Source of the DNA: Malacoraja senta | Lineage: Eukaryota | DNA length: 64,000 nt | Direction of reading: 5' to 3' | Assembly: GCA_038087875.1 (NCBI GenBank) | Contig: CM075993.1 | Location: 4,838,001 to 4,902,000 of the forward strand | Shown here: positions 1 through 64,000 of the stretch, piece by piece | How the letters are laid out: every line of letters begins with the position of its first letter | How positions within the stretch are numbered: the stretch's first letter is position 1 | The notes under the pieces: generated by a model | What the model was told of the DNA's origin: nothing | The model's input: only the letters and a program-made list of their open reading frames with translations | Database searches by the model: none | Made by a program: the position numbers and the translations under genes

Positions 1-429
1 ACTCACTCACTCCCCCCCCCCCCCCCCCCCCCCCCCCCGCTGCCTTCAGGTAGAAGGTACAGGAGCCTGAAATCTGCAACATCCAGGTTCAGGAATAGCT
101 GCTTCCCCACAGTCATCAGGCTAATAAACTCAACTCAAACAAAACTCTTTTCCACTTTATCTGTTACTTATGTGTGTATATATATGTTCATTGGTATATG
201 GTCACACTGATCTGTTCTGTTCTGTATTTATTTATGCCTACTTTTTTTCTGTTGTGCTGAAGCAAAGCAAGAATGTCATTGTCCTATCTGGGACACATGA
301 CAATAAACTCTCTTGAATCTTGAATCTTGAATCCTTTCCCTGTCCGAATCATTGACGTAAATCGGACTTTGCTTTCCACGGATGCTGCCTGACCTGGGGG
401 CTGCTTTTCTTGTCATTTTGATTACGGTT

Positions 430-920
430 TAGGTAAGTTTCGCTCCCAAATCGACATGCTCGGTTCCAACTTGAATTTCAAACACATCCGTTCTTCATCC
501 CATCTGTCGCAGCTGTCTCACAAACACCTTTCTTTTTTTTGTTTGCAAAACCTGTCGCTGAACCTTCTACTTTTTTCTTGCGCCCTTCTCTCGACAAATC
601 CGGAAATAAACCGCTGCTTGCTTCCAGAGACTGCAAGCATGCCACCGGAGGTCTCACGTGTTAATTGCGGCTACTTTCTGACATCACTAGCGCGAACAAA
701 AAAAAAACGCCTCGCTCTTTCTCGCAAGGGAGGTTGCTACCAACAAGAGTGAGCGGAAAAACTGTGCCTCGGGGAAGAAGGGGAACGTGTTTGGAAGCGA
801 ATATTGAACGCTGCATGCAATAAAGAAACACGCCGTCGGATTATCGCTTTAAAAAAAAAGTATTCTCCTTAGAAAACTCTCCCTTAAATCACCTTATACA
901 CCCACCTCTCCCCCTTCAGT
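430..920 (+). promoter_or_regulatory. Putative PSTPIP1 promoter / 5' region
   Basis: repeat-free, CpG-enriched stretch immediately upstream of the ATG with ETS-like GGAA cores (CCGGAAAT at 601, GCGGAAAA at 753, GGGGAA at 771/780); TSS cannot be determined. Confidence 0.4.
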
Positions 921-953
921 ATGACTCGACTCCGGTTTAAAGATGCCTTTTGG
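921..953 (+). CDS. PSTPIP1: PSTPIP1 coding exon 1 (MTRLRFKDAFW)
   Basis: ATG at 921, FKDAFW motif, donor GTGAGT at 954. Confidence 0.9.
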
Positions 954-2070
954 GTGAGTGAACTTCTCTACATGTTTAAAGGCGCTTGTGGTAATCCAAA
1001 GAGTAGTTGGAAGTGTGTAAATATGCAATCAAACCTATTTCCATGTCATCTCCAGCCAAAATCGTGATTAATATTATTATTATTATGAAATAGACATTTA
1101 TGTTAAAAAAAAACATTGGAAATATAGAGATTTTCACGGATCACGGCAGCCAATTAAACTCAAAAGGTAATTGATTTCAGGGAATTTGAGAAGGAACTGC
1201 AGATGCTGGAAAATCGAAGGTAGACAGAAATGCTGGAGAAACTCAGCGGGTGAGGCAGCAGCTATGGAGCGAAGGAATAGGTGATGTTTCGAGTCGAGGG
1301 TCTCACCCGCTGAGTTTCTCCAGCATTTTTGTCCACCTTCAGGGAGTTTGATCGCACTTGGTGAAATAATTGCTGATTTCCATATAGCCAACCAGTTTTG
1401 ATTTCCCCCCCAACTTCAGTTTCACGTTTCGTAGCGACTTTTTTCCCCCCCCCCAAGTGTATTTCAACCTTCTGGTAATGAATAATCAAAGTCAATGGAC
1501 CCGGTTTGAAATTCCCTCTTTAAACACAAGTGCTGGAAACTACTCGAAGACATGAACTGGGTGCAGTGATTCCTTAGGTACTGAATATCCATGTATCCGA
1601 AATCTGACATTTGGATAGGGTGTAGGAAGGAACTGCAGATGCTGGTTTAAACCGATGATAGACACAAAAAGCTGGAGTAACTCAACTATTTGGGTAGAGT
1701 TGCGGGTGCTATTGTACGTATTGAACAGTACAGCACCGTTATACAATGGTAATCTAGCCTGGTACAAAATAAAACGAGGTACAGAAATACATCCCAGCTC
1801 TTACATTGATTCATGTGGGTTGGATTTTAGTTTTTTTGTAAGCCAGGGAAGGTGGAGATGATGGTTATCAAAAAAATAATGAGGGGTTTTAATATCCGGA
1901 GAACGAGCTAGGCTTTCAAAAACAGCGCGCACGATTTGAGACGATTAGCAGTAGTGAAACAGTAAAGATTTTAGGAGTCCCACCCTGCTAGGATACTACT
2001 GCATTCAACTGTCTGAAGAAGGGTTTTATGGTGAGAGGAGCGTGGTTTAATAGGGGCATTTTTTTCCAAA

Positions 2071-2420
2071 AGACAATAGACAATAGGTGCAGGAATAGGC
2101 CATTTGGCCCTTCGAGCCAGCACCGCCATTCAATGTGATCATGGCTGATCATCCCCAATCAGTACCCCGTTCCTGCCTTCTCCCCATATCCCCTGACTCC
2201 GCTATTTTTAAGAGCCCTATCTAGCTCTCTCTTGAAAGCATCCAGAGAACCGGCCTCTGAGGCAGAGAATTCCACACTCACAACTCTCTGTGAGAAAAAG
2301 TGTTTCCTCGTCTCCGTTCTAAATGGCTTACCCCTTATTCTTAAACTGTGGCCCTGGTTCTGGACTCCTCCAACATCGGGAACTTGTTTCCTGCCTCTAG
2401 CGTGTCCAAACCCTTAACAA
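2071..2420 (-). mobile_element. CR1 LINE 3' fragment
   Basis: reverse complement of RT C-terminus/3'UTR seen at 10252-10678; (TGTCTAT)n tail. Confidence 0.85.
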
Positions 2421-3094
2421 CCACTCAGAGGGTGGTGAGTATCTGTAACGTGGAGGTAGTCGAGGCAGGTACAGTAACAACATTTAAAAGACACTTAGAC
2501 AGGGACATGGATAGGAAAGGTTTATAGGGATATCGGTCAAATGCGGTCAAATGGAACAAGCTTAGAAGGGGCAGCTTGGACAGCATTGGGCTGAAGGGCC
2601 TGTTCTCTATGTTGCTTGATTCTATTACTCTGACTTGCCCCTAACTCTGGAGTCAGAATACATTAAAGCTTCTGTGGTGACACACTAAAGTAAATGAATT
2701 CAAAGCATGAGACAGTTTTACCCAAATCCATCTAAAAATTAACTTGTCACTTTTTGCTCTAAATCACCAGCAACATTATAGGAGGTGTTGTTGATGGCAG
2801 TGTCAAGTGGGTACTTGTTCTCTGGTGCCACGCTTGGATTTTATCAAGATCACTGGGTTCCAGGCCAGAGTCTTAATTCAAAATTGGACCAAAGCAAAAT
2901 GCCAGTGCAAAGGTTAGAGTAACTCCCCTTACCATCAAGTCTGTATTCAACTGAGTATTGTATCAGTAAGATTCTAAAGAACGATCCTGACCCAAAATGT
3001 TACCTGCCCATTGCCTCCACAAATTTCTCTGACCCGTTGAGTTACTCCAGCACTTTGTTTTCATTGTTTATTGCAGAAGTGGATTGTGGTATAA

Positions 3095-3570
3095 AGTAAG
3101 TAAGTAAGTTTATTGGCCAAGTATTCACATACAAGGAATTTGCTTTGGTGCTCCACCCACAAGTAACAACATGACATACAGTGACAGTTACGAATGACTC
3201 AGAAAACACTAAACATTAATAATAATAAAACATTAATGATAAAACACCATTGATCAAGCATGTGAACCAACAAAATACCAGATCAAAGGGAGGCTACAGA
3301 TTTTTGGCTGTTGGGTAGATTAACTACTCGTGGATAAAAACTGTTTTTATGTCTGGCTGTGGCAGCTTTGACAGTCCGGAGTCGCCTTCCAGAGGGAAGT
3401 GATTCAAAGAGTTTGTGGCCAGGGTGAGAGGGGTCAGAGATGATCTTACCCGCTCGCTTCCTGGCCCTTGCAGTGTACAGTTCATCAATGGAAGAAAGGT
3501 TGCAGCCAATGACCTTCTCTGCTGATCGGACGATTCGCTGCAGCCTCCAGGTGTCGTGCTTGGTGGCTGA
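3095..3570 (-). mobile_element. Rex1/Babar-like non-LTR retrotransposon 3' fragment
   Basis: ORF LQRIVRSAEKVIG...DPSHPGHKLF...LPSGRR...SFYP; (TTAC)n tail; near-identical to 19167-19697. Confidence 0.8.
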
Positions 3571-5892
3571 AGTCCTTGGATATAAAAGGAAACAAATTCT
3601 TGTTGTTAGGTCCTTCACAAAGGAAGAGGGTTATGGTTGTTAGAGGTCAACCATCCCAACCTTAGAACATCATCGGACATGTTCTTCAAAGCTAACCAAG
3701 TACTATATCAATGGCCTTCCCCTCTTTCCATCATAACTTCCGAAGTGGGAATGTTCACTGATGATTCCAGACTTCATATCACAAGGTCATAAGTAATAGG
3801 AGTAGAATTAGGCCATTCGGCCCATCAAGTCTACTCCGCCATTCAATCATGGCTGATCTATCTCTACCTCCTAACCCCATTCTCCTGCCTTCTGCCCATA
3901 ACCTCTGACAACTGCACTAATCAAAAGTCTATTCAGAACTCCTCGTCAAGTAAAAGAGTCCAAAGTTGCATGCAGCAAAACTCATGGCATGGGCCGATGA
4001 GTAGGAAGTATCATACCTGTCACCGAAGTTGGAGTCAATGATCATTTCTAAGGAAGGAGTGGTTAGGCGACCACTCACCCTTGGCATTCAATGGCAGTAT
4101 CAGCTCTTAACCTGCTGCCCAAAGAGTTCGCCATTAATCAGAAACTGAACTGAAACTATGTACATCCTGTGGTAAGTGGCACCTCAAATGCTTTCAACTA
4201 TCTACAGGGCTCAAGTCAAGTGTGATTGTATACTCTAGGCTTGTAAAGATAGTGGAGCATAAAGAACACTGAAGAAGCTCAATGTCTTTCTGGGTAAATC
4301 AGCCTGCTCAAATGGTTCACAAGGTCACAAGTTATAGGAGTAGAATTCGGCGCACTCCGCCATTCAATCATGGCTGATCTCTGCCTCCTAATCCCATTTT
4401 CCTGCCTTCTCCCCATAACCCTCGACACCTGTTCTAATCAAGAATTTGTCAAGCGACTTTGAGTAAGCGACTTTGAGTCCTGAAAAGCGCTATATAAATA
4501 AAATCTATTATTATTATTATTAACTCTGCCTTAAAAATATCCACTGACTTGGCCTCCACAACTCTCTATGGCAATGAGTTCCACAGATTAACTACCCTCT
4601 GACTAAAGAAGTTCCTCCTCACCTCCTTTCTAAAAAAGCACCCCTGGTATTCCATCTACCGCCCTACACCTTCATTTATTCCCCCCCATCACCAGTGCGC
4701 AGTGGTTGCAGTGTATGCCATACGAACATGTACTGCTGTCATTTGCTTAGTTTATTCTGACAGTATGACCCAAACCTGGGACCTCTCCCACCCAGAAGTA
4801 CCAGGCCTTGTTGGATACTTGGGAGCACCACCACCCGCAGGTTCCCCTCCACCTCACAGACCATCCAGATTTGGAAATCTCGCCATTCCCTCTTCCTTCC
4901 AAAGGCGCTGTAGAAGTACCATCACTGGGGGGGACTCCAGCAGTTCAAGCAGGGAACATGCTTCCAACTTTTGAATGAGGATTAACGATAGGCGATGAAT
5001 GATCCCTGAACCTAGAGTAATGAACTTTTGTAAAAAAAAAATTAAAACACAAATGTGAAATTCAAGCCTGCGAGATTAAACAGTGATAGTGCTGAAACTG
5101 GAATTCAGCAGAATCTGTGGAACCGTATTGTCCCATTCATTGAATGATTTGGAGCAGATTCGTATTCCATAGCAATTTAGCATTTGGATATTCAAGGATC
5201 CAGATCAGATCTGATTTTGGGGTAGAACAGAGAAAATTTGAACTTTTTTTCGCCTTCCATCACAGTGAGGAATGTGGAGGAGTCACTGTGGTGGATGTTT
5301 ATGTTAAAATGTGTTTTGTGTGTTCCGTTGCTTTTTATTTGTATGACTGACGTGGCAAATGAAATTCCTCGTATGTTGCAAAATATACTTGGCTAATAAA
5401 GTATTATTGTGATTTTGATTGTGATTTAAAGTTATTTTCACCTGAAAAGTGGATTCTGTTTCTCTCCCCACTATTGCTGCCTGACCTGTTGAGTGCTTCA
5501 AGCGTAGTATGTGTTTGTTTTGGATTTTCCGCATCTGCAGTTTTTTGCTTCAGTTGGAAAATAAATGTGTTTCCTCTGCGAGTTGTCTCATTGTCAACCT
5601 TAAAAGAGCAGTGGTTTCATCCAATATTTGTTGACATCTCAGTTGTCGTTTCAATTCATCCAAAGTGGTGTGATGGATATTTACATTTACCTCTGATGTC
5701 TTTCTTAAGGGAGCAAATTGGTCATGTTTCACTCAACCTTTCCCTCTCTCTGCACGTTGCTACAACAGTGCCAATGTATCAGTTCCTACTTCAGCAGCTC
5801 TGTGCTTTCTCTTGGTTTGTCACTTATGCTCAGTTAGAGCAGTCACAAGCTTACTTTTTAAGCCCTGTGTACGTTCACTTGAGACTGCTTAA

Positions 5893-6140
5893 AGGGCCTG
5901 TCCCACTTTCACGACCTAATTCACAACCTCTGCCGAGTCTGCCCTTGACTCATACTCGCAGCATGGTCGTCACAAGGTCGTAGGAGGTCGTAGGAAGTCG
6001 TAGGTAGGTCGTAGCAGGCCGTGATGATAGTCGTAGGTACTCGTGGCATCAAGTAGGTCGGGGCATTTTTTCTAGTATGATGAAAAATGTCCACGAGTAA
6101 AAAAGGTTGTGTATTAGGTCGTGAAAGTGGGACAGGCCCT
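5893..6140. mobile_element. PIF/Harbinger-type MITE
   Basis: TIR AGGGCCTGTCCCACTTTCACGACCTAAT...; TAA TSD at 5890-92 and 6141-43. Confidence 0.85.
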
Positions 6141-7187
6141 TAAGTACAATTTGCAAGCTATCTCTATAAAGAAGGGCTCATAAACTCAACGGACTTGGCT
6201 GGTATCACGGTCAAATCCCCAGAGTTAAAGGTGCAACTTTCAAGAACGGGAGTGATAAATATTGTTGCCGAACATTTCATTTGGTGGGTAAAGGTTTTAT
6301 CTAAAATTTTCATCTGTGTTTGAAACCCAAGCAATACATCTTTGCCATGAAGTGAACATTGAGATGAGATAGACACAGGAGAAATCTGAAGTCTGGACAG
6401 TCTGAAGAAGGGTCTCGACACGAAACGTCACCCATTCCTTCTCTCCAGAGATGCTGCCTGTCCCGCTGAGTTACACCTGCATTTTGTGTCTATCAAGTGG
6501 ATATAATTATGAGTTTTACAGGATATTTGAAAAGATGTATGGATAGGAAGGGTTTTGAGGAATATGGGCCAAAAGCAGGAAAGTGTAACTTGGTCAGTAT
6601 GGACAAGGTGGGCCGAAGGGCCTGTTTTGTACTGTGACGCATATTGCAGTAATTGCTACATGGCTAACTACTGGGAACTACTCATGACTAACACTGGTTT
6701 CCACATACGGACGTATTCCTCAAACTAATTCACTTGCTCATTTGTGCTACGACCATAATCTAAATTCAAGCTGTTGTGGGGAGACCTTGCACCAATTACT
6801 TGATGATGCAAAAATGGACCAAATAATGTCTCGGCATCCATGTTAAAGATTTATCCTATTTTTGACAGTTACATAATGCTACAAAATACACTCTTAATGG
6901 GAGAGGTTCAGCCTCTTGAGACAGTTTCCCTTACAATTAGACCAAAGAAGAACCAAATTTGAACTCTCGCTTTCTCGATTCTGTAACCGTTGATATCGTT
7001 GCCCAATAAGTTAACTAGTTCCATTCAGAATCTGTTGTAATTGAGAAATGGTGTGAATTCCAAAGCCCCTTTGCCTTACTGCAAATAATGTTAATGGATA
7101 AATGTGTGCTACACAAAGAATTTAATGTGGCAAAGTTCCTTTAATGTATACTTTTCTAATGATTTGGTTGTAAGTGGCAAAAATCAA

Positions 7188-7712
7188 ACTTCTACTCAGC
7201 GGCTGTAGAAAGCATCTTGTCCAGAAACATCACAATCGCGTTTGGGAACTGCTCTGCCCGGGACAAGAAGGCTCTGCAGAGAGTAGTGCGTTCGGCCGAA
7301 CGCACTATGGGAACTACACTCACCCCTCTGCAGGAACTATATATCAGAAGGTGCAAATCCAGAGCCAGCAACATTATGGGGGGCCCCTACCACCCCAGCA
7401 ACGGACTGTTCCAGCTGCTACGGTCAGGCAAACGCCTCCGCTGTCATGCTGTGAAAACAGAGAGGATGAGACGGAGTTTCTTCCCAGAGGCCATTAGGAC
7501 TATAAACTCTTATCTCATCAGGGACTAACATACTGTACCAATTTACTGTTGTGTTGTGTCTTTTTAAAATTGCTGGGGGGTTTATCCTCACCAATATGTA
7601 ATTACTGATTCTGTTCTATTCTGTTTTGTAGTTTTTTTTGCACAATCCGCAATCATTGCCACTTTTCATTTCACTGCACATCTCGTATGCGTATGTGACG
7701 AATAAACTTGAC
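7188..7712 (+). mobile_element. Rex1/Babar-like 3' fragment
   Basis: ORF 7217..7528 LQRVVRSAER...HPSNGLFQLLRSGKR...SFFPEAIR. Confidence 0.75.
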
Positions 7713-8116
7713 GACATGCTCGCTCACAAATATTTGAATTGGGAATAGTGGATGAGTTAATGAAGTAGCCCGCTTGATTGGTAACCCATTGACCCCCTTA
7801 ACCTTCACTCACTCCACCACCCTCAATGGCTCCAGTGCCACCTATGAAGTGCACCCAGTAAAAACTAGAGGGCATCACTTTAAGGTGAGAAGAGCAAAGT
7901 TTAAAGGAGGTGTGCGGAATAAGTTATTTTGTACAGAGAGTGGTGGGTGCCTGGAACATGCTGCCAGGGCTGGTGGTTGAGGCAGAAACGATAGTGGCAT
8001 TTAAGAAGCTTACAGATAAGCACATGGATATGCAGTTAATGGAGAGATATGGAGAGAAAGAGATTAGTTTCTCTCCATATCTCTCCATTAACTACATATC
8101 CATGTGCTTATCTGTA

Positions 8117-9945
8117 AGAGAAAGAGATTAGTTAAAACAAATGTAGGTCCCTTGCAGTTAGAAACAGGTGAATTGATCATGGGGAACAAGGATATGGCGG
8201 ACCAATTGAATAACTACTTTGGTTCCGTCTTCACTAAGGAAGACATAAATAATCTGCCGGAAATAGCAGGGGGCCGCAGGTCAAAGGAGATGGAGGAACT
8301 GAGTGAAATCCAGGTTAGTCGGGAAGTGGTGTTGGGTAAATTGAATAGATTAAAGGCCGATAAATCACCAGGGCCAGATAGGCTGCATCCCAGAGTACTT
8401 AAGGAAGTAGCTCCAGAAATAGTGGATGCATTAGTGATAATTTTTCAAAACTCTTTAGATTCTGGAGTAGTTACTGAGGATTGAAGGGTAGCAAACGTAA
8501 CCCCACTTTTTAAGAAGGGTGGGAAAGAGAAAATGGGGAATTACAGACCAATTAGTCTAACATCGGTAGTGGGGAAACTGCTAGCGTCAGTTATTAAAGA
8601 TGGGATAGCAGCACATTTGGAAAGTGGTGAAATCATTGGACAAAGTCAGCATGGATTTACGAAAGGTAAATCGTGTCTGACGAATCTTATAGAATTTTTC
8701 GAGGATGTAACTAGTAGAGTGGATAGGGGAGAACCAGTGGATGTGTTGTATCTGGACTTTCAGAAGGCTTTCGACAATGTCCCACATAAGAGATTAGTAT
8801 ACAAACTTAAAGCACACGGTTTTGGGGGTTCAGTATTGATGTGGATAGAGAACTGGCTGGCAAACAGGAAGCAAAGAGTAGGAGTAAACGGGTCCTTTTC
8901 ACAATGGCAGGCAGTGACTAGTGGGGTACCGCAAGGCTCAGTGCTGGGACCCCAGCTATTTACAATTTATATTAATGAGCTGGATGAGGGAATTGAAGGC
9001 AACATCTCCAAGTTTGCGGATGACACTAAGCTGGGGGGCAGTGTTAGCTGTGAGGAGGATGCTAGGAGACTGCAAGGTGACTTGGATAGGCTGGGTGAGT
9101 GGGCAAATGTTTGGCAGATGCAGTATAATGTGGATAAATGTGAGGTTATCCACTTTGGTGGCAAAAACAGGAAAGCAGACTATTATCTAAATGGTGGCCG
9201 ATTAGGAAAAGGGGAGATGCAGCGAGACCTGGGTGTCATGGTACACCAGTCATTGAAAGTAGGCATGCAGGTGCAGCAGGCAGTGAAGAAAGCGAATGGT
9301 ATGTTAGCTTTCATAGCAAAAGGATTTGAGTATAGGAGCAGGGAGGTTCTACTGCAGTTGTACAGGGTCTTGGTGAGACCACACCTGGAGTATTGCGTAC
9401 AGTTTTGGTCTCCAAATCTGAGGAAGGACATTATAGCCATAGAGGGAGTGCAGAGAAGGTTCACCAGACTGATTCCTGGGATGTCAGGACTTTCATATGA
9501 AGAAAGACTGGATAGACTTGGCTTATACTCGCTAGAATTTAGGAGATTGAGAGAGGATCTTATAGAAACGTACAAAATTCTTATGGGGTTGGACAGGCTA
9601 GATGCAGGAAGATTGTTCCCGATGTTGGGGAAGTCCAGGACAAGGGGTCACAGCTTAAGGATAAGGGGGAAATCCTTTAAGACCGAGATGAGAAAAAACA
9701 TTTTCACACAGAGAGTGGTGAATCTCTGGAACTCTCTGCCACAGAGGGTAGTTGAGGCCAGTTCATTGGCTATATTTAAGAGGGAGTTAGATGTGGCCCT
9801 TGTGTCTAAAGGGATCAGGGGGTATGGAGAGAAGGCAGGTACGGGATACTGAGTTGGATGATCAGCCATGATCATATTGAATGGCGGTGCAGGCTCGAAG
9901 GGCCGAATGGTCTACTCCTGCACCTATTTTCTATGTATCTATGTA
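8117..9945 (+). mobile_element. CR1 LINE, 5'-truncated, RT ORF2 with one nonsense codon
   Basis: ORFs 8104..8484 and 8533..9852 in the same frame, split by TGA at 8482-8484 (expected W); KSPGPD, YLDFQKAFD, GVPQGSVLGP, FADD motifs; 3'UTR hairpin GGTGCAGG..CCTGCACC and (TCTATGT)n-type tail. Confidence 0.95.
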
Positions 9946-10251
9946 CATGCAGGCCAAGGAGATTAGGTTAATTTGGCGTCATTTTTGGCATGGATATTGC
10001 GGGCCAAATGGCCGTATCTGTGCTGTATGTTCCATGTTTAACATTCACCTGCCTAAGCTACTGGGACAGCACCCCCTAAATGAACAATTTCTGGCACCAA
10101 GGAGTAGGTGCATGGTTCCCCTCCAGGTCGCGCACCACCCTGACATGGATATATATCCAAACTTCATTGTTGCTGGGTCTAAATGTTGCTCCTTCCCCAA
10201 CAGCGCTAGAAGGAACACCTTCACAAGAATGTTGCAGTGATTACCGAAGCG

Positions 10252-10678
10252 ACTGCGCTTGTATACTGGAATTTAGAAGGATGAGAGGGGTTCTTATTGA
10301 AACATCATAAGATTATTAAGGGATTGGACATGCTAGAGGCAGGAAACATGTTCCCAATGTTGGGGGAGTCCAGAACCAGGGGCCACAGTTTAAGAATAAG
10401 GGGTAGGCCATTTAGGACGGAGATGAGGAAAAACGTTTTCACCCAGAGAGTTGTGAATCTGTGGAATTCTCTGCCACAGAAGGCAGTGGAGGCCAATTCA
10501 CTGGATGTTTTCAAGAGAGAATTAGATAGAGCTGTTAAAGATAGCGGAGTCAAGGGATATGGGGAGAAGGCATGAACGGGGTACTGATTGCGGATGATCA
10601 GCCATGATCACATTGAATGGCGGTGCTGGCTTGAAGGGCTGAATGGCCTACTCCTGCACCTATTGTCTATTGTCTATT
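10252..10678 (+). mobile_element. CR1 LINE 3' fragment (second subfamily)
   Basis: ORF 10297..10575 ..TRGHSLRIRG..FTQRVVNLWNSLP; (TGTCTAT)n tail. Confidence 0.88.
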
Positions 10679-10970
10679 AAAGGCAGCTCACTATCAGCCT
10701 CTGAGGAGCAATTAGAATCGGGGAATAAATGCCGGCATTGCTAGTGATGCCCAGATTTTAAACATGAATATTTAATGAGAGATTACCTGCTGAGCAGAAA
10801 ATAAAGGTTGCAGCGGTACATGAAGCTGATAGATGAATAACACGACTAATGAATGGAAAATCTCAAAGATAGACACAAAGTGCTGAAGTAACTCAACGGG
10901 TCAGGCAGCATTTCTGGAGAACATGGATAGGTGATGTTTCGGGTCAAGACCCCTAGCCCAGGCTGATTCT

Positions 10971-11424
10971 TTTTTTTATATTAAAAAATATATATATATT
11001 TATTAGAAGTACATTACATTACAACCACATACATTAGTACTCGTCACTTATATCTTCTTACAATTAATGTACTCCGTTTGTTTTTTACACTAGAAAAGGG
11101 AAAGGATGAGATTGAGAGAAAGAAGAAAGTGAAGGAAAAAGTGAAAGTGTAGAAAATGTGACAACAAGAAAGAACGAAGATCCTATAAGAACAAAATTAA
11201 GAACAAAAGAAAAAGAGTTAAGAAATAGACCCTAGAAAAGAAGGAAAAGGAGAAAGAGGGAAAAGAGAAAAACAAATAGTTTTTATGAGCATTACGCAAA
11301 TGGGACATACCAACTCTCCAACTTTCATCCCCCCTTACCTGACCTCAGTTTTTTTTTTTTAAAGTACCTTTGCACCCTATTTTTGTAATAATTCTATAAA
11401 TACAGACCACGTCAGGTGGAAGCT
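10971..11424 (-). mobile_element. L1/Tx1-clade 3' end with 12-bp TSD
   Basis: near-identical to 24470-24895; A-rich tail; TSD CAGGCTGATTCT at 10959-10970 and 11425-11436. Confidence 0.85.
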
Positions 11425-11689
11425 CAGGCTGATTCTGACTTGAAACGTCACCTGTCCATGTTCTCCAGGAATGCTGCCTGACCTGCTGAGTTACTCCAGC
11501 TGGCACTTTGTGTCTATCTTTGGTATAAACCATCATCTGTAGTCCCGGCTGTTATCAGGCAACTGAACCATCCTACCACAACTAGAGAGCAGTCCAGACC
11601 GACAATCTACCTCATTGGAGACCCTCGGACGATCCATAATCTGACTCTACTGAACTTTATTCATGTTTATTTGTCATATGCACCATTTT

Positions 11690-12018
11690 GTTTATTTTTA
11701 TTTTTATTTTTTTATTAATCAAAAATATTTATTCAAATATTAAAATAATATATACAGCACAGTAAAAACCAAAACAGAACCCACCACCATAATACACGAC
11801 AAATAATAAACTATTATATAACTATATTACACTCCTTGTCGAGGATGCATTCAACCCCCAGCGGTCCCGGAAATCCCCCAGGGTGCCCGTGGACAGGGCG
11901 TATTCCCTCTCTAACTGCACCCGGGCACGGACGTATCCCCGGAAAAGGGGCAGGCAGCCAGTTCGTGTAGAGCCCTCCACCGCCTGGCGCCTTGACTCAC
12001 GGATGGCCAGCTTGGCCA
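11690..12018 (-). mobile_element. Tx1-like retrotransposon 3' end
   Basis: ORF 11822..12157 part AKLAIRESRR...LGDFRDRW resembling Tx1 ORF2 C-terminus; poly-A tail. Confidence 0.6.
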
Positions 12019-13237
12019 TCGCATGCACATTCCGCAAGTGATAAGGTGCAGTGAAATGTAATTCACCATGCAGCGTTACAAATAAAAAAGGACACAATAC
12101 ACAACATAATTCAACACAGACATCCACCACAGCATTCTTCACTGTGGTGGAAGGCAATACAGTTCAGACAGTCCCTTTCCTCCCTTGTTCACCTGTGGTC
12201 GGGGCCCTGACCCTCCATAGTCGCCACTACGGACGGCCCGATGTTCAAGCCGTCTGGTCAGGATGGTTGGAACACCGACGTCGGGACAGGTCGAGCACCC
12301 CCCTGTTTATCATTCACTAAATGTTATTTCCTTTATCCTGTGTCTGCACACTGTGGGCGGCTTGATTGTAATCATCTATAGTCTTTCCACTGACTGGTTA
12401 GCACACAACAAAATCTTTAGCTGACTGTTTAGCTTGCAGCAAAAAAGCTTTTCACTCAACCTCAGTACACGTGACAATAAACTAACCAAAAGGTTTTTAT
12501 TAAATGGAAAATCTCCATTAGGTTCATGATCAATTTGTTCATACAAAAACAGATTTCAAATTAAGTTTTCAAGGTTGTGTGTTATGCAATAATAGCAAAG
12601 TTCTGGGTAGTTTATAAACTCTCAGTCGCTAATGGTCTTTCAGAGAGCGAATTCTGCCATCCTTGTGTAGTTTGGCCTCTATGTGATGCTAAAAATACAT
12701 CAACATAGTTACCTCTGAATGGGCCCATGAAATGGTCCAACAAGCTTCTTGGGTTGGGGATGGGCCAAGTGTCCCCATATCCTATGGATGCACAAACAAA
12801 AAAATAGCCTATTGTGTACTGTGAAGAAAAATGTTAATTCCAATGTCTAGTAAGTTTTTAAAGTGTGAATGTTCAAATTAATATGGGAAAACATTGGGGG
12901 CAGATTGGTCGGCATGGATGAGTTGGTCCAAAGGACAGCATGACTCTATGACTCTAAAATTCCAAACTGCGCAGTAGTTGTGATCATATGTGAAAGCAAT
13001 AATAAGTTTGTGGTTCTGACGTGTCTGGTCTGGTGGGCCGAGTCTACTGATAAAGGACACATGTCTACATATCCTGTTGTGCACTTTCATGAGTTATACT
13101 TGAAAACAAGTTGAATTAAAATTTCATATCGAGCAGATTTAAGTTGTCTTATCCACATGTGTTTGAATAGAATAACCATAGTCGTAAGTGTACAATGCAG
13201 CAATGGCTGTTCAGCCCATCAATGATAATGTGCTGGA

Positions 13238-13437
13238 AAGAACTGCAGATGCTGGTTTAAATCGAAGGTAGACCCAAAATGCTGGAGTAACTTCTCTGGA
13301 GAGAAGGAATAGGTGACGTTTCGGGTCGAGACACTTCTGAATTCTGAAGAAGGGTCTCGACCCGAAACGTCACCCATTCGTTCTCTCCAGAGATGCTGCC
13401 TGTCCCGCTGAGTTACTCCAGCATTTTGGGTCTACCT
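13238..13437. mobile_element. Penelope-like terminal repeat, inverted pair with hammerhead motif
   Basis: arms are reverse complements; CTGAAGAAGGGTCTCGACCCGAAACGTC at 13344-13371. Confidence 0.7.
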
Positions 13438-13554
13438 ATGATAATGTGCTACCTGGCCTATCCCAACATTCTAGCATTTAGTCCACAGCCCCAGAGATCA
13501 CGGCTCGGTTCCAGTGCACATCCAATCATTCCTAAACCTGGCTACAAAAATGGT

Positions 13555-13970
13555 AACTTTTTTTTTTTATTTTTAAAATTTTAAAAGCATATGTACAAAT
13601 GATAATGAACGACAAACTGGTTACAGAGTTCTTACATAGCTTTAATTTTTAACGTTTTTTTTAAAGAAAAGAAATAGAGAAAGACAGAGATAAGAGCAAC
13701 TGTAAACTAATAGAAAGGAAAGAAGAGCAAGAAGGAAAGGAGATTACAAATATAAAGATTGTGGAGATAGATCCGGGAGACGTTAAGTATAGTTGTTCAT
13801 GCAACCCTAAACTCAAGTTGTGACTTTAATTTTGTGTTAAACCAATTTACTTTTCAATAAATTCAATAAATGGGGACAATATTTTAAAAAATAGTTCTGG
13901 TTTGTCAATTAAGACAAATCTTATTTTTTCCAAATGCAAGGTCTCAGTCATTTCCGTAATCCACATTTTA
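13555..13970 (-). mobile_element. L1/Tx1-like 3' fragment
   Basis: T-rich start, similarity to the 3' ends at 24439-25060 and 27900-28395. Confidence 0.6.
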
Positions 13971-14649
13971 CAAAATGGTAAGGTGATGGTCAGTGGAACA
14001 CATTGGACCAAGAGCGTGTTCCCGTGCTGTGGGACTCTGAGCTGATGATGGAGCTGGTTTGGGTCCAGTTCGCCTCTTCTCTCCTTGAATCTTTGTGCTT
14101 TTAGTTCTTGCGATCAGTCTACCAAGTGGGGCCTCGCCAAATGCTTTGCTCTAAATCAAGGTTCACACCATCAGATGCATTGGATTGTGTTGTGCCCTCA
14201 GAAATGCTGTGGAGTTGGTCAGGATTTCCCTGTTGAGTCCCTATTTAATCTGATTAACCACAATGACGGTTTATACCATGGCTTGGAATTTCAAAAACTT
14301 GTTCGTGCTTGAAGTTAAACTTACTATTTGTAGTTCTCTTTTTCTCCAAATGCTTCATTACCCTGTAAGCCACATTGGTTAATCAATAGCTCGTCACCAC
14401 GGTAACCCTGGCCTGACAAATATCATCCCATCACAAATATCCTTAATATAGAAACAAGGAACTATGATGCTGGCTTACAAAGAAGTACACACAGTGTTGG
14501 TGTAACTCAGCGGGCCAGGCAGCATCTCTGGAGGACATGAATAGATGACATTTCAGGTTGGGACCCTTCTTCAGACTCAAGTGTCCTTAATCCTGCCCAT
14601 CTCTCTTCCTCCAGCCCCCTCTACAAATCAAACTAGCATCCTTTGGTCT

Positions 14650-14975
14650 GAAGGTAGACAAAAATGCTGGAGAAACTCAGCGGGTGAGGCAGCATCGATG
14701 GAGCGAAGGAAATAGGCAACGTTTCGGGCCGAAACCCTTTTTCAGACTGAAGAAGGGTTTCGGCCCGAAACGTTGCCTATTTCCTATTTTCTACCTTCGA
14801 TTTTCGATTTTCCAGCATCTGCAGTTCCTTCTTAAGCCTTCGGTCTGAAGAAGGGTCTCGACCAGAAACATCACCCATTCCTTCACTTTAGAGATGCTGC
14901 CTGCCCCGCTGAGTTACTCCAGCTTTTTGTGTCTATCTTCGGTTTAAACCAGCATCCGCAGTTCCTTCCTACACA
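14650..14975. mobile_element. Penelope-like terminal repeats (two subfamilies, nested) with hammerhead motifs
   Basis: inverted arms around 14745; motifs at 14747-14774 and ~14845. Confidence 0.7.
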
Positions 14976-15361
14976 TACAGCTCCCTTTAGTAGTTCTGAC
15001 GAAGGGTATTTAATTTGAAACATTCGCTATCTTTCTTTCCTCAGACACCGCTTAACCTGCTAAGTTTCCAGCAGTTATATTTCATATTTCCCGCATCTGC
15101 TGTTTTTAAAAATAAAATCATGGCTTGTTAATTATGCGCAGGAAAGAACTGCAGATGCTGGTTTACACCGAAGATGGACTCAAAATGCTGGAGTAACTCA
15201 GCGGAACAGGAAGCATCTCTGGTTGTCTACCCCACTGAGCTATTCCGGCATTATGTGCGTATCCATGGTTTGTTATTACTTGGTTTGTCTTTTTTTCCCC
15301 TTAAAATATAACAAGACAATAGTCCACGAGGAGCAGATAATGAAAACACATCGAGCATTGT

Positions 15362-15772
15362 GTTTAAGAAGGAACTGCAGATGCTGGAAAATCGAAGGTA
15401 GACATAAGTGCTGGAGAAACTCAGCGGGTGCAGCAACATCTATGGAGCGAAGGAAATAGGCAACGTTTCGGGCCGAAACCCATCCCCATCAGTCTGAAGA
15501 AGGGTTTCGGCCCGAAACGTTGCCCATTTCCTTCACTCCATAGATGCTGCCTCACCCGCTGAGTTTCTCCAGCACTTTTGTCCAAAGGCTTTTGTCTATC
15601 TGCAGTTCCTAAGAATAGACACAAAAACCTGGAGTAACACAGCGGGTCAGACAGCATCTCTGGAGAAAAGAACATTTTGTCTGAAGAGGGGTTTCGGCCC
15701 GAAACGTTGCCTATTTCCTTCGCTCCATAGATGCTGCTGCACCCGCTGAGTTTCTCCAGCACTTTTGTCTAC
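15362..15772. mobile_element. Cluster of Penelope-like terminal repeats with hammerhead motifs
   Basis: motifs at 15494 and 15681; inverted arms. Confidence 0.7.
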
Positions 15773-16176
15773 AGAGAGAGCATTAGTATGCTGTCTGGAT
15801 GGTAGTTTAGCAGCTGAGAGACTTTACCGGATATGTGTATGAACCAAAAAGGTAAGGGTAATTAGCACATAGTTAATTATAGTGTCCCTACTTCTCTTCG
15901 TCTTTTAATACCGATCTTTCTCTACTTTCAGTACTTTACACTCAATTATGTTGCCATAGTTAATATTACCAAATAATAAAACTCTGAATCATAATGTCAG
16001 CTCAGCTCAGCTGACTCTGAATCAAAAATATGCCAATATAATTGGCATAGAGATTCGTCCAAAATGGAAACCGGCTCTTGAAGAGTTGCTGGACTCGTCG
16101 GAGAGAGGAGGAGGAATTCTGAAGAAGGGTCTCGACCGGAAACGTCGCCCATTCCTTTTCTCCGGAAATGCTCACG

Positions 16177-16430
16177 CAGCACCAGAGACCCGGGTTCGAT
16201 CCTGACTCCGGAGACCAACTGTACGGAGTTTATACAGTGCGTTGTCCCCGTGACTGCGTGGGTTTTCGCTGATTCCTACCCACACCCTATGCAGGTCGTA
16301 GGTTAATTGGCTCCTGTAAATTGTCCCTACTGTGTAGGATAGAACTAGTGTACCGGTGATCGCTGGTCGGAGTAGACTCGGTGGGCTGAAGGGGCCTGTT
16401 TCCACGCTGAACCTCTAAACTAAACTAAAC
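16177..16430 (+). mobile_element. tRNA-derived V-SINE (HE1-like)
   Basis: B box GGTTCGATCC, V-domain remnant, CR1-like tail and (CTAAA)n. Confidence 0.8.
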
Positions 16431-18042
16431 TATCAGTGTTTTTTGTATGCTGTCAAAAAGGTGCATGGACTGCAACACAACTCTGGAAATAAACCGATTC
16501 ACGAACTGGGTGATGGGTGTGGTGAGATATGAAGCAGGTATATCCCTACACAAGGGTCCCTTTTTTTTCTCTTGTTTTCCATCTCTTTTCTCATTTTTTT
16601 TCTTTTTTTTTTCTTCTCCTTTCTTTTTAAAGTAATTGTATATGGGTTTTTGTCTCTATTTATCTACAGGCTATCACTTGTTCACCCCTGGACTGCCCAT
16701 CGGGTACTCCAGAGGTTTACACATCACTACTTCCTTCACTCTTCACGCTTTCTTTTTCTCGCTCTCTCTTTCTTGCCCTACCTTTTTCTTGTTAAATTTA
16801 AGAGAGAAGTTGTACACAAAATGTATTTTGTCATATGCCGCGGTTTATACTACTGTACATTGCTTCTGATAAAAATACAAATAAAAAAAAATATTTAAAA
16901 AAAAAGGTGCATGGATAGGTGTGGATTCCGGTGAGGACCCTTCTTCAGACTGATGAAGTCTGCAGATGTGGGGGGGGGGGGGGGGGTTTGGGGGGAAAGA
17001 TAGCTAGACAGGTCACGACCTTAAACATCACCTATCCACGTTTTCCAGCGATCAACGGAGTCACTCCAGCACTTTGCGTTTCTTTCCTTGGTAAACCAGC
17101 ATCTGCAGTTCCTTGTTTCTACACTTGGATATGAAATAAAACTTGCAACGGCACTACTGCAAAAAAACACAGGTGCAGGAAAAATTGAGAAATTAATACT
17201 GATGACTCAGGGCCTGCCCGATGACATCTCGAGTTTCTGTACAGCTTTTTAACTAAATTGGAGAACATTTTACATCCTTGCTCGGAATATTATTTTTCTG
17301 GATCTCCACAGTCTGGTAAGAAGGCCATGATTTCCCTTTTACATAGATACATAGAAATTAGGTGCAGGAGTAGGCCATTCGGCCCTTCGAGCCTGCACCG
17401 CCATTCAATACGATCATGGCTGATCATCCAACTCAGTATCCCGTACCTGCCTTCTCTCCATACCCCCTGATCCCTTTAGCCACAAGGGCCACATCTAATT
17501 CCCTCTTAAATATACAATCGTCTCAAACAGTTTCTGCTTTCTGATCCTGAGGTTGTCCCCAATGGTTTAGTGGTCAAATGAATGCATCAAGCGCCACTGA
17601 ACTGTAGTGGGCGGAGTGGCCACAAGCAGCAACTCTGATCCCAGTCTCTCTAAACTCCTGCCAGTAACAGCGGACAAGCCATTACCCGTCCCTGACCTAG
17701 GTGGAAGCCACTTGCAAGCACCAGGCAAAGACTGGCAGGGAGGAAAGGTTGCACCGGCTAGGCTTGTATACATGGTGTTTCAAAGAGTGGGACAAGACAA
17801 TGTATTTTGAGGGGTGTATTCTGAGTTCTTCCAGATGCTGGTTTACACCGAAGATAGACGCAAAATGCTGGAGTAACTCAGTGGGACAGGCAGCATCTCT
17901 GGATAGAAAGGAATGGGTGACGTTTCGGGTCAGACCGAGAGTCAGGGGAGAGGGAGACACAGATGTGGAAGGGTAAGGTGTGAAAACGAGAAATCAAAGG
18001 GGACGAAGTCCAAGGAAAATGTGGAATAGATCATTAGACCCA

Positions 18043-18265
18043 TTGAACATTGACTTCTCCAATTTCAGGTAGTCCCTGCTTTCTCCTTCTTTCCCCTCCC
18101 CTTCCCAGCTCTCACACAGCCCACTGTCTCCGCCTCTTCCTTTCTTCTTCCCGCCCCCACCCCCTCAACAGTCTGAAGAAGGGTCTCGACCCGAAAACGT
18201 CGCCTATTTCCTTCGCTCCATAGATGCTGCCTCACCCGCTGAGTTTCTCCAGCATTTTTGTCCAC
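18043..18265 (+). mobile_element. Penelope-like element 3' end: ORF terminus, pyrimidine tract and hammerhead-bearing terminal repeat
   Basis: TTG AAC ATT GAC TTC TCC AAT TTC AGG TAG = LNIDFSNFR* (recalled as PLE ORF end), followed by CTGAAGAAGGGTCTCGACCCGAAAACGTC at 18173. Confidence 0.65.
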
Positions 18266-19166
18266 ATTAGACCCATTGAGGGGTCTTTACCGAGAATTAG
18301 AGAGAATGTTTCTCCCTGTAAACAATATTCTACAAATGGGGACATTTTGTTAAAAAAATAAAGAGATGGCCATTCAAGAGAGATGACTTTCATGTCTTTT
18401 CCGAGTTTTTGGAACCCTCTCAACGGATGGTGGTTGTAGAGTCCTTGAGTATTTTTAAGGCATGGGTAGATGGTCTCATGTTGAGGTCAAGGGGTGAAGG
18501 GTTACTAGGTTGAATGGTTACAAGAGGTGGGCAGCAATACAGACTGGTTGTATGGACTGTGTGAGCAGGGGGTGAATGATGAACCTAGTTCATAATATTT
18601 GTTTGAATTCTGTAGACTACCTTGCCATCATCTTCTTCAGGGCTTTTAGGGTAAGTCAATATGTATGCTTGTCCTGCCCAGGATGGCGCATGTATTGAAA
18701 ACATACAAAGACTTTGTGCAGAGTCCGGTTCAATTGTGGCCTAAACTCAAAAGTGCTTGAGGAACTCAACGTGTCAGGCAGCATCTGTGGAAGGAATGGA
18801 CAGATGACGCTTTGGGCCGAGACCTTTCTTCGGACTGAGTTCTTCCAGCACCTCGTCTTTTGCTTAAGATCCCAGCATTTGCGGTTGCTTGTGTCTCAAT
18901 TGCGTGCAGTTCTGGTTGTGCCTTCACAGGAAGGATGTGTAGGCTTTGGAGAGGTTGAATTTTACCGGAAAGCTACCCGGATTAGAGTGTTTCAGCTACA
19001 CGGAGAGGTTGAATAAACTTGGATTGTTTTCTCTGGAACATCAGAGGTCGACGGGAAACTTGATAGAAGAATGTGAAATTATGAGGGGCATAGATAGGTA
19101 GACAGTCAGAACCTTTATTCCAAGGTGGAAATATCCATCACTAGAGATGTCCATCAATATCCATCT

Positions 19167-19697
19167 ACACGGTCTGTTCTCACCTTCTCCATCATGGTCT
19201 GGTTTGGCTCAGCCACCAAGCACGACACCTGGAGGCTGCAGCGAATCGTCCGATCAGCAGAGAAGGTTATTGGCTGCAACCTTCCCTCCATTGATGAACT
19301 GTACACTGCAAGGGCCAGGAAGCGAGCGGGCAAGATCATCTCTGACCCCTCTCACCCTGGCCACAAACTCTTTGAATCACTTCCCTCTGGAAGGCGACTC
19401 CGGACTGTCAAAGCTGCCACAGCCAGACATAAAAACAGTTTTTATCCACGAGTAGTTGCTTTACTCAACAGCCAAAAATCTGTAGCCTCCCTTTTGATCT
19501 GGTATTTTGTTGGTTCACATGCTTGATCAATGGTGTTTTATCATTAATGTTTTATTATTATTAATGTTTAGTGTTTTCTGAGTCATTCGTAACTGTCACT
19601 GTATGTCATGTTGTTACTTGTGGGCGGAGCACCAAGGCAAATTCCTTGTATGTGAATACTTGGCCAATAAACTTACTTACTTACTTACTTACTTACT
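19167..19697 (+). mobile_element. Rex1/Babar-like 3' fragment
   Basis: ORF 19125..19526; AATAAA plus (CTTA)n tail; inserted inside an older CR1 fragment. Confidence 0.82.
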
Positions 19698-21483
19698 AAG
19701 AGGGCATAGGTACAAGGTGAAAGGGGGAGAGTTTAATGGAGATGTGTGGAGCAGGTTTTATACACAGAGGTTGGTGGAGGCCTGGAAACCATTGCGAAGG
19801 GTTGGGTTGGGGTGGAGGCAGGTACTATAGTGGCATTTAAGAGGTTTTTAGATAGGCACGTGGAAGTGTAAGGATTAGAGGGAGAGGGCTGTGGATCAGG
19901 TGCAGGCAGATGATATCAGTTTGACTTGGTATCATGTTCAGAACAAACATTGTGGGCCGAAGGGCCTGTTCCTGTGCTGTACTCTTCTATGTTCGAATTG
20001 TGGCATAATACTGCTCGGGCTGTACTCCAAAATGTACCCACCTCTCCCTTGTCCTCTTTGATAAGAAAACTCGCAATGACATGAATGCAAAAACCACAGG
20101 TGCAAGAAAACTTGAGAAATTAATATCGAAAGTGGAAAATTAATTTTTATTAGCATTTCCTTTTTACTTATTTGGCCTCTTTATACGACGGAAATGTGTT
20201 GGTGTGTGCTGTTCTAGGGTCACTGAAGACATTTCCGATGAGTAATGTACAAAATATTTTACTGGTTTATCAATAAATTGTTACAGTCTCAGTAACTGAA
20301 ACATTCAAGTACAGATTCAATCTGAATCTGACATCAGTTTGAAGAAGGGTCTCGACCCGAAACGTCACCCAATCCTTCTCTCCAGAGATGCTGCCTGTCC
20401 CGGCTGAGATACTCCAGAATTTTGTGTTTTTCTTCGGTGTGGACCAGCATCTGCTGTTCCGTCCCACATACTACAATCACTTCTGGTCGATGACCAGATG
20501 GAGGGGAAATTAGAAATCACTTGCGTTTTACATTGCAGAAAAGGTAAGGAGTGAGATAAAGAAAAAAAATCATTGCAAAGTCCGTCTTTGATACATGCAT
20601 CACAGAAGTGAAGTACCTGGCAATGGGGTCAAGTTTGTTCAACTCACACTAGCTGTTCGGAAAAGTAGCAAAACCGAGGAAACGAAAGGAGAAGTTTGGG
20701 GACCTTGTCCGAAGTGCAACTTCCCCTGTTTCTCCTACATCCGATAGATTACATAGCCCATGTGGAACTGAACCACGTGGAACAAGGAAGGCCTCTGATT
20801 TAGTTGCAGTCCTAAGCTATTACATGGCCTCTTTCAAGCTGATGATATCTAAGCCAGAGGTGTTGGATGCCATCTAGACACATGTAGACTGGCACAAAGA
20901 TTATCCCTCAGGAGATCTTCCGTAATTCACTCAGAAACGTAGAAAATACAGGACATACAGGACTTAGTAGGCCATTTGGCTCTTCGAGCCAGCACTGCCA
21001 TCACTATGATCATGGCTGATCATCCAGAATCAGTACCCTGTTCCTGCTTTCTCCCCGTATCCCTTGATTCCGTACGTCTTTGCATGTCGTTGAATATTCC
21101 ATTGAACTTCCACAGGTGTACGGTAGAAAGCACACCGACTATTTGCACCAGCGCCTAGTTGAGTAACTCGAATGCCCCAGAGCTAAGGAGGCTGCACAAA
21201 ATGCTGGACATTGCCAGGTCCATCGCGATTACTGACCTCCCCTCCACCTAAATATTGCAACTCTCTGACATTTGGCTGATGCAAAACAAAAAAAAGTTGG
21301 AGTAACATTAGAGGGTCAGGCAGCATCTCTGGAGAACGTGGATAGGTGACGTTTTGGGATTGGGACCCTTCTTTGAACTTTTGAAAACCATCCTGATCAT
21401 TTTTATCTGTTCTTCTCAGCAAGTATTTCTGGGAAGGCTGATGCAATAGTGGCATTTAAGAGGCTTTTAGACAGGCATCTTTG

Positions 21484-21782
21484 CGTGGCGCAGTGGTAGA
21501 GCAGCTGCTTCACAGCGCCAGAGAACCAGGTTCGATCTTGACTACGGATGCTTGCTGTGTGGCGTTTGTACATTCTCCCTTTGACTGGGTGCTCCGATTC
21601 CCTCCCACATTCCAAAGATGTGCAGGTTTGTAGGTTAATTGGCTTCTGTAAATTGCCCCTAGTTTTGTGGGATGCGAAAGTTGGATAATATGGAAGCAGA
21701 GTACAGATGGTTGACGGTCAGTGTGGACTTGGTGGGCTGAAGAGGCTGTTTCCACGCTGTATCTCCAAACTAAACTGAACTA
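21484..21782 (+). mobile_element. tRNA-derived V-SINE (HE1-like)
   Basis: A box TGGCGCAGTGG, B box GGTTCGATC, V-domain GGTGCTCCGATTCCCTCCCAC, CR1-type tail. Confidence 0.85.
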
Positions 21783-22041
21783 ATCAAAGATACACAAGGA
21801 CTTGAGGGACATGAATCATATGCAAGCAGAGATTAGTTTAACTTGGCGTCATGTTCGGCTTGGACATTGTGATCTGAAGGGCCTGTTCTTGTGCTGTACC
21901 GTTCTATGACCTATGAGATGATGAGGAGATGGATGGAGTTTCTGGATTGCAAAACGAGTTTGAGTATAGATTTGGAAGGCGGTGACGGTGGAGAAAGTGC
22001 GGAGGAGGATGTGTGACATCGTCTTTGTGTTAATTTCACAG

Positions 22042-22142
22042 TGTCCAGAGTTCACCAGTTACGTCGGGCATGAGGTCTTACTGGAACGGTTACGGGAAGG
22101 CCGAAAGATCTGCAAGGACATGGAGGAACTTCTGAAACTGAG
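22042..22142 (+). CDS. PSTPIP1: PSTPIP1 exon 2 ([33 protein letters not shown])
   Basis: acceptor tttcacag, donor GTAAGG; FCH motif [12 protein letters not shown]. Confidence 0.95.
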
Positions 22143-22582
22143 GTAAGGTTCGACGGAGTTCCTTCTGAGGCAACTATTTTTCGCATGAAAATGTTACCCA
22201 TGACGTGCAAGGGAAACTTCCTCATAACTCGCCCATTTATGCATTTCTACTTTGAGGTTAAATGTTCTTCCTACTTTCTGAAAGTTGTGATTTCCTTTGT
22301 GAAGCTCTGCTCTCCTTCCTCCATCTCTCCCTCTCGACTACTCTGCCCAGTTCTGCTTGACATCTCAAGTTGAGAATGAGCTTGACATTTTCTCCAGTTA
22401 ATTACTGGGAAGATTGAGACCACCGATTTGGTCCCCAACTTAATCTCTGTTCCCCAGTCACTACTTAACTCCATCCCTTTCCCTGGCTATCCTGTGCCCC
22501 GAAACATCACCCATTCCTACTCTCCAGAGCAAGTTTCCAGTCACAGCCCACCTCGTTTGATGTATCTTGCTGCACATCTCCA

Positions 22583-23516
22583 ACATAGAAACATAGAAAC
22601 ATAGAAATTAGGTGCAGGAGTAGGCCATTCGGCCCTTCGAGCCTGCACCGCCATTCAATATGATCATGGCTGATCATCCAACTCAGTATCCCGTACCTGC
22701 CTTCTCTCCATACCCTCTGATCCCTTTAGCCACAAGGGCCACATCTAGCTCCCTCTTAAATATAGCCAATGAACTGGCCTCGACTACCCTCTGTGGCAGA
22801 GAGTTCCAGAGATTCACCACTCTCTGTGTGAAAAAAGTTCTTCTCATCTCGGTTTTAAAGGATTTCCCCCTTATCCTTAAGCTGTGACCCCTTGTCCTGG
22901 ACTTCCCAACATCGGGAGCAATCTTCCTGCATCTAGCCTGTCCAACCCCTTAAGAATTTTGTAAGTTTCTATAAGATCCCCTCTCAATCTCCTAAATTCT
23001 AGAGAGTATAAACCAAGTCTATCCAGTCTTTCTTCATAAGACAGTCCTGACATCCCAGGAATCAGTCTGGTGAACCTTCTCTGCACTCCCTCTATGGCAA
23101 TAATGTCCTTCCTCAGATTTGGAGACCAAAACTGTACGCAATACTCCAGGTGTGGTCTCACCAAGACCCTGTACAACTGCAGTAGAACCTCCCTGCTCCT
23201 ATACTCAAATCCTTTTGCTATGAAAGCTAACATACCATTCGCTTTCTTCACTGCCTGCTGCACCTGCATGCCTACTTTCAATGACTGGTGTACCATGACA
23301 CCCAGGTCTCGCTGCATCTCCCCTTTTCCTAGTCGGCCACCATTTAGAAAATAGTCTGCTTTCCTGTTTTTGCCACCAAAATGGATAACCTCACATTTAT
23401 CCACATTATACTGCATCTGCCAAACATTTGCCCACTCACCCAGCCTATCCAAGTCACCTTGCAGTCTCCTAGCATCCTCCTCACAGCTAACACTGCCCCC
23501 CAGCTTAGTGTCATCC
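22583..23516 (-). mobile_element. CR1 LINE, 5'-truncated
   Basis: ORF 22877..23557 RT C-terminus nearly identical to 8533..9852; (CATAGAAA)n tail. Confidence 0.95.
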
Positions 23517-24305
23517 TTGACCCCCTCCCCTTTTAGTCTCCCCCATGAAAGAGACACAACCTGCTATGGTGGTTGAATAATCCAGTCTGAAGAAGGGTCT
23601 CGACCCGAAACGTCACCCATTTCATTCTCTCCAGAGATGCTGCCTGTCCCGCTGAGTTACTCCAGCTTTTTGTGCTATCTTCTGCCTTTGTCAACTCCTG
23701 GTTGAACATGGGATTGCGGGTTCAGTACCTCCATCGTTGCTGACTGCTGCCCACTTCCTAAAACTTGAAGGCACAGGCCGAAGGCGAGAGTGGAGAGATT
23801 CAAGAGACATCGGGAGGCACCTTTTTCACTCGGAGGGTATTCCATATCTATAATGAGCTGCCAGTGACATCTACAGAGGCGGGTACAATTTTGACTTTTA
23901 TAAGACATTTGATCAGGTATATGGATGGGGAGGGTTTAGAGGGCTAAAGGCCAAATCCAGGCCATTAAAACATACATCGCTGAGCAAGTTTCCAGTCACA
24001 CCCCGCCTCGTTTGATGTTTCTTGCTGCACATGTCCAACACTCTGACCCCCCGCCCCCCTTTTGGTCTCCCCCATGTAAGAAAAACAACCTGCTATGGTG
24101 GTTGAATAATCAAGTCTGAGGAAGGGTCTCGACCCGAAACGTCACCCATTCCTTCTCTCCAGAGATGCTGCCCGTCCCGTTGAGTTACTCCAGCTTTCTG
24201 GAGTAACTCTATCTTTGGTTTGAGCCAGCGTCTGCAGTTCCTCCCTACCCACTGTTATAACGGTTGATGGATGTGACTGAAAAAATGTTCTGTCTTTTTG
24301 CCCAG

Positions 24306-24380
24306 GGCAATAGCGGAAGAAAAGTACGGAAAGGAGTTGATGAATATTGCACGCAAGGCCGGGGGGCAAATGGAGCTGAA
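24306..24380 (+). CDS. PSTPIP1: PSTPIP1 exon 3 (AIAEEKYGKELMNIARKAGGQMEL)
   Basis: acceptor ttttgcccag, donor GTAAGT; phase-compatible. Confidence 0.95.
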
Positions 24381-24438
24381 GTAAGTGTAGTGGGTCTGCT
24401 TGAGCTGATGCATCAAGTTGAGTTTACTTTAGAATTCT

Positions 24439-27400
24439 TTTTCAATTTTTTTTTAAAATTTTTATTATTTTTTTATTTATTAGAAGTACATTACATTACA
24501 ACCACATACATTAGTACTCATCACTTATATCTTCTTACAATTAATGTACTCCGTTTGTTTTTTACACTAGTAAAAGGAAAGGATGAGATTGAAAGAAAGA
24601 AGAAAGTGAAGGAAAAAGTGAGAGTGTAGAAAATGTGACAACAAGAAAGAACGAAGACCCTATAAGAACAAAATTAAAAACAAAAGAAAAAGAGTTAAGA
24701 AATAGACCCTAGAAAAGAAGGAGAAAGAGAAAGAGGAAAAAGAGAGAAACAAATAGTTTTTATGAGCATTACGCAAATGGGACATACCAACTCTCCAACT
24801 ATCATCCCCCCTTACCTGACCTCAATTTTTTTTTAAGGTACCTTTGCACCCTATATTTGTAATAATTCTATAAATGCAGACCACGTCAGGTGGAAGTGAT
24901 CTGGTTTACCTGCCAGGAGGAGTCTTATCTCTTCTAGGTGTAATGTTTCGAACATATTTGAAATCCACATGTTTATAGTTGGTATTGGAGCCTTCTTCCA
25001 AAATTTTAGGATTAGCTTTTTTCCAGTTATTAACCCATAGTCTATTAGTTTCTTTTGAAACACATTTAGTTCTGGACTATCTTCCGTTATTCCGAAGATA
25101 ATCCATTCTGCTTTGGGTATCAGCTTTATTTTAAATAATTTTGTAAAGATTTTGAAAATTTCATTCCAACATTTTTGAATTTATGTACAGAAAACAAATG
25201 GGTGCGCTATAGTAGCTTCTTGGGATTGACATTTATCACAAATGGATGATACATTTGGGAAAATGTTATGGATTTTAATTTTGGAATAATATAATCTATG
25301 TAAAATTTTTAATTGTATTAAAGTGTGTCTTACATTAATCGAACATTTATGCACGTTTAATAAGTGTTCATTCCAACTTTCCTTTGAAATTTTAATAGCT
25401 AACTCTTGTTCCCAGTCTCTTCTGATACCCTCCGTAGATGGTATTTCTACATTTAAGATAATATTATACAAATATGATATTAAGTTTGCTGATTCAGCTT
25501 TTATCTGCATTGCCTCATCCAATACATCTGCTGGGTTATTATAATGATCTTTTGTATATTTTTTCAAATAGTCGCATATTTGAAAATATTTAAAATAATG
25601 ATTATTTCCCAGTTTATATTTTATTTGTAATTGTTGAAATGAAAGTAATTTTCCAGTTTCATACAAGTCACCGAACGTTTTAATTCCTAGTCTATCCCAA
25701 TGTGTAAAAGCTTTATCTATAATAGAGGGATTAAACGAAGGGTTATTAACTATGGGTGATAAAAGTGATAAATTTCTTAATTTTAAATTTTGTTTTATTT
25801 GTTTCCAAATTCGGATTGTGCTATGAATAATTGGGTTCTTATTATAATTTATATTATTCAGTTTCATTGGTGAGAGGAGGATCGCTCCAATGTTTCCAGA
25901 GGAGCAATCCTCTTTCTCCATTACAATCCAGTCCACTTGCTGGGCAGAGTTATCCATCAGTTGAATCATATTTTTAATATTTACTGACCAATAATAATAC
26001 ATAAAATTAGGTAGTGCTAAACCCCCTAATACTTTAGGTTTATTCAAGTGAGTTTTTTGTATTCTATGTGATTTATAGTCCCATATAAAATTAGTGATAT
26101 CTGAGTCCAGTTTAAAAAAAAACTTCTTTGGTAAGTATATAGGAATCGATTGAAATAGGTATAAAATTTGTGGTAGAAAGATCATTTTTATTGCATTTAT
26201 TCAGCCTATTAAAGACATCGGGAGCGTTTTCCAGAATTTAATTAATGTGTTTAATTTATTAAGTAGGGGATCAAAATTTGCCTTAAACATACCTTGATAT
26301 GTTCTAGTAATTTCGATTCCCAAGTATTTAAATTTTTCTGTAGCTATTTTAAAAGGGAATTTTAAAAGATGTGTTGAATCTTTCGGTTTTATTGACATAA
26401 TTTCACTTTTATTCCAATTTATTCTATATCCAGAAAAAGATCCAAAGTCTTCAATTAAATTTAATATAGTTGGTATAGTGATTTGAGGTTTTGTAATGTA
26501 CAGTAATATATCATCCGCGTATAAAGATATTTTATTATATGAATCTTTAGTATTATAACCATGGATATCAGGGTGTATTCTAATTTTTTCTGCTAGCGGT
26601 TCAATAATGAGAGCAAAGAACTGTGGTGATAATGAGCATCCTTGTCTATTTCCCCTTGATATTTGGAATTTCGAGGATAATATGTTATTAGTTAATATTC
26701 TAGCTGTAGGTTTATTATATAATAATTTGATCCATAGAATAAAATTCTCTCCCAGTTGGAATTTTTGTAATACTTTATCCATATAATTCCATTCTACTTG
26801 GTCAAATGCTTTTTCAGCATCCAGCGAAATAATTGATAATTCTTGATCTTCAGATTTGTGTGAGTGCATTATGTTGAGTAAACGTCTCATATTGTTAGAT
26901 GAGTATCTCTTAGGGATAAACCCCGTCTGATCTGGGTTTATTAATTTACTAATGTATTTACTTAATCTTCTAGCTAATGTTTTCGCTAATATTTTTTGAT
27001 CTGTGTTTAACAATGCTATAGCTCTATATGAACCCGGTTCTTCTAAATCTTTGTCTTTCTTAAGTATTAGTATAATCGTTGATTCCGCTAATGTATCAGG
27101 TAGTATTTGTTTTTTAAAAACATATTGGTACATTTTTTGTAATCTAGGTATTATTTTATCATAAAAGCTTTTATAAAATTCATTAGTAAATCCATCAGGA
27201 CCTGGTGTTTTTCCATTCTTTAGTGAGTTTATTGTATCTTCTAATTCCTTAATTGAAATTTGTGCACCCAATTCCTCTTGTTCCTTCAGCTCTAACTTTG
27301 GAAGATTACAATTATCCAAAAACTTTGTGATATTATTGGAATCAATTGTCGTTTTAGATGTATACAAATTCTCATAAAATTGCGCAAATCTTTTATTAAT

Positions 27401-27472
27401 ATCCTTCGGTGTTGTTAATAATTCCCCTTTATCTGATTTAATCTTTGGGATAGTATGTTCCTTTTCTCGTTT
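24439..27472 (-). mobile_element. L1/Tx1-clade LINE, 5'-truncated, frameshifted ORF2 (RT and C-terminal CCHC region)
   Basis: ORFs 26201..27367 (KTPGPDG, LDAEKAFD, GNRQGC, YADD), 25181..26185, 24851..25063; TSD TTTAGAATTCT at 24428-24438 and 27473-27483. Confidence 0.93.
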
Positions 27473-27483
27473 TTTAGAATTCT

Positions 27484-28398
27484 AAAAGACAGATGGTGTA
27501 TACCTTTTATATATACACAATTCGTCGATTAACGTTAGACATACGTTAAATCCAATTTAAAATACTGCATAGACTCTACTATTCAAAGTCTAAACTGCAT
27601 AAGATCTTTCCAAATGTATCTCCTATTTGTGACAAATGTCTCCTTCAAGAAGCAACTATAACACATTCCTTCGCCTTGCATAAAATTACATAATTTTTGG
27701 AGAGGAATTTTTGAAATTCGCTCAAAAACACTAAAAACAAAATTGGACCCCGACACGGAATTGATTATTCTAGGAACGTCAGAAGCCTGCTCTGAGCTAT
27801 CAATATTTCAAATTTCCTCAATTATTTCCTCAAATATTTCAATATTTCCTCAATTATGGCCTGATAACGGCGAAAAAAACGAATACTCAAATTTTTAAAC
27901 ATACATCTGTCCCTACTCTTAAAATGTGGATTACAAACATGTCTGAGACGCTACATCTTGAAAATATTAGACTTGTCTTAGCAGAAAAACCAGGGCATTT
28001 TTCGAAGACATGGACACCATTCATTGATTTATTACAAGGATAGTATGGTACAACACAATGTTGGAGTTAAATCTAATTACGGGTTGGGTGATGGGTGGGG
28101 AGGGATGCGAGGCAGGTATATCATCACCTTTTGTTTTTCTTTCTGTTTTTTGTCTTTTTATTTCTCGACGTCTTCCTTATTTCTTTTACTTACTCACTCG
28201 TTGGCTACACTAGTTTGGCAGTCTAGGGGTTCTATCCTTGCACATTCCACTTTTTCTCTCTCTTGCTTTTTCTCTCTTCTTTTCTCTTAACTATAGCTAA
28301 AAGTCAAAATGGAAGCTGCACAATAACTGTATTATGTCATATGCCGCTGGTTATATTTTTGTACACTTGTTTCTAATAAATTAAAAAAAAAAATAATA
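27484..28398 (+). mobile_element. Related L1/Tx1-clade 3' fragment, decayed
   Basis: encodes ..FKILHRLYYSK..ICDKC.. like the adjacent minus-strand element; AATAAA plus poly-A at ~28375. Confidence 0.8.
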
Positions 28399-29112
28399 AT
28401 AAGTTGAGTTTACTGTCAAAGGCATAAGTACAGTGAGGTACAGGTACAATGACGATCTTGCAGCAACTTCACAGGCACAATAAACTAAGCTAATACACTC
28501 TTGATTTCCTATGGAGCTTTTTAACATACAAGGTCTAACTAATCTATGATGAGGAAGTGTTTGCAGTTTTTAAAATGAAATGAATTTTATCTGGTTGCCA
28601 CTCCACCATCTTTCTTTTTGAATGGTCCTGTGATGTTCCTCCATCTACAGGTTCGATCCTGACCTCGGGTGCTGTCTGTGTGCAGTTTGCACGTTCCCTT
28701 ATGATCACGTGGGTTTCCTCCGGTTCCCTCCCATACTTCCTCATCATAGATTAGATTTAAATAACAATTAGATTTTGTAGTCAATGCCTCCTATGTTCTG
28801 TTGTGCTGAAGCAAAGCAAGAATTTCATTGTCCTATCAGGGACACATGACAATAAACTCTCTTGAACTTGAACTTGAGGTTAAAAAGCTCCATAGGAAAT
28901 CAAGAGTGTATTAGCTTAGTTTAGATTATTGTCACATGTACTGAGGTACAGTGAAAAACATTTTTGGTGCGTGCTGTTCCAGTCACCAGAAAGACTATAC
29001 ATGATTATGATCAAGCTGTCAACAGTGTACAGATACAGGATTAAGTGAATAAGTTTAGTGCGAGGTAAAGTCCGATGAATGATTGCCCGAGGGTTTCCAA
29101 TGAGGTAGATAG

Positions 29113-29525
29113 CAAAGATCCTATAGCGGAGCAAGATAGATCACTCCTTCTGAATGCAATGGGCTGACGTGTAGTAAGCAACGGAACGGAACGTGGGCCT
29201 TTTTTTCATCCATTCCCGTAACCGGACCCAACCCGACCAGACCCAACCCGACCCGACTCGCAGTGTAATCAACGTTACGGGGGAACAGTTTGTGTTAATA
29301 AATTAAAATTCTGAAAATTTTTACCAAAGAACTTTGATTTTTACGAGGATGTTTCCGTAACCGGCTTCCATCTCAGCAGTAGTATCTTTGCTCCGCTATG
29401 GGATCTTTGGTGCGGAGACGGAAGCCGGTTACGGAAATGGGGCCGAACATTAGCCATGAATCTGCCCAAGACCGTACTACGTCTTTTTCGTCGAGTGGTC
29501 TATCTTGCTTGCTACAGGATATTTG
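29113..29525. mobile_element. hAT-type MITE
   Basis: TIR CAAAGATCCTATAGCGGAGCAAGATAGATCACTC / GAGTGGTCTATCTTGCTTGCTACAGGATATTTG; perfect 8-bp TSD GTAGATAG at 29105-29112 and 29526-29533. Confidence 0.85.
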
Positions 29526-30371
29526 GTAGATAGTAGATCAGGACTGCTCTCTAGTTGGTGAGAGGACGGTTCAGATGCTGATAACAGCTGGGAAGAAACT
29601 GTCCCTGAATCTGGAGACATGCGTTTTCCCACTTCTCTGCCTCTTGCCTGATGGGAGAGGGGAGAAGAGGGAGTGACCGGGGTGAGACTCAACCTTGATT
29701 ATGCTCTGAGATTTCTTGAGGTCTTGGATAGAGCTGTTGTCAAACAGTAATTATCTTGTTTAAGAAGGAACTGCAGATGCTGGAAAATCGAAGGTAGACA
29801 AAAATGCTGGAGAAACTCAGCGGGTGAGGCGTTGCCTATTTCCTTCGCTTCATAGATGCTGCCTCACCCGCTGAGTTTCTCCAGCATTTTTGACTACCAG
29901 TAATTTTCTTGTCCTTATAGGGACATTCTCTTTGGCCCATTATAATTGCAAAGGAACTGTTCTGGATTTCTGATGAAAGTTGTAAAAATAATCTTCGACT
30001 TTTCTCAAAGTGCGTGGTTGGATACTCAAATCTCTGGAGCATTCCTGTTCCAATCGTTTCTCTTCAGCAAATATAGGTTTTGTTTAACGTGTTAGTTAAT
30101 TAGCACTTTGCTTAAAAAAAGAGTTGACTCATTTGCAGCAGAACACTTCTTGGCACAGCATGTGTTCATTTCCTGCCTGTTAAAATAGCTTGTGGTTGTT
30201 ACTGCAGCAAGATAGGAAATGATGGGACTGATGGAAAAAGTGCACTTGTTAAACATCAAAGTTGTTTCAGCAGGATATGGGTCACACTCTTGGTATCTGA
30301 AGACCATTCTTAATCTGTTCTGGACAACTTCAATCCTGAGCTACAGTGGGAGGTTGGGCAGGCTAGGACTT

Positions 30372-31138
30372 AGATAGAGTCATACAGCGTGGAAACAGGC
30401 CCTTCGGCCCAACTTGCCCATGCTGGCCAACATGTCCCATCTACTCCCAATTCTCCCAATTCTGTTAGCCCTTGCTGTCTCCTCCCCTTCCCCAGCCCTC
30501 GGGCTGTCTCCTCCCATCCCTCAGCCCTCGGGCTCCTCCTCCGCCTTTTTCCTTTCTTCTCCCCACCCCCCATCAGTATGAAGAAGGGTTTCGGCCCGAA
30601 ACGTTGCCTATTGCCTTCGCTCCATAGATGCTGCTGCACCCGCTGAGTTTCTCCAGCATTTTTGTGTACCTTCGATTTTCCAGCATCTGCAGTTCCTCCC
30701 TAAACACATCCCATCTACATGTCCCATCTGAAAGCGTTTGGCTCGTATCCCTCCAAACCTGTCCCATCCATGTACCTGTCTAACTATCCAGTCCCTGCCT
30801 CAACTACCTCCCGTGGCAGCTCGTTCCACACACCCACCACCCTTTGTGTGACAAAGTTACCCCTCAGATCCCCATTAAATCTTTTTCCCTTCACCTTGAA
30901 CCTATGTCCTCTGGTCCTCGATTCCCCTTCTCTGGACAACTCTGTGCATCTACCCGATCTATTCCTCGATCTATATGCATCTACCCGATCTATATGATTT
31001 TATACACCTCTATAAGATCACCCCTCATCCTCCTGCACTCCAAGGAATAGAGTCCCAGCCTACTCAACCTCTCCCTATAGCTCAGACCCTCGAGTCCTGG
31101 CAACATCCTCGTAAATGTTCTCTGTACCCTTTCCAGCT
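30372..31138 (-). mobile_element. CR1 3' fragment (third subfamily) interrupted by a Penelope-like repeat at ~30446-30706
   Basis: similar to 43838-44373 and reverse complement of 57121-57538. Confidence 0.75.
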
Positions 31139-31997
31139 TCATTCATTGGAGTGCAGGAGGTTGAGGGGTGAACTTATAGAGGTGTATAAAACCATGAAGG
31201 GAATAGCTGGGGTGATTCCACTATTGTTCCTAGGGAGAGGAATCGAGAACGAGAGGGTGTAGGATTAATGTGAGATTAAAGGAAAGATTTAACAAGAACC
31301 TGAGGGGCAACTTTTTCCACACAGAGGATGGTGGTTATAGAGAACGAGCTGCAGAGGAAGTATTTGAAGATTGACACAAAAAGCTGGAGTAACTCAGTGG
31401 GACAGGCAGCATCTCTGGAGAGAAGGAATGGATGACGTTTCGGGGCGAGTCCCTCCTAGTAGTTAAGGCTGGTACAACATTTCAAAGACTTTTGGACAGA
31501 TACATGAATAAGAAAAGTTTAGAGAGATATGGGCAAAATGTGGGAAAATGGGGCTAGTTTACAAAGGGGCATTCTGTTTGGCATGGATGAGTTTGGGCTG
31601 AAGGACCTGTTTCCATGCTGAAAGACTCATTACAGGTTTATATGCCTGGATAGACACAAAATGCTGGAGTAACTCAGCGGGACAGGCAGCATCTCTGGAG
31701 AGAAGGAGTGGGTGATGTTTCGGGTCAAGACCCTTCTTCAAAAGGCCTTTTTCCTTTCTTCTCCCCACCCCCCATCAGTCTGAAGAAGGGTTTCGGCCTG
31801 AAACGTTGTCTATTTCCTTCGCTCCATAGATACTGCTGCACCCGCTGAGTTTCTCCAGCATTTTTGTGTACCTTCGATTTTCCAGCATCTGCAGTTAAAC
31901 AGAAAATGTTCTGGGTCTGGTCCCTTCAGATTGATGTTCTGACCTGTCCAATCCCTCCATAGATGCTGCCTGACCCGCTCAACATTCCAATATCTGC

Positions 31998-32310
31998 AGT
32001 TTAGTTTAGTTTGGAGATACAGCGCTGAATCAGGCCCTTCGGCCCACCGAGTCTGCGCAGACCGGCGATCCCCGCACATTAACACTACCCTACACACACT
32101 AGGGACAATTTACACTTATACACAAGCTGATTAACCTACAAACCTGTACGTCTTTGAAGTGTGGGAGGAAACCGAAGATCTCGGAGAAAACCCACGCGGT
32201 CACAGGGAGAACGAACAAACTCTGTACAGACAGCACCCGTAGTCGGGATCGAACCCGGGTCTCTGGCGCTGCAAGCGCTGTCAGGCAGCAACTCTACCGC
32301 TGCGCCACTG
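31998..32310 (-). mobile_element. tRNA-derived V-SINE (HE1-like), near full length
   Basis: reverse-complement A/B boxes, V-domain, (CTAAA)n tail. Confidence 0.88.
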
Positions 32311-32332
32311 TTTGTTGTTTGTTGTTTGTATA

Positions 32333-32489
32333 TAAAATCTAAAAAGTTACAGGAATGGGGGTAGAACAGCAAGGATGATTGGACAAAAAATCTAAAAAGT
32401 TACAGGAAGGGGGTAGAACAGTAAAAATGGTAAAATCTAAAAAAGTTACAGGAAGGGGGTAGAACAGCAAGGATGATTGGACAAAAAAC
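32333..32489. repeat. Imperfect ~45-55 bp tandem repeat (3 units)
   Basis: AAAATCTAAAAAGTTACAGGAA(T)GGGGGTAGAACAG repeated three times. Confidence 0.8.
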
Positions 32490-34097
32490 AGGCGTGTTGC
32501 TGGACATATACTCAGTGAGCACAAGGAAACAAGTTTATTGTTTTGTTCAAATTCTTGCATCTGCTGTACCTTGTGCCTCCAGAAAAATCATTTTTCAAAA
32601 TACTTGAAATTATTTATATTCTAAGAAGTATGCAGAGCAAATTTGCGTTAATGGAAAAACACTGCACTTTAAAAAATGTATTTACATCGAAAATAATTAT
32701 CAGCACATGGAAATATTGCTGTGACTAAATCTGAATTTCGACACCTCACTATTTCCAATAAAGTTGTGGTTTATGCAAATTGTTGTTGGTATATTATTGT
32801 TAGATGTACTGAGATGCTATTAAAAAAACTTGTTTTGCACGCTGTTCAGGCACATCATATCAAAGCATGAGGGCAATCTTGTCACATGTGAGTGCAACAG
32901 GTAGTGCAAATAGTGAACCTCCCCCTTGGGAAGGAACTAGTTGTGACTTCAGGAGGTGGGGTGGAGTACATACCCCAGTCTGCATCAATGGTGATGAAGC
33001 GAAGATGGCTGAGATTATGTATGTCGAACTCTTTGGTAAATTTACCAAAGATAGACACAAAATGCTGGTAACTCAGCAGGACAGGCAGCATCTCTGGAGA
33101 GAAGGAGTGGGTGATGTTTCGGGTCAAGACCCTCCTTCAAAATTCAGACCCGTCTGAAGAAGGGTTGTCCATTCCTTCCCCCTCCCCCAGAGATGCTGTC
33201 CCGTCCCGCTGAGTTACTCCAACATTTTGTGTCTATCTTCGGTTTAAGCCAGCATCTGCAGTTCCTTCCTACACATCCTGTAAATTGACCAAGTTTGTGT
33301 CAAGGTCCAGCCGCATTGAAGTTACGGCCAAGATAGCACGAGAAAGGAGACTGAGGAAACTTGGCATGTCTCCAGTGACTCCTGCCAACTTCTACAGGTG
33401 TGTGTCAGAAAGCATCCAGGATACATCGCAACTCTGCTCAGCCCAAGACTGCAAGAAAATCGCAGAGAGTTGTGGATGCAGCCCGGTCCATCACACAAAC
33501 CCGCCTTCCCCATTGACTCCATCCACACTTTGCGCTGCCTCGGGAAAGCAGCCAACATAATCCAGGACCTTTCTCACCCGGTCGACTTAGTAGCTGATAA
33601 CCAAAGCCAAACACAAAAAGCTGGAGAAACTCAGCGGGTCAGACAGCATCTCGGGAGAAAAGGAATAGGTGACGTTTTGGCTTGAAACCCTTCTTCAGAT
33701 ATTCTTTTGGTGTTTAGGGCAAAGGTCTCCCATGGTTCATAATAAACCCCAGGATCTCATCTGGAGCTGTTCTTTGTCCTTGCCCCCAATGAGGTTTTGG
33801 AAGCCACTGAACCGGTAACAACAGGAAAGCCATAAACATCAGAAATGAGGAACCAGTGCACAGTCGAACTATGCGCTTGCAGTTTCAAAATGACACTGCT
33901 TACGTGTTTTACAAGAAAATTATTAAATGGATACCAGTGATCGATTCCTGGCATTAAGCAGAATGTGTAATTAACATTTACAACTAAGGTTAGACTGCAA
34001 CAGCGTGTACTAATGCTTCAGTCTTTATTGAGCAGCATTGAAAGTGGTAAATTGTGTCTCTCCAGTGTTTGATATGCTGGAGTAACTCAGCGGATGA

Positions 34098-34284
34098 AGG
34101 GCCTGTCCCACTTGGGCGCCATTTGCGCGTCACACGGTTGGAGCGCGAAGATTTTGTGAGTCCCAAAATCCTGGGGCGCCGCGCTCGACCGCGCATCACT
34201 GCCTACGCCACCACATCTCACCATGCGCGCGTAAATTATGTTGCGTAAATGACGCGCAAATAACGCCCAAGTGGGACAGGCCCT
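34098..34284. mobile_element. PIF/Harbinger-type MITE
   Basis: TIR AGGGCCTGTCCCACTTGGGCG..; flanks TGA/TTA; inserted in a Penelope-like repeat. Confidence 0.8.
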
Positions 34285-34299
34285 TTAGGCAGCATCCCT

Positions 34300-34606
34300 G
34301 GTAGAGCTGTTGCCTCACTGCACCCGAGACACAGGTTCAATCCTGATTGCAGGTGCTGTCTATGCGGAGTTTCTACGTTCTCCCTGTGACCACATGGTTT
34401 CCTCCTGGTGCTCCGGCTTCCTCCCACATTCCAAAGGCGCAGATTTGTCGGTTTCATTGGCTTCTGTAAATTGCCCCTCATGTGTAAGATGCGAAAGTGG
34501 AATAACATAGAACTAGTGTTGGGGTGATCGATGGTTGGCGTGGACTCGGTGGGCTGAAGGGCCTGTTTCCATGCTGTATCTCTAAAACTAAAACTAAAAA
34601 CTAAAG
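34300..34606 (+). mobile_element. tRNA-derived V-SINE (HE1-like)
   Basis: V-domain GGTGCTCCGGCTTCCTCCCAC and CR1-type tail. Confidence 0.8.
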
Positions 34607-35805
34607 TGGATGGGTGATGTTTTGTGTCTGAAATACCAAAAATGACACCTATCTATGTTCTCCAGAGATGCTGCCTGGTCCGCTGAGTTTCTCCAGCATT
34701 TGGTGTCTTTCTTTCCTTCTTTCATTCAATAATATTGGTACTTTAGAACAGTGGTTGTATAAACACTTTGCACTGTATCTAAATTAGAAACTTTCAGTCA
34801 TTGGAGAATAATGCGAGAGGAATCCACACCCTTTTGATCTCTCCCTTGTACAACGTTAATAATCGTCCATTGCAGATTCAATATCAAGTGGGGCAGGTGG
34901 ACAGGACCTACTCCAACCCCACTAGTGAAGGAGATTTCCAACAATGGAATGATAACTCAGTTGATCGGAAAGAACTGCAGATGCTGGTTTAAATCGAAGG
35001 TAGACACAAACTGCTGGAGCAACTCAGCGGGACAGGCAGCATCTCTGGAGAGGAGGAACGGGTGACGTTTCGGGGCCAGACCCTTCCTCAGACAGATCTG
35101 CAGTTCTTTGTGAAATTGGTACTGGAATTTGGCGGAGAAGTGCAAACTCAAAACTTGTGACCATGTTTACAGAACTCCATTTACCTCTCCCACTACCTCA
35201 GCAAGGGCCGGTTTCACTCCCTCTTCTCCCCTCTCCCATCAGGCAAGAGGTACAGAAGTTTGAAAACACCTTCCTTCAGATTCAGATTCAGGAATAATTT
35301 CTTCCCAGCTATAATCTGGCAACCAAACCGTCCTCTGACTGGCTAGAGTGTGGTCCTGACCTCCCATCTACTTCGTTGGAGACATTTAGACTACCTTCAA
35401 TTAGACTTTATTGGACTTTATCTTGCACTGAATCGTATACCCTTTATCCTGGATCTCCAGCTTTTTGTGTCTACCTTCGGTTTAAACCAGCATCTGCAGT
35501 TCCTTCCTCCACATTCTATCCACTGTGGACGGCTGGATTGAAATCATGTATAGTCTTTTCGCTGACTGGATAGAACGCGACAAAACGCTTTTCACTGTAT
35601 CTCGCGAAACGTGACGATGGAAAACTAAACTAAACTAAGAACGATATCACGCAAATGAAGTTCAATGATGTTTCATCTCTTGCTCCAACCATTGCAAAGT
35701 GACGGAGTGTGACTGTAATATAAATGGTTCTGTTATTAGGCAGAGAAATAAAGGACTTCCTCGCTAACTGCATACTAATGAAGTCTGCTCTCTCCTCGAT
35801 TTCAG

Positions 35806-35840
35806 TACCCTGCGAATCGCTTTTGACAGCCTAAAGCAAC
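35806..35840 (+). CDS. PSTPIP1: PSTPIP1 exon 4 (TLRIAFDSLKQ)
   Basis: acceptor atttcag, donor GTAAGT; FDSLKQ motif. Confidence 0.93.
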
Positions 35841-36851
35841 GTAAGTAGCAACAGTTTGACTGTTTCTGACAAATACCAGTGGTACGTTGAAGGAATTTTC
35901 CCAGTGTTAATGTCTTTGCAAAAGCAAATTCTAAAGTTTAAACTGAACTTGAATCAGTGTGTGGCAGCATGCAACACACAATCCTGTACTTTTCAGAAGT
36001 GTTTTTGCTCTCGAGTCATTCAGCTTGGAAGCAAGTCCTTTGGCCACCAAATGTCTGCTATCAATCACCCATCTACACTCTTTTACTCTGCCCACATTCT
36101 CAGCAATTCCCTTCCCCTGACTCTCAGTCTGAAGAAGGGTCTCGACCCGAAATGCAACCTATTCATTCTCTCCAGAGATGCTGCCTGACCCGCTGAGGTT
36201 ACTCCAGCGTTTTGTGTCTATCCCCTCTCTACCATGGTGTCTACACACTACAGGCCATGTACAGAGGCCAGTACATCTGCCGCCAACACGTCTTTGGGAT
36301 GTGGGAGGAAACCAGAGCACCTGGAGGAACCTCGCAACGTCACAGGGAAATCTCGGGCACTTTCTGTTGGAGTTTGCAAGTTCTCCCAGTGTCATCGTGG
36401 GTTACCCACCCCCCCCCCCCCCACCCCCACCCCGGGTACTTTGATTTCCACCCACATCGTAAAACGATAGACAATAGACAATAGGTGCAGGAGTAGGTCA
36501 TTTGGCCCTTCGAGCTAGCACCGCCATTCAATGTGATCATGACTGATCATCCCCAATCAGTACCCCGTTCCTGCCTTCTTCCCTATATCCCCTGACTCCG
36601 CTATTTTTAAGAGCCCTATCTAGCTCTCTCGCCTTGCACATCCCAGTAAGGGTGTGCGGGTTGGGAGGTTAATTAACCACTAAGTTTGCCCCAGTGCGTA
36701 GGTGTTGGTACAATCTGGGGACAGTCGATGAATAAGTGGAGAGAATAAAGGGATTAAAGTGGAACTAAAGTAAATGGGTGATAGATGGTTGGCTTGGATT
36801 CTGGTGAACCGATGGGTCTGTTTCCGTGCTATAGGACTCAACGACTGTATT

Positions 36852-37145
36852 CAGTATAGTTTAGAGACACAGTGCGGAAACAGGCCCTTTGGCCCACTGA
36901 GTCCGCACTAACCAGCGATCCCCGCACACTAACACCACCCTACACACACTAGGGACAATTTTACATTACCTACAAATCTGTACACCTTTGAAGTGCGGGA
37001 GGAAACCGAAGATCTCAGAGAAAACCCACACAGGTCACGGGGAGAACGTACAAACTCCGTACAGACAGCACCCATAGTCAAGATCGAACCGGGGTCTCTG
37101 GCGCTGTGAGGCAGTAGCTCTACCGCTGCGCCACCATGCCGCCCC
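36852..37145 (-). mobile_element. tRNA-derived V-SINE (HE1-like)
   Basis: near-identical to 31998-32310. Confidence 0.85.
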
Positions 37146-37237
37146 TAAGTATTTTGATGGGGGTTAAACAGTGTCACTATGGGTGAAGAATATGAGGGTG
37201 GATTTAATGATTCTTGCTGCACCTTTGGCTATTTCAG

Positions 37238-37344
37238 AGCTGGAAAATATCGGAAACCTACACATTCAGCTGGGTGCTGACCTAAAAGAGGAGGCAAGGC
37301 GACTGGAGGATTTCCGAGAGAGGCAGAAGGAGACACGGAAGAAG
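37238..37344 (+). CDS. PSTPIP1: PSTPIP1 exon 5 ([35 protein letters not shown])
   Basis: within ORF 37171..37368; acceptor atttcag, donor GTAAAA. Confidence 0.95.
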
Positions 37345-37501
37345 GTAAAAATGATGATAGAGTCATAGAGTGACACAGTGCGGAAACATGCCCTTTGGCC
37401 CAACTTGCCCACGCCGGCCAACATGTCCCAGCTACACTAGACCCGACTGTCCGCGTTTGACCCATACCCCTCCAAACCTGTCCTATCCATGTACCTGTCT
37501 A

Positions 37502-38081
37502 CGTTTCGGCGCCACTGGTTCGGCGCCTCCATTTATAATATCTGTACTCATCAGAACCCTATCCCTAACCCTAACGCTAACCCTAACCCGAACCCTAACC
37601 CTAACCCTAACCCTAACCCTAACCCTAACCCTAACCCTAACCCTAACGCTAACCCTAACCCGAACCCTAACACTATCCCTAACCCTAACCCTAACCCTAA
37701 CCCTAACCCTAACTCATCAGAACCCTATCCCTAACCCTAACCCTAACCCTAACCCTAACCCTATCCCTAACCCTAACCCTAACCCTAACCCTAACCCTAA
37801 CCCTAACCCTAACCCTATCCCTAACCCTAACCCTAATCCTAACACTAACCCTAACCCTAACCCTAACCCTAACCCTAACCCTAACCCTAACCCTAACCCT
37901 AACCCTAACCCTAACCCTAACCCTAACCCTATCCCTAACCCTAACCCTAATCCTAACACTATCCCTAACCCTAACCCTAACCCTAACCCTAACACTATCC
38001 CTAACCCTAACCCTAATCCTAACACTATCCCTAACCCTAACCCTAACACCCCAAAACGGCAGCGCCGAATGGTACCATTCC
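37502..38081. mobile_element. Putative non-autonomous element carrying telomeric repeats, 9-bp TSD
   Basis: ACCTGTCTA at 37493-37501 and 38082-38090; interrupts a minus-strand CR1 3' fragment. Confidence 0.6.
37555..38047. repeat. Interstitial telomeric repeat (CCCTAA)n with variant units
   Basis: ~490 bp of CCCTAA with CCCTAT, CGCTAA, CCCGAA, CACTAT and TCCTAA variants. Confidence 0.98.
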
Positions 38082-39409
38082 ACCTGTCTATCTGCTTCTT
38101 AAACATTGCAATAGTCCCTGCCTCAACTACCACCTCTGGCAGCTCGTTCCGAACACCCGCCACCCTTTGTGGGAAGTGGTTACCCCTCAGATTCCTATTA
38201 ACTCTTTTCCCCTTCACCTTAAACTTATGGACGGTAACTTGGAGATTTTGAGAGGCTGTTGTTGTAATGACCAGGGGCTGGGTCACGTTTGTGCAGGGTG
38301 GGGCCCGTTCCACATTTGCAGATGGTTCTAAACTACAATGTGAAGAGCCTTTGCTCATTCTAACAGACAAAAGTAACTTCAAATCTTCTCTGGCAAACCC
38401 TGAGCGTTTAGATTTCCGCTGGTCACAGCGACAGGGAAACAGGCTGGGCTGTACCGTGTGTTTCTGATCGTACAAGGAAGTGACGTCTATAAAACAACTT
38501 GAGAAACTTGTAAAACAACTTGTAGAAACAAGGAACTGTAGACGCTGGTGCACCAAAGACAAACATGCATAAAGTGCTGGAGTAATTCAGCGGGTCAGGC
38601 AACATCCTAGGAGAACTGAAGGGTCTCAACACGAAACGTCACTCAAGACAGTACAAGACAAGAGACATTTATTGTCACATGTACTAATTGGTACAGTGAC
38701 ATTTGTGGTCACCAAGTTCAAGTTCAAGTTCAAGTGAGTTTATTGTCATGTGTCCCTGATAGGACAATGAAATTCTTGCTTTGCTTCAGCACAACAGAAC
38801 ATGGTAGGCATTGACTACAAAACAGATCAGTGTGTCCATATATCATTATATACGTAAATACACACATGAATAAATAAACTGATAAAGTGCAAATAACAGA
38901 TAATGGGCTATTAATGTTCAGAGTTTTGTCCGAGCCAAGTTTAATAGCCTGATGGCTGTGGGGAGGTAGCTATTCCTGAACCTGGTCGTTGCAGTCTTCA
39001 GGCTCCTGTACCTTCTACCTGAAGGTAGCAGGGAGATGAGTGAGTGGCCATACAGCCATACGAATAAATAAGAGCACAGAACAAAATAGTCTTTAACATA
39101 GACATCCCCACACAGCGGAATCAAAGTTTCCCATTGTGAGGGAAGGCCCAAAGTTCAGTCATCCTCATCTTTGATGTTCTTTGATGTTCACCCATTCCTT
39201 CTCTCCAGAGATGCTGCCTGTCCCACTGAGTTACTCCAGCATACAGAGCCTATATCCCAGGAGAGCATGTGTAGGTGATACGTTCACTACAAACATTCCA
39301 GTGCTGTGCCATATTAAGATAATCACTTGATCTCTCATTAATAAGTTCTATTTGTGTGGTCTATTGGTAAATTGGTGCATTTTTAATAGAAGCACATCTT
39401 TTCCAACAG

Positions 39410-39472
39410 TTTGAAAATTGCATGGAACGTGTACAGAAGAGCAAAGTAACGTTATACAAGAAGACCATAGAG
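39410..39472 (+). CDS. PSTPIP1: PSTPIP1 exon 6 (FENCMERVQKSKVTLYKKTIE)
   Basis: acceptor ttttccaacag, donor GTAAGC. Confidence 0.94.
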
Positions 39473-39528
39473 GTAAGCTAGAACTGCAAGACTATTGGTA
39501 CAAACGCAACCTGTCCGTGATCACCTAA

Positions 39529-39893
39529 AGGGCCTGTCCCACTTACGCGAACTTTACAGGCGACTGCAGGCACCCGTGATAGGTCACCGAAATTTTCAAC
39601 ATTTTGAAAATTCAGCGGCGACCAGAAAGACGCGATGACTCTTTGGAGACCTCTCACGACCACGCAGGCTGTATGGTCATGAGAGGTCTCCTATGGTCTT
39701 GAGAGGTCACCTGCGACATGTCGCCAGGGGTCGCCTGTATGGTCGTGGGAGGTCTCCTATGGTTGTGAGAGGTCTCCAAAGAGTCGTAGCTTCTTTCTGG
39801 TCACCGCTGAATCTTCAACATGTTGAAAATGTCGGCGACCTATCACGGGTGCCAGCAGTCGCCTGTAAAGGTCGCATAAGTGGGACAGGCCCT
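39529..39893. mobile_element. PIF/Harbinger-type MITE, almost fully palindromic
   Basis: TIR AGGGCCTGTCCCACTTA..; ~130-bp inverted arms; TAA TSD on both sides. Confidence 0.87.
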
Positions 39894-40232
39894 TAACTCA
39901 ACCTGCAGTTCAGAGACCTATAACTTTCAACTAAGTCAAAACCAATTGAAAGAATGTTATACTGTAGTCATGAATGTTTAATTGTTCTATGTACTGGCAT
40001 TAAACGATTAAATTCTTACTGCTGATCAATATGACCATTGGAGCAACAACACGCAGATAAATACACAATAATCAACAATACGGTAAATTATTAAGTAATA
40101 CTTGGCAACCATAATAGTGCAGACACATATCCACTCGCGCATCAGCCTTCTGTTCCCCAAGTCTTCTTTATCTCCTGTAAGACAGGACAATTTAAAAAAT
40201 GGATCCTTTATTTTGCCTTTTGTTTCGTATGG

Positions 40233-40478
40233 GTGGCACATTGGCGCAGCGGGTAGAACTGCTGCCTCACAGCACTAAAGAGCCAGTTCGATCCTGACGT
40301 TGGGCGCTGTGTGTGTGTGTGGAGTTTGGATGTTTTCCTTGTGACCACGTGAGTTTTCTCCAGGTCCTCCAGTTTTCCTCCTACATCCTAAAGACATACG
40401 GGTTTGTAGTTCAATTGGCCTCTAAATTGCCCCGTGTGTAAGGAGTGCAGGAGAAAGTGGGCCAACATACAACTAGCG
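40233..40478 (+). mobile_element. tRNA-derived V-SINE (HE1-like), decayed
   Basis: TGGCGCAGCGG, GTTCGATCC, V-domain. Confidence 0.75.
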
Positions 40479-40719
40479 CTATTGGGATTTGGAGCAAGGG
40501 TCCGTTCACCTTTAGTAAGGTGGTGAGGCTGTACAAGCCTGTACCTCAGCCAATGTATCTCTAGAGTCTCCTAGTCTTACCACCCGCTCTAGGCTGAGCC
40601 TTTTGGGAAGTTAAACTCTGGTATTAATATTGAACAATATCAAACAATGAAGAGCATGCGTTGCGTGTACAGCAGACATTCTGGTGCTTTGTTTCCTGAT
40701 TTGTTTTGTCCTTTTCCAG

Positions 40720-40818
40720 TCAAAGAAATACTACGAGCAGAAGTGCAGAGATGCAGGCGAGGCTGAGCAAAGTTCGGACCGTGCAAATGCCACAGGAAAC
40801 CCAAAGCAAGTTGAAAAG
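40720..40818 (+). CDS. PSTPIP1: PSTPIP1 exon 7 (SKKYYEQKCRDAGEAEQSSDRANATGNPKQVEK)
   Basis: long polypyrimidine acceptor cttttccag, donor GTACGA; YEQKCRDA motif. Confidence 0.95.
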
Positions 40819-40878
40819 GTACGAGGCGCTGTGCACTAATATCCTTAATTAGAAGGTATAGGAGCCTGAAAACTGTGA

Positions 40879-41099
40879 AGGGCCTGTCCCACTTGCCGAT
40901 TTTTTCAGCGACTGCCGATGTCATTGACTGATGTATCAGGGTCGCCGAAAGATTTTGAATATTTTAAAATCCAACGGCGACAAAAAAAATGGTGCGACAC
41001 TTGAGGAGACACCGCGCGTCAATACGTCGTCACGCCGTGACTTTTTCGGTGACCTGATACGTCAGTCGCCGAAAGAAACCGCCAAGTGGGACAGGCCCT
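40879..41099. mobile_element. PIF/Harbinger-type MITE
   Basis: TIR AGGGCCTGTCCCACTTG..; flanks TGA/TAA; interrupts a Rex1-like tail. Confidence 0.82.
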
Positions 41100-42260
41100 T
41101 AACGTCAAGGTTCAGGAAAAGCTTCTTGACTACAACCACCAGGCTATTAAACACTACAACCTCCAAATAATCTCCAAACTACATTGACTTGGGGTCATTG
41201 CTTTTGTATTTGCACTATTATTGTTTGTTATATAAAATATAGAATAGAATGCCTTTTATTGTCATTCAAACAGCTTGGTTTGAACAAAATTTCATTTTCT
41301 ACAGTCTTACATTACAAAAAAAACAAAGACCCACACTTAACACAGTTTACATAAACATCCATCACAGTCGATCTCCAACATCTCCTCACTGTGATGGAAG
41401 GCAAAGTCTTATCTCCACATATATCCCCACATTCTATTCCCTCTTGATTGTTAATATATTTTTTCAATTTTCAGCACTTGAAAGTCCTGCTAAAATGTCC
41501 TTTGTGTTTTTTACTTTGATCGTGTGATTTCATCCTCTTCTTCTGCTTCTTCTTCTTTCGTGTGGCGTGCACAGCCTATAGTTGTTGGACAACTTGTTCT
41601 ATTTGATCTTCCGTTTGTGCACGTCGAGTTGATTGCATTAGTCGAAACAGGGAAGGTTGCAATCTTCCACCCCTGATTTCATCCTGTTGTTATACATCCC
41701 ATTTAGATCCAACTGGATATTTTATCTGTGCTTTGGCCCAAAGTGCTGTTGTCTCTTGAGTATCAGCAACGTTCCCTCTTTGTGCACAAGCCCTGTTTTC
41801 TCTTCCTGGAGAGAGAGAGAGAGAGGCGGTAATCGAAAGTACGTTATTTCTGCAGATGTGGACGCGAGTTTTGTCGCAGACCGCGGTCTTTTCTGAGCAC
41901 ATCTTTTGAGCCGTTAAAGAAAAAAAAAAAGCTGTCCATGCTGCAAATTGGAAACAAACCAAAAAGTGCTGGAAACACTCAGCAGGTCAGGCAGCATCTG
42001 TGGTTGGAGAAAACAGCTAACGTTTATAGCCCGCATCCCATTGTCAGAATGATAAAAAGCAGAAAGCAAGTTAGTTTGCAGTGGGTGATGGATATATGGA
42101 ACGAAGGGAAATATCTCTGATAGGGTGAGATAGGCAGGAACTGCAGATGCTGGTTTGCACTGAAGATAGATACAAAATGCTGGAGTAACTCAGCGGGACA
42201 GGCAGCATCTCTGGATAGAAGGAATGGGTGACGTTTCGGGTCGAGATCCTTCTTCAGTCT

Positions 42261-42482
42261 TAACACTATCCTATACTCACTAGGAACAATTTACACTTGT
42301 ACCAAGCCAATTAACCTTTGAAGTGTGGGAGGAAACCGAAGATCTCGCAGAAAACCCACGCAGGTGATGGGGAGAACTGTACAAAACGTACAGACAGCAC
42401 CCACAGTCGGGATCGAACCCTGGTCTCTGGCGCTGCGAGTGCTGTAAGGCAGCAACTCTACCGCTGCGCCACCGTGCCGCCC
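42261..42482 (-). mobile_element. tRNA-derived V-SINE (HE1-like) 5' part
   Basis: similar to 32090-32310. Confidence 0.78.
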
Positions 42483-43171
42483 ATTGAGATGAGATTAGTT
42501 GAACTTGGCATCATGTTTAGCGTAGACAATGTGGGCAGAAGGAGCTGATCCTGTGTTGTCCTGTTCTATGCCCTGTCATAATGGGGACTTAATTATATGA
42601 ACAGATGCTGCCTGATCCGCCGAGCGTTTCCAAGATTTCCTGTATTATTGACTCTTAAAAAGGGTTCTTTGATCTGCCAAAGATTGCTCTGACATCGACA
42701 CGCACACTTCAGCAGCAGACCCAAGAATAGAACTGTACATTTCTCAAGTCTTGAAGCATTCTGGCCTAAGGTAGGTCTGTTCGTGCATCCGGCATATATT
42801 GGCTTTCTCACCACTCGGCCATTAGTAGGGCCAGCAATTCACATCTTTGATCGCTATGTGTTACCGCACTTGGTTAAAATCAACTGAAATACACCGAAAG
42901 TAAACGTCTTGAGGAGTTGAAAGCGCGGTGTGTCCATGGTCCTAAATTCAGAGCAATGTCACGCAATGGAACATTGTCTCTGCACCCCTCTCAAGTAAAT
43001 GAGAAGATGCGGGGGCGATCTCCATTGCACCTGTATCCGCACTCCATCCCTTCTCTCTGATCTGTCTCCCCACCTCTTGTCAAGCATGCTGAGGAAGGGG
43101 TCTCGACCGGAAACGTCGCCCATTCCTTCTCTCCACAGATGCTGCCTGTCCCGCTCAGTTACTCAGTTACT

Positions 43172-43525
43172 GAGTTTGGACATGCTAGAGGCAGGAAACA
43201 CGTTCCCGATGTTGGGGGAGTCCAGAACCAGGGGCCACACAGTTTAAGAATAAGGGGTAAGCCATTTAGAACGGAGACGAGGAAACACTTTTTCTCACAG
43301 AGAGTGGTGAGTCTGTGGAATTCTCTGCCTCAGAGGGCGGTGGAGGCCGGTTCTCTGGATACTTTCAAGAGAGTGCTAGATAGGGCTCTTAAAGATAGCA
43401 GAGTCAGGGGATATGGGGAGAAGGCAGGAACGGGGTACTGATTGGGGATGATCAGCCATGATCACATTGAATGGCTCGAAGGGCTGAATGGCCTACTCCT
43501 GCACCTATTGTTTATTGTCTATTGT
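43172..43525 (+). mobile_element. CR1 3' fragment
   Basis: ..HSLRIRGKPFRTE..RVVSLWNSLPQ..GYGEKAGTGY*. Confidence 0.85.
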
Positions 43526-43837
43526 CATTTTGTGTCTTTAAGTATTTTTAATACAAGATGAAATCTCTGGATGGTTTCTGGCGCCGGTGGCTGAAGTGTT
43601 TCTGATGCTGATGCACAAATATAGTGGTGCTCACAGGGCTGTCGATGTCTTTATTTATATTAAACAGACTCTTGTCCCCGCCACTCTTCCTCGCCACTGC
43701 TCATTTGTACCAATGAGCCTTCCAGCACCATCTGCACATGGTGATATTTTTAACCTGCGATCCCTCTGCACTGTCAAATGCAGCCCACACAACCGTATGA
43801 AGCTCCACGCAGAGTGAGCAATTTCAGGCACCATATA

Positions 43838-44373
43838 GAGTCAGAGACTGATATAGTGTGGAAACAGGCCCTTCGGCCCAACTTGCCCATTCCAGCCAAC
43901 ATGTCCCAGCTGCACTAGTCCCACCTGCCTGCATTTGGTCTATATCCCTCCAAACCTGTCTTTTCCATGTATCTGTCCAACTGTTTCATAAATGTTGGGA
44001 TAGTCCCAGCCTCAACTAACTCCTCTGGCAGTTTGTTCCATATACCCACCATCCTTTGTGTGAAAAAGTTACCCCTTGGATTCCTATTAAATCTTTTCCC
44101 CTTCACCTTGAGCCTATGCCCCCTAGACCTCGATTCCCCCACTCTGGGCAAGAGATTCTGTGCATCTACCCGATCTATTCCTCTTGTGATCTTATACACC
44201 TTTATAAGATCACCCCTCATCCTCCTGCGTTCCAAGGAATCGAGTCCCAGTCTACTCAACCTCTGTCTATAGCTCGGACCCTCTAGTCCTGGCAACATCC
44301 TCGGAAATCTTCTCTGAACCCTTTCAAGCTTGACAATATCTTTCCTATAATATGGTGCCCGGAACTGAACGCA
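43838..44373 (-). mobile_element. CR1 3' fragment (third subfamily)
   Basis: ORF 43915..44400 LERVQRRF...RGDLI...NFFTQRMVGIWNKLP. Confidence 0.88.
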
Positions 44374-45064
44374 ATACATGTGAATAATATAACTGGACAT
44401 ATCTGAGGAAGGATGTGCTGGCTCTGGAGAGGGTCCAGAGGAGGTTCACAAGAATGATCTAAGGAATGAGTAGATTAACCTATGATGAGCATTTGTCAGC
44501 ACAGGGCCTGTACTCGCTGGAGTTTAGAAGAATGAGGGGGGGGGGGGGGTGGACCTCATTGAAACATACAGAATAGTGAAAGGCTTGGATAGAGTGGGTG
44601 TGGAGAAGATGCTTCCACTAGTGGGAGAATCTAGGACTAGCGGTCATACCGAGCCACCAATCTCCCTTGAACAATTGTCTTGCAGACCAAGTGCCAGGTT
44701 CAATACTTGGCCAAATCTCTGCTGGTTGATTTGAAGATACTTCAATTCAAGAGTCAAGAGTTTTTTATTGTCTTACGTCCCAGATAGAGCAATGACATTT
44801 TTACTTGCAGCAGCAGAACAGAATATGGGAACATAGTAAACAATATAACAAATGAGAGAGAAAAAAAAGTTCAGTATGTGTGTATAGACACATACTCACA
44901 AGCACACACACACACACACACACATATATAACATAGAAACATAGAAAATAGGTGCAGGAAGAGGCCATTCGGCCCTTCGAGCCTGCACCGCCATTCATTG
45001 TGATCATGGCTGATCGTCCCCAATCAATAACCCGTGCCTGCCTTCTCCCCATATCCCTTAACTC

Positions 45065-45911
45065 TTCGGTGGGCGGCGCGACTCTCGTCAGCAGCGGCCT
45101 CTGCAGTCCGTCTGTCTTTTTATTATTTTTGTCTCGTTTTTGTGTAGTTTTTATTATATTTTTGTCGGGGTATGTCTGTGGGGGGGGGGGGGGACTTTGA
45201 AATCTTTCCCCTGCACGGGAGACCCGACCTTTTCTTTGTCGGGTCTCCGTTGTCGTTGGGGCTGGGCAACGTGGAGCGGCCTCCAGCAGGAACGACCTGG
45301 GGCTCCAGTTGCGGAGCTGCGGACTACTCACCGTCACGGGGCTGGCCGAGTCCGGAGCGGGTGGAGCTGTGGTGGAGACAATCGCTGCTGCTACCCGACC
45401 CCCGGAGATTCGGAGGCTACAACCGCGGGTCTGGCGGACGGCAACACCGGAAGCCCGCGGGTCCCCTGGGGGGAGACCGCTTTTCGGGGCTTCCGCAGCG
45501 GCGACTTCTCCCGCCCGAGTTGCGGGGTTGAAGAGCACCTGGAGCGGGTCTTTATCCCCCCGCGCGGCTTGGAATGGCCGCCGAACTTTGCGGGCGCGCG
45601 CCGGGGCTCTAACACCAAGACCCGGTGCGCGACCTTGCATCACCCGGCGTGGCTTTAATGGCCGCGGGATAATCACCATCGCCCGCCGGGGGCTTTGACT
45701 TTGACTCTGACATCGGGGGGGGGGGGAGTGCAGTGGAGAGAGAAGTTTTTTTTTGCCTTCCATCACAGCGTTGTGATGGATGGATGTGTAAATTGTGTTG
45801 TGTCTCGGGTCTTCTTCGTTTTGTATTGTATGGCTGCAGAAACGACATTTCGTTTGGACCTCAAGGGGTCCAAATGACAAATTTGTCCAAAAGACAAATA
45901 AAATTGAATTG
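45065..45911 (+). mobile_element. Unclassified CpG-rich non-coding retroposon
   Basis: interrupts a CR1 3'UTR, flanked by AACTC (45060-64, 45912-16); 3' hairpin TTTGGACC..GGTCCAAA, AATAAA and (ATTGA)n tail. Confidence 0.6.
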
Positions 45912-45937
45912 AACTCCACTAGCCCCTAGAGCTCTAT

Positions 45938-45942
<5 letters not shown>

Positions 45943-45984
<42 letters not shown>

Positions 45985-46003
45985 TGCACACATACGTACA
46001 CAC
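45943..46003. repeat. (TA)n(CA)n microsatellite
   Basis: directly visible. Confidence 0.9.
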
Positions 46004-46175
46004 AAAAAACAAACAATAATAGCGCAATAATAACAATATTAATCCATGTAGTTCAGAGCTTATTTGAGGTTGTAGTGTTTTATAGCTGAATGGCTGTAGG
46101 GAAGAAGCTGTTCCTGAGCCTGGACATTACAGTTTTCAGGCTCCTGTACCTTCTTTCCGATGGCAGTGGTGAAAT

Positions 46176-46906
46176 AATAGATTAATAATAATAGATTTAT
46201 TTTATATAGCGCTTTTCAGGACTCAAAGTCGCTTTACAATTGAGAGTCAGGAATAAACAAAACAAAATAGAGCAGTAAGACAGAGGGGAGGGGAACATGG
46301 GACTAAGGGTATGCAGAGGTGAAGAGATGGGTCTTGAGGCGGGACTGGAAGATGGTGAGGGACTCAGAATTTCGGACCGGTTGTGGGAGGGAATTCCAGA
46401 GCCTGGGAGCTGCCCTGGAGAAGGCTCTGCCTCCAAAAGTGCAGAGGTTTGAATTCGGAGTGGAGAGGAGACCAGCTGATGTGGATCTGAGGGACCGTGA
46501 GGGTTGGTAGGGGGGAGAGGAGGTCAATGAGATAAGGGGGGGCCAGGTTGTTGAGGGCTTTGTAGGTGAGGACCAGGATTTTGTAGGTGATCCGGTGGGA
46601 AATGGGAAGCCAGTGAAGTTCTTTGAGAACTGGGGTGATGTGGTGCCAGGAGTTGGTGTGGGTAATGAGTCGGGCGGCTGCATTCTGGACCAGTTGGAGT
46701 CGTTTGATGCTGCTGGAATTGATTCCGAAAAGAAGAGAGTTACAGTAGTCCAGTCGGGAGGAGATGAAGGCATGGATGAGTCTTTCAGCAGCGGGGGGTG
46801 TGAGAGACGATCTGATTTTTGCAATGTTGCGGAGGTGAAAAAATGATGTTTTGACAACATGGCGGATGTGAGGCTCAAGGGAGAGGGTTGAGTCAAGGAT
46901 CACGCC
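46176..46906 (-). mobile_element. L2-clade LINE 3' fragment
   Basis: LEPHIRHVVKTSFFHLRNIAKIR...SSRLDYCNSLL...LQLVQNAAARL...LHWLPI; tail AAAGCGCTATATAAA..(TAT)n. Confidence 0.9.
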
Positions 46907-47548
46907 AATGAGAGCGTGGCCAGGGTGGTGTGGGTCTCTGATGATGCCGGCTGCCTTTTTGAGGCAGCGATTCCGGTAAATCCCTTGGATAGTGGGGAGG
47001 TCAGAGCCGGAGATGGACTGGGGAGTGGTCACAACCTTTTGCAGTCTTCTTCGCTTCTGGGCACCCAACGTTGCCGAACCGGGGCATGACCGGAATGGCT
47101 GTGGCCAGCTTTTGCTCTCTGATCGCTGCATGACTACAGTCAAGGGACTGTGCCAGTGTGAATGGAGGCACAAGAGACTGTAGATGCTGAAATCTGGAGC
47201 AAAGCACAAAGTGCTGGAGTGACTCAACGGGTCAGGCAGCATCGGTGGAGGTAAATGGGCAAGGTGACGTTTTGGGTTGGGTCTGAAGAGGGTCCCGACC
47301 TGAAATGACGTCTGTCCATTCCATCCTTGGATGCTGCCTGACCCACTGAGGTCCTCCAGCACTTTGTGGTTGCCACAGTGAATGATGGGCAAGGATAGGC
47401 ATAATGTTGGCTGCTTTACCACCCAAAGTTCAACCATTTGCTTAATAATTGGGAGAGTAAAGTCAATGACCTTCTGTATTCAACCCTGATCCTGCATTTC
47501 ATGAACAAAACAGTGTCTACAATGGTGATGTCTCTGTCTGCTCCACAG

Positions 47549-47594
47549 TGTCAGAACAAGGTCAAGCAGTCTCACGAGTCGGCGGGAGATGCGG
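47549..47594 (+). CDS. PSTPIP1: PSTPIP1 exon 8 (CQNKVKQSHESAGDA)
   Basis: acceptor ctccacag, donor GTATGT; 46 nt keeps frame. Confidence 0.9.
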
Positions 47595-47713
47595 GTATGT
47601 ACCATCAGCTCTCTTGGTCTTTGGATAATGTGTCGCATGAATTGGGATTTGGCCGCTCGCCCAATCCTTGGTTTGGTTTCATTCTAGCACCTTACTCTGA
47701 AAATTTGTTCCAA

Positions 47714-48102
47714 GATCTTATAGAAACGTACAAAATTCTTAAGGGGTTGGACAGGCTAGATGCAGGAAGATTGTTCCCGATGTTGGGGAAGTCCAGAACA
47801 AGGGGTCACAGTTTAAGGATAAGGGGGAAGTCTTTTCAGACCAAGATGAGAAAATCATTTTTCACACAGAGAGTGGTGAATCTCTGGAATTGTCTGCCAC
47901 AGAAGGTAGTTGAGGCCAGTTCATTGGCTATATTTAAGAGGGAGTTAGATGTGGCCCTTGTGGCTAAAGGGATCAGGGGGTATGGAGAGAAGGCAGGTAC
48001 AGGATACTGAGTTGAATGATCAGCCATGATCATATTGAATGGCGGTGCAGGCTCGAAGGGCCGAATGACCTACTCCTGCATCTATTTTCTATGTTTCTAT
48101 GT
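47714..48102 (+). mobile_element. CR1 3' fragment
   Basis: DLIETYKILKGLDRLDAGR...GYGEKAGTGY* plus 3'UTR. Confidence 0.9.
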
Positions 48103-48688
48103 ATAGAATTGAATGCTTGGCTGCAAACAGGCTAATTTGCTGTTTCCGTGGTAGAATTGTTTTTCATACAACGGCCATCAACTAAATGGTAGCAAGTAGC
48201 AATGTGTCTGACGAAGGGTCTCCACCCGAAACGTCACCCGTTCCTTGTCTCCAGAGATGCTGCCTGTCACGCTGAGTTACTCCAGCATTTTTGTATCTAC
48301 CTTCGATTTAAACCAGCATCTGCAGTTCCTTCCTACATAACGTGTTGTAAATGATCTTTTCTGATGAATTTGATCATTCTGCGTCCATTGGAGTGTTTGG
48401 TTGTGATTGTCGCACCTATCATACAGGTGTCAGAGGTTATGGGGAGAAGGCAGGAGAATGGGGTTAGGAGGGAGAGATGGATCAGCCATGATTGAATGGC
48501 GGAGTGGATGGGCCAAATGGCCTAATTCTGCTCCTATCCCTTATGATCATCGTGGTAAACCAGCAGTCTGGGCCACGATGATCATAAGGTCATAAGAGAT
48601 AGGAGCAGAATTAGGCCATTTGGCCCATCTACTCTGCCATTTAATCATGGCCGTTGTGGCTAGTCCCATGCCAGAGGGTCATGGCCAC

Positions 48689-48770
48689 CAATCGATGGCC
48701 GAGTGGTTAAGGTGTTGGACTCGAAATCCAATGCAGTTTCCCCACTCAGATTCGATCCCTGGCTGAAGGC
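48689..48770 (+). pseudogene. tRNA-Ser(CGA)-derived pseudogene
   Basis: GATGGCCGAGTGGTTAAGGTGTTGGACTCGAAATCCAATG matches recalled vertebrate tRNA-Ser(CGA) D arm and anticodon arm (CGA at 48722-24); acceptor stem, variable arm and T arm degenerate. Confidence 0.8.
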
Positions 48771-49637
48771 GTCAGGGGCAATGGGGAGAAGGCAGGAGAA
48801 TGGGGTTAGGAGGGAGAGATAGATCAGCCATGATTGAATGGTGGAGTAGAGACGTGATGGGTCGAATGCCCTAATTATACTCCTTTTCCTTATGACCTTA
48901 TGACCAATTATCTCTGTGGCCTAATCTCCCCGCTCCCATCAAACTCTCACTTACACACGGGGAACAAGATGAGGGTTTGGTAGGTTAACTGGCCGCCTAA
49001 TCTGCCAACCCAACCCCAGCGCATTGTTTTACTTGCTTTTGCAGAACAATTGGAATATTTACTGAATTTATTTATTGTCGAAGAAAATTTCCTCGTTTCG
49101 CGCAGTCTCCTCATGCGCAGTGGACGGTGGAAGACTGAGCAGCGTTCATCCTGAGCAGCGTTGCAGGGGGAGTTCGGGCACGGTGCATCAGAATGTGCAG
49201 AGCAGCGGTGGGGAGAATGTGAGCAGTTGACTCAATGTAGGAATGAGCTAATCTCTGACTGCAGGCATCTGACAGGAAATGCACATGAAGCTGCGCTTGG
49301 CAGCAGCTTCCGTCTACTCATCTACCTGCTACTGGAATAGTTACTGCATGTTGTGTAGCTCGAGGTGTTTAATTCCCCCCCTCTATGAGTTCTGCACGGG
49401 CAGAGTCCCAGAAAGAGAGAGAGAGAGAGCCCAAATAGAGGCCCTTCAGCCCATCGAGTTCCACTGCATGGCCCACTGGCCATCAAGCACCCATTTACAC
49501 CAATTCTCACTTTATTTCACTTTCCCCAATCTACACCACTTACCCACATGCTTGGAGCAGTTTACAGAGACCAATTAACCTATTAAAGTCTCTGGGATGT
49601 GAGAGAAAACTGGAGCTCCAAGGGGAAATCCACATAT

Positions 49638-49907
49638 TTTAGTTTAGTTTAGTTAAGAAATACAGCGCTCACCTTCTGACCAGTTATCCCCATTCACCAG
49701 CACTATCCGATACACTAGGGACAATTTACAATTTTTACCAAAGCCGAATAACTTACTAACCCGTACATCTATGGAGTGTGGGAGGAAACCGGAGCACCCG
49801 GGGAAAACCCACGGGGAGACCGTACAAACTCCGTACAGACAGCACCCGTAGTCAGGATCGAACCCGGGTCTCTGGCAGCAACTCTACCGCTGCGCTACCG
49901 TGCCGCC
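49638..49907 (-). mobile_element. tRNA-derived V-SINE (HE1-like)
   Basis: V-domain and B box on the minus strand. Confidence 0.8.
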
Positions 49908-50820
49908 TTAAAAGGGCGAACGTGCAAACTCCACGTAAAAATGCCCGTGGGTCAGTGGCACTGTGAGGTAGTGGCTGGACTCGCTTGCCACAGTATCAAA
50001 TAAATTGGCAATGAATATCGAACCGTTTGGATTTCTGCTCCTTTTTGAGCTGTGCCAAGATTTGACACTAAAATCTAACAATAATAATTTGTGTTTTTGC
50101 TCCTCATCCTCCGTGTTCACATTCCACTGATACTAACTGCCCAGTACCCTCCTTGACTACCCATGGTCATAGTCATACAGCATGGAAACAGGCCCTTCGG
50201 CCCAACTTGTCCATGCTAACCAAGATGCGTAATCTAAACTAGTCCCACGTTGGGACCATATCCCTCTTAAACTTTCCTATCCATGTTCATGTCTAAATGT
50301 TTTTTAAATGTTGTTATTGTACCAGCCTCAGTTACCTTCTCTGGCAGCTCATTCCATATACCCACCACCCTCTGAGTGGAAAAAGCTGCCACTTTGGTTC
50401 CTATTAAATCTTTCCCTTCTCGCCTTAAACCGAGGTCCCCAGGTTTTTGATTCTCCTTCTCCGGGTAAACGACTCTGTGCATTCACCCTTGACAGCGCTG
50501 ACACAAGGAACTGCAGATGCTGGACTCCAGAGCAAAACACAAATTGCTGGAGTAATTCAATGGGTCAGGTCGGGACTCTTCTTCCGAGCTCCTTCAACAG
50601 TCTGAGCCTGCCATTAGAGATCGTCTTGAAAGCTTTGGATAAGGTCCCAACCCGAAGCACACTCACCTGTGTGTCTGCAGGTTTCCAGTTTTACGTGGCT
50701 ATTTTATGCTTCCCTTTCAAACAATGGTAGATTTTACGTGTAGGAAGGAACTGCAGATGCTGGTTTAAACCGACGATAGACACAAAATGATGGAGTAACT
50801 CAGCGGGACAGGCAGCATCT

Positions 50821-51304
50821 CTGGGATGTCAGGACTGTCTTATGAAGAAAGACTGGATAGACTTGGTTTATACTCTCTAGAATTTAGGAGATTGAGAGGG
50901 GATCTTATAGAAACTTACAAAATTCTTAAGGGGTTGGACAGGCTAGATGCAGGAAGATTGCTCCCGATGTTGGGGAAGTCCAGGACAAGGGGTCACAGCT
51001 TAAGGATAAGGGGGAAATCCTTTAAAACCGAGATGAGAAGAACTATTTTCACACAGAGAGTGGTGAATCTCTGGAACTCTCTGCCACAGAGGGTAGTCGA
51101 GGCCAGTTCATTGGTTATATTTAAGAGGGAGCTAGATGTGGCCCTTGTGGCTAAAGGGATCAGAGGGTATGGAGAGAAGGCAGGTACGGGATACTGAGTT
51201 GGATGATCAGCCATGATCATATTGAATGGCGGTGCAGGCTCGAAGGGCCGAATGGCCTACTCCTGTACCTAATTTCTATGTTTCTATGTTTCTATGTTTC
51301 TATG
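50821..51304 (+). mobile_element. CR1 3' fragment inserted in a Penelope-like repeat
   Basis: ORF 50826..51197; (TTTCTATG)3 tail. Confidence 0.92.
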
Positions 51305-51399
51305 AATGGGTGACGTTTCGGGTCGAGACTCTTCTAAATTGTGCTTCGCCCCATGAATGTGCTGTGTCTTCCATGAGTTTTTCAAATCATTTTTTATAA

Positions 51400-52015
51400 A
51401 GTTTAGAGATACAGCGCGGAAACAGGCCCTTCGACCTACCGAGTCTGCACCGACCCGCGATCTCCGCACACTAAAAGCCCTGTCCCACTATACGAGTTCA
51501 TTCAAGAGTTCTCCCTGAGTTTGCCCTGATTCGAACTCGGAGATTTACGGTAATGGCCACTCGTCGGTACTCGGGGCTCTCGTGGACATTTTTCAACATG
51601 TTGAAAAATCTTCACGAGTCTTCCTGAGCTTACCTGCCATTAGCAAGTCTTCCCGAGTACCTGCCGTTAGCGTTACAAGTCGCTAGGAGACGTCCCCGAG
51701 CTCCGACGTACCCGCTACGTTCATTCTACGTGCTTACCACGAGTTTGATTTATTTATTTTTACTCGGGAGAGCACTTGAATGAACTCGTACAGTGGAACA
51801 GGGCCATAACACTATCCTACACACACTAGGGATAATATACATTTATACCAAGCCAATCAACCTACAAACCTGTACGACTTTGGAGTGTGGGAGGAAACCG
51901 TGAAAACCCACGCAGGTCACGGGGAGAACGTACAAACTCCGTACAGACAGCACCCGTAGACAATATCGAACCCGGGTCTCTGGGGCTGTAAGGCAGCAAC
52001 TCTACCGTTGCGCCC
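51400..52015 (-). mobile_element. V-SINE interrupted by a MITE
   Basis: SINE halves flank 51475-51806. Confidence 0.8.
51475..51806. mobile_element. PIF/Harbinger-type MITE
   Basis: AAGCCCTGTCCCACTATACGAGTTCATTCAAG / CTTGAATGAACTCGTACAGTGGAACAGGGCCA; TAA TSD. Confidence 0.82.
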
Positions 52016-52562
52016 TTTTAGGGCGGCATGGTGGTGCGGTGGTAGACTTCTAATAGTTTTCTTTAAAGTTAAAACGTGTGACTAGGGTTCCATCAGTGTT
52101 CAGAATCCCACCATGAAATTCTAGACTGTTTTCACCATCTTTGGTTCACACAGAGGTGCCGAAATAGTTAATTGGCATCTTGAAATATTTCACATAACAT
52201 AATGTCTGGCACCAAATCAACATTAGTTATTCAGCGATATCTCTCAATGAAGAAATATATTATTCTTTCTGGGTGCTAAAATAGAAGCAGATTGGAGAAC
52301 TTTTGGTAAATACTTTTCTTCACTCTTTTTAATTATTAACCTCTTTAACAAAGTGAAGGTTTGAAATTATTAACTCGTCATTCCTTTACCAATAATGTGG
52401 GCCTCGTTGTTATGGAGATTTGTGGTTGCTAAGGCAACTATTTTCTGCGGCTCCATTAGAGGGCCAAGGGCATCTTTGTCCTCGGTGGGATTCATTGCCA
52501 CGGACAGTTGTGCAGGTCAATTCAATGGGCAATTTTAAGATTTACAGATTCTTGATTAGTAA

Positions 52563-52692
52563 TAGCCCTGTCCCATGGTACGAGTTCATTCCAAGAGCTC
52601 TCCCGAGTTTGCCCTGATTCGAACTCGGAGATTTACAGTAATGGCCACTCGTCGGTACTCGGGGCTCTCGTGGACATTTTTCAACACGTTGA
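52563..52692. mobile_element. Half copy of the same Harbinger-type MITE
   Basis: matches 51475-51604; ends at the central palindrome. Confidence 0.75.
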
Positions 52693-52930
52693 TAGACCCA
52701 AAAAGCTGGAGTAACTCAGCGGGACAGGCGGCATCTCTGGAGAGAAGGAATGGGTGACGTTTCGGGTCGAGACGGAAGAAGAATCTCGACCCGAAACGTC
52801 ACCCATTCCTTCTCTCCAGAGATGCTGCCTGTCCCGCTGAGAGTTACTTCAGCATTTTGTGTCTATCTTCGGTTTAAACCAGCATCTGCAGTTCCTTCCT
52901 GCACATTAAAAAGGACTCCTTGTTTTTCAG

Positions 52931-53010
52931 AGCAAGTTTATCAACAGAATATCGACCAACTAGACACGATTAGACAAGAATGGGAACAAGAACACATCAT
53001 AACTTGTGAG
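52931..53010 (+). CDS. PSTPIP1: PSTPIP1 exon 9 (QVYQQNIDQLDTIRQEWEQEHIITCE)
   Basis: acceptor tttttcag, donor GTACAT; EWEQEH motif. Confidence 0.95.
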
Positions 53011-54114
53011 GTACATCAACAGTTGTTGAAATATGTATTCGTTCTGGGCTATTGAATGGGATATGTCCTTGTTTATGGGAATGCAACGTATCTTTCGTTA
53101 AGGGGCACACTAATAGTCTCCCTAAGATATCCCCATTACCTTGTACAACTGACTTTTAATAATTATGAACCTAGTTATTAAATGCTGGAAGGTTATTCAA
53201 CAATTCTTTAGTTATAGTTTACAATATTATTGTCAAGCCAATGATTCTTGTCATGGATGCATAGTTCACCCCCAGTCTCTGGCTTATGTTCAGAAAAGTT
53301 CTTCTTTTCGTGTCCATCTTGTTACAAATGTTGCCCTCGCTGTCATCGTCTGTCCTGAAAAGGACGCGAGCTTCAGGCAACAATCAGTGGAAGCCATCAC
53401 CTGTCACAGTAGAGATGATGGTGGTAGCAGAATTAGCTCGGGATACTTCCAGTTTCCAGCCCCGCGACGTGGACGCTTCTGCTGTGGGGCCTTGTTGAGG
53501 AATGAGAACCATGATAAGTCCTTCCTTAATTCTGTGTTGGTGGTGATTGCAACGTGGCATAGTCAAGGAACAATGGGTGGAATTTGAAACCTCATGTTTC
53601 AATGAACTTGCACATGCAGGCTTGAGGAAGAACGTTTTTTAATATTTCACCGTTGGTTGGTTTCTGAAGAGAAAGTTAACCATTAATGAAATAAATCATG
53701 GTCTTTAGATCAACGACACAACTGAATTCATTCCATTCCACTTGAACCAATGTCAGCAAATAAATACAAGGTTCAGAGGAAATGTTAGCCTAGAAATACT
53801 GACAGAATTGTTAGCATTGGTAAACTTAATAATGAACCCATTCATTCTCTACAGAGATGCTACCTGTCCCGCTGAGTTACTGCAGTACAGGGGTGGGGAA
53901 CTTGCATCCTTAAGGCCACATTCTAGGCCATTAAGTGCGGCCTTTTGAATGAATCCAAATTTTGTAGAACAAATCCTTTTATTTTTATTAATATGATTTT
54001 GTTCGTCTTTTATTATTTTAATTTTAATCTTAAAATGAACGTATTTAAAATACCCAAGTGTAAAAGAAGATTCAACGAAACAATCCTCCCCGACTGACGG
54101 CCACAATTAAAACA

Positions 54115-54390
54115 TTGGCTTATACTCGCTAGAATTTAGGAGATTGAGAGGGGATCTTATAGAAACGTACAAAATTCTTATGGGGTTGGACAGGCTAGAT
54201 GCAGGAAGATTGTTCCCGATGTTGGGGAAGTCCAGGACAAGGGGTCACAGCTTAAGGATAAGGGGGATAAGGGAGAAGGCAGGTACGGGATACTGAGTTG
54301 GATGATCAGCCATGATCATATTGAATGGCGGTGCAGGCTCGAAGGGCCGAATGGCCTACTCCTGCACCTATTTTCTATGTATCTATGTAT
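54115..54390 (+). mobile_element. CR1 3' fragment with internal deletion
   Basis: matches ~9518-9668 joined to ~9828-9945. Confidence 0.85.
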
Positions 54391-54502
54391 GTAAGTCATG
54401 AGGGCTATTTTAACAAAATAATGTGCATTTTGAAGTGTATATAATTGAAGTTTCTTGGATGTGACCTTATTAGATTACAGCTAACTTGATGCGGCATTCC
54501 AA

Positions 54503-55624
54503 CATAGAAACATAGAAACATAGAAACATAGAAAATAGGTGCAGGAGTAGGCCATTCGGCCCTTCGAGCCTGCACCGCCATTCAATATGATCATGGCTGA
54601 TCATCCAACTCAGTATCCCGTACCTGCCTTCTCTCCATACCCTCTGATCCCTTTAGCCACAAGGGCCACATCTAACTCCCTCTTAAATATAGCCAATGAA
54701 CTGGCCTCGACTACCCTCTGTGGCAGAGAGTTCCAGAGATTCACCACTCTCTGTGTGAAAAAAGTTCTTCTCATCTCGGTTTTAAAGGATTTCCCCCTTA
54801 TCCTTAAGCTGTGACCCCTTGTCCTGGACTTCCCCAACATCGGGAGCAATCTTCCTGCATCTAGCCTGTCCAACCCCTTAAGAATTTTGTAAGTTTCTAT
54901 AAGATCCCCTATCAATCTCCTAAATTCTAGAGAGTATAAACCAAGTCTATCCAGTCTTTCTTCATAAGACAGTCCTGACATCCCAGGAATCAGTCTGGTG
55001 AACCTTCTCTGCACTCCCTCTATGGCAATAATGTCCTTCCTCAGATTTGGAGACCAAAACTGTACGCAATACTCCAGGTGTGGTCTCACCAAGACCCTGT
55101 ACAACTGCAGTAGAACCTCCCTGCTCCTATACTCAAATCCTTTTGCTATGAAAGCTAACATACCATTCGCTTTCTTCACTGCCTGCTGCACCTGCATGCC
55201 TACTTTCAATGACTGGTGTACCATGACACCCAGGTCTCGCTGCATCTCCCCTTTTCCTAGTCGGCCACCATTTAGATAATAGTCTGCTTTCCTGTTTTTG
55301 CCACCAAAATGGATAACCTCACATTTATCCACATTATACTGCATCTGCCAAACATTTGCCCACTCACCCAGCCTATCCAAGTCACCTTGCAGTCTCCTAG
55401 CATCCTCCTCACAGCTAACACTGCCCCCCAGCTTAGTGTCATCCGCAAACTTGGAGATGTTGCCTTCAATTCCCTCATCCAGATCATTAATATATATTGT
55501 AAATAGCTGGGGTCCCAGCACTGAGCCTTGCGGTACCCCACTAGTCACTGCCTGCCATTGTGAAAAGGACCCGTTTACTCCTACTCTTTGCTTCCTGTTT
55601 GCCAGCCAGTTCTCTATCCACATC
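54503..55624 (-). mobile_element. CR1 LINE, 5'-truncated, open RT frame
   Basis: ORF 54610..55623 (GVPQGSVLGP, FADD); (CATAGAAA)n tail. Confidence 0.95.
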
Positions 55625-56283
55625 TATACTGATGTGGATAGAGAACCTTTCATGTTGCAACCAACATGAAAATGTTCCCCACCCCTGCTCCAGCATTTTG
55701 TGTCTATCTTGAACATAATAATGAGTTGTGCAAAATACAAAGTGCTGGAGGAACTCAGCGGGTCTGACAGCATCCGTGGAGGGAATGGAGAGACAACGTT
55801 TTGATTGTTAACGTTATGAACGGTATCTCCATTTTACTCCGAAGAAAGGTCCCGACCTGAAACGTTGTTGTAAAAAATAACATTGATCAAGGAAATGCTC
55901 CATAGTTGGCTGTGGGCCAGAGGTAAACAGACAATGAGACTCACACAGACGACAGTGAAACCAGCGCAATGGCTAGGGTGGGCGAGCTAACTGCCAACTA
56001 TGGCCCGTTTCCTTCATCATTGTTACATTTTTGCATATCTTTCATTTATTTGTTCTCCATCTCCCCATATCGGCGTCTATATCTCTCGTTACCCTTTCCC
56101 CTGACTCTCAGTCTGAAGAAGGGTCTCGACCCGAAACGTCACCTATTCCTTTTCTCCGGAGATGCTGCCTCACCCGCCGAGTTACCCCGGCTTTTTGTGT
56201 CTGTCGTTAGTGTAAACCGTCTTTAGCAGTTCCTTCCGACACAACGAATTCCCAGCGGTGTTTTTGTTTTGTTTTGACTGCAG

Positions 56284-56382
56284 GCCTTTCACCAGCAGGA
56301 GTGTGACCGGATCAATAACCTGAGGAACTCGTTGTGGGTTCATTGCAACCAACTCTCAATGCAGTGTGTGAAGGATGATGAG
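56284..56382 (+). CDS. PSTPIP1: PSTPIP1 exon 10 ([33 protein letters not shown])
   Basis: acceptor gactgcag, donor GTACAG; conserved [16 protein letters not shown]. Confidence 0.96.
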
Positions 56383-57120
56383 GTACAGCACTTGATGAGA
56401 TGTGCGGGGCTATTTATTTTCACTGGAATGGTGGGTGCCTCGAACACGCTGGCAGGGGTGGTGGTGGTGGAGGCAGATACGAGTGTGGCTGTAATGGCAA
56501 ATTTCCGACTTTTCCACTTGCCATTACTACACAGGTATAGTAGAAGTGATCTTACGCGGACCTAATAGAACACATCTTCCTGTCGTTATTTCCAGTTTAG
56601 ATGCTTGTTTATTGAAGTAGCTGTACAAACAAAGAGATGAACGTACCAGGTTTTCCTTACTCTGCATGCAAGTTGTAGCTGGCTGCTCTGTCCCTGAACT
56701 GGATGCTCCCCTCCCTGTGCCTGCCACATCCTGTCCCCTATGCCCTTATATATACACCATCCAGTGCATCTAATGACCGCCCACTAGTGTCCAAAATAAT
56801 ACTGCAAGACATATCTAGACAAAATAATATGATATGCCAACAGTAGCTAGCCTAAACATAAATGGCTCCTACAGTGGCATTGAAGAGACTTATGGATAGG
56901 CACATGGATATGGAGGGATATGGATTATGTGCAGGCAGATAAAGGTTAGTCTTGGCATGATGTTCGGTAGGACATTGTGGGCTCAAGGGCCCGTTCCTGA
57001 GCTGTACTGTTCTATGTTCTAACTGAACTTTGTTCAGTGGAAGATCAGCGTAAGCAAAGCAAGTCATAAAAAGAGAGACTTGCATTTATTTAGTGCCTCC
57101 ATCATCCTTAAAGCATTTTA

Positions 57121-57538
57121 ACTGGAGGGTGTGAGCTATAGGGAGAAGTTAAGTAGACTGGGTCTTATAGAAGTATACAAAATCATGAGAGGAATAGATC
57201 GGGTAGATGCACAGAGTCTTTTACCCAGAGTAGGGGAATTGAGAACCAGAGGACATAGGTTCAAGGTGAAGGGGAAAAGATTTAATAGGAATCCGAGGGG
57301 TAACTTTTTCACACAGAGGGTGGTGGGTGTATGGAACAAACTGCCAGAGGAGGTAGTTGAGGCTGGGACTATCCCATTGTTTAAGAAACAGTTAGACAGG
57401 TACATGGATAGGACAGGTTTGGAGGGATATGGACCAAGCGCAGGCAAGTGGGACTAGGGTAGCTGGGACATTGTTGGCTGGTGTGGGCGAGTTGGGCCGA
57501 AGGGCCTGCTTCCACACTGTATCACTCTATGACTCTAT
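57121..57538 (+). mobile_element. CR1 3' fragment (third subfamily; tail shared with the V-SINE)
   Basis: ORF 57131..57457; tail GGGCCGAAGGGCCTG..CTGTATCACTCTATGACTCT. Confidence 0.88.
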
Positions 57539-57560
57539 AACAAAGACATTTTAAAAGTGA

Positions 57561-58180
57561 TTTGAGTATAGGAGCAGGGAGGTTCTACTACAGTTGTACA
57601 GGGTCTTGGTGAGACCACACCTGGAGTATTGCTACAGTTTGGGTCTCCTAATCTGAGGAAAGACATTCTTGCCATAGAGGGAGTACAGAGAAGGTTCACC
57701 AGACTGATTCCTGGGATGTCAGGACTTTCATATGAGGAAAGACTGGATAGACTCGGCTTGTACTCGCTGGAATTTAGAAGATTGAGGGGGGATCTTATAG
57801 AAACTTACACAATTCTTAAGGGGTTGGACAGGCTAGATGCAGGAAGATTGTTCCCGATGTTGGGGAAGTCCAGAACAAGGGGTCACAGTTTAAGGATAAA
57901 GGGGAAATCTTTTAGGACCGAGATGAGAAAAACATTTTTTACACAGAGAGTGGTGAATCTCTGGAATTCTCTGCCACAGAATGTAGTTGAGGCCAGTTCA
58001 TTGGCTATATTTAAGAAGGAGTTAGATGTGGCCCTTGTGGCTAAAGGGATCAGGGGGTATGGAGAGAAGGCAGGTACAGGATACTGAGTTGGATGATCAG
58101 CCATGATCATATTGAATGGTGGTGCAGGCTCGAAGGGCCAAATGGCCTACTCCTGCACCTATTTTCTATGTTTCTATGTT
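57561..58180 (+). mobile_element. CR1 3' fragment
   Basis: ORF 57629..58087. Confidence 0.93.
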
Positions 58181-58253
58181 TGAGTTCTAATTGGATTGCA
58201 CTCTTGGTTGAATTAAGTCACCTCTCATTCATTGCTTGAATGAAGATACTGCA

Positions 58254-58538
58254 AGGAAACAGGCCCTTCGGCCCACAGAGTCCACACTGTCCTTTGATCA
58301 CCTGTGCACACTAGTCCCATATTACAGGTATCCCATTTTCTCATCCACCCCCTACACACCAGTGGAAATTTACAAAGGGCTCGTTGACCTACAGACTCGC
58401 ACATCTTTGAGATGTGGGAGGAAACCCACGCGGTCACGGGGAGAACGTGCGAACCCCACACAGACAGCACCCAAGGTCAGGATTGAACCTGGGTCTCCGG
58501 CACTGTGAGGGGGCAGGTCTACCACCTGTACCTCGGTG
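58254..58538 (-). mobile_element. tRNA-derived V-SINE, decayed
   Basis: similar to other HE1-like copies. Confidence 0.7.
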
Positions 58539-58791
58539 GCGGACCCCCACATGTTGCCCAATACAAGCAGCTGCCTTTCATTGATGCAGGCTATGGTCCC
58601 TGATCAGTGAGATTGAACGGTGAGTGACTGCAAAAATTAATGTTCTAGTTTGATGAGAAATGGGTTCCCGCGCTAGTCGGTGATCTGAAGAGCCAGTCTG
58701 TATCTCTTAATGCAATCTGGATTGCTTGGACATTGTCTTGTGAATGTGAGTGTTGAGGTTGGTGTTGATGAAATCCCTCGTGTCTCCACAG

Positions 58792-58888
58792 CTGTATGAG
58801 GAGACGAGGAAGGTTTTGGAGATGTGCGACATCGATGCAGATATAGATTGCTTCATTCAGAAGAAGATGACTGGGCTGACTCCTCCTG
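58792..58888 (+). CDS. PSTPIP1: PSTPIP1 exon 11 (LYEETRKVLEMCDIDADIDCFIQKKMTGLTPP)
   Basis: acceptor ctccacag, donor GTAAGA. Confidence 0.95.
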
Positions 58889-59131
58889 GTAAGACACTGC
58901 TGCGATGCCCTCACTCCATGCCAAGGACTCATGCGTTACAACAATCGATCTCCAGGAATAAGTGCCAGTGAATTGATGCATGGGGATTGAGATCCAGATG
59001 AGGATTTATTAACCTCTTCAGTTTTCTTTCCTTCTCTGGTCTCCTGGAGATGCTAGCAATTCCTGGAGTGTCAGCTATTGAGGAAATGTTGACCTACAAC
59101 ATTTTGGGTTGGGAGCTGATTCATAGGACGT

Positions 59132-59739
59132 TGTTCTACTGCAGTTGTACAGGGTCTTGGTGAGACCACACCTGGAGTATTGCGTACAGTTTTGGTCTCC
59201 AAATCTGAGGAAGGACATTATAGCCATAGAGGGAGTGCAGAGAAGGTTCACCAGACTGATTCCTGGGATGTCAGGACTTTCATATGAAGAAAGACTGGAT
59301 AGACTTGGCTTATACTCGCTAGAATTTAGGAGATTGAGAGGGGATCTTATAGAAACGTACAAAATTCTTATGGGGTTGGACAGGCTAGATGCAGGAAGAT
59401 TGTTCCCGATGTTGGGGAAGTCCAGGACAAGGGGTCACAGCTTAAGGATAAGGGGGAAATCCTTTAGGACCGAGATGAGGAAAAACGTTTTCACACAGAG
59501 AGTGGTGAATCTCTGGAACTCTCTGCCACAGAGGGTAGTTGAGGCCAGTTCATTGGCTATATTTAAGAGGGAGTTAGATGTGGCCCTTGTGGCTAAGGGG
59601 ATCAGGAGGTATGGAGGGAAGGCAGGTACGGGATACTGAGTTGGATGATCAGCCATGATCATATTGAATGGCGGTGCAGGCTCGAAGGGCTGAATGGCCT
59701 ACTCCTGCACCTATTTTCTATGTATCTATGTATCTATGT
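59132..59739 (+). mobile_element. CR1 3' fragment
   Basis: ORF 59145..59639. Confidence 0.93.
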
Positions 59740-60302
59740 TAGTGCTGACAAAAGCAGTATTTGTAGCATGCCCTAGAGGATGTAGATGTCACCATCTTGA
59801 ACCTCTGAAGTTCTATTGGTGAAGGCGCTCCATTAGTGATGTTGGGCAGAGATTGAGGATTCAGACTCGGTGATGGAAGACAAAGTACTTCCAAGTTTGG
59901 GATGAAGAAAGAATGCAAGTGCTGGAGTAACTCTGCAGGTCAGGCAGCATCCCTGGCTGGAGAACATGGATAGGTGACATCATTCCTCAGTCTGAAGTAG
60001 GATCCCGACCCGAAAAGTTCTCCAGAGATGCTGCTTGACCCACTGAGTTACTCCAGCACTTTGCCTCCTTTTGCATAGAACTGCGTCTTCAGTTTCATTG
60101 TTTCAACGTGCACCATCAAGAATCGGTCTGGATCGGACATCATTGGGTTATAATGTGTGTCCTATGTGAAACTGTGCAAATTGTGTTTGATTGATCTAAA
60201 ACTCCATGTTGTGCATCACATGTTAAGGGATTAAGAGATGGCTTTACCCAATTTACATTTCCCACTGAGTGTCAGTCAATTTGTTCTCTCTTCCCTTCTC
60301 AG

Positions 60303-60393
60303 CTCCCATTGAGTATGAGAACTACTACCACAAACTATCTGCTGGGGAAAATCGCACCTTGAGTTCTTCCAAGAATGGTGGGATGATGAAAAG
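60303..60393 (+). CDS. PSTPIP1: PSTPIP1 exon 12 (PIEYENYYHKLSAGENRTLSSSKNGGMMK)
   Basis: acceptor cccttctcag, donor GTAACG; P.Y.NYY...GM.KR pattern. Confidence 0.92.
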
Positions 60394-62001
60394 GTAACGA
60401 CTACAAATCTGTTTTTTTTTATTTTCTCCGTCCCCCGGTGAGATTTGGCTCTTTACATCACAACATATTATATGTAAGAAACAGGCCCTCCAGCCCAACG
60501 TGTCTATGCTGCCTGTCTCTACTAATCCCACATGCCTGCATATTGTGAGGCATGATTGCGCTAACTGTTTCTTAAACATTGGGATAGTCCCTGCCTCAAC
60601 TACCTCCTCTGGCAGCTCGTTCCAGACACCCACCACCCTTTGTGTGAAAAAGTTACCCCTCAGATTCATATTAAATCTTTTCCCCTTCACCTTAAACCCA
60701 TGTCCTCTGGTCCTCGATTCACCTACTCTGGGCAAGAGATTCTGTGCATCTACCCGATCTAATGCTCTCATAGGATATTAAAACAGGATGTGTTATGCAT
60801 TAATGTGTTGCTATTACTTGATGTATTTGGGCAGCAACTGTGTTGTCATTAACCTGTTTCAATATTTTGTGTTTCAGATACTGTCCTAACTTTTTGCATT
60901 TACCCTACAGGTATAGAAATACAATAACCTTTGCTGACGCATTTATGTCCACTGAGCAGAACCGTGCTCAGTTTGCACAGATTATACCTCTCAACCACAG
61001 GCGCTCCTGCACTTACCAGCAACTAACACCCCTGCTTTGCACTGACTTATTGATTAACACTTAAATACTAAGTTCATAGCAAGAGGATTTGAGTATAGGA
61101 GCAAGGAGGTCCGACTGCAGTTGTACAGGGCGCTGGTGAGACCGGACTTGGGGTATTGTGTGCAGTTTTGGTCTCCTAATTTGAGGAAGGACATTCTTGC
61201 TATTGAGGGAGTGCAGCGTAGGTTCACCAGGTTAGTTCCCAGGATGGCGGGACTGACATAATAGTGTGGTTTTGCAGGTTAATTGGCCTCTATAAAATAC
61301 CCTTAGCGTGTAGGGACTGGATGCGAAGTGTGATGGTCAGCATGGGCCAAGAATAAGGGGTAGGCTATTTGGGACTGAGATGAGGAAAAAGATTTTCATG
61401 CAGAGAGTTGTGAATCTGTGGAATTCTCTGCCACAGAAGACAGTGGAGGCCAATTCACTGGATGTATTCAAGAGAGATGTATTCCCCTCAGCTTCTCATT
61501 ATCTGCCCAGCAACCACCTTAAAACTCCTCATTGCTCCTCCTGCTAAGGGAGCTGGGACCTAGCATTTCACCCAGTTTGCTCTCTCATAACAGTGAACAT
61601 CTCACTTAAGCCTCTCCACAGCCTCTGCTGTTTCACAGTGAACAAGCACAGTCAAGTCTGCAGAAGGGTCTCGACCCGAAACGTTGCCTATTTCCTTTGC
61701 TCCATAGATGCTGCACCCGCTGAGTTTCTCTGGCATTTTTGTCTACTTTCGATTTTCCAGCATCTGCAGTTCCTTCTTAAACAGTCAAGCCTGTCATTTC
61801 TGGTCACCAAAAATTCTCCATTTATAGGCAACACCTTTCGTGAATCTTCTCAGCACCTTCCCTAGTGGTATATATGTCTGTAATACTGGAATCAGAACTG
61901 TGCTCAGACTAACTAATACTTTGTACAGTTTTAGCAAGGTTTCCCTTCTCTGACGTTTGATCCTTAGAACAATCAAGGCTAATGTTGTCTTTATCCACTG
62001 A

Positions 62002-62638
62002 CATAGATATAGACATAGAAAATAGGTGCAGGAGTAGGCCATTCGGCCCTTCGAGCCTGCACCGCCATTCAATATGATCATGGCTGATCATCCAACTCAG
62101 TATCCTGTACCTGCCTTCTCTCCATACCCCCTGATCCCTTTAGCCACAAGGGCCACATCTAACTCCCTCTTAAATATAGCCAATGAACTGACCTCAACTA
62201 CATTCTGTGGCAGAGAATTCCAGAGATTCACCACTCTCTGTGTAAAAAATGTTTTTCTCATCTCAGTCCTAAAAGATTTCCCCTTTATCCTTAAACTGTG
62301 ACCCCTTGTTCTGGACTTCCCCAACATCGGGAACAATCTTCCTGCATCTAGTCTGTCCAACCCCTTAAGAATTTTGTAAGTTTCTATAAGATCCCCCCTC
62401 AATCTTCTAAATTCTAGCGAGTACAAGCCGAGTCTATCCAGTCTTTCTTCATATGAAAGTCCTGCCATCCCAGGAATCAGTCTGGTGAACCTTCTCTGTA
62501 CTCCCTCTATGGCAAGAATGTCCTTCCTCAGATTAGGAGACCAAAACTGTACGCAATACTCCAGGTGTGGTCTCACCAAGACCCTGTACAACTGCAGTAG
62601 AACCTCCCTGCTCCTATACTCAAATCCTTTTGCTATGA
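62002..62638 (-). mobile_element. CR1 3' fragment
   Basis: ORF 62097..62591. Confidence 0.93.
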
Positions 62639-63287
62639 CCTACCTGTTGGGATCTGTGGATTGGCACTCTGTATCTTCTGTGGGTCCACGCTTCTCATTC
62701 ATTGTACACTGACTGGCCTTTTCCAAATGTACTGCCTCTGAGTTCTCCAGAATAAAATCCATTGATTCCTTCCTGGTGCCCCAGATTCCCTCACTGCCAC
62801 CAAGGACTGTCAAATACATTGCCAGCTTTGGATGGAGGTTCAGTGGACACAGGTTGTGCAAGCCCAAATGCCACTGTTGTGCCACATGCCAACAGTCCAA
62901 CTCAAAGCCTTGTGCAATTTCCAATACCAGCAGTGCAGGAACAATGATATATACTTGCAAGAGAAAAATGTCTAATGAATTAGAAATCACAAAGCTGCTT
63001 GAAATTTGTAATAAGAATAGATTCTGTAAACAGGCAGCATGTCAGGAAACTGCTCTGGGGATTGTAAAAAGCAATTAACATGACAGGAAAGAAAGGCATT
63101 TTTTTCTGTTTGGGATTGCCCAGTGGTCAGTCTGACTACTTGGTTAACCAGACTGCCCGCAATAGGTCAAGTGGCTTAAAGAGTCGAGTGTATTTAATTG
63201 TCATATGTACCGACAATGGAAGAATTAAGATTCTTACCTGGGTGCAGCTAAACAGGCCCATTAACAGAATACACACGTGATATAATA

Positions 63288-63720
63288 ATAGAAACATAGG
63301 TGCAGGAGTAGGCTATTCGGCCCTTTGAGCCTGCACCGCCATTCAATATGATCATGGCTGATCATCCAACTCAGTATCCTGTACCTGCTTTCTCTCCATA
63401 CCCCCTGATCCCTTTAGCCACAAGGGCCACATCTAACTCCCTCTTAAATATAGCCAATGAACTGGCCTCAATTACCTTCTGTGGCAGAGAATTCCAGAGA
63501 TTCACCACTCTTTGTGTAAAAAATGTTTTTCTCATCTCGGTCCTAAAAGACTTCCCCCTTATCCTTAAACTGTGACCCCTTGTTCTGGACTTCCCCAACA
63601 TCGGGAACAATCTTCCTGCATCTAGCCTGTCCAACCCCTTAAGAATTTTGTACGTTTCTATAAGATCCCCCCCTCAATCTTCTAAACTCTAGCGAGTACA
63701 AGCCGAGTCTATCCAGTCTT
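63288..63720 (-). mobile_element. CR1 3' fragment
   Basis: ORF 63371..63634 plus 3'UTR. Confidence 0.9.
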
Positions 63721-64000
63721 TATCAAAAATAAAATAAAATAAAAACCATAATATTAGGTAACCATCATCATCATCGGCGGTCACTCGAAACGAGTATGAC
63801 TGTCCTCTTTCGGGAGGACGCCTGTGCATGACTTTGTTTAACGTGGGGAGACTGGGGCACAGACAGCCACCCCACGGTCCTTGACGGATCTGGGTCCGTA
63901 TACAAGACAAGGCAAGAGAGTTTATTGTCATGTGTCCCAGATAGGACAATGAAATTCTCCGGACAATATAAGTGCAAAACCTTAGTCCACAGTGCAACCA

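Follow-up and report, generated by a model that had tools for sequence, protein, structure and literature searches.

The window (i.e. the whole 64,000-nucleotide stretch of DNA analysed) carries PSTPIP1 on the + strand from position 921 onward, and all listed copies of the repeat described here are intronic. The earlier note had named PSTPIP1 as the host gene, and two exons do match PSTPIP1 in PDB (E 3e-9 and 9e-11). An FCH family search of the window gave no match because the FCH domain is split over exons, and the exons were located by translation. They are given below; the first is taken to be exon 1 from its motif and its location upstream of exon 2.

921..953, + strand: PSTPIP1 first coding exon (MTRLRFKDAFW, GTGAGT donor), placing 18043 in intron 1
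22042..22142, + strand: PSTPIP1 exon 2 (PDB 7aam/7aal, E 9e-11; AG/GT borders)
24306..24380, + strand: PSTPIP1 exon 3 (from translation and borders)

Several near-identical RT fragments, which we take to be CR1-like, also lie in PSTPIP1 introns (8485-9852, 54610-55623 and others), as does a presumably L1-like RT fragment at 25181-27481 (-). A telomere-like hexamer repeat tract (PNPN / LTLT in translation) occupies about 37400-37900, just 3' of an exon.

The repeat copy at 18043 is a 5'-truncated insertion (18044-18264) between 15-bp TSD copies. Its parts, together with a neighbouring stub of the pseudo-LTR (pLTR) of a Penelope-like element (PLE), are as follows.

17832..17960, - strand (antisense): separate pLTR stub from a different subfamily, which has lost most of the hammerhead core
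18032..18046, + strand: left TSD copy, 15 bp, its final 3 nt overlapping the element start (CATTAGACCCATTGA on both sides)
18044..18072, + strand: final codons and stop of the PLE ORF (GIY-YIG C-terminus, NIDFSNFR*), common to siblings L002-L015
18073..18172, + strand: pyrimidine-rich 3' UTR portion of the pseudo-LTR; its last bases, CAGT, form the 5' strand of helix I
18173..18201, + strand: minimal type I hammerhead motif, defective here; predicted cut after 18201
18202..18264, + strand: pseudo-LTR 3' of the motif, up to the first of two preferred 3' ends (~+92 from C3)
18265..18279, + strand: right TSD copy

The ORF end had been read as LNIDFSNFR*. The residues NIDFSNFR and the stop at 18070-18072 hold, but one base of the leading L codon comes from the target, and siblings read M. 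The 18073..18172 portion of the pseudo-LTR varies between subfamilies. The motif at 18173 carries an extra A in the GAAA box (GAAAACGTC) and falls outside the minimal PLE hammerhead descriptor. No empty-site allele for 18043 was present among the matches listed. At +48..+81 from C3 (e.g. 18222-18255), two mutually complementary blocks of the pLTR (ATGCTG / CAGCAT), which enclose a hairpin, are conserved; lying just 5' of the first 3' end, this is a candidate protein-binding or RT-start structure.

Other copies in the window were assessed with a strict descriptor (i.e. CUGANGA, one extra nucleotide, a 4-bp helix II and GAAA-CG-UH). Nine sense and no antisense copies were intact by this descriptor, which gave 0 matches in 50 Markov-simulated windows, and a profile of the whole family produced 65 matches (36 +, 29 -). 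All 13 sense coordinates in the earlier note proved correct when checked in the window, and its five antisense copies were found at most about 30 nt from where it had put them. Its count of more than a dozen intact sense half-sites was overstated, as only nine of the 13 are intact: 6402 and 16119 have a helix II mismatch, 43089 has an extra G plus a mismatch, and 18173 is described above. The two helix II subfamilies (U-A and U-G) and the N7 variants that it had described were recovered in the window, and its predicted cuts after 23614 and 56140 agree with the motif descriptor. Helix I is 2 bp long in seven of the nine intact copies, which are listed here.

13344..13371, + strand: intact core, 1-bp helix I, member of a head-to-head inverted pair
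14747..14774, + strand: intact core without helix I, member of a head-to-head inverted pair
15494..15521, + strand: intact motif, U-G subfamily, 2-bp helix I
15681..15708, + strand: intact motif, U-G subfamily; closest sense partner of 15494 (187 nt)
23587..23614, + strand: intact motif, U-A subfamily
24116..24143, + strand: intact motif, N7 = G; upstream flank common with 23587
31780..31807, + strand: intact motif, U-G subfamily
48208..48235, + strand: intact motif, N7 = C
56113..56140, + strand: intact motif, third upstream subfamily

The two motif copies with a common upstream flank (23527-23614 and 24056-24143) are probably a local duplication and not independent insertions.

The repeat had been attributed to a Penelope-like terminal repeat, and its identity as the 3' pseudo-LTR of a PLE is close to certain. 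Siblings of the 18043 copy were retrieved from 14 loci, several of which extend 5' into the GIY-YIG domain or RT thumb (Pfam PF01541 on sibling L006, E 9e-6, above the cut-off), and a sister family has a full-length RT + GIY-YIG parent. A search for RT fragments with the RT of one sibling gave 28,008 first-look candidates, among which the 150 scored matches were all 100% amino-acid identical. For intact parents, 20 RT-match loci with long open frames were retrieved. One of these (L040) contains a 1238-aa ORF between direct repeats that are 98.8% identical, with the motif in each repeat; its Pfam matches (RVT_1, E 7e-6; GIY-YIG, E 0.0015) both lie slightly short of the Pfam cut-offs, and it is 54% identical over 727 aa to a relative (P0005). 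Three further loci (L037-L039; G000:C562, C2340, C4:44.23 Mb) are head-to-tail arrays of a 3996-3997-bp unit. Units within these arrays are 99.4-99.96% identical, a pattern consistent with very recent activity. All of the intact ORFs retrieved come from the sister family (U-G helix II, ORF end EFSQFC*), which is 76% identical to the family of the 18043 copy over the C-terminal 173 aa, and the 18043 subfamily itself was followed only to the GIY-YIG domain and thumb. A tblastn search of the window with the parent protein detected no coding fragment at E <= 1e-3.

The parent protein contains the DKG and YIDD motifs, a CCHH in the endonuclease and, within the stretch that links RT to EN, CX4CXXC (CNRKRCNTC at aa 1105). 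In the available text of PMC8557442, a CX2-5CxxC linker is a criterion for Neptune/Nematis and is missing in Penelope/Poseidon. By this criterion, the element is on its predicted protein a Neptune/Nematis-type EN+ PLE and not a Penelope/Poseidon. The anatomy of EN+ PLEs was also found (i.e. partial-tandem pseudo-LTRs, inverted 5'-truncated copies, an optional tail and a TSD). Residues about 163-511 of the L040 ORF form an in-frame Pro/Ser/Thr-rich stretch with internal tandem repeats, missing from an 889-aa relative, which recalls the Asn-rich inserts of rotifer Penelope ORFs (PMC3846280). The pLTR also contains the start of a 41-codon upstream ORF (L040:3516-3641), which extends over the main ATG in a different frame, and the main start carries a donor-like AAG/GTATGC.

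The ends of insertions were examined in a non-random 864-kb sample (464 kb around the window and eight 50-kb blocks), which yielded 597 profile matches and 67 intact motifs; a very rough extrapolation to the 1.94-Gb genome gives 10^6 fragments and 10^5 intact motifs. Among copies anchored 3' of the motif, 131/355 extend at least as far as C3 and 12 break off at +28/+29; the latter are mostly internal deletions or inversion joints, although two could be true cut-site starts. TSDs were counted at a length of at least 10 nt and with a canonical 3' end, TSDs of 8-9 nt being unreliable (6-9 chance matches, mismatched pairs). None of the 23 TSD-bounded copies has its 5' end at the cut, 20 having it at +4 or further upstream, and their 3' ends fall at two fixed positions about 35 nt apart (+88..96 in 15 copies, +125..129 in eight). 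A head-to-head inverted partner was present for 30 of the 113 copies reaching C3. Of the 83 non-inverted copies, 56 have unique upstream DNA, mostly matching for just 1-7 nt, and five of the 27 with 'shared upstream' sequence are other repeat arms and not pLTR read-through. Across the 56 unique flanks, the upstream match from -1 to -5 is T 53, G 47, A 36, C 27 and T 27. The 15 joints listed, of 838, all enter at -4 to 0; in one joint, +88 is connected back to the base that directly follows the cut.

Long copies of the young family were measured on the best 30 (40 scored of 1365 candidates), two of which are units of one array; L041 and L048 were left out. Twenty-four of the 30 run at least 28 nt past C3, through the upstream motif; none starts at +28 and one starts at -5. 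Starts of short copies cluster a few nucleotides 5' of the core. On this record, the hammerhead cut does not set the element ends.

The reading that we hold with good confidence is that the repeats are 5'-truncated PLE ends, that the pLTR hammerhead likely cuts only with the element protein and that the PSTPIP1 introns are likely uncut. The endonuclease would nick DNA, and the RT would start inside the RNA at +88..96 or +125..132 from C3, as in the anole element, and read through the hammerhead on RNA that is either uncut or cut and re-joined. Most copies would stop 1-7 nt past the core, giving 95-135-bp stubs, and this stop would most likely be the RNA 5' end near the initiator-like TCAGTC, a sequence resembling the initiator consensus. 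Inverted pairs may come from fold-back at the TCAG-T-CTGA palindrome, and long copies from templates of more than unit length. The stubs would decay once inserted, those in introns being likely passengers, and the hammerhead, which is kept between master elements, would be expected to act, with protein, on the element's own RNA. A rotifer pLTR has an Inr-like TCACT, with palindromes at inverted junctions (PMC3846280), and an internal TATA-less promoter is described in PMC2377424. As far as the available text of PMC4209133 goes, minimal PLE hammerheads have low activity, a tested motif being inactive as a monomer and of low activity as a dimer. For the anole element, the available text of PMC11167929 describes protein-assisted cleavage with no cutting by the hammerhead without protein, uncut RNA as the main template, RNA-seq without ends at the site and hammerhead mutants that left in vitro insertion unchanged.

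Two steps of this cycle have competitors. The cluster of 5' ends may possibly reflect an RT stall or a splice acceptor instead of an RNA start, because long copies, which should also start at an RNA start at -3, do not start at TCAGTC (just 1/30 does), and the distant relatives described below lack the TCAGT element. A pyrimidine tract and CAG directly precede helix I (TCTGA) in three reference subfamilies, helix I is where the Penelope intron of D. virilis ends (PMC4209133, available text), some TSD-bounded copies have 9-30 nt of unrelated sequence 5' of GT, and the C-rich tract could stall an RT. However, several TSDs adjoin the element at -2 to -7 without exon-like sequence between, the match fades gradually from -1 to -5 instead of halting at AG, and the 56 unique flanks have no common upstream exon. 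A circular intermediate, as already proposed in the available text of PMC4209133, appears doubtful. Tandem transcripts would be cut at two hammerheads, ligated to a 4.0-kb circle and reverse-transcribed for more than one round, and it is similarly doubtful that the lack of cut-site 5' ends in the DNA record reflects a ligated junction that restores the motif. The 24/30 long copies exceeding unit length, the tandem units of 3996-3997 bp and the retention of the motif between masters would fit such circles, but read-through of tandem loci leaves the same DNA record, the stop just 5' of the core is left unaccounted for and in vitro insertion was unaffected in the anole hammerhead mutants (PMC11167929, available text).

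The motif itself was evaluated as a hammerhead. The minimal PLE hammerhead descriptor matches the nine window copies and both L040 repeats. Rfam hammerhead covariance models gave no match at the gathering threshold in the window, and none at E <= 10 against L040 and L174. Type II or III topology was ruled out, there being no room for a stem-loop I 5' of CUGA. Among six subfamily consensuses, built from 244/257 full-cover copies, 0/11 core positions vary as compared to 18/73 other positions (p 0.11); the variation is located in loop II, the U-A/U-G pair, N17 and N1.1, and helix changes inside this genome are one-sided only. Base-matched per-copy decay was lower in the core than in the flanks for A only, and blocks downstream are conserved like the core. 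A raw per-copy difference between core and flank (4.5% vs 6.4%) was dropped, as it mostly vanishes with base matching and the copies were motif-selected.

Distant relatives (34-61% amino-acid identity) were drawn from metagenome contigs at 80 loci, of which 15 without 150 nt downstream were left out. In 28 of the remaining 65 loci, a sense motif lies 65-142 nt 3' of the ORF, with no antisense or shuffled matches; these 28 come nearly all from one assembly and count as one independent family. Both helices show a double change, T-A vs C-G for helix II and G-C vs C-G for helix I, which has 3 bp there and 2 bp here. Only in comparison with this distant family is core conservation in excess of the flanks clear. 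Retention of the core in these relatives, together with compensatory changes in both helices, supports the hammerhead fold, and the minimal hammerhead that the earlier note had placed in a Penelope-like terminal repeat is borne out by this covariation and by the motif in both repeats of L040. The extra A and 2-bp stem I, raised there as caveats, are not defects, as an extra nucleotide, a palindromic insert and a 2-bp helix I are described for PLE hammerheads in the available text of PMC4209133. A chance look-alike, or a dead relic without a ribozyme role, is a very improbable reading of the motif: the silent Rfam models, the helix I of just 2 bp, the equally conserved downstream blocks and the A-only difference in decay would suit such a relic, but relatives this distant keep position and architecture with double compensatory changes, and intact young elements have the motif in both repeats.

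The earlier note had further suggested that sense copies in PSTPIP1 pre-mRNA dimerise via the ACGU palindrome to cut introns or to free retrozyme-like RNAs. Nine intact sense copies stand against no intact antisense copy (p 0.004, post hoc, for copies that are clustered, duplicated and not independent), two pairs have spacings of 187 and 529 nt, the geometry would allow the dimer topology and weak cleavage is described for S. mansoni constructs made as dimers or trimers (PMC4209133, available text). In a folding model without tertiary core energy and uncalibrated, however, forming the active dimer costs 25.7 and 26.1 kcal/mol relative to the ensemble in the two closest sense pairs, and isolated 42-mers favour a competing fold (-7.2/-8.9 kcal/mol per monomer, as compared to -6.1/-7.1 for the active dimer). 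The energy of a 14747/15494 dimer was discarded because 14747 lacks helix I. Intact sense copies are not depleted. Their excess does not recur among all matches in the window (36:29, p 0.46) or in the flanking 400 kb (21:17, by strand). Neither part of the suggestion is supported, as the dimer fold is strongly disfavoured in the model and the ends lie off the cut site, and the copies are dispersed, TSD-bounded stubs, whereas retrozymes form tandem arrays and are reported to be excluded from introns (bioRxiv 10.64898/2026.07.22.740005, available text). Unaided intron cutting is thus unlikely on the modelled energies, and cutting or RNA release by unaided dimers is a very improbable account of these copies; low or protein-assisted cutting may occur. 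The 9:0 sense excess in PSTPIP1 counts against the favoured reading of uncut passenger stubs, which leaves it unexplained.

Given an active parent family and intact motifs numbering some 10^5 genome-wide, a further idea is that the element protein could, in any place where it is expressed, enable host pre-mRNAs to be cleaved at the stubs in their introns. We regard this as a long shot; if true, it would amount to a transposon-switched, genome-wide RNA-cutting system, of which the 9:0 sense bias in PSTPIP1 would be the trace.

A neighbouring short repeat provides a contrast. At 53491-53299 (-), the window contains an about 190-bp SINE-like repeat headed by an HDV-like ribozyme, which gave a full-model match to the Rfam mammalian CPEB3 ribozyme (40.1 bits, cut-off 35). 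There were 1948 first-look candidates for this repeat in the genome. Nine of nine siblings (L248-L256; top matches, biased to full length) begin exactly at the predicted cut site. The wider sample gave three matches, the copy in the window among them, with starts at positions 1, 3 and 11. A (GAA)n tail was present in all six siblings with ends displayed, and TSDs in several. The parent LINE is presumably RTE-type, which is a guess. A literature search (most subscription papers and Repbase being outside its scope) found no paper on the HDV-headed repeat, which may bear on the origin of CPEB3-like ribozymes. The insertions thus record that the hammerhead cut does not define PLE ends and that the HDV-type ribozyme does define those of the short repeat, a contrast that bears on the function of PLE hammerheads.

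The association of PLEs with minimal hammerheads is ordinary in kind, having been published since 2014 (PMC4209133, available text). A literature search of the same scope found no paper on this PLE family in cartilaginous fish, and the supplements of PMC4209133 that were searched contain no shark or skate terms. According to the available text of PMC11167929, the sole PLE purified in vitro so far is a Poseidon. The value of the present family, which is young, intact and of Neptune/Nematis type, is as material: its fragments, very roughly a million in number, log RT starts and stops.

Among known systems, the motif resembles the minimal PLE hammerheads of D. virilis type (PMC4209133, available text) in its presence in both pseudo-LTRs, the extra nucleotide between 9 and 10.1, the G10.1-C11.1 pair, the palindromic 2-nt insert in helix III and the 2-bp helix I, and metazoan PLE hammerheads in occurring mostly as single dispersed copies. 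Helix II differs, with 4 bp and a tetraloop here vs 6-8 bp in the fly and schistosome cases of that source, and copy number appears to be ~10x that given there for coelacanth and Xenopus (4,000-9,000), a comparison across different descriptors and from a rough extrapolation. Neptune/Nematis EN+ PLEs (PMC8557442, available text) likewise have a single ORF with a C-terminal GIY-YIG, CCHH, CX2-5CxxC and DKG, partial tandems, inverted 5'-truncated copies and an optional 30-40-bp tail; here the 1238-aa ORF includes the in-frame Pro-rich stretch of about 350 aa. Non-LTR retrozymes (bioRxiv 10.64898/2026.07.22.740005, available text) are also non-coding, carry a type I hammerhead and are related to PLE pLTRs, but consist of tandem repeats with one motif per unit; the window stubs are TSD-bounded and dispersed, or head-to-head, and no head-to-tail tandem units with a motif each were found among them. 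The Poseidon PAc of Anolis carolinensis (PMC11167929, available text) shares two internal RT start sites that define the tail, a hammerhead in the pLTR and uncut RNA as template. PAc belongs to the Penelope/Poseidon clade, without the linker motif present here, and its hammerhead overlaps the ORF start, whereas here the ORF begins 136 nt 3' of the cut site.

What the first reader, a model, noticed from the sequence alone, without database searches (positions are those of the whole stretch)
37493..38090. Telomeric array packaged as a transposon-like cassette with a 9-bp TSD
Seen: a 580-bp insert (37502-38081) splits a CR1 3' fragment and is flanked by a perfect ACCTGTCTA duplication. About 490 bp is (CCCTAA)n with ordered variant units and an internal duplication of ACTCATCAGAACCCTATCCCTAACCCTAA (37546, 37712). 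The ends are unique: TTCGGCGCC twice on the left, the inverted GCGCCGAA on the right, then a perfect 14-bp palindrome GAATGGTACCATTC (38067-38080). Inference: this is unlike a simple telomerase-healed break. It looks like a non-autonomous element (9-bp TSDs suggest Mutator-like) that disperses telomeric repeats, placing potential shelterin-binding and G-quadruplex sequence ~160 bp downstream of PSTPIP1 exon 5.
Basis: partly seen in the sequence, partly recalled or inferred. Interest (0 to 1): 0.72.

Follow-up and report, generated by a model that had tools for sequence, protein, structure and literature searches.

The report
Mini-transposon carrying telomere repeats
This is a short, gene-less cut-and-paste jumping element whose middle is a 490-base run of telomere repeats, sitting in an intron of a vertebrate gene, which suggests that some telomere-like stretches inside chromosomes arrive as transposon cargo rather than by repair of breaks.

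Summary
In detail: a 580-bp insert (37502-38081) with a perfect 9-bp duplication splits a LINE 3' fragment whose paralogues run straight through. The array has 80 hexamers, 63 of them canonical, and grew by block slippage. The ends are degenerate inverted repeats built of 14-bp units (0 of 400 shuffles reach this). The right end adds a 9-nt GG-starting cap inside the palindrome; the left end lacks that cap. This is the layout of foldback-type Mutator-like elements (Muta1, Tm1). In public DNA contigs the left end is multi-copy in two of four runs (30 and 27 contigs share one variant; summed depth is hundreds of times single-copy depth). Four small elements with the same end grammar, 8-9-bp duplications and short CCCTAA tracts occur in one animal-like metagenome assembly. 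Best reading: a non-autonomous foldback MULE whose internal CCCTAA tract expanded. Not shown: the transposase, the right end's copy number, array length in other copies, or any effect on PSTPIP1. It is a variant of a known kind, of moderate interest as a route to interstitial telomeric repeats.

The parts
37238..37344 (+). PSTPIP1-like exon (107 bp) upstream of the insert; context, not part of the element
   Evidence: translation matches PSTPIP1 residues 87-121, E 4e-9; AG/GT borders read
37357..37501 (-). host LINE (CR1-like, label recalled) 3' fragment, left part
   Evidence: 70-86% identical to unsplit window paralogues; about 28,000-29,000 contigs laid per run
37493..37501 (+). left copy of the 9-bp target site duplication
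37502..37529 (+). left end: two 14-bp subterminal repeat units, each with TTCGGCGCC; no terminal cap
   Evidence: multi-copy in runs X19 and X6
37530..37556 (+). short AT-rich spacer; most other copies read G at 37531, which would start a third, partial repeat unit
   Evidence: table 3
37557..38046 (+). (CCCTAA)n array: 80 hexamers (63 canonical) plus a 10-nt piece copied from the left end
37546..37877 (+). 166-bp tandem block duplication (37546-37711 / 37712-37877, 156 of 166 identical) that includes non-telomeric left-end sequence
38045..38072 (-). right end: two inverted 14-bp subterminal units, the inner one degenerate
38067..38081 (.). right terminal motif: 14-bp perfect palindrome (38067-38080) overlapping a 9-nt cap that begins GG on the minus strand
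38082..38090 (+). right copy of the 9-bp target site duplication
38082..38229 (-). host LINE 3' fragment, right part; in frame with the left part

Best explanation
The insert is a non-autonomous cut-and-paste DNA transposon (MITE-like) of the foldback type of the Mutator superfamily. A transposase encoded elsewhere binds the 14-bp subterminal repeats and the palindromic terminal motif, excises the element and joins it to a staggered 9-bp cut, which host repair fills in as the duplication (inferred from Muta1 biochemistry). The CCCTAA tract is internal cargo that this group of elements carries just inside its ends. Here it grew to 80 units by slippage or unequal exchange of blocks, not by telomerase. 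The left end lacks the 9-nt cap of the right end. Most likely (about 60:40) this copy lost the cap by a deletion between two TA dinucleotides and is now immobile; otherwise the family has asymmetric termini. Shown: clean insertion with duplication, repeat-built inverted ends, multi-copy left end, block duplications. Inferred: superfamily, transposase, order of events.
For: (1) 9-bp duplication against empty paralogues. In four runs 451, 312, 431 and 501 contigs leave the window sequence at 37501 and continue as the unsplit host repeat. (2) The best repeat register over periods 12-17 is period 14 with offsets 0 (left) and 9 (right): 51 of 84 pair matches, 0 of 400 shuffles. Left versus reverse-complemented right end match 16 of 26 at offset 9 and at most 9 at the 15 other offsets. 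(3) Left end 37514-37568: summed depth 7,800-18,800 in X19 against 40 on the unique exon, and 4,900-39,000 in X6 against 47. G at 37531 is seen in 30 (X19), 27 (X6) and 1 (X2) contigs. X19 record 16 is another copy (8 differences in 69) with 13 unmatched letters before it. (4) Muta1 has 8-9-bp TSDs, a 10-bp terminal palindrome, 12-bp subterminal repeats and over 300 non-autonomous derivatives with varied interiors. Tm1 has 9-bp TSDs, about 14-bp repeats (9 of 14 matches to the first unit here) and non-inverted caps, and some elements lack one cap. (5) L023, L051, L070 and L072 are 118-165-bp GG...CC elements with TTCGGCGC at position 12 of both ends, 2-6 CCCTAA units and 8-bp exact or 9-bp one-mismatch duplications; L051 lies beside an Ig V-set ORF. 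(6) The 166-bp duplication copies non-telomeric sequence, which telomerase would not template. (7) The multi-copy left end lies on the distal side of the G-strand, where a natural telomere has no flank (sequence).
Against: No transposase was found: no genome is held, and 0 of 20 window ORFs hit a transposase family. The left end does not begin with GG and lacks the terminal motif that Muta1 needs for end joining. The inverted repeats are short (about 28-37 bp) and degenerate, whereas typical MULE TIRs exceed 100 bp. The right end's copy number and the TSDs of other copies were not tested. Summed contig depth is not a copy number by the tool's own statement. The junction contig in X19 (37474-37544, 0 differences, depth 36) has only 28 letters on the flank side, under the tool's 31-letter rule, and X19 may be the source sample. 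The metagenome analogues are 4 of 107 loci (84 distinct), all from one assembly, found with a pattern that demanded CCCTAA; they have no 26-nt match to the left end at 3 mismatches (0 of 107). Merlin shares GG termini, 8-9-bp TSDs and internal tandem repeats.
Confidence: 0.72

Rival explanations
1. The same kind of non-autonomous DNA transposon, but mobilised by another superfamily with 8-10-bp duplications (Merlin or AcademH).
For: Merlin has 5'-GG TIRs of 24-462 bp, 8-9-bp TSDs, internal tandem repeats and sometimes very imperfect TIRs. AcademH makes 9-10-bp TSDs.
Against: A terminal palindrome plus repeats of 12-15 bp is described for Muta1 and Tm1. A search of the Merlin paper's 11 supplements for five motifs returned 20 passages, none showing these ends. 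AcademH termini were not checked because the paper is not held.
Confidence: 0.15
2. A piece of an existing multi-copy repeat that already held telomeric units was captured at a staggered double-strand break, so this copy did not transpose. The missing left cap would be the trace of that.
For: The left end lacks a cap. Duplications and added sequence occur at repair-born interstitial telomeric sites (4.6-16% duplications, 16-17% additions).
Against: The right end stops exactly at a GG-type terminus and the left end exactly at the start of a repeat unit. Matches of other copies start at about 37500-37502 (inferred table 3). No target bases are lost.
Confidence: 0.07
3. A telomerase-made or subtelomere-derived interstitial telomeric site, with or without a TERC fragment.
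For: 490 bp of vertebrate telomere repeat; this route is documented in mammals.
Against: No telomerase RNA hit in Rfam at E up to 10 (2 chance-level hits to other families). 17 of 80 units are variants, in repeated blocks. Both ends are related inverted repeats. The multi-copy end is on the distal side of the G-strand.
Confidence: 0.03
4. A non-autonomous Helentron (HINE) carrying a microsatellite.
For: An inverted repeat 3 nt from one end, a palindrome at the other end and a central tandem repeat resemble HINEs.
Against: HINEs make no duplication and sit in T runs. Here there is a perfect 9-bp duplication and no T run, and the 3' inverted repeat is 12 nt from the end rather than 38-60.
Confidence: 0.02
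5. Assembly artefact.
For: The right junction and the array length were not checked against reads.
Against: A 71-bp contig with 0 differences crosses the left junction at depth 36 against 40 single-copy (28 letters on the flank side). An artefact would not create a duplication and matched inverted ends.
Confidence: 0.01

Closest known systems
Muta1 family (type-2 foldback MULE, Aedes aegypti) and its non-autonomous derivatives; PMC5499845, PMC5225508 (passages read)
   Same: 8-9-bp TSD; palindromic terminal motif followed by subterminal tandem repeats; many non-coding derivatives with truncated ends and unrelated interiors.
   Different: No sequence homology was tested.
Tm1 (Mutator/Foldback, Phantom subclass, root-knot nematodes); PMC3169594 (passages read)
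   Same: 9-bp TSD; about 14-bp repeat units (9 of 14 matches between one Tm1 consensus and the first unit here); non-inverted caps outside the repeats; some copies lack one cap.
   Different: Tm1 caps are 7+3 nt and not described as palindromic; no telomeric array appears in the passages read.
Merlin non-autonomous elements; PMC8101967 (passages and one supplement part read)
   Same: GG terminus (right end here), 8-9-bp TSD, internal tandem repeats, imperfect TIRs.
   Different: The left end here has no GG; the palindrome-plus-repeat layout does not appear in the passages read.
Short interstitial telomeric sequences from break repair, including TERC-ITS; PMC2246262 (passages read)
   Same: Telomeric array inserted into a repeat, sometimes with a target duplication.
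   Different: Here both ends are inverted repeats, at least one is multi-copy, there is no TERC match, and the array is built of duplicated variant blocks.
HINE/DINE-1 (non-autonomous Helentrons); PMC4067079, PMC7492417 (passages read)
   Same: Subterminal inverted repeats, 3' palindrome, tandem-repeat cargo dispersed by a mobile element.
   Different: No TSD and a TT target in HINEs; a 9-bp TSD here.
Telomere-Bearing Elements of Oxytricha (Tc1/mariner); search listing and abstract start only
   Same: A DNA transposon associated with host telomeric repeats.
   Different: Different superfamily; their repeats lie at the termini and their TSD is short (recalled), whereas here the array is internal with a 9-bp TSD.

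Membership tests
MULE (foldback type) | TSD of 8-11 bp | tested here: met
   9 bp at this copy; range
MULE (foldback type) | inverted ends built of 9-15-bp subterminal tandem repeats | tested here: met
   period 14, 0 of 400 shuffles; only 2 units per end
MULE (foldback type) | terminal motif at both ends (palindromic in Muta1) | tested here: inconclusive
   present at the right end, absent at the left end of this copy; the family state is unknown
MULE (foldback type) | long TIRs (over 100 bp typical) | tested here: not met
   about 28-37 bp, degenerate. Typical, not universal: 2 of 14 Aedes families have TIRs under 60 bp and derivatives are often truncated
MULE (foldback type) | dispersed copies with the same two ends and different TSDs | tested here: inconclusive
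   left end multi-copy, one copy with an unmatched flank; right end and TSDs not seen
MULE (foldback type) | autonomous partner with a MULE DDE transposase | not testable with these tools
   no genome held; none among 20 window ORFs
Merlin | 8-9-bp TSD | tested here: met
Merlin | TIRs with terminal 5'-GG | tested here: inconclusive
   the right end starts GG, the left end starts CG
Merlin | DDE_Tnp_IS1595 partner | not testable with these tools
   no genome held
AcademH | 9-10-bp TSD | tested here: met
AcademH | characteristic termini | not tested
   paper not held
Helentron/HINE | no TSD, insertion in T runs | tested here: not met
   9-bp TSD, no T runs
Helentron/HINE | subTIRs plus 3' palindrome with characteristic spacing | tested here: inconclusive
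   5' spacing fits (3 nt); 3' spacings do not (12 vs 38-60 nt; 1 vs 8-35 nt)
Repair-born ITS / TERC-ITS | telomerase RNA fragment beside the array | tested here: not met
Repair-born ITS / TERC-ITS | locus-specific, unrelated junction sequences | tested here: not met
   ends are inverted relatives; left end multi-copy

The most novel reading that the evidence does not exclude
A recently amplified foldback-MULE family has scattered hundreds of telomeric arrays, each hundreds of bases long, through the chromosome arms of this vertebrate lineage. Transposition would then be the main source of its short interstitial telomeric sequences. The CCCTAA tract would be an old, kept trait of this transposon group across animals, possibly because telomere-binding proteins loaded next to the ends help pair or shield them during transposition.
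Probability: 0.22. Interest if true: 0.68.

Novelty: new variant of a known kind. Interest (0 to 1): 0.42.

Why it matters
The account of short interstitial telomeric sequences that I read (passages of PMC2246262) explains them by break repair, and chromosome fusion is the other usual explanation (recalled). A multi-copy transposon that carries the repeat as cargo is a further route. It would mislead karyotype inference from telomere FISH, telomere-length estimates from reads and telomere calling in assemblies of these animals. It would also give many near-identical arrays at independent sites, a natural test of whether internal TTAGGG tracts bind shelterin, stall polymerases or mark fragile sites. 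The element type itself, and tandem repeats riding in non-autonomous elements, are already known.

Tried and rejected
No genome is held for this window, so the direct search for other copies was impossible; neither end recurs in the window. Exact-pattern scans found nothing in viral contigs or prokaryote genomes. Most are GC-rich contigs with scattered CCCTAA and no matching second end; L057/L074 is a coding region and L052 lies by a histone gene, so their GG-at-12 pattern is treated as chance. Run X1 shows no cover on the left end although it holds the exon and the start of the host repeat, and X2 shows a single contig; a filter drops some records, so this is not used as evidence of absence. 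The orthologous empty site in relatives could not be seen because contigs break inside the host repeat. The shuffle test used too short a right end, missed the real register and gave 2 of 300; one search replaces it. The right end does not fold better than shuffles (z -1.4); the left end does (z -2.9), through its self-complementary GGCGCC copies. Earlier-findings look-ups showed nothing on this locus or family. Ten paper searches listed no title or abstract start describing a vertebrate DNA transposon with an internal TTAGGG array; most listed papers were not opened. Repbase and Dfam could not be searched, and the Phantom, AcademH and one review paper are not held, so the family may already be catalogued. 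Passages of PMC6431247, PMC6947457 and PMC10767889 gave nothing specific. FISH found no interstitial telomeric sites in three sharks (PMC7648076 passages); these are probably other species and 0.5-kb arrays may be below detection.

Full report
Observation. The insert is 580 bp (37502-38081) between two copies of ACCTGTCTA. Five loci in the window matched both flanks. I aligned four of them, and all four run straight through the site with one copy of the 9-mer or a variant of it. In four public DNA runs 451, 312, 431 and 501 contigs part from the window at 37501 and go on as the unsplit repeat. So the duplication is real and no target bases were lost. The host repeat lies on the minus strand and translates in frame across the site like an unsplit paralogue; calling it CR1 is recalled. 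The exon at 37238-37344 matches PSTPIP1 and ends 157 bp upstream. The exon number and the guess that the animal is a cartilaginous fish are recalled, not tested.

The array. 37557-38046 holds 80 hexamers, 63 of them CCCTAA, plus a 10-nt piece of the left end; the longest pure run is 13. Variant units recur in blocks: 156 of 166, 30 of 30, 59 of 60 and 53 of 54 identical positions for four block pairs that I chose by eye. The largest block includes non-telomeric sequence. This points to growth by slippage or unequal exchange inside the element; telomerase would add only the template repeat (established knowledge). Rfam shows no telomerase RNA in 37200-38400. The minus strand holds 13 non-overlapping G-quadruplex motifs and 59 TAGGGTT cores. 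It is the template strand of PSTPIP1, so the pre-mRNA carries the C-rich repeat.

The ends. The 8-bp inverted match alone is weak (70 of 5000 shuffles), but the ends share more. Searching periods 12-17 and all offsets, the best register is period 14, starting at base 1 of the left end and base 10 of the reverse-complemented right end: 51 of 84 pair matches, reached by 0 of 400 shuffles. The two ends match at 16 of 26 positions at offset 9 and at most 9 at the other 15 offsets. So each end is two 14-bp units, and the right end has an extra 9-nt cap that starts with GG and forms the outer half of the 14-bp palindrome (0 of 5000 shuffles). The left end has no cap.

Copy number. No genome is held, so I laid contigs of four public runs on 37150-37568 (4 of the 24 runs listed). 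X19 matches the unique part with 0 differences at depth 40. On the element's left end (37514-37568) its summed depth is 10,914, 18,836, 17,191 and 7,826 per bin. X6, about 96% alike on its exon contig, gives 4,934 to 38,959 against 47. The tool states that such sums are not copy numbers, so I read them only as 'many'. Independent of depth, 30 contigs in X19, 27 in X6 and 1 in X2 read G at 37531 where the window has A, and X19 record 16 is a second copy (8 differences in 69 letters) preceded by 13 unmatched letters. X1 has no cover there, which is not evidence because records are filtered. A 71-bp X19 contig crosses the left junction with 0 differences at depth 36, though with 28 flank letters it falls short of the tool's 31-letter rule, and X19 may be the source sample. 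The multi-copy end lies on the distal side of the G-strand, where a natural telomere has no flank, so it is not a subtelomere junction.

Analogues. Most are noise. Four, all from one assembly, are 118-165-bp elements with GG...CC termini, TTCGGCGC at position 12 of both ends, further short subterminal repeats, 2-6 CCCTAA units inside, and duplications of 8 bp (exact, L023) or 9 bp with one mismatch (L051, L070, L072). One lies beside an Ig V-set ORF, so the host is probably an animal. The CCCTAA content was demanded by the pattern; the symmetric ends and duplications were not. They count as one independent case and are analogues, not close homologues (0 of 107 loci match the 26-nt left end at 3 mismatches).

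Mechanism. The layout matches foldback-type Mutator-like elements. Muta1 has 8-9-bp duplications, a 10-bp palindromic terminal motif and 12-bp subterminal repeats. Its transposase binds both, the palindrome aids binding, the terminal motif is needed for end joining, and over 300 non-autonomous derivatives carry varied interiors (passages of PMC5499845 and PMC5225508). Tm1 has 9-bp duplications, about 14-bp repeats and non-inverted caps, and some copies lack one cap (passages of PMC3169594). I therefore infer a non-autonomous element moved in trans by a MULE transposase, with a CCCTAA tract that later expanded. For the missing left cap I see two readings. The duplication and the right cap both end in TA, so a 9-nt deletion between two TAs would remove the cap and leave a perfect duplication; X19 record 16 starting its match at 37500 fits this. 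Alternatively the family is asymmetric. The from_end values, which I calibrated on other rows as distance to the end of the laid part, put match starts at about 37500, 37501 and 37502 in three runs, which fits either reading. I lean 60:40 to loss in this copy.

Membership. It works like a foldback MULE derivative, but membership is not proven. The duplication and repeat-built ends are met; long TIRs are not met; the cap is on one end only; the partner transposase could not be sought (none among 20 window ORFs). Merlin (passages and part 1 of 2 of one supplement of PMC8101967) and AcademH (one passage in PMC10045372) remain possible. Repbase assigns non-autonomous elements by TSD length and the first 11 terminal bases (passage of PMC4455052), a test I could not run. 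HINEs fail on the duplication (passages of PMC4067079 and PMC7492417). Repair-born telomeric insertions can have duplications (4.6-16%; passages of PMC2246262) but would not explain related, multi-copy ends.

Novelty. Foldback MULE derivatives and tandem repeats riding in mobile elements are known. A vertebrate family whose cargo is the host telomere repeat did not appear in ten searches, judged from titles and abstract starts. Repeat databases, subscription papers and bioRxiv supplements were out of reach and may hold it. Other copies are shown to continue only into the first 12 nt of the array, so family-wide dispersal of long arrays is likely but open. Verdict: real, a new variant of a known kind, interest 0.42.

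Noticed in passing
L023:2306-2423, L051:2939-3057, L070:623-787, L072:221-339: A family of 118-165-bp elements with GG...CC inverted ends, short subterminal repeats, internal CCCTAA units and 8-9-bp duplications in one animal-like metagenome assembly.
   Followed up: partly
L043 (about 1390-1496), L092, L006/L036: A second small family with GG-type inverted ends around a degenerate CCCTAA tract; duplications look like decayed 8-mers (7 of 8 in L043, 6 of 8 in L092, read by eye).
   Followed up: partly
many of L001-L107 (GC 60-79%): GC-rich marine contigs peppered with short CCCTAA and TTAGGG tracts in both orientations, several next to CAGGT/AGGT motifs that may be splice junctions, as if the repeats fill introns.
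   Followed up: no
window 8485-9852, 26201-27481, 54610-55623: Three ORFs with reverse transcriptase domains (Pfam RVT_1), probably LINE copies.
   Followed up: no
window 43915-48010: A cluster of seven ORFs of 165-374 codons on both strands without Pfam hits, probably a decayed retroelement.
   Followed up: no
window 37361-38251 (+): A 296-codon stop-free frame runs through the insert because the array reads as Pro-Asn repeats; its Pfam hit to Trypan_PARP is far below the curated cut-off and spurious.
   Followed up: yes
L004:1602-2661: ORFs that look like a rolling-circle Rep of a small circular DNA virus (resemblance recalled, not tested), next to a short CCCTAA tract.
   Followed up: no
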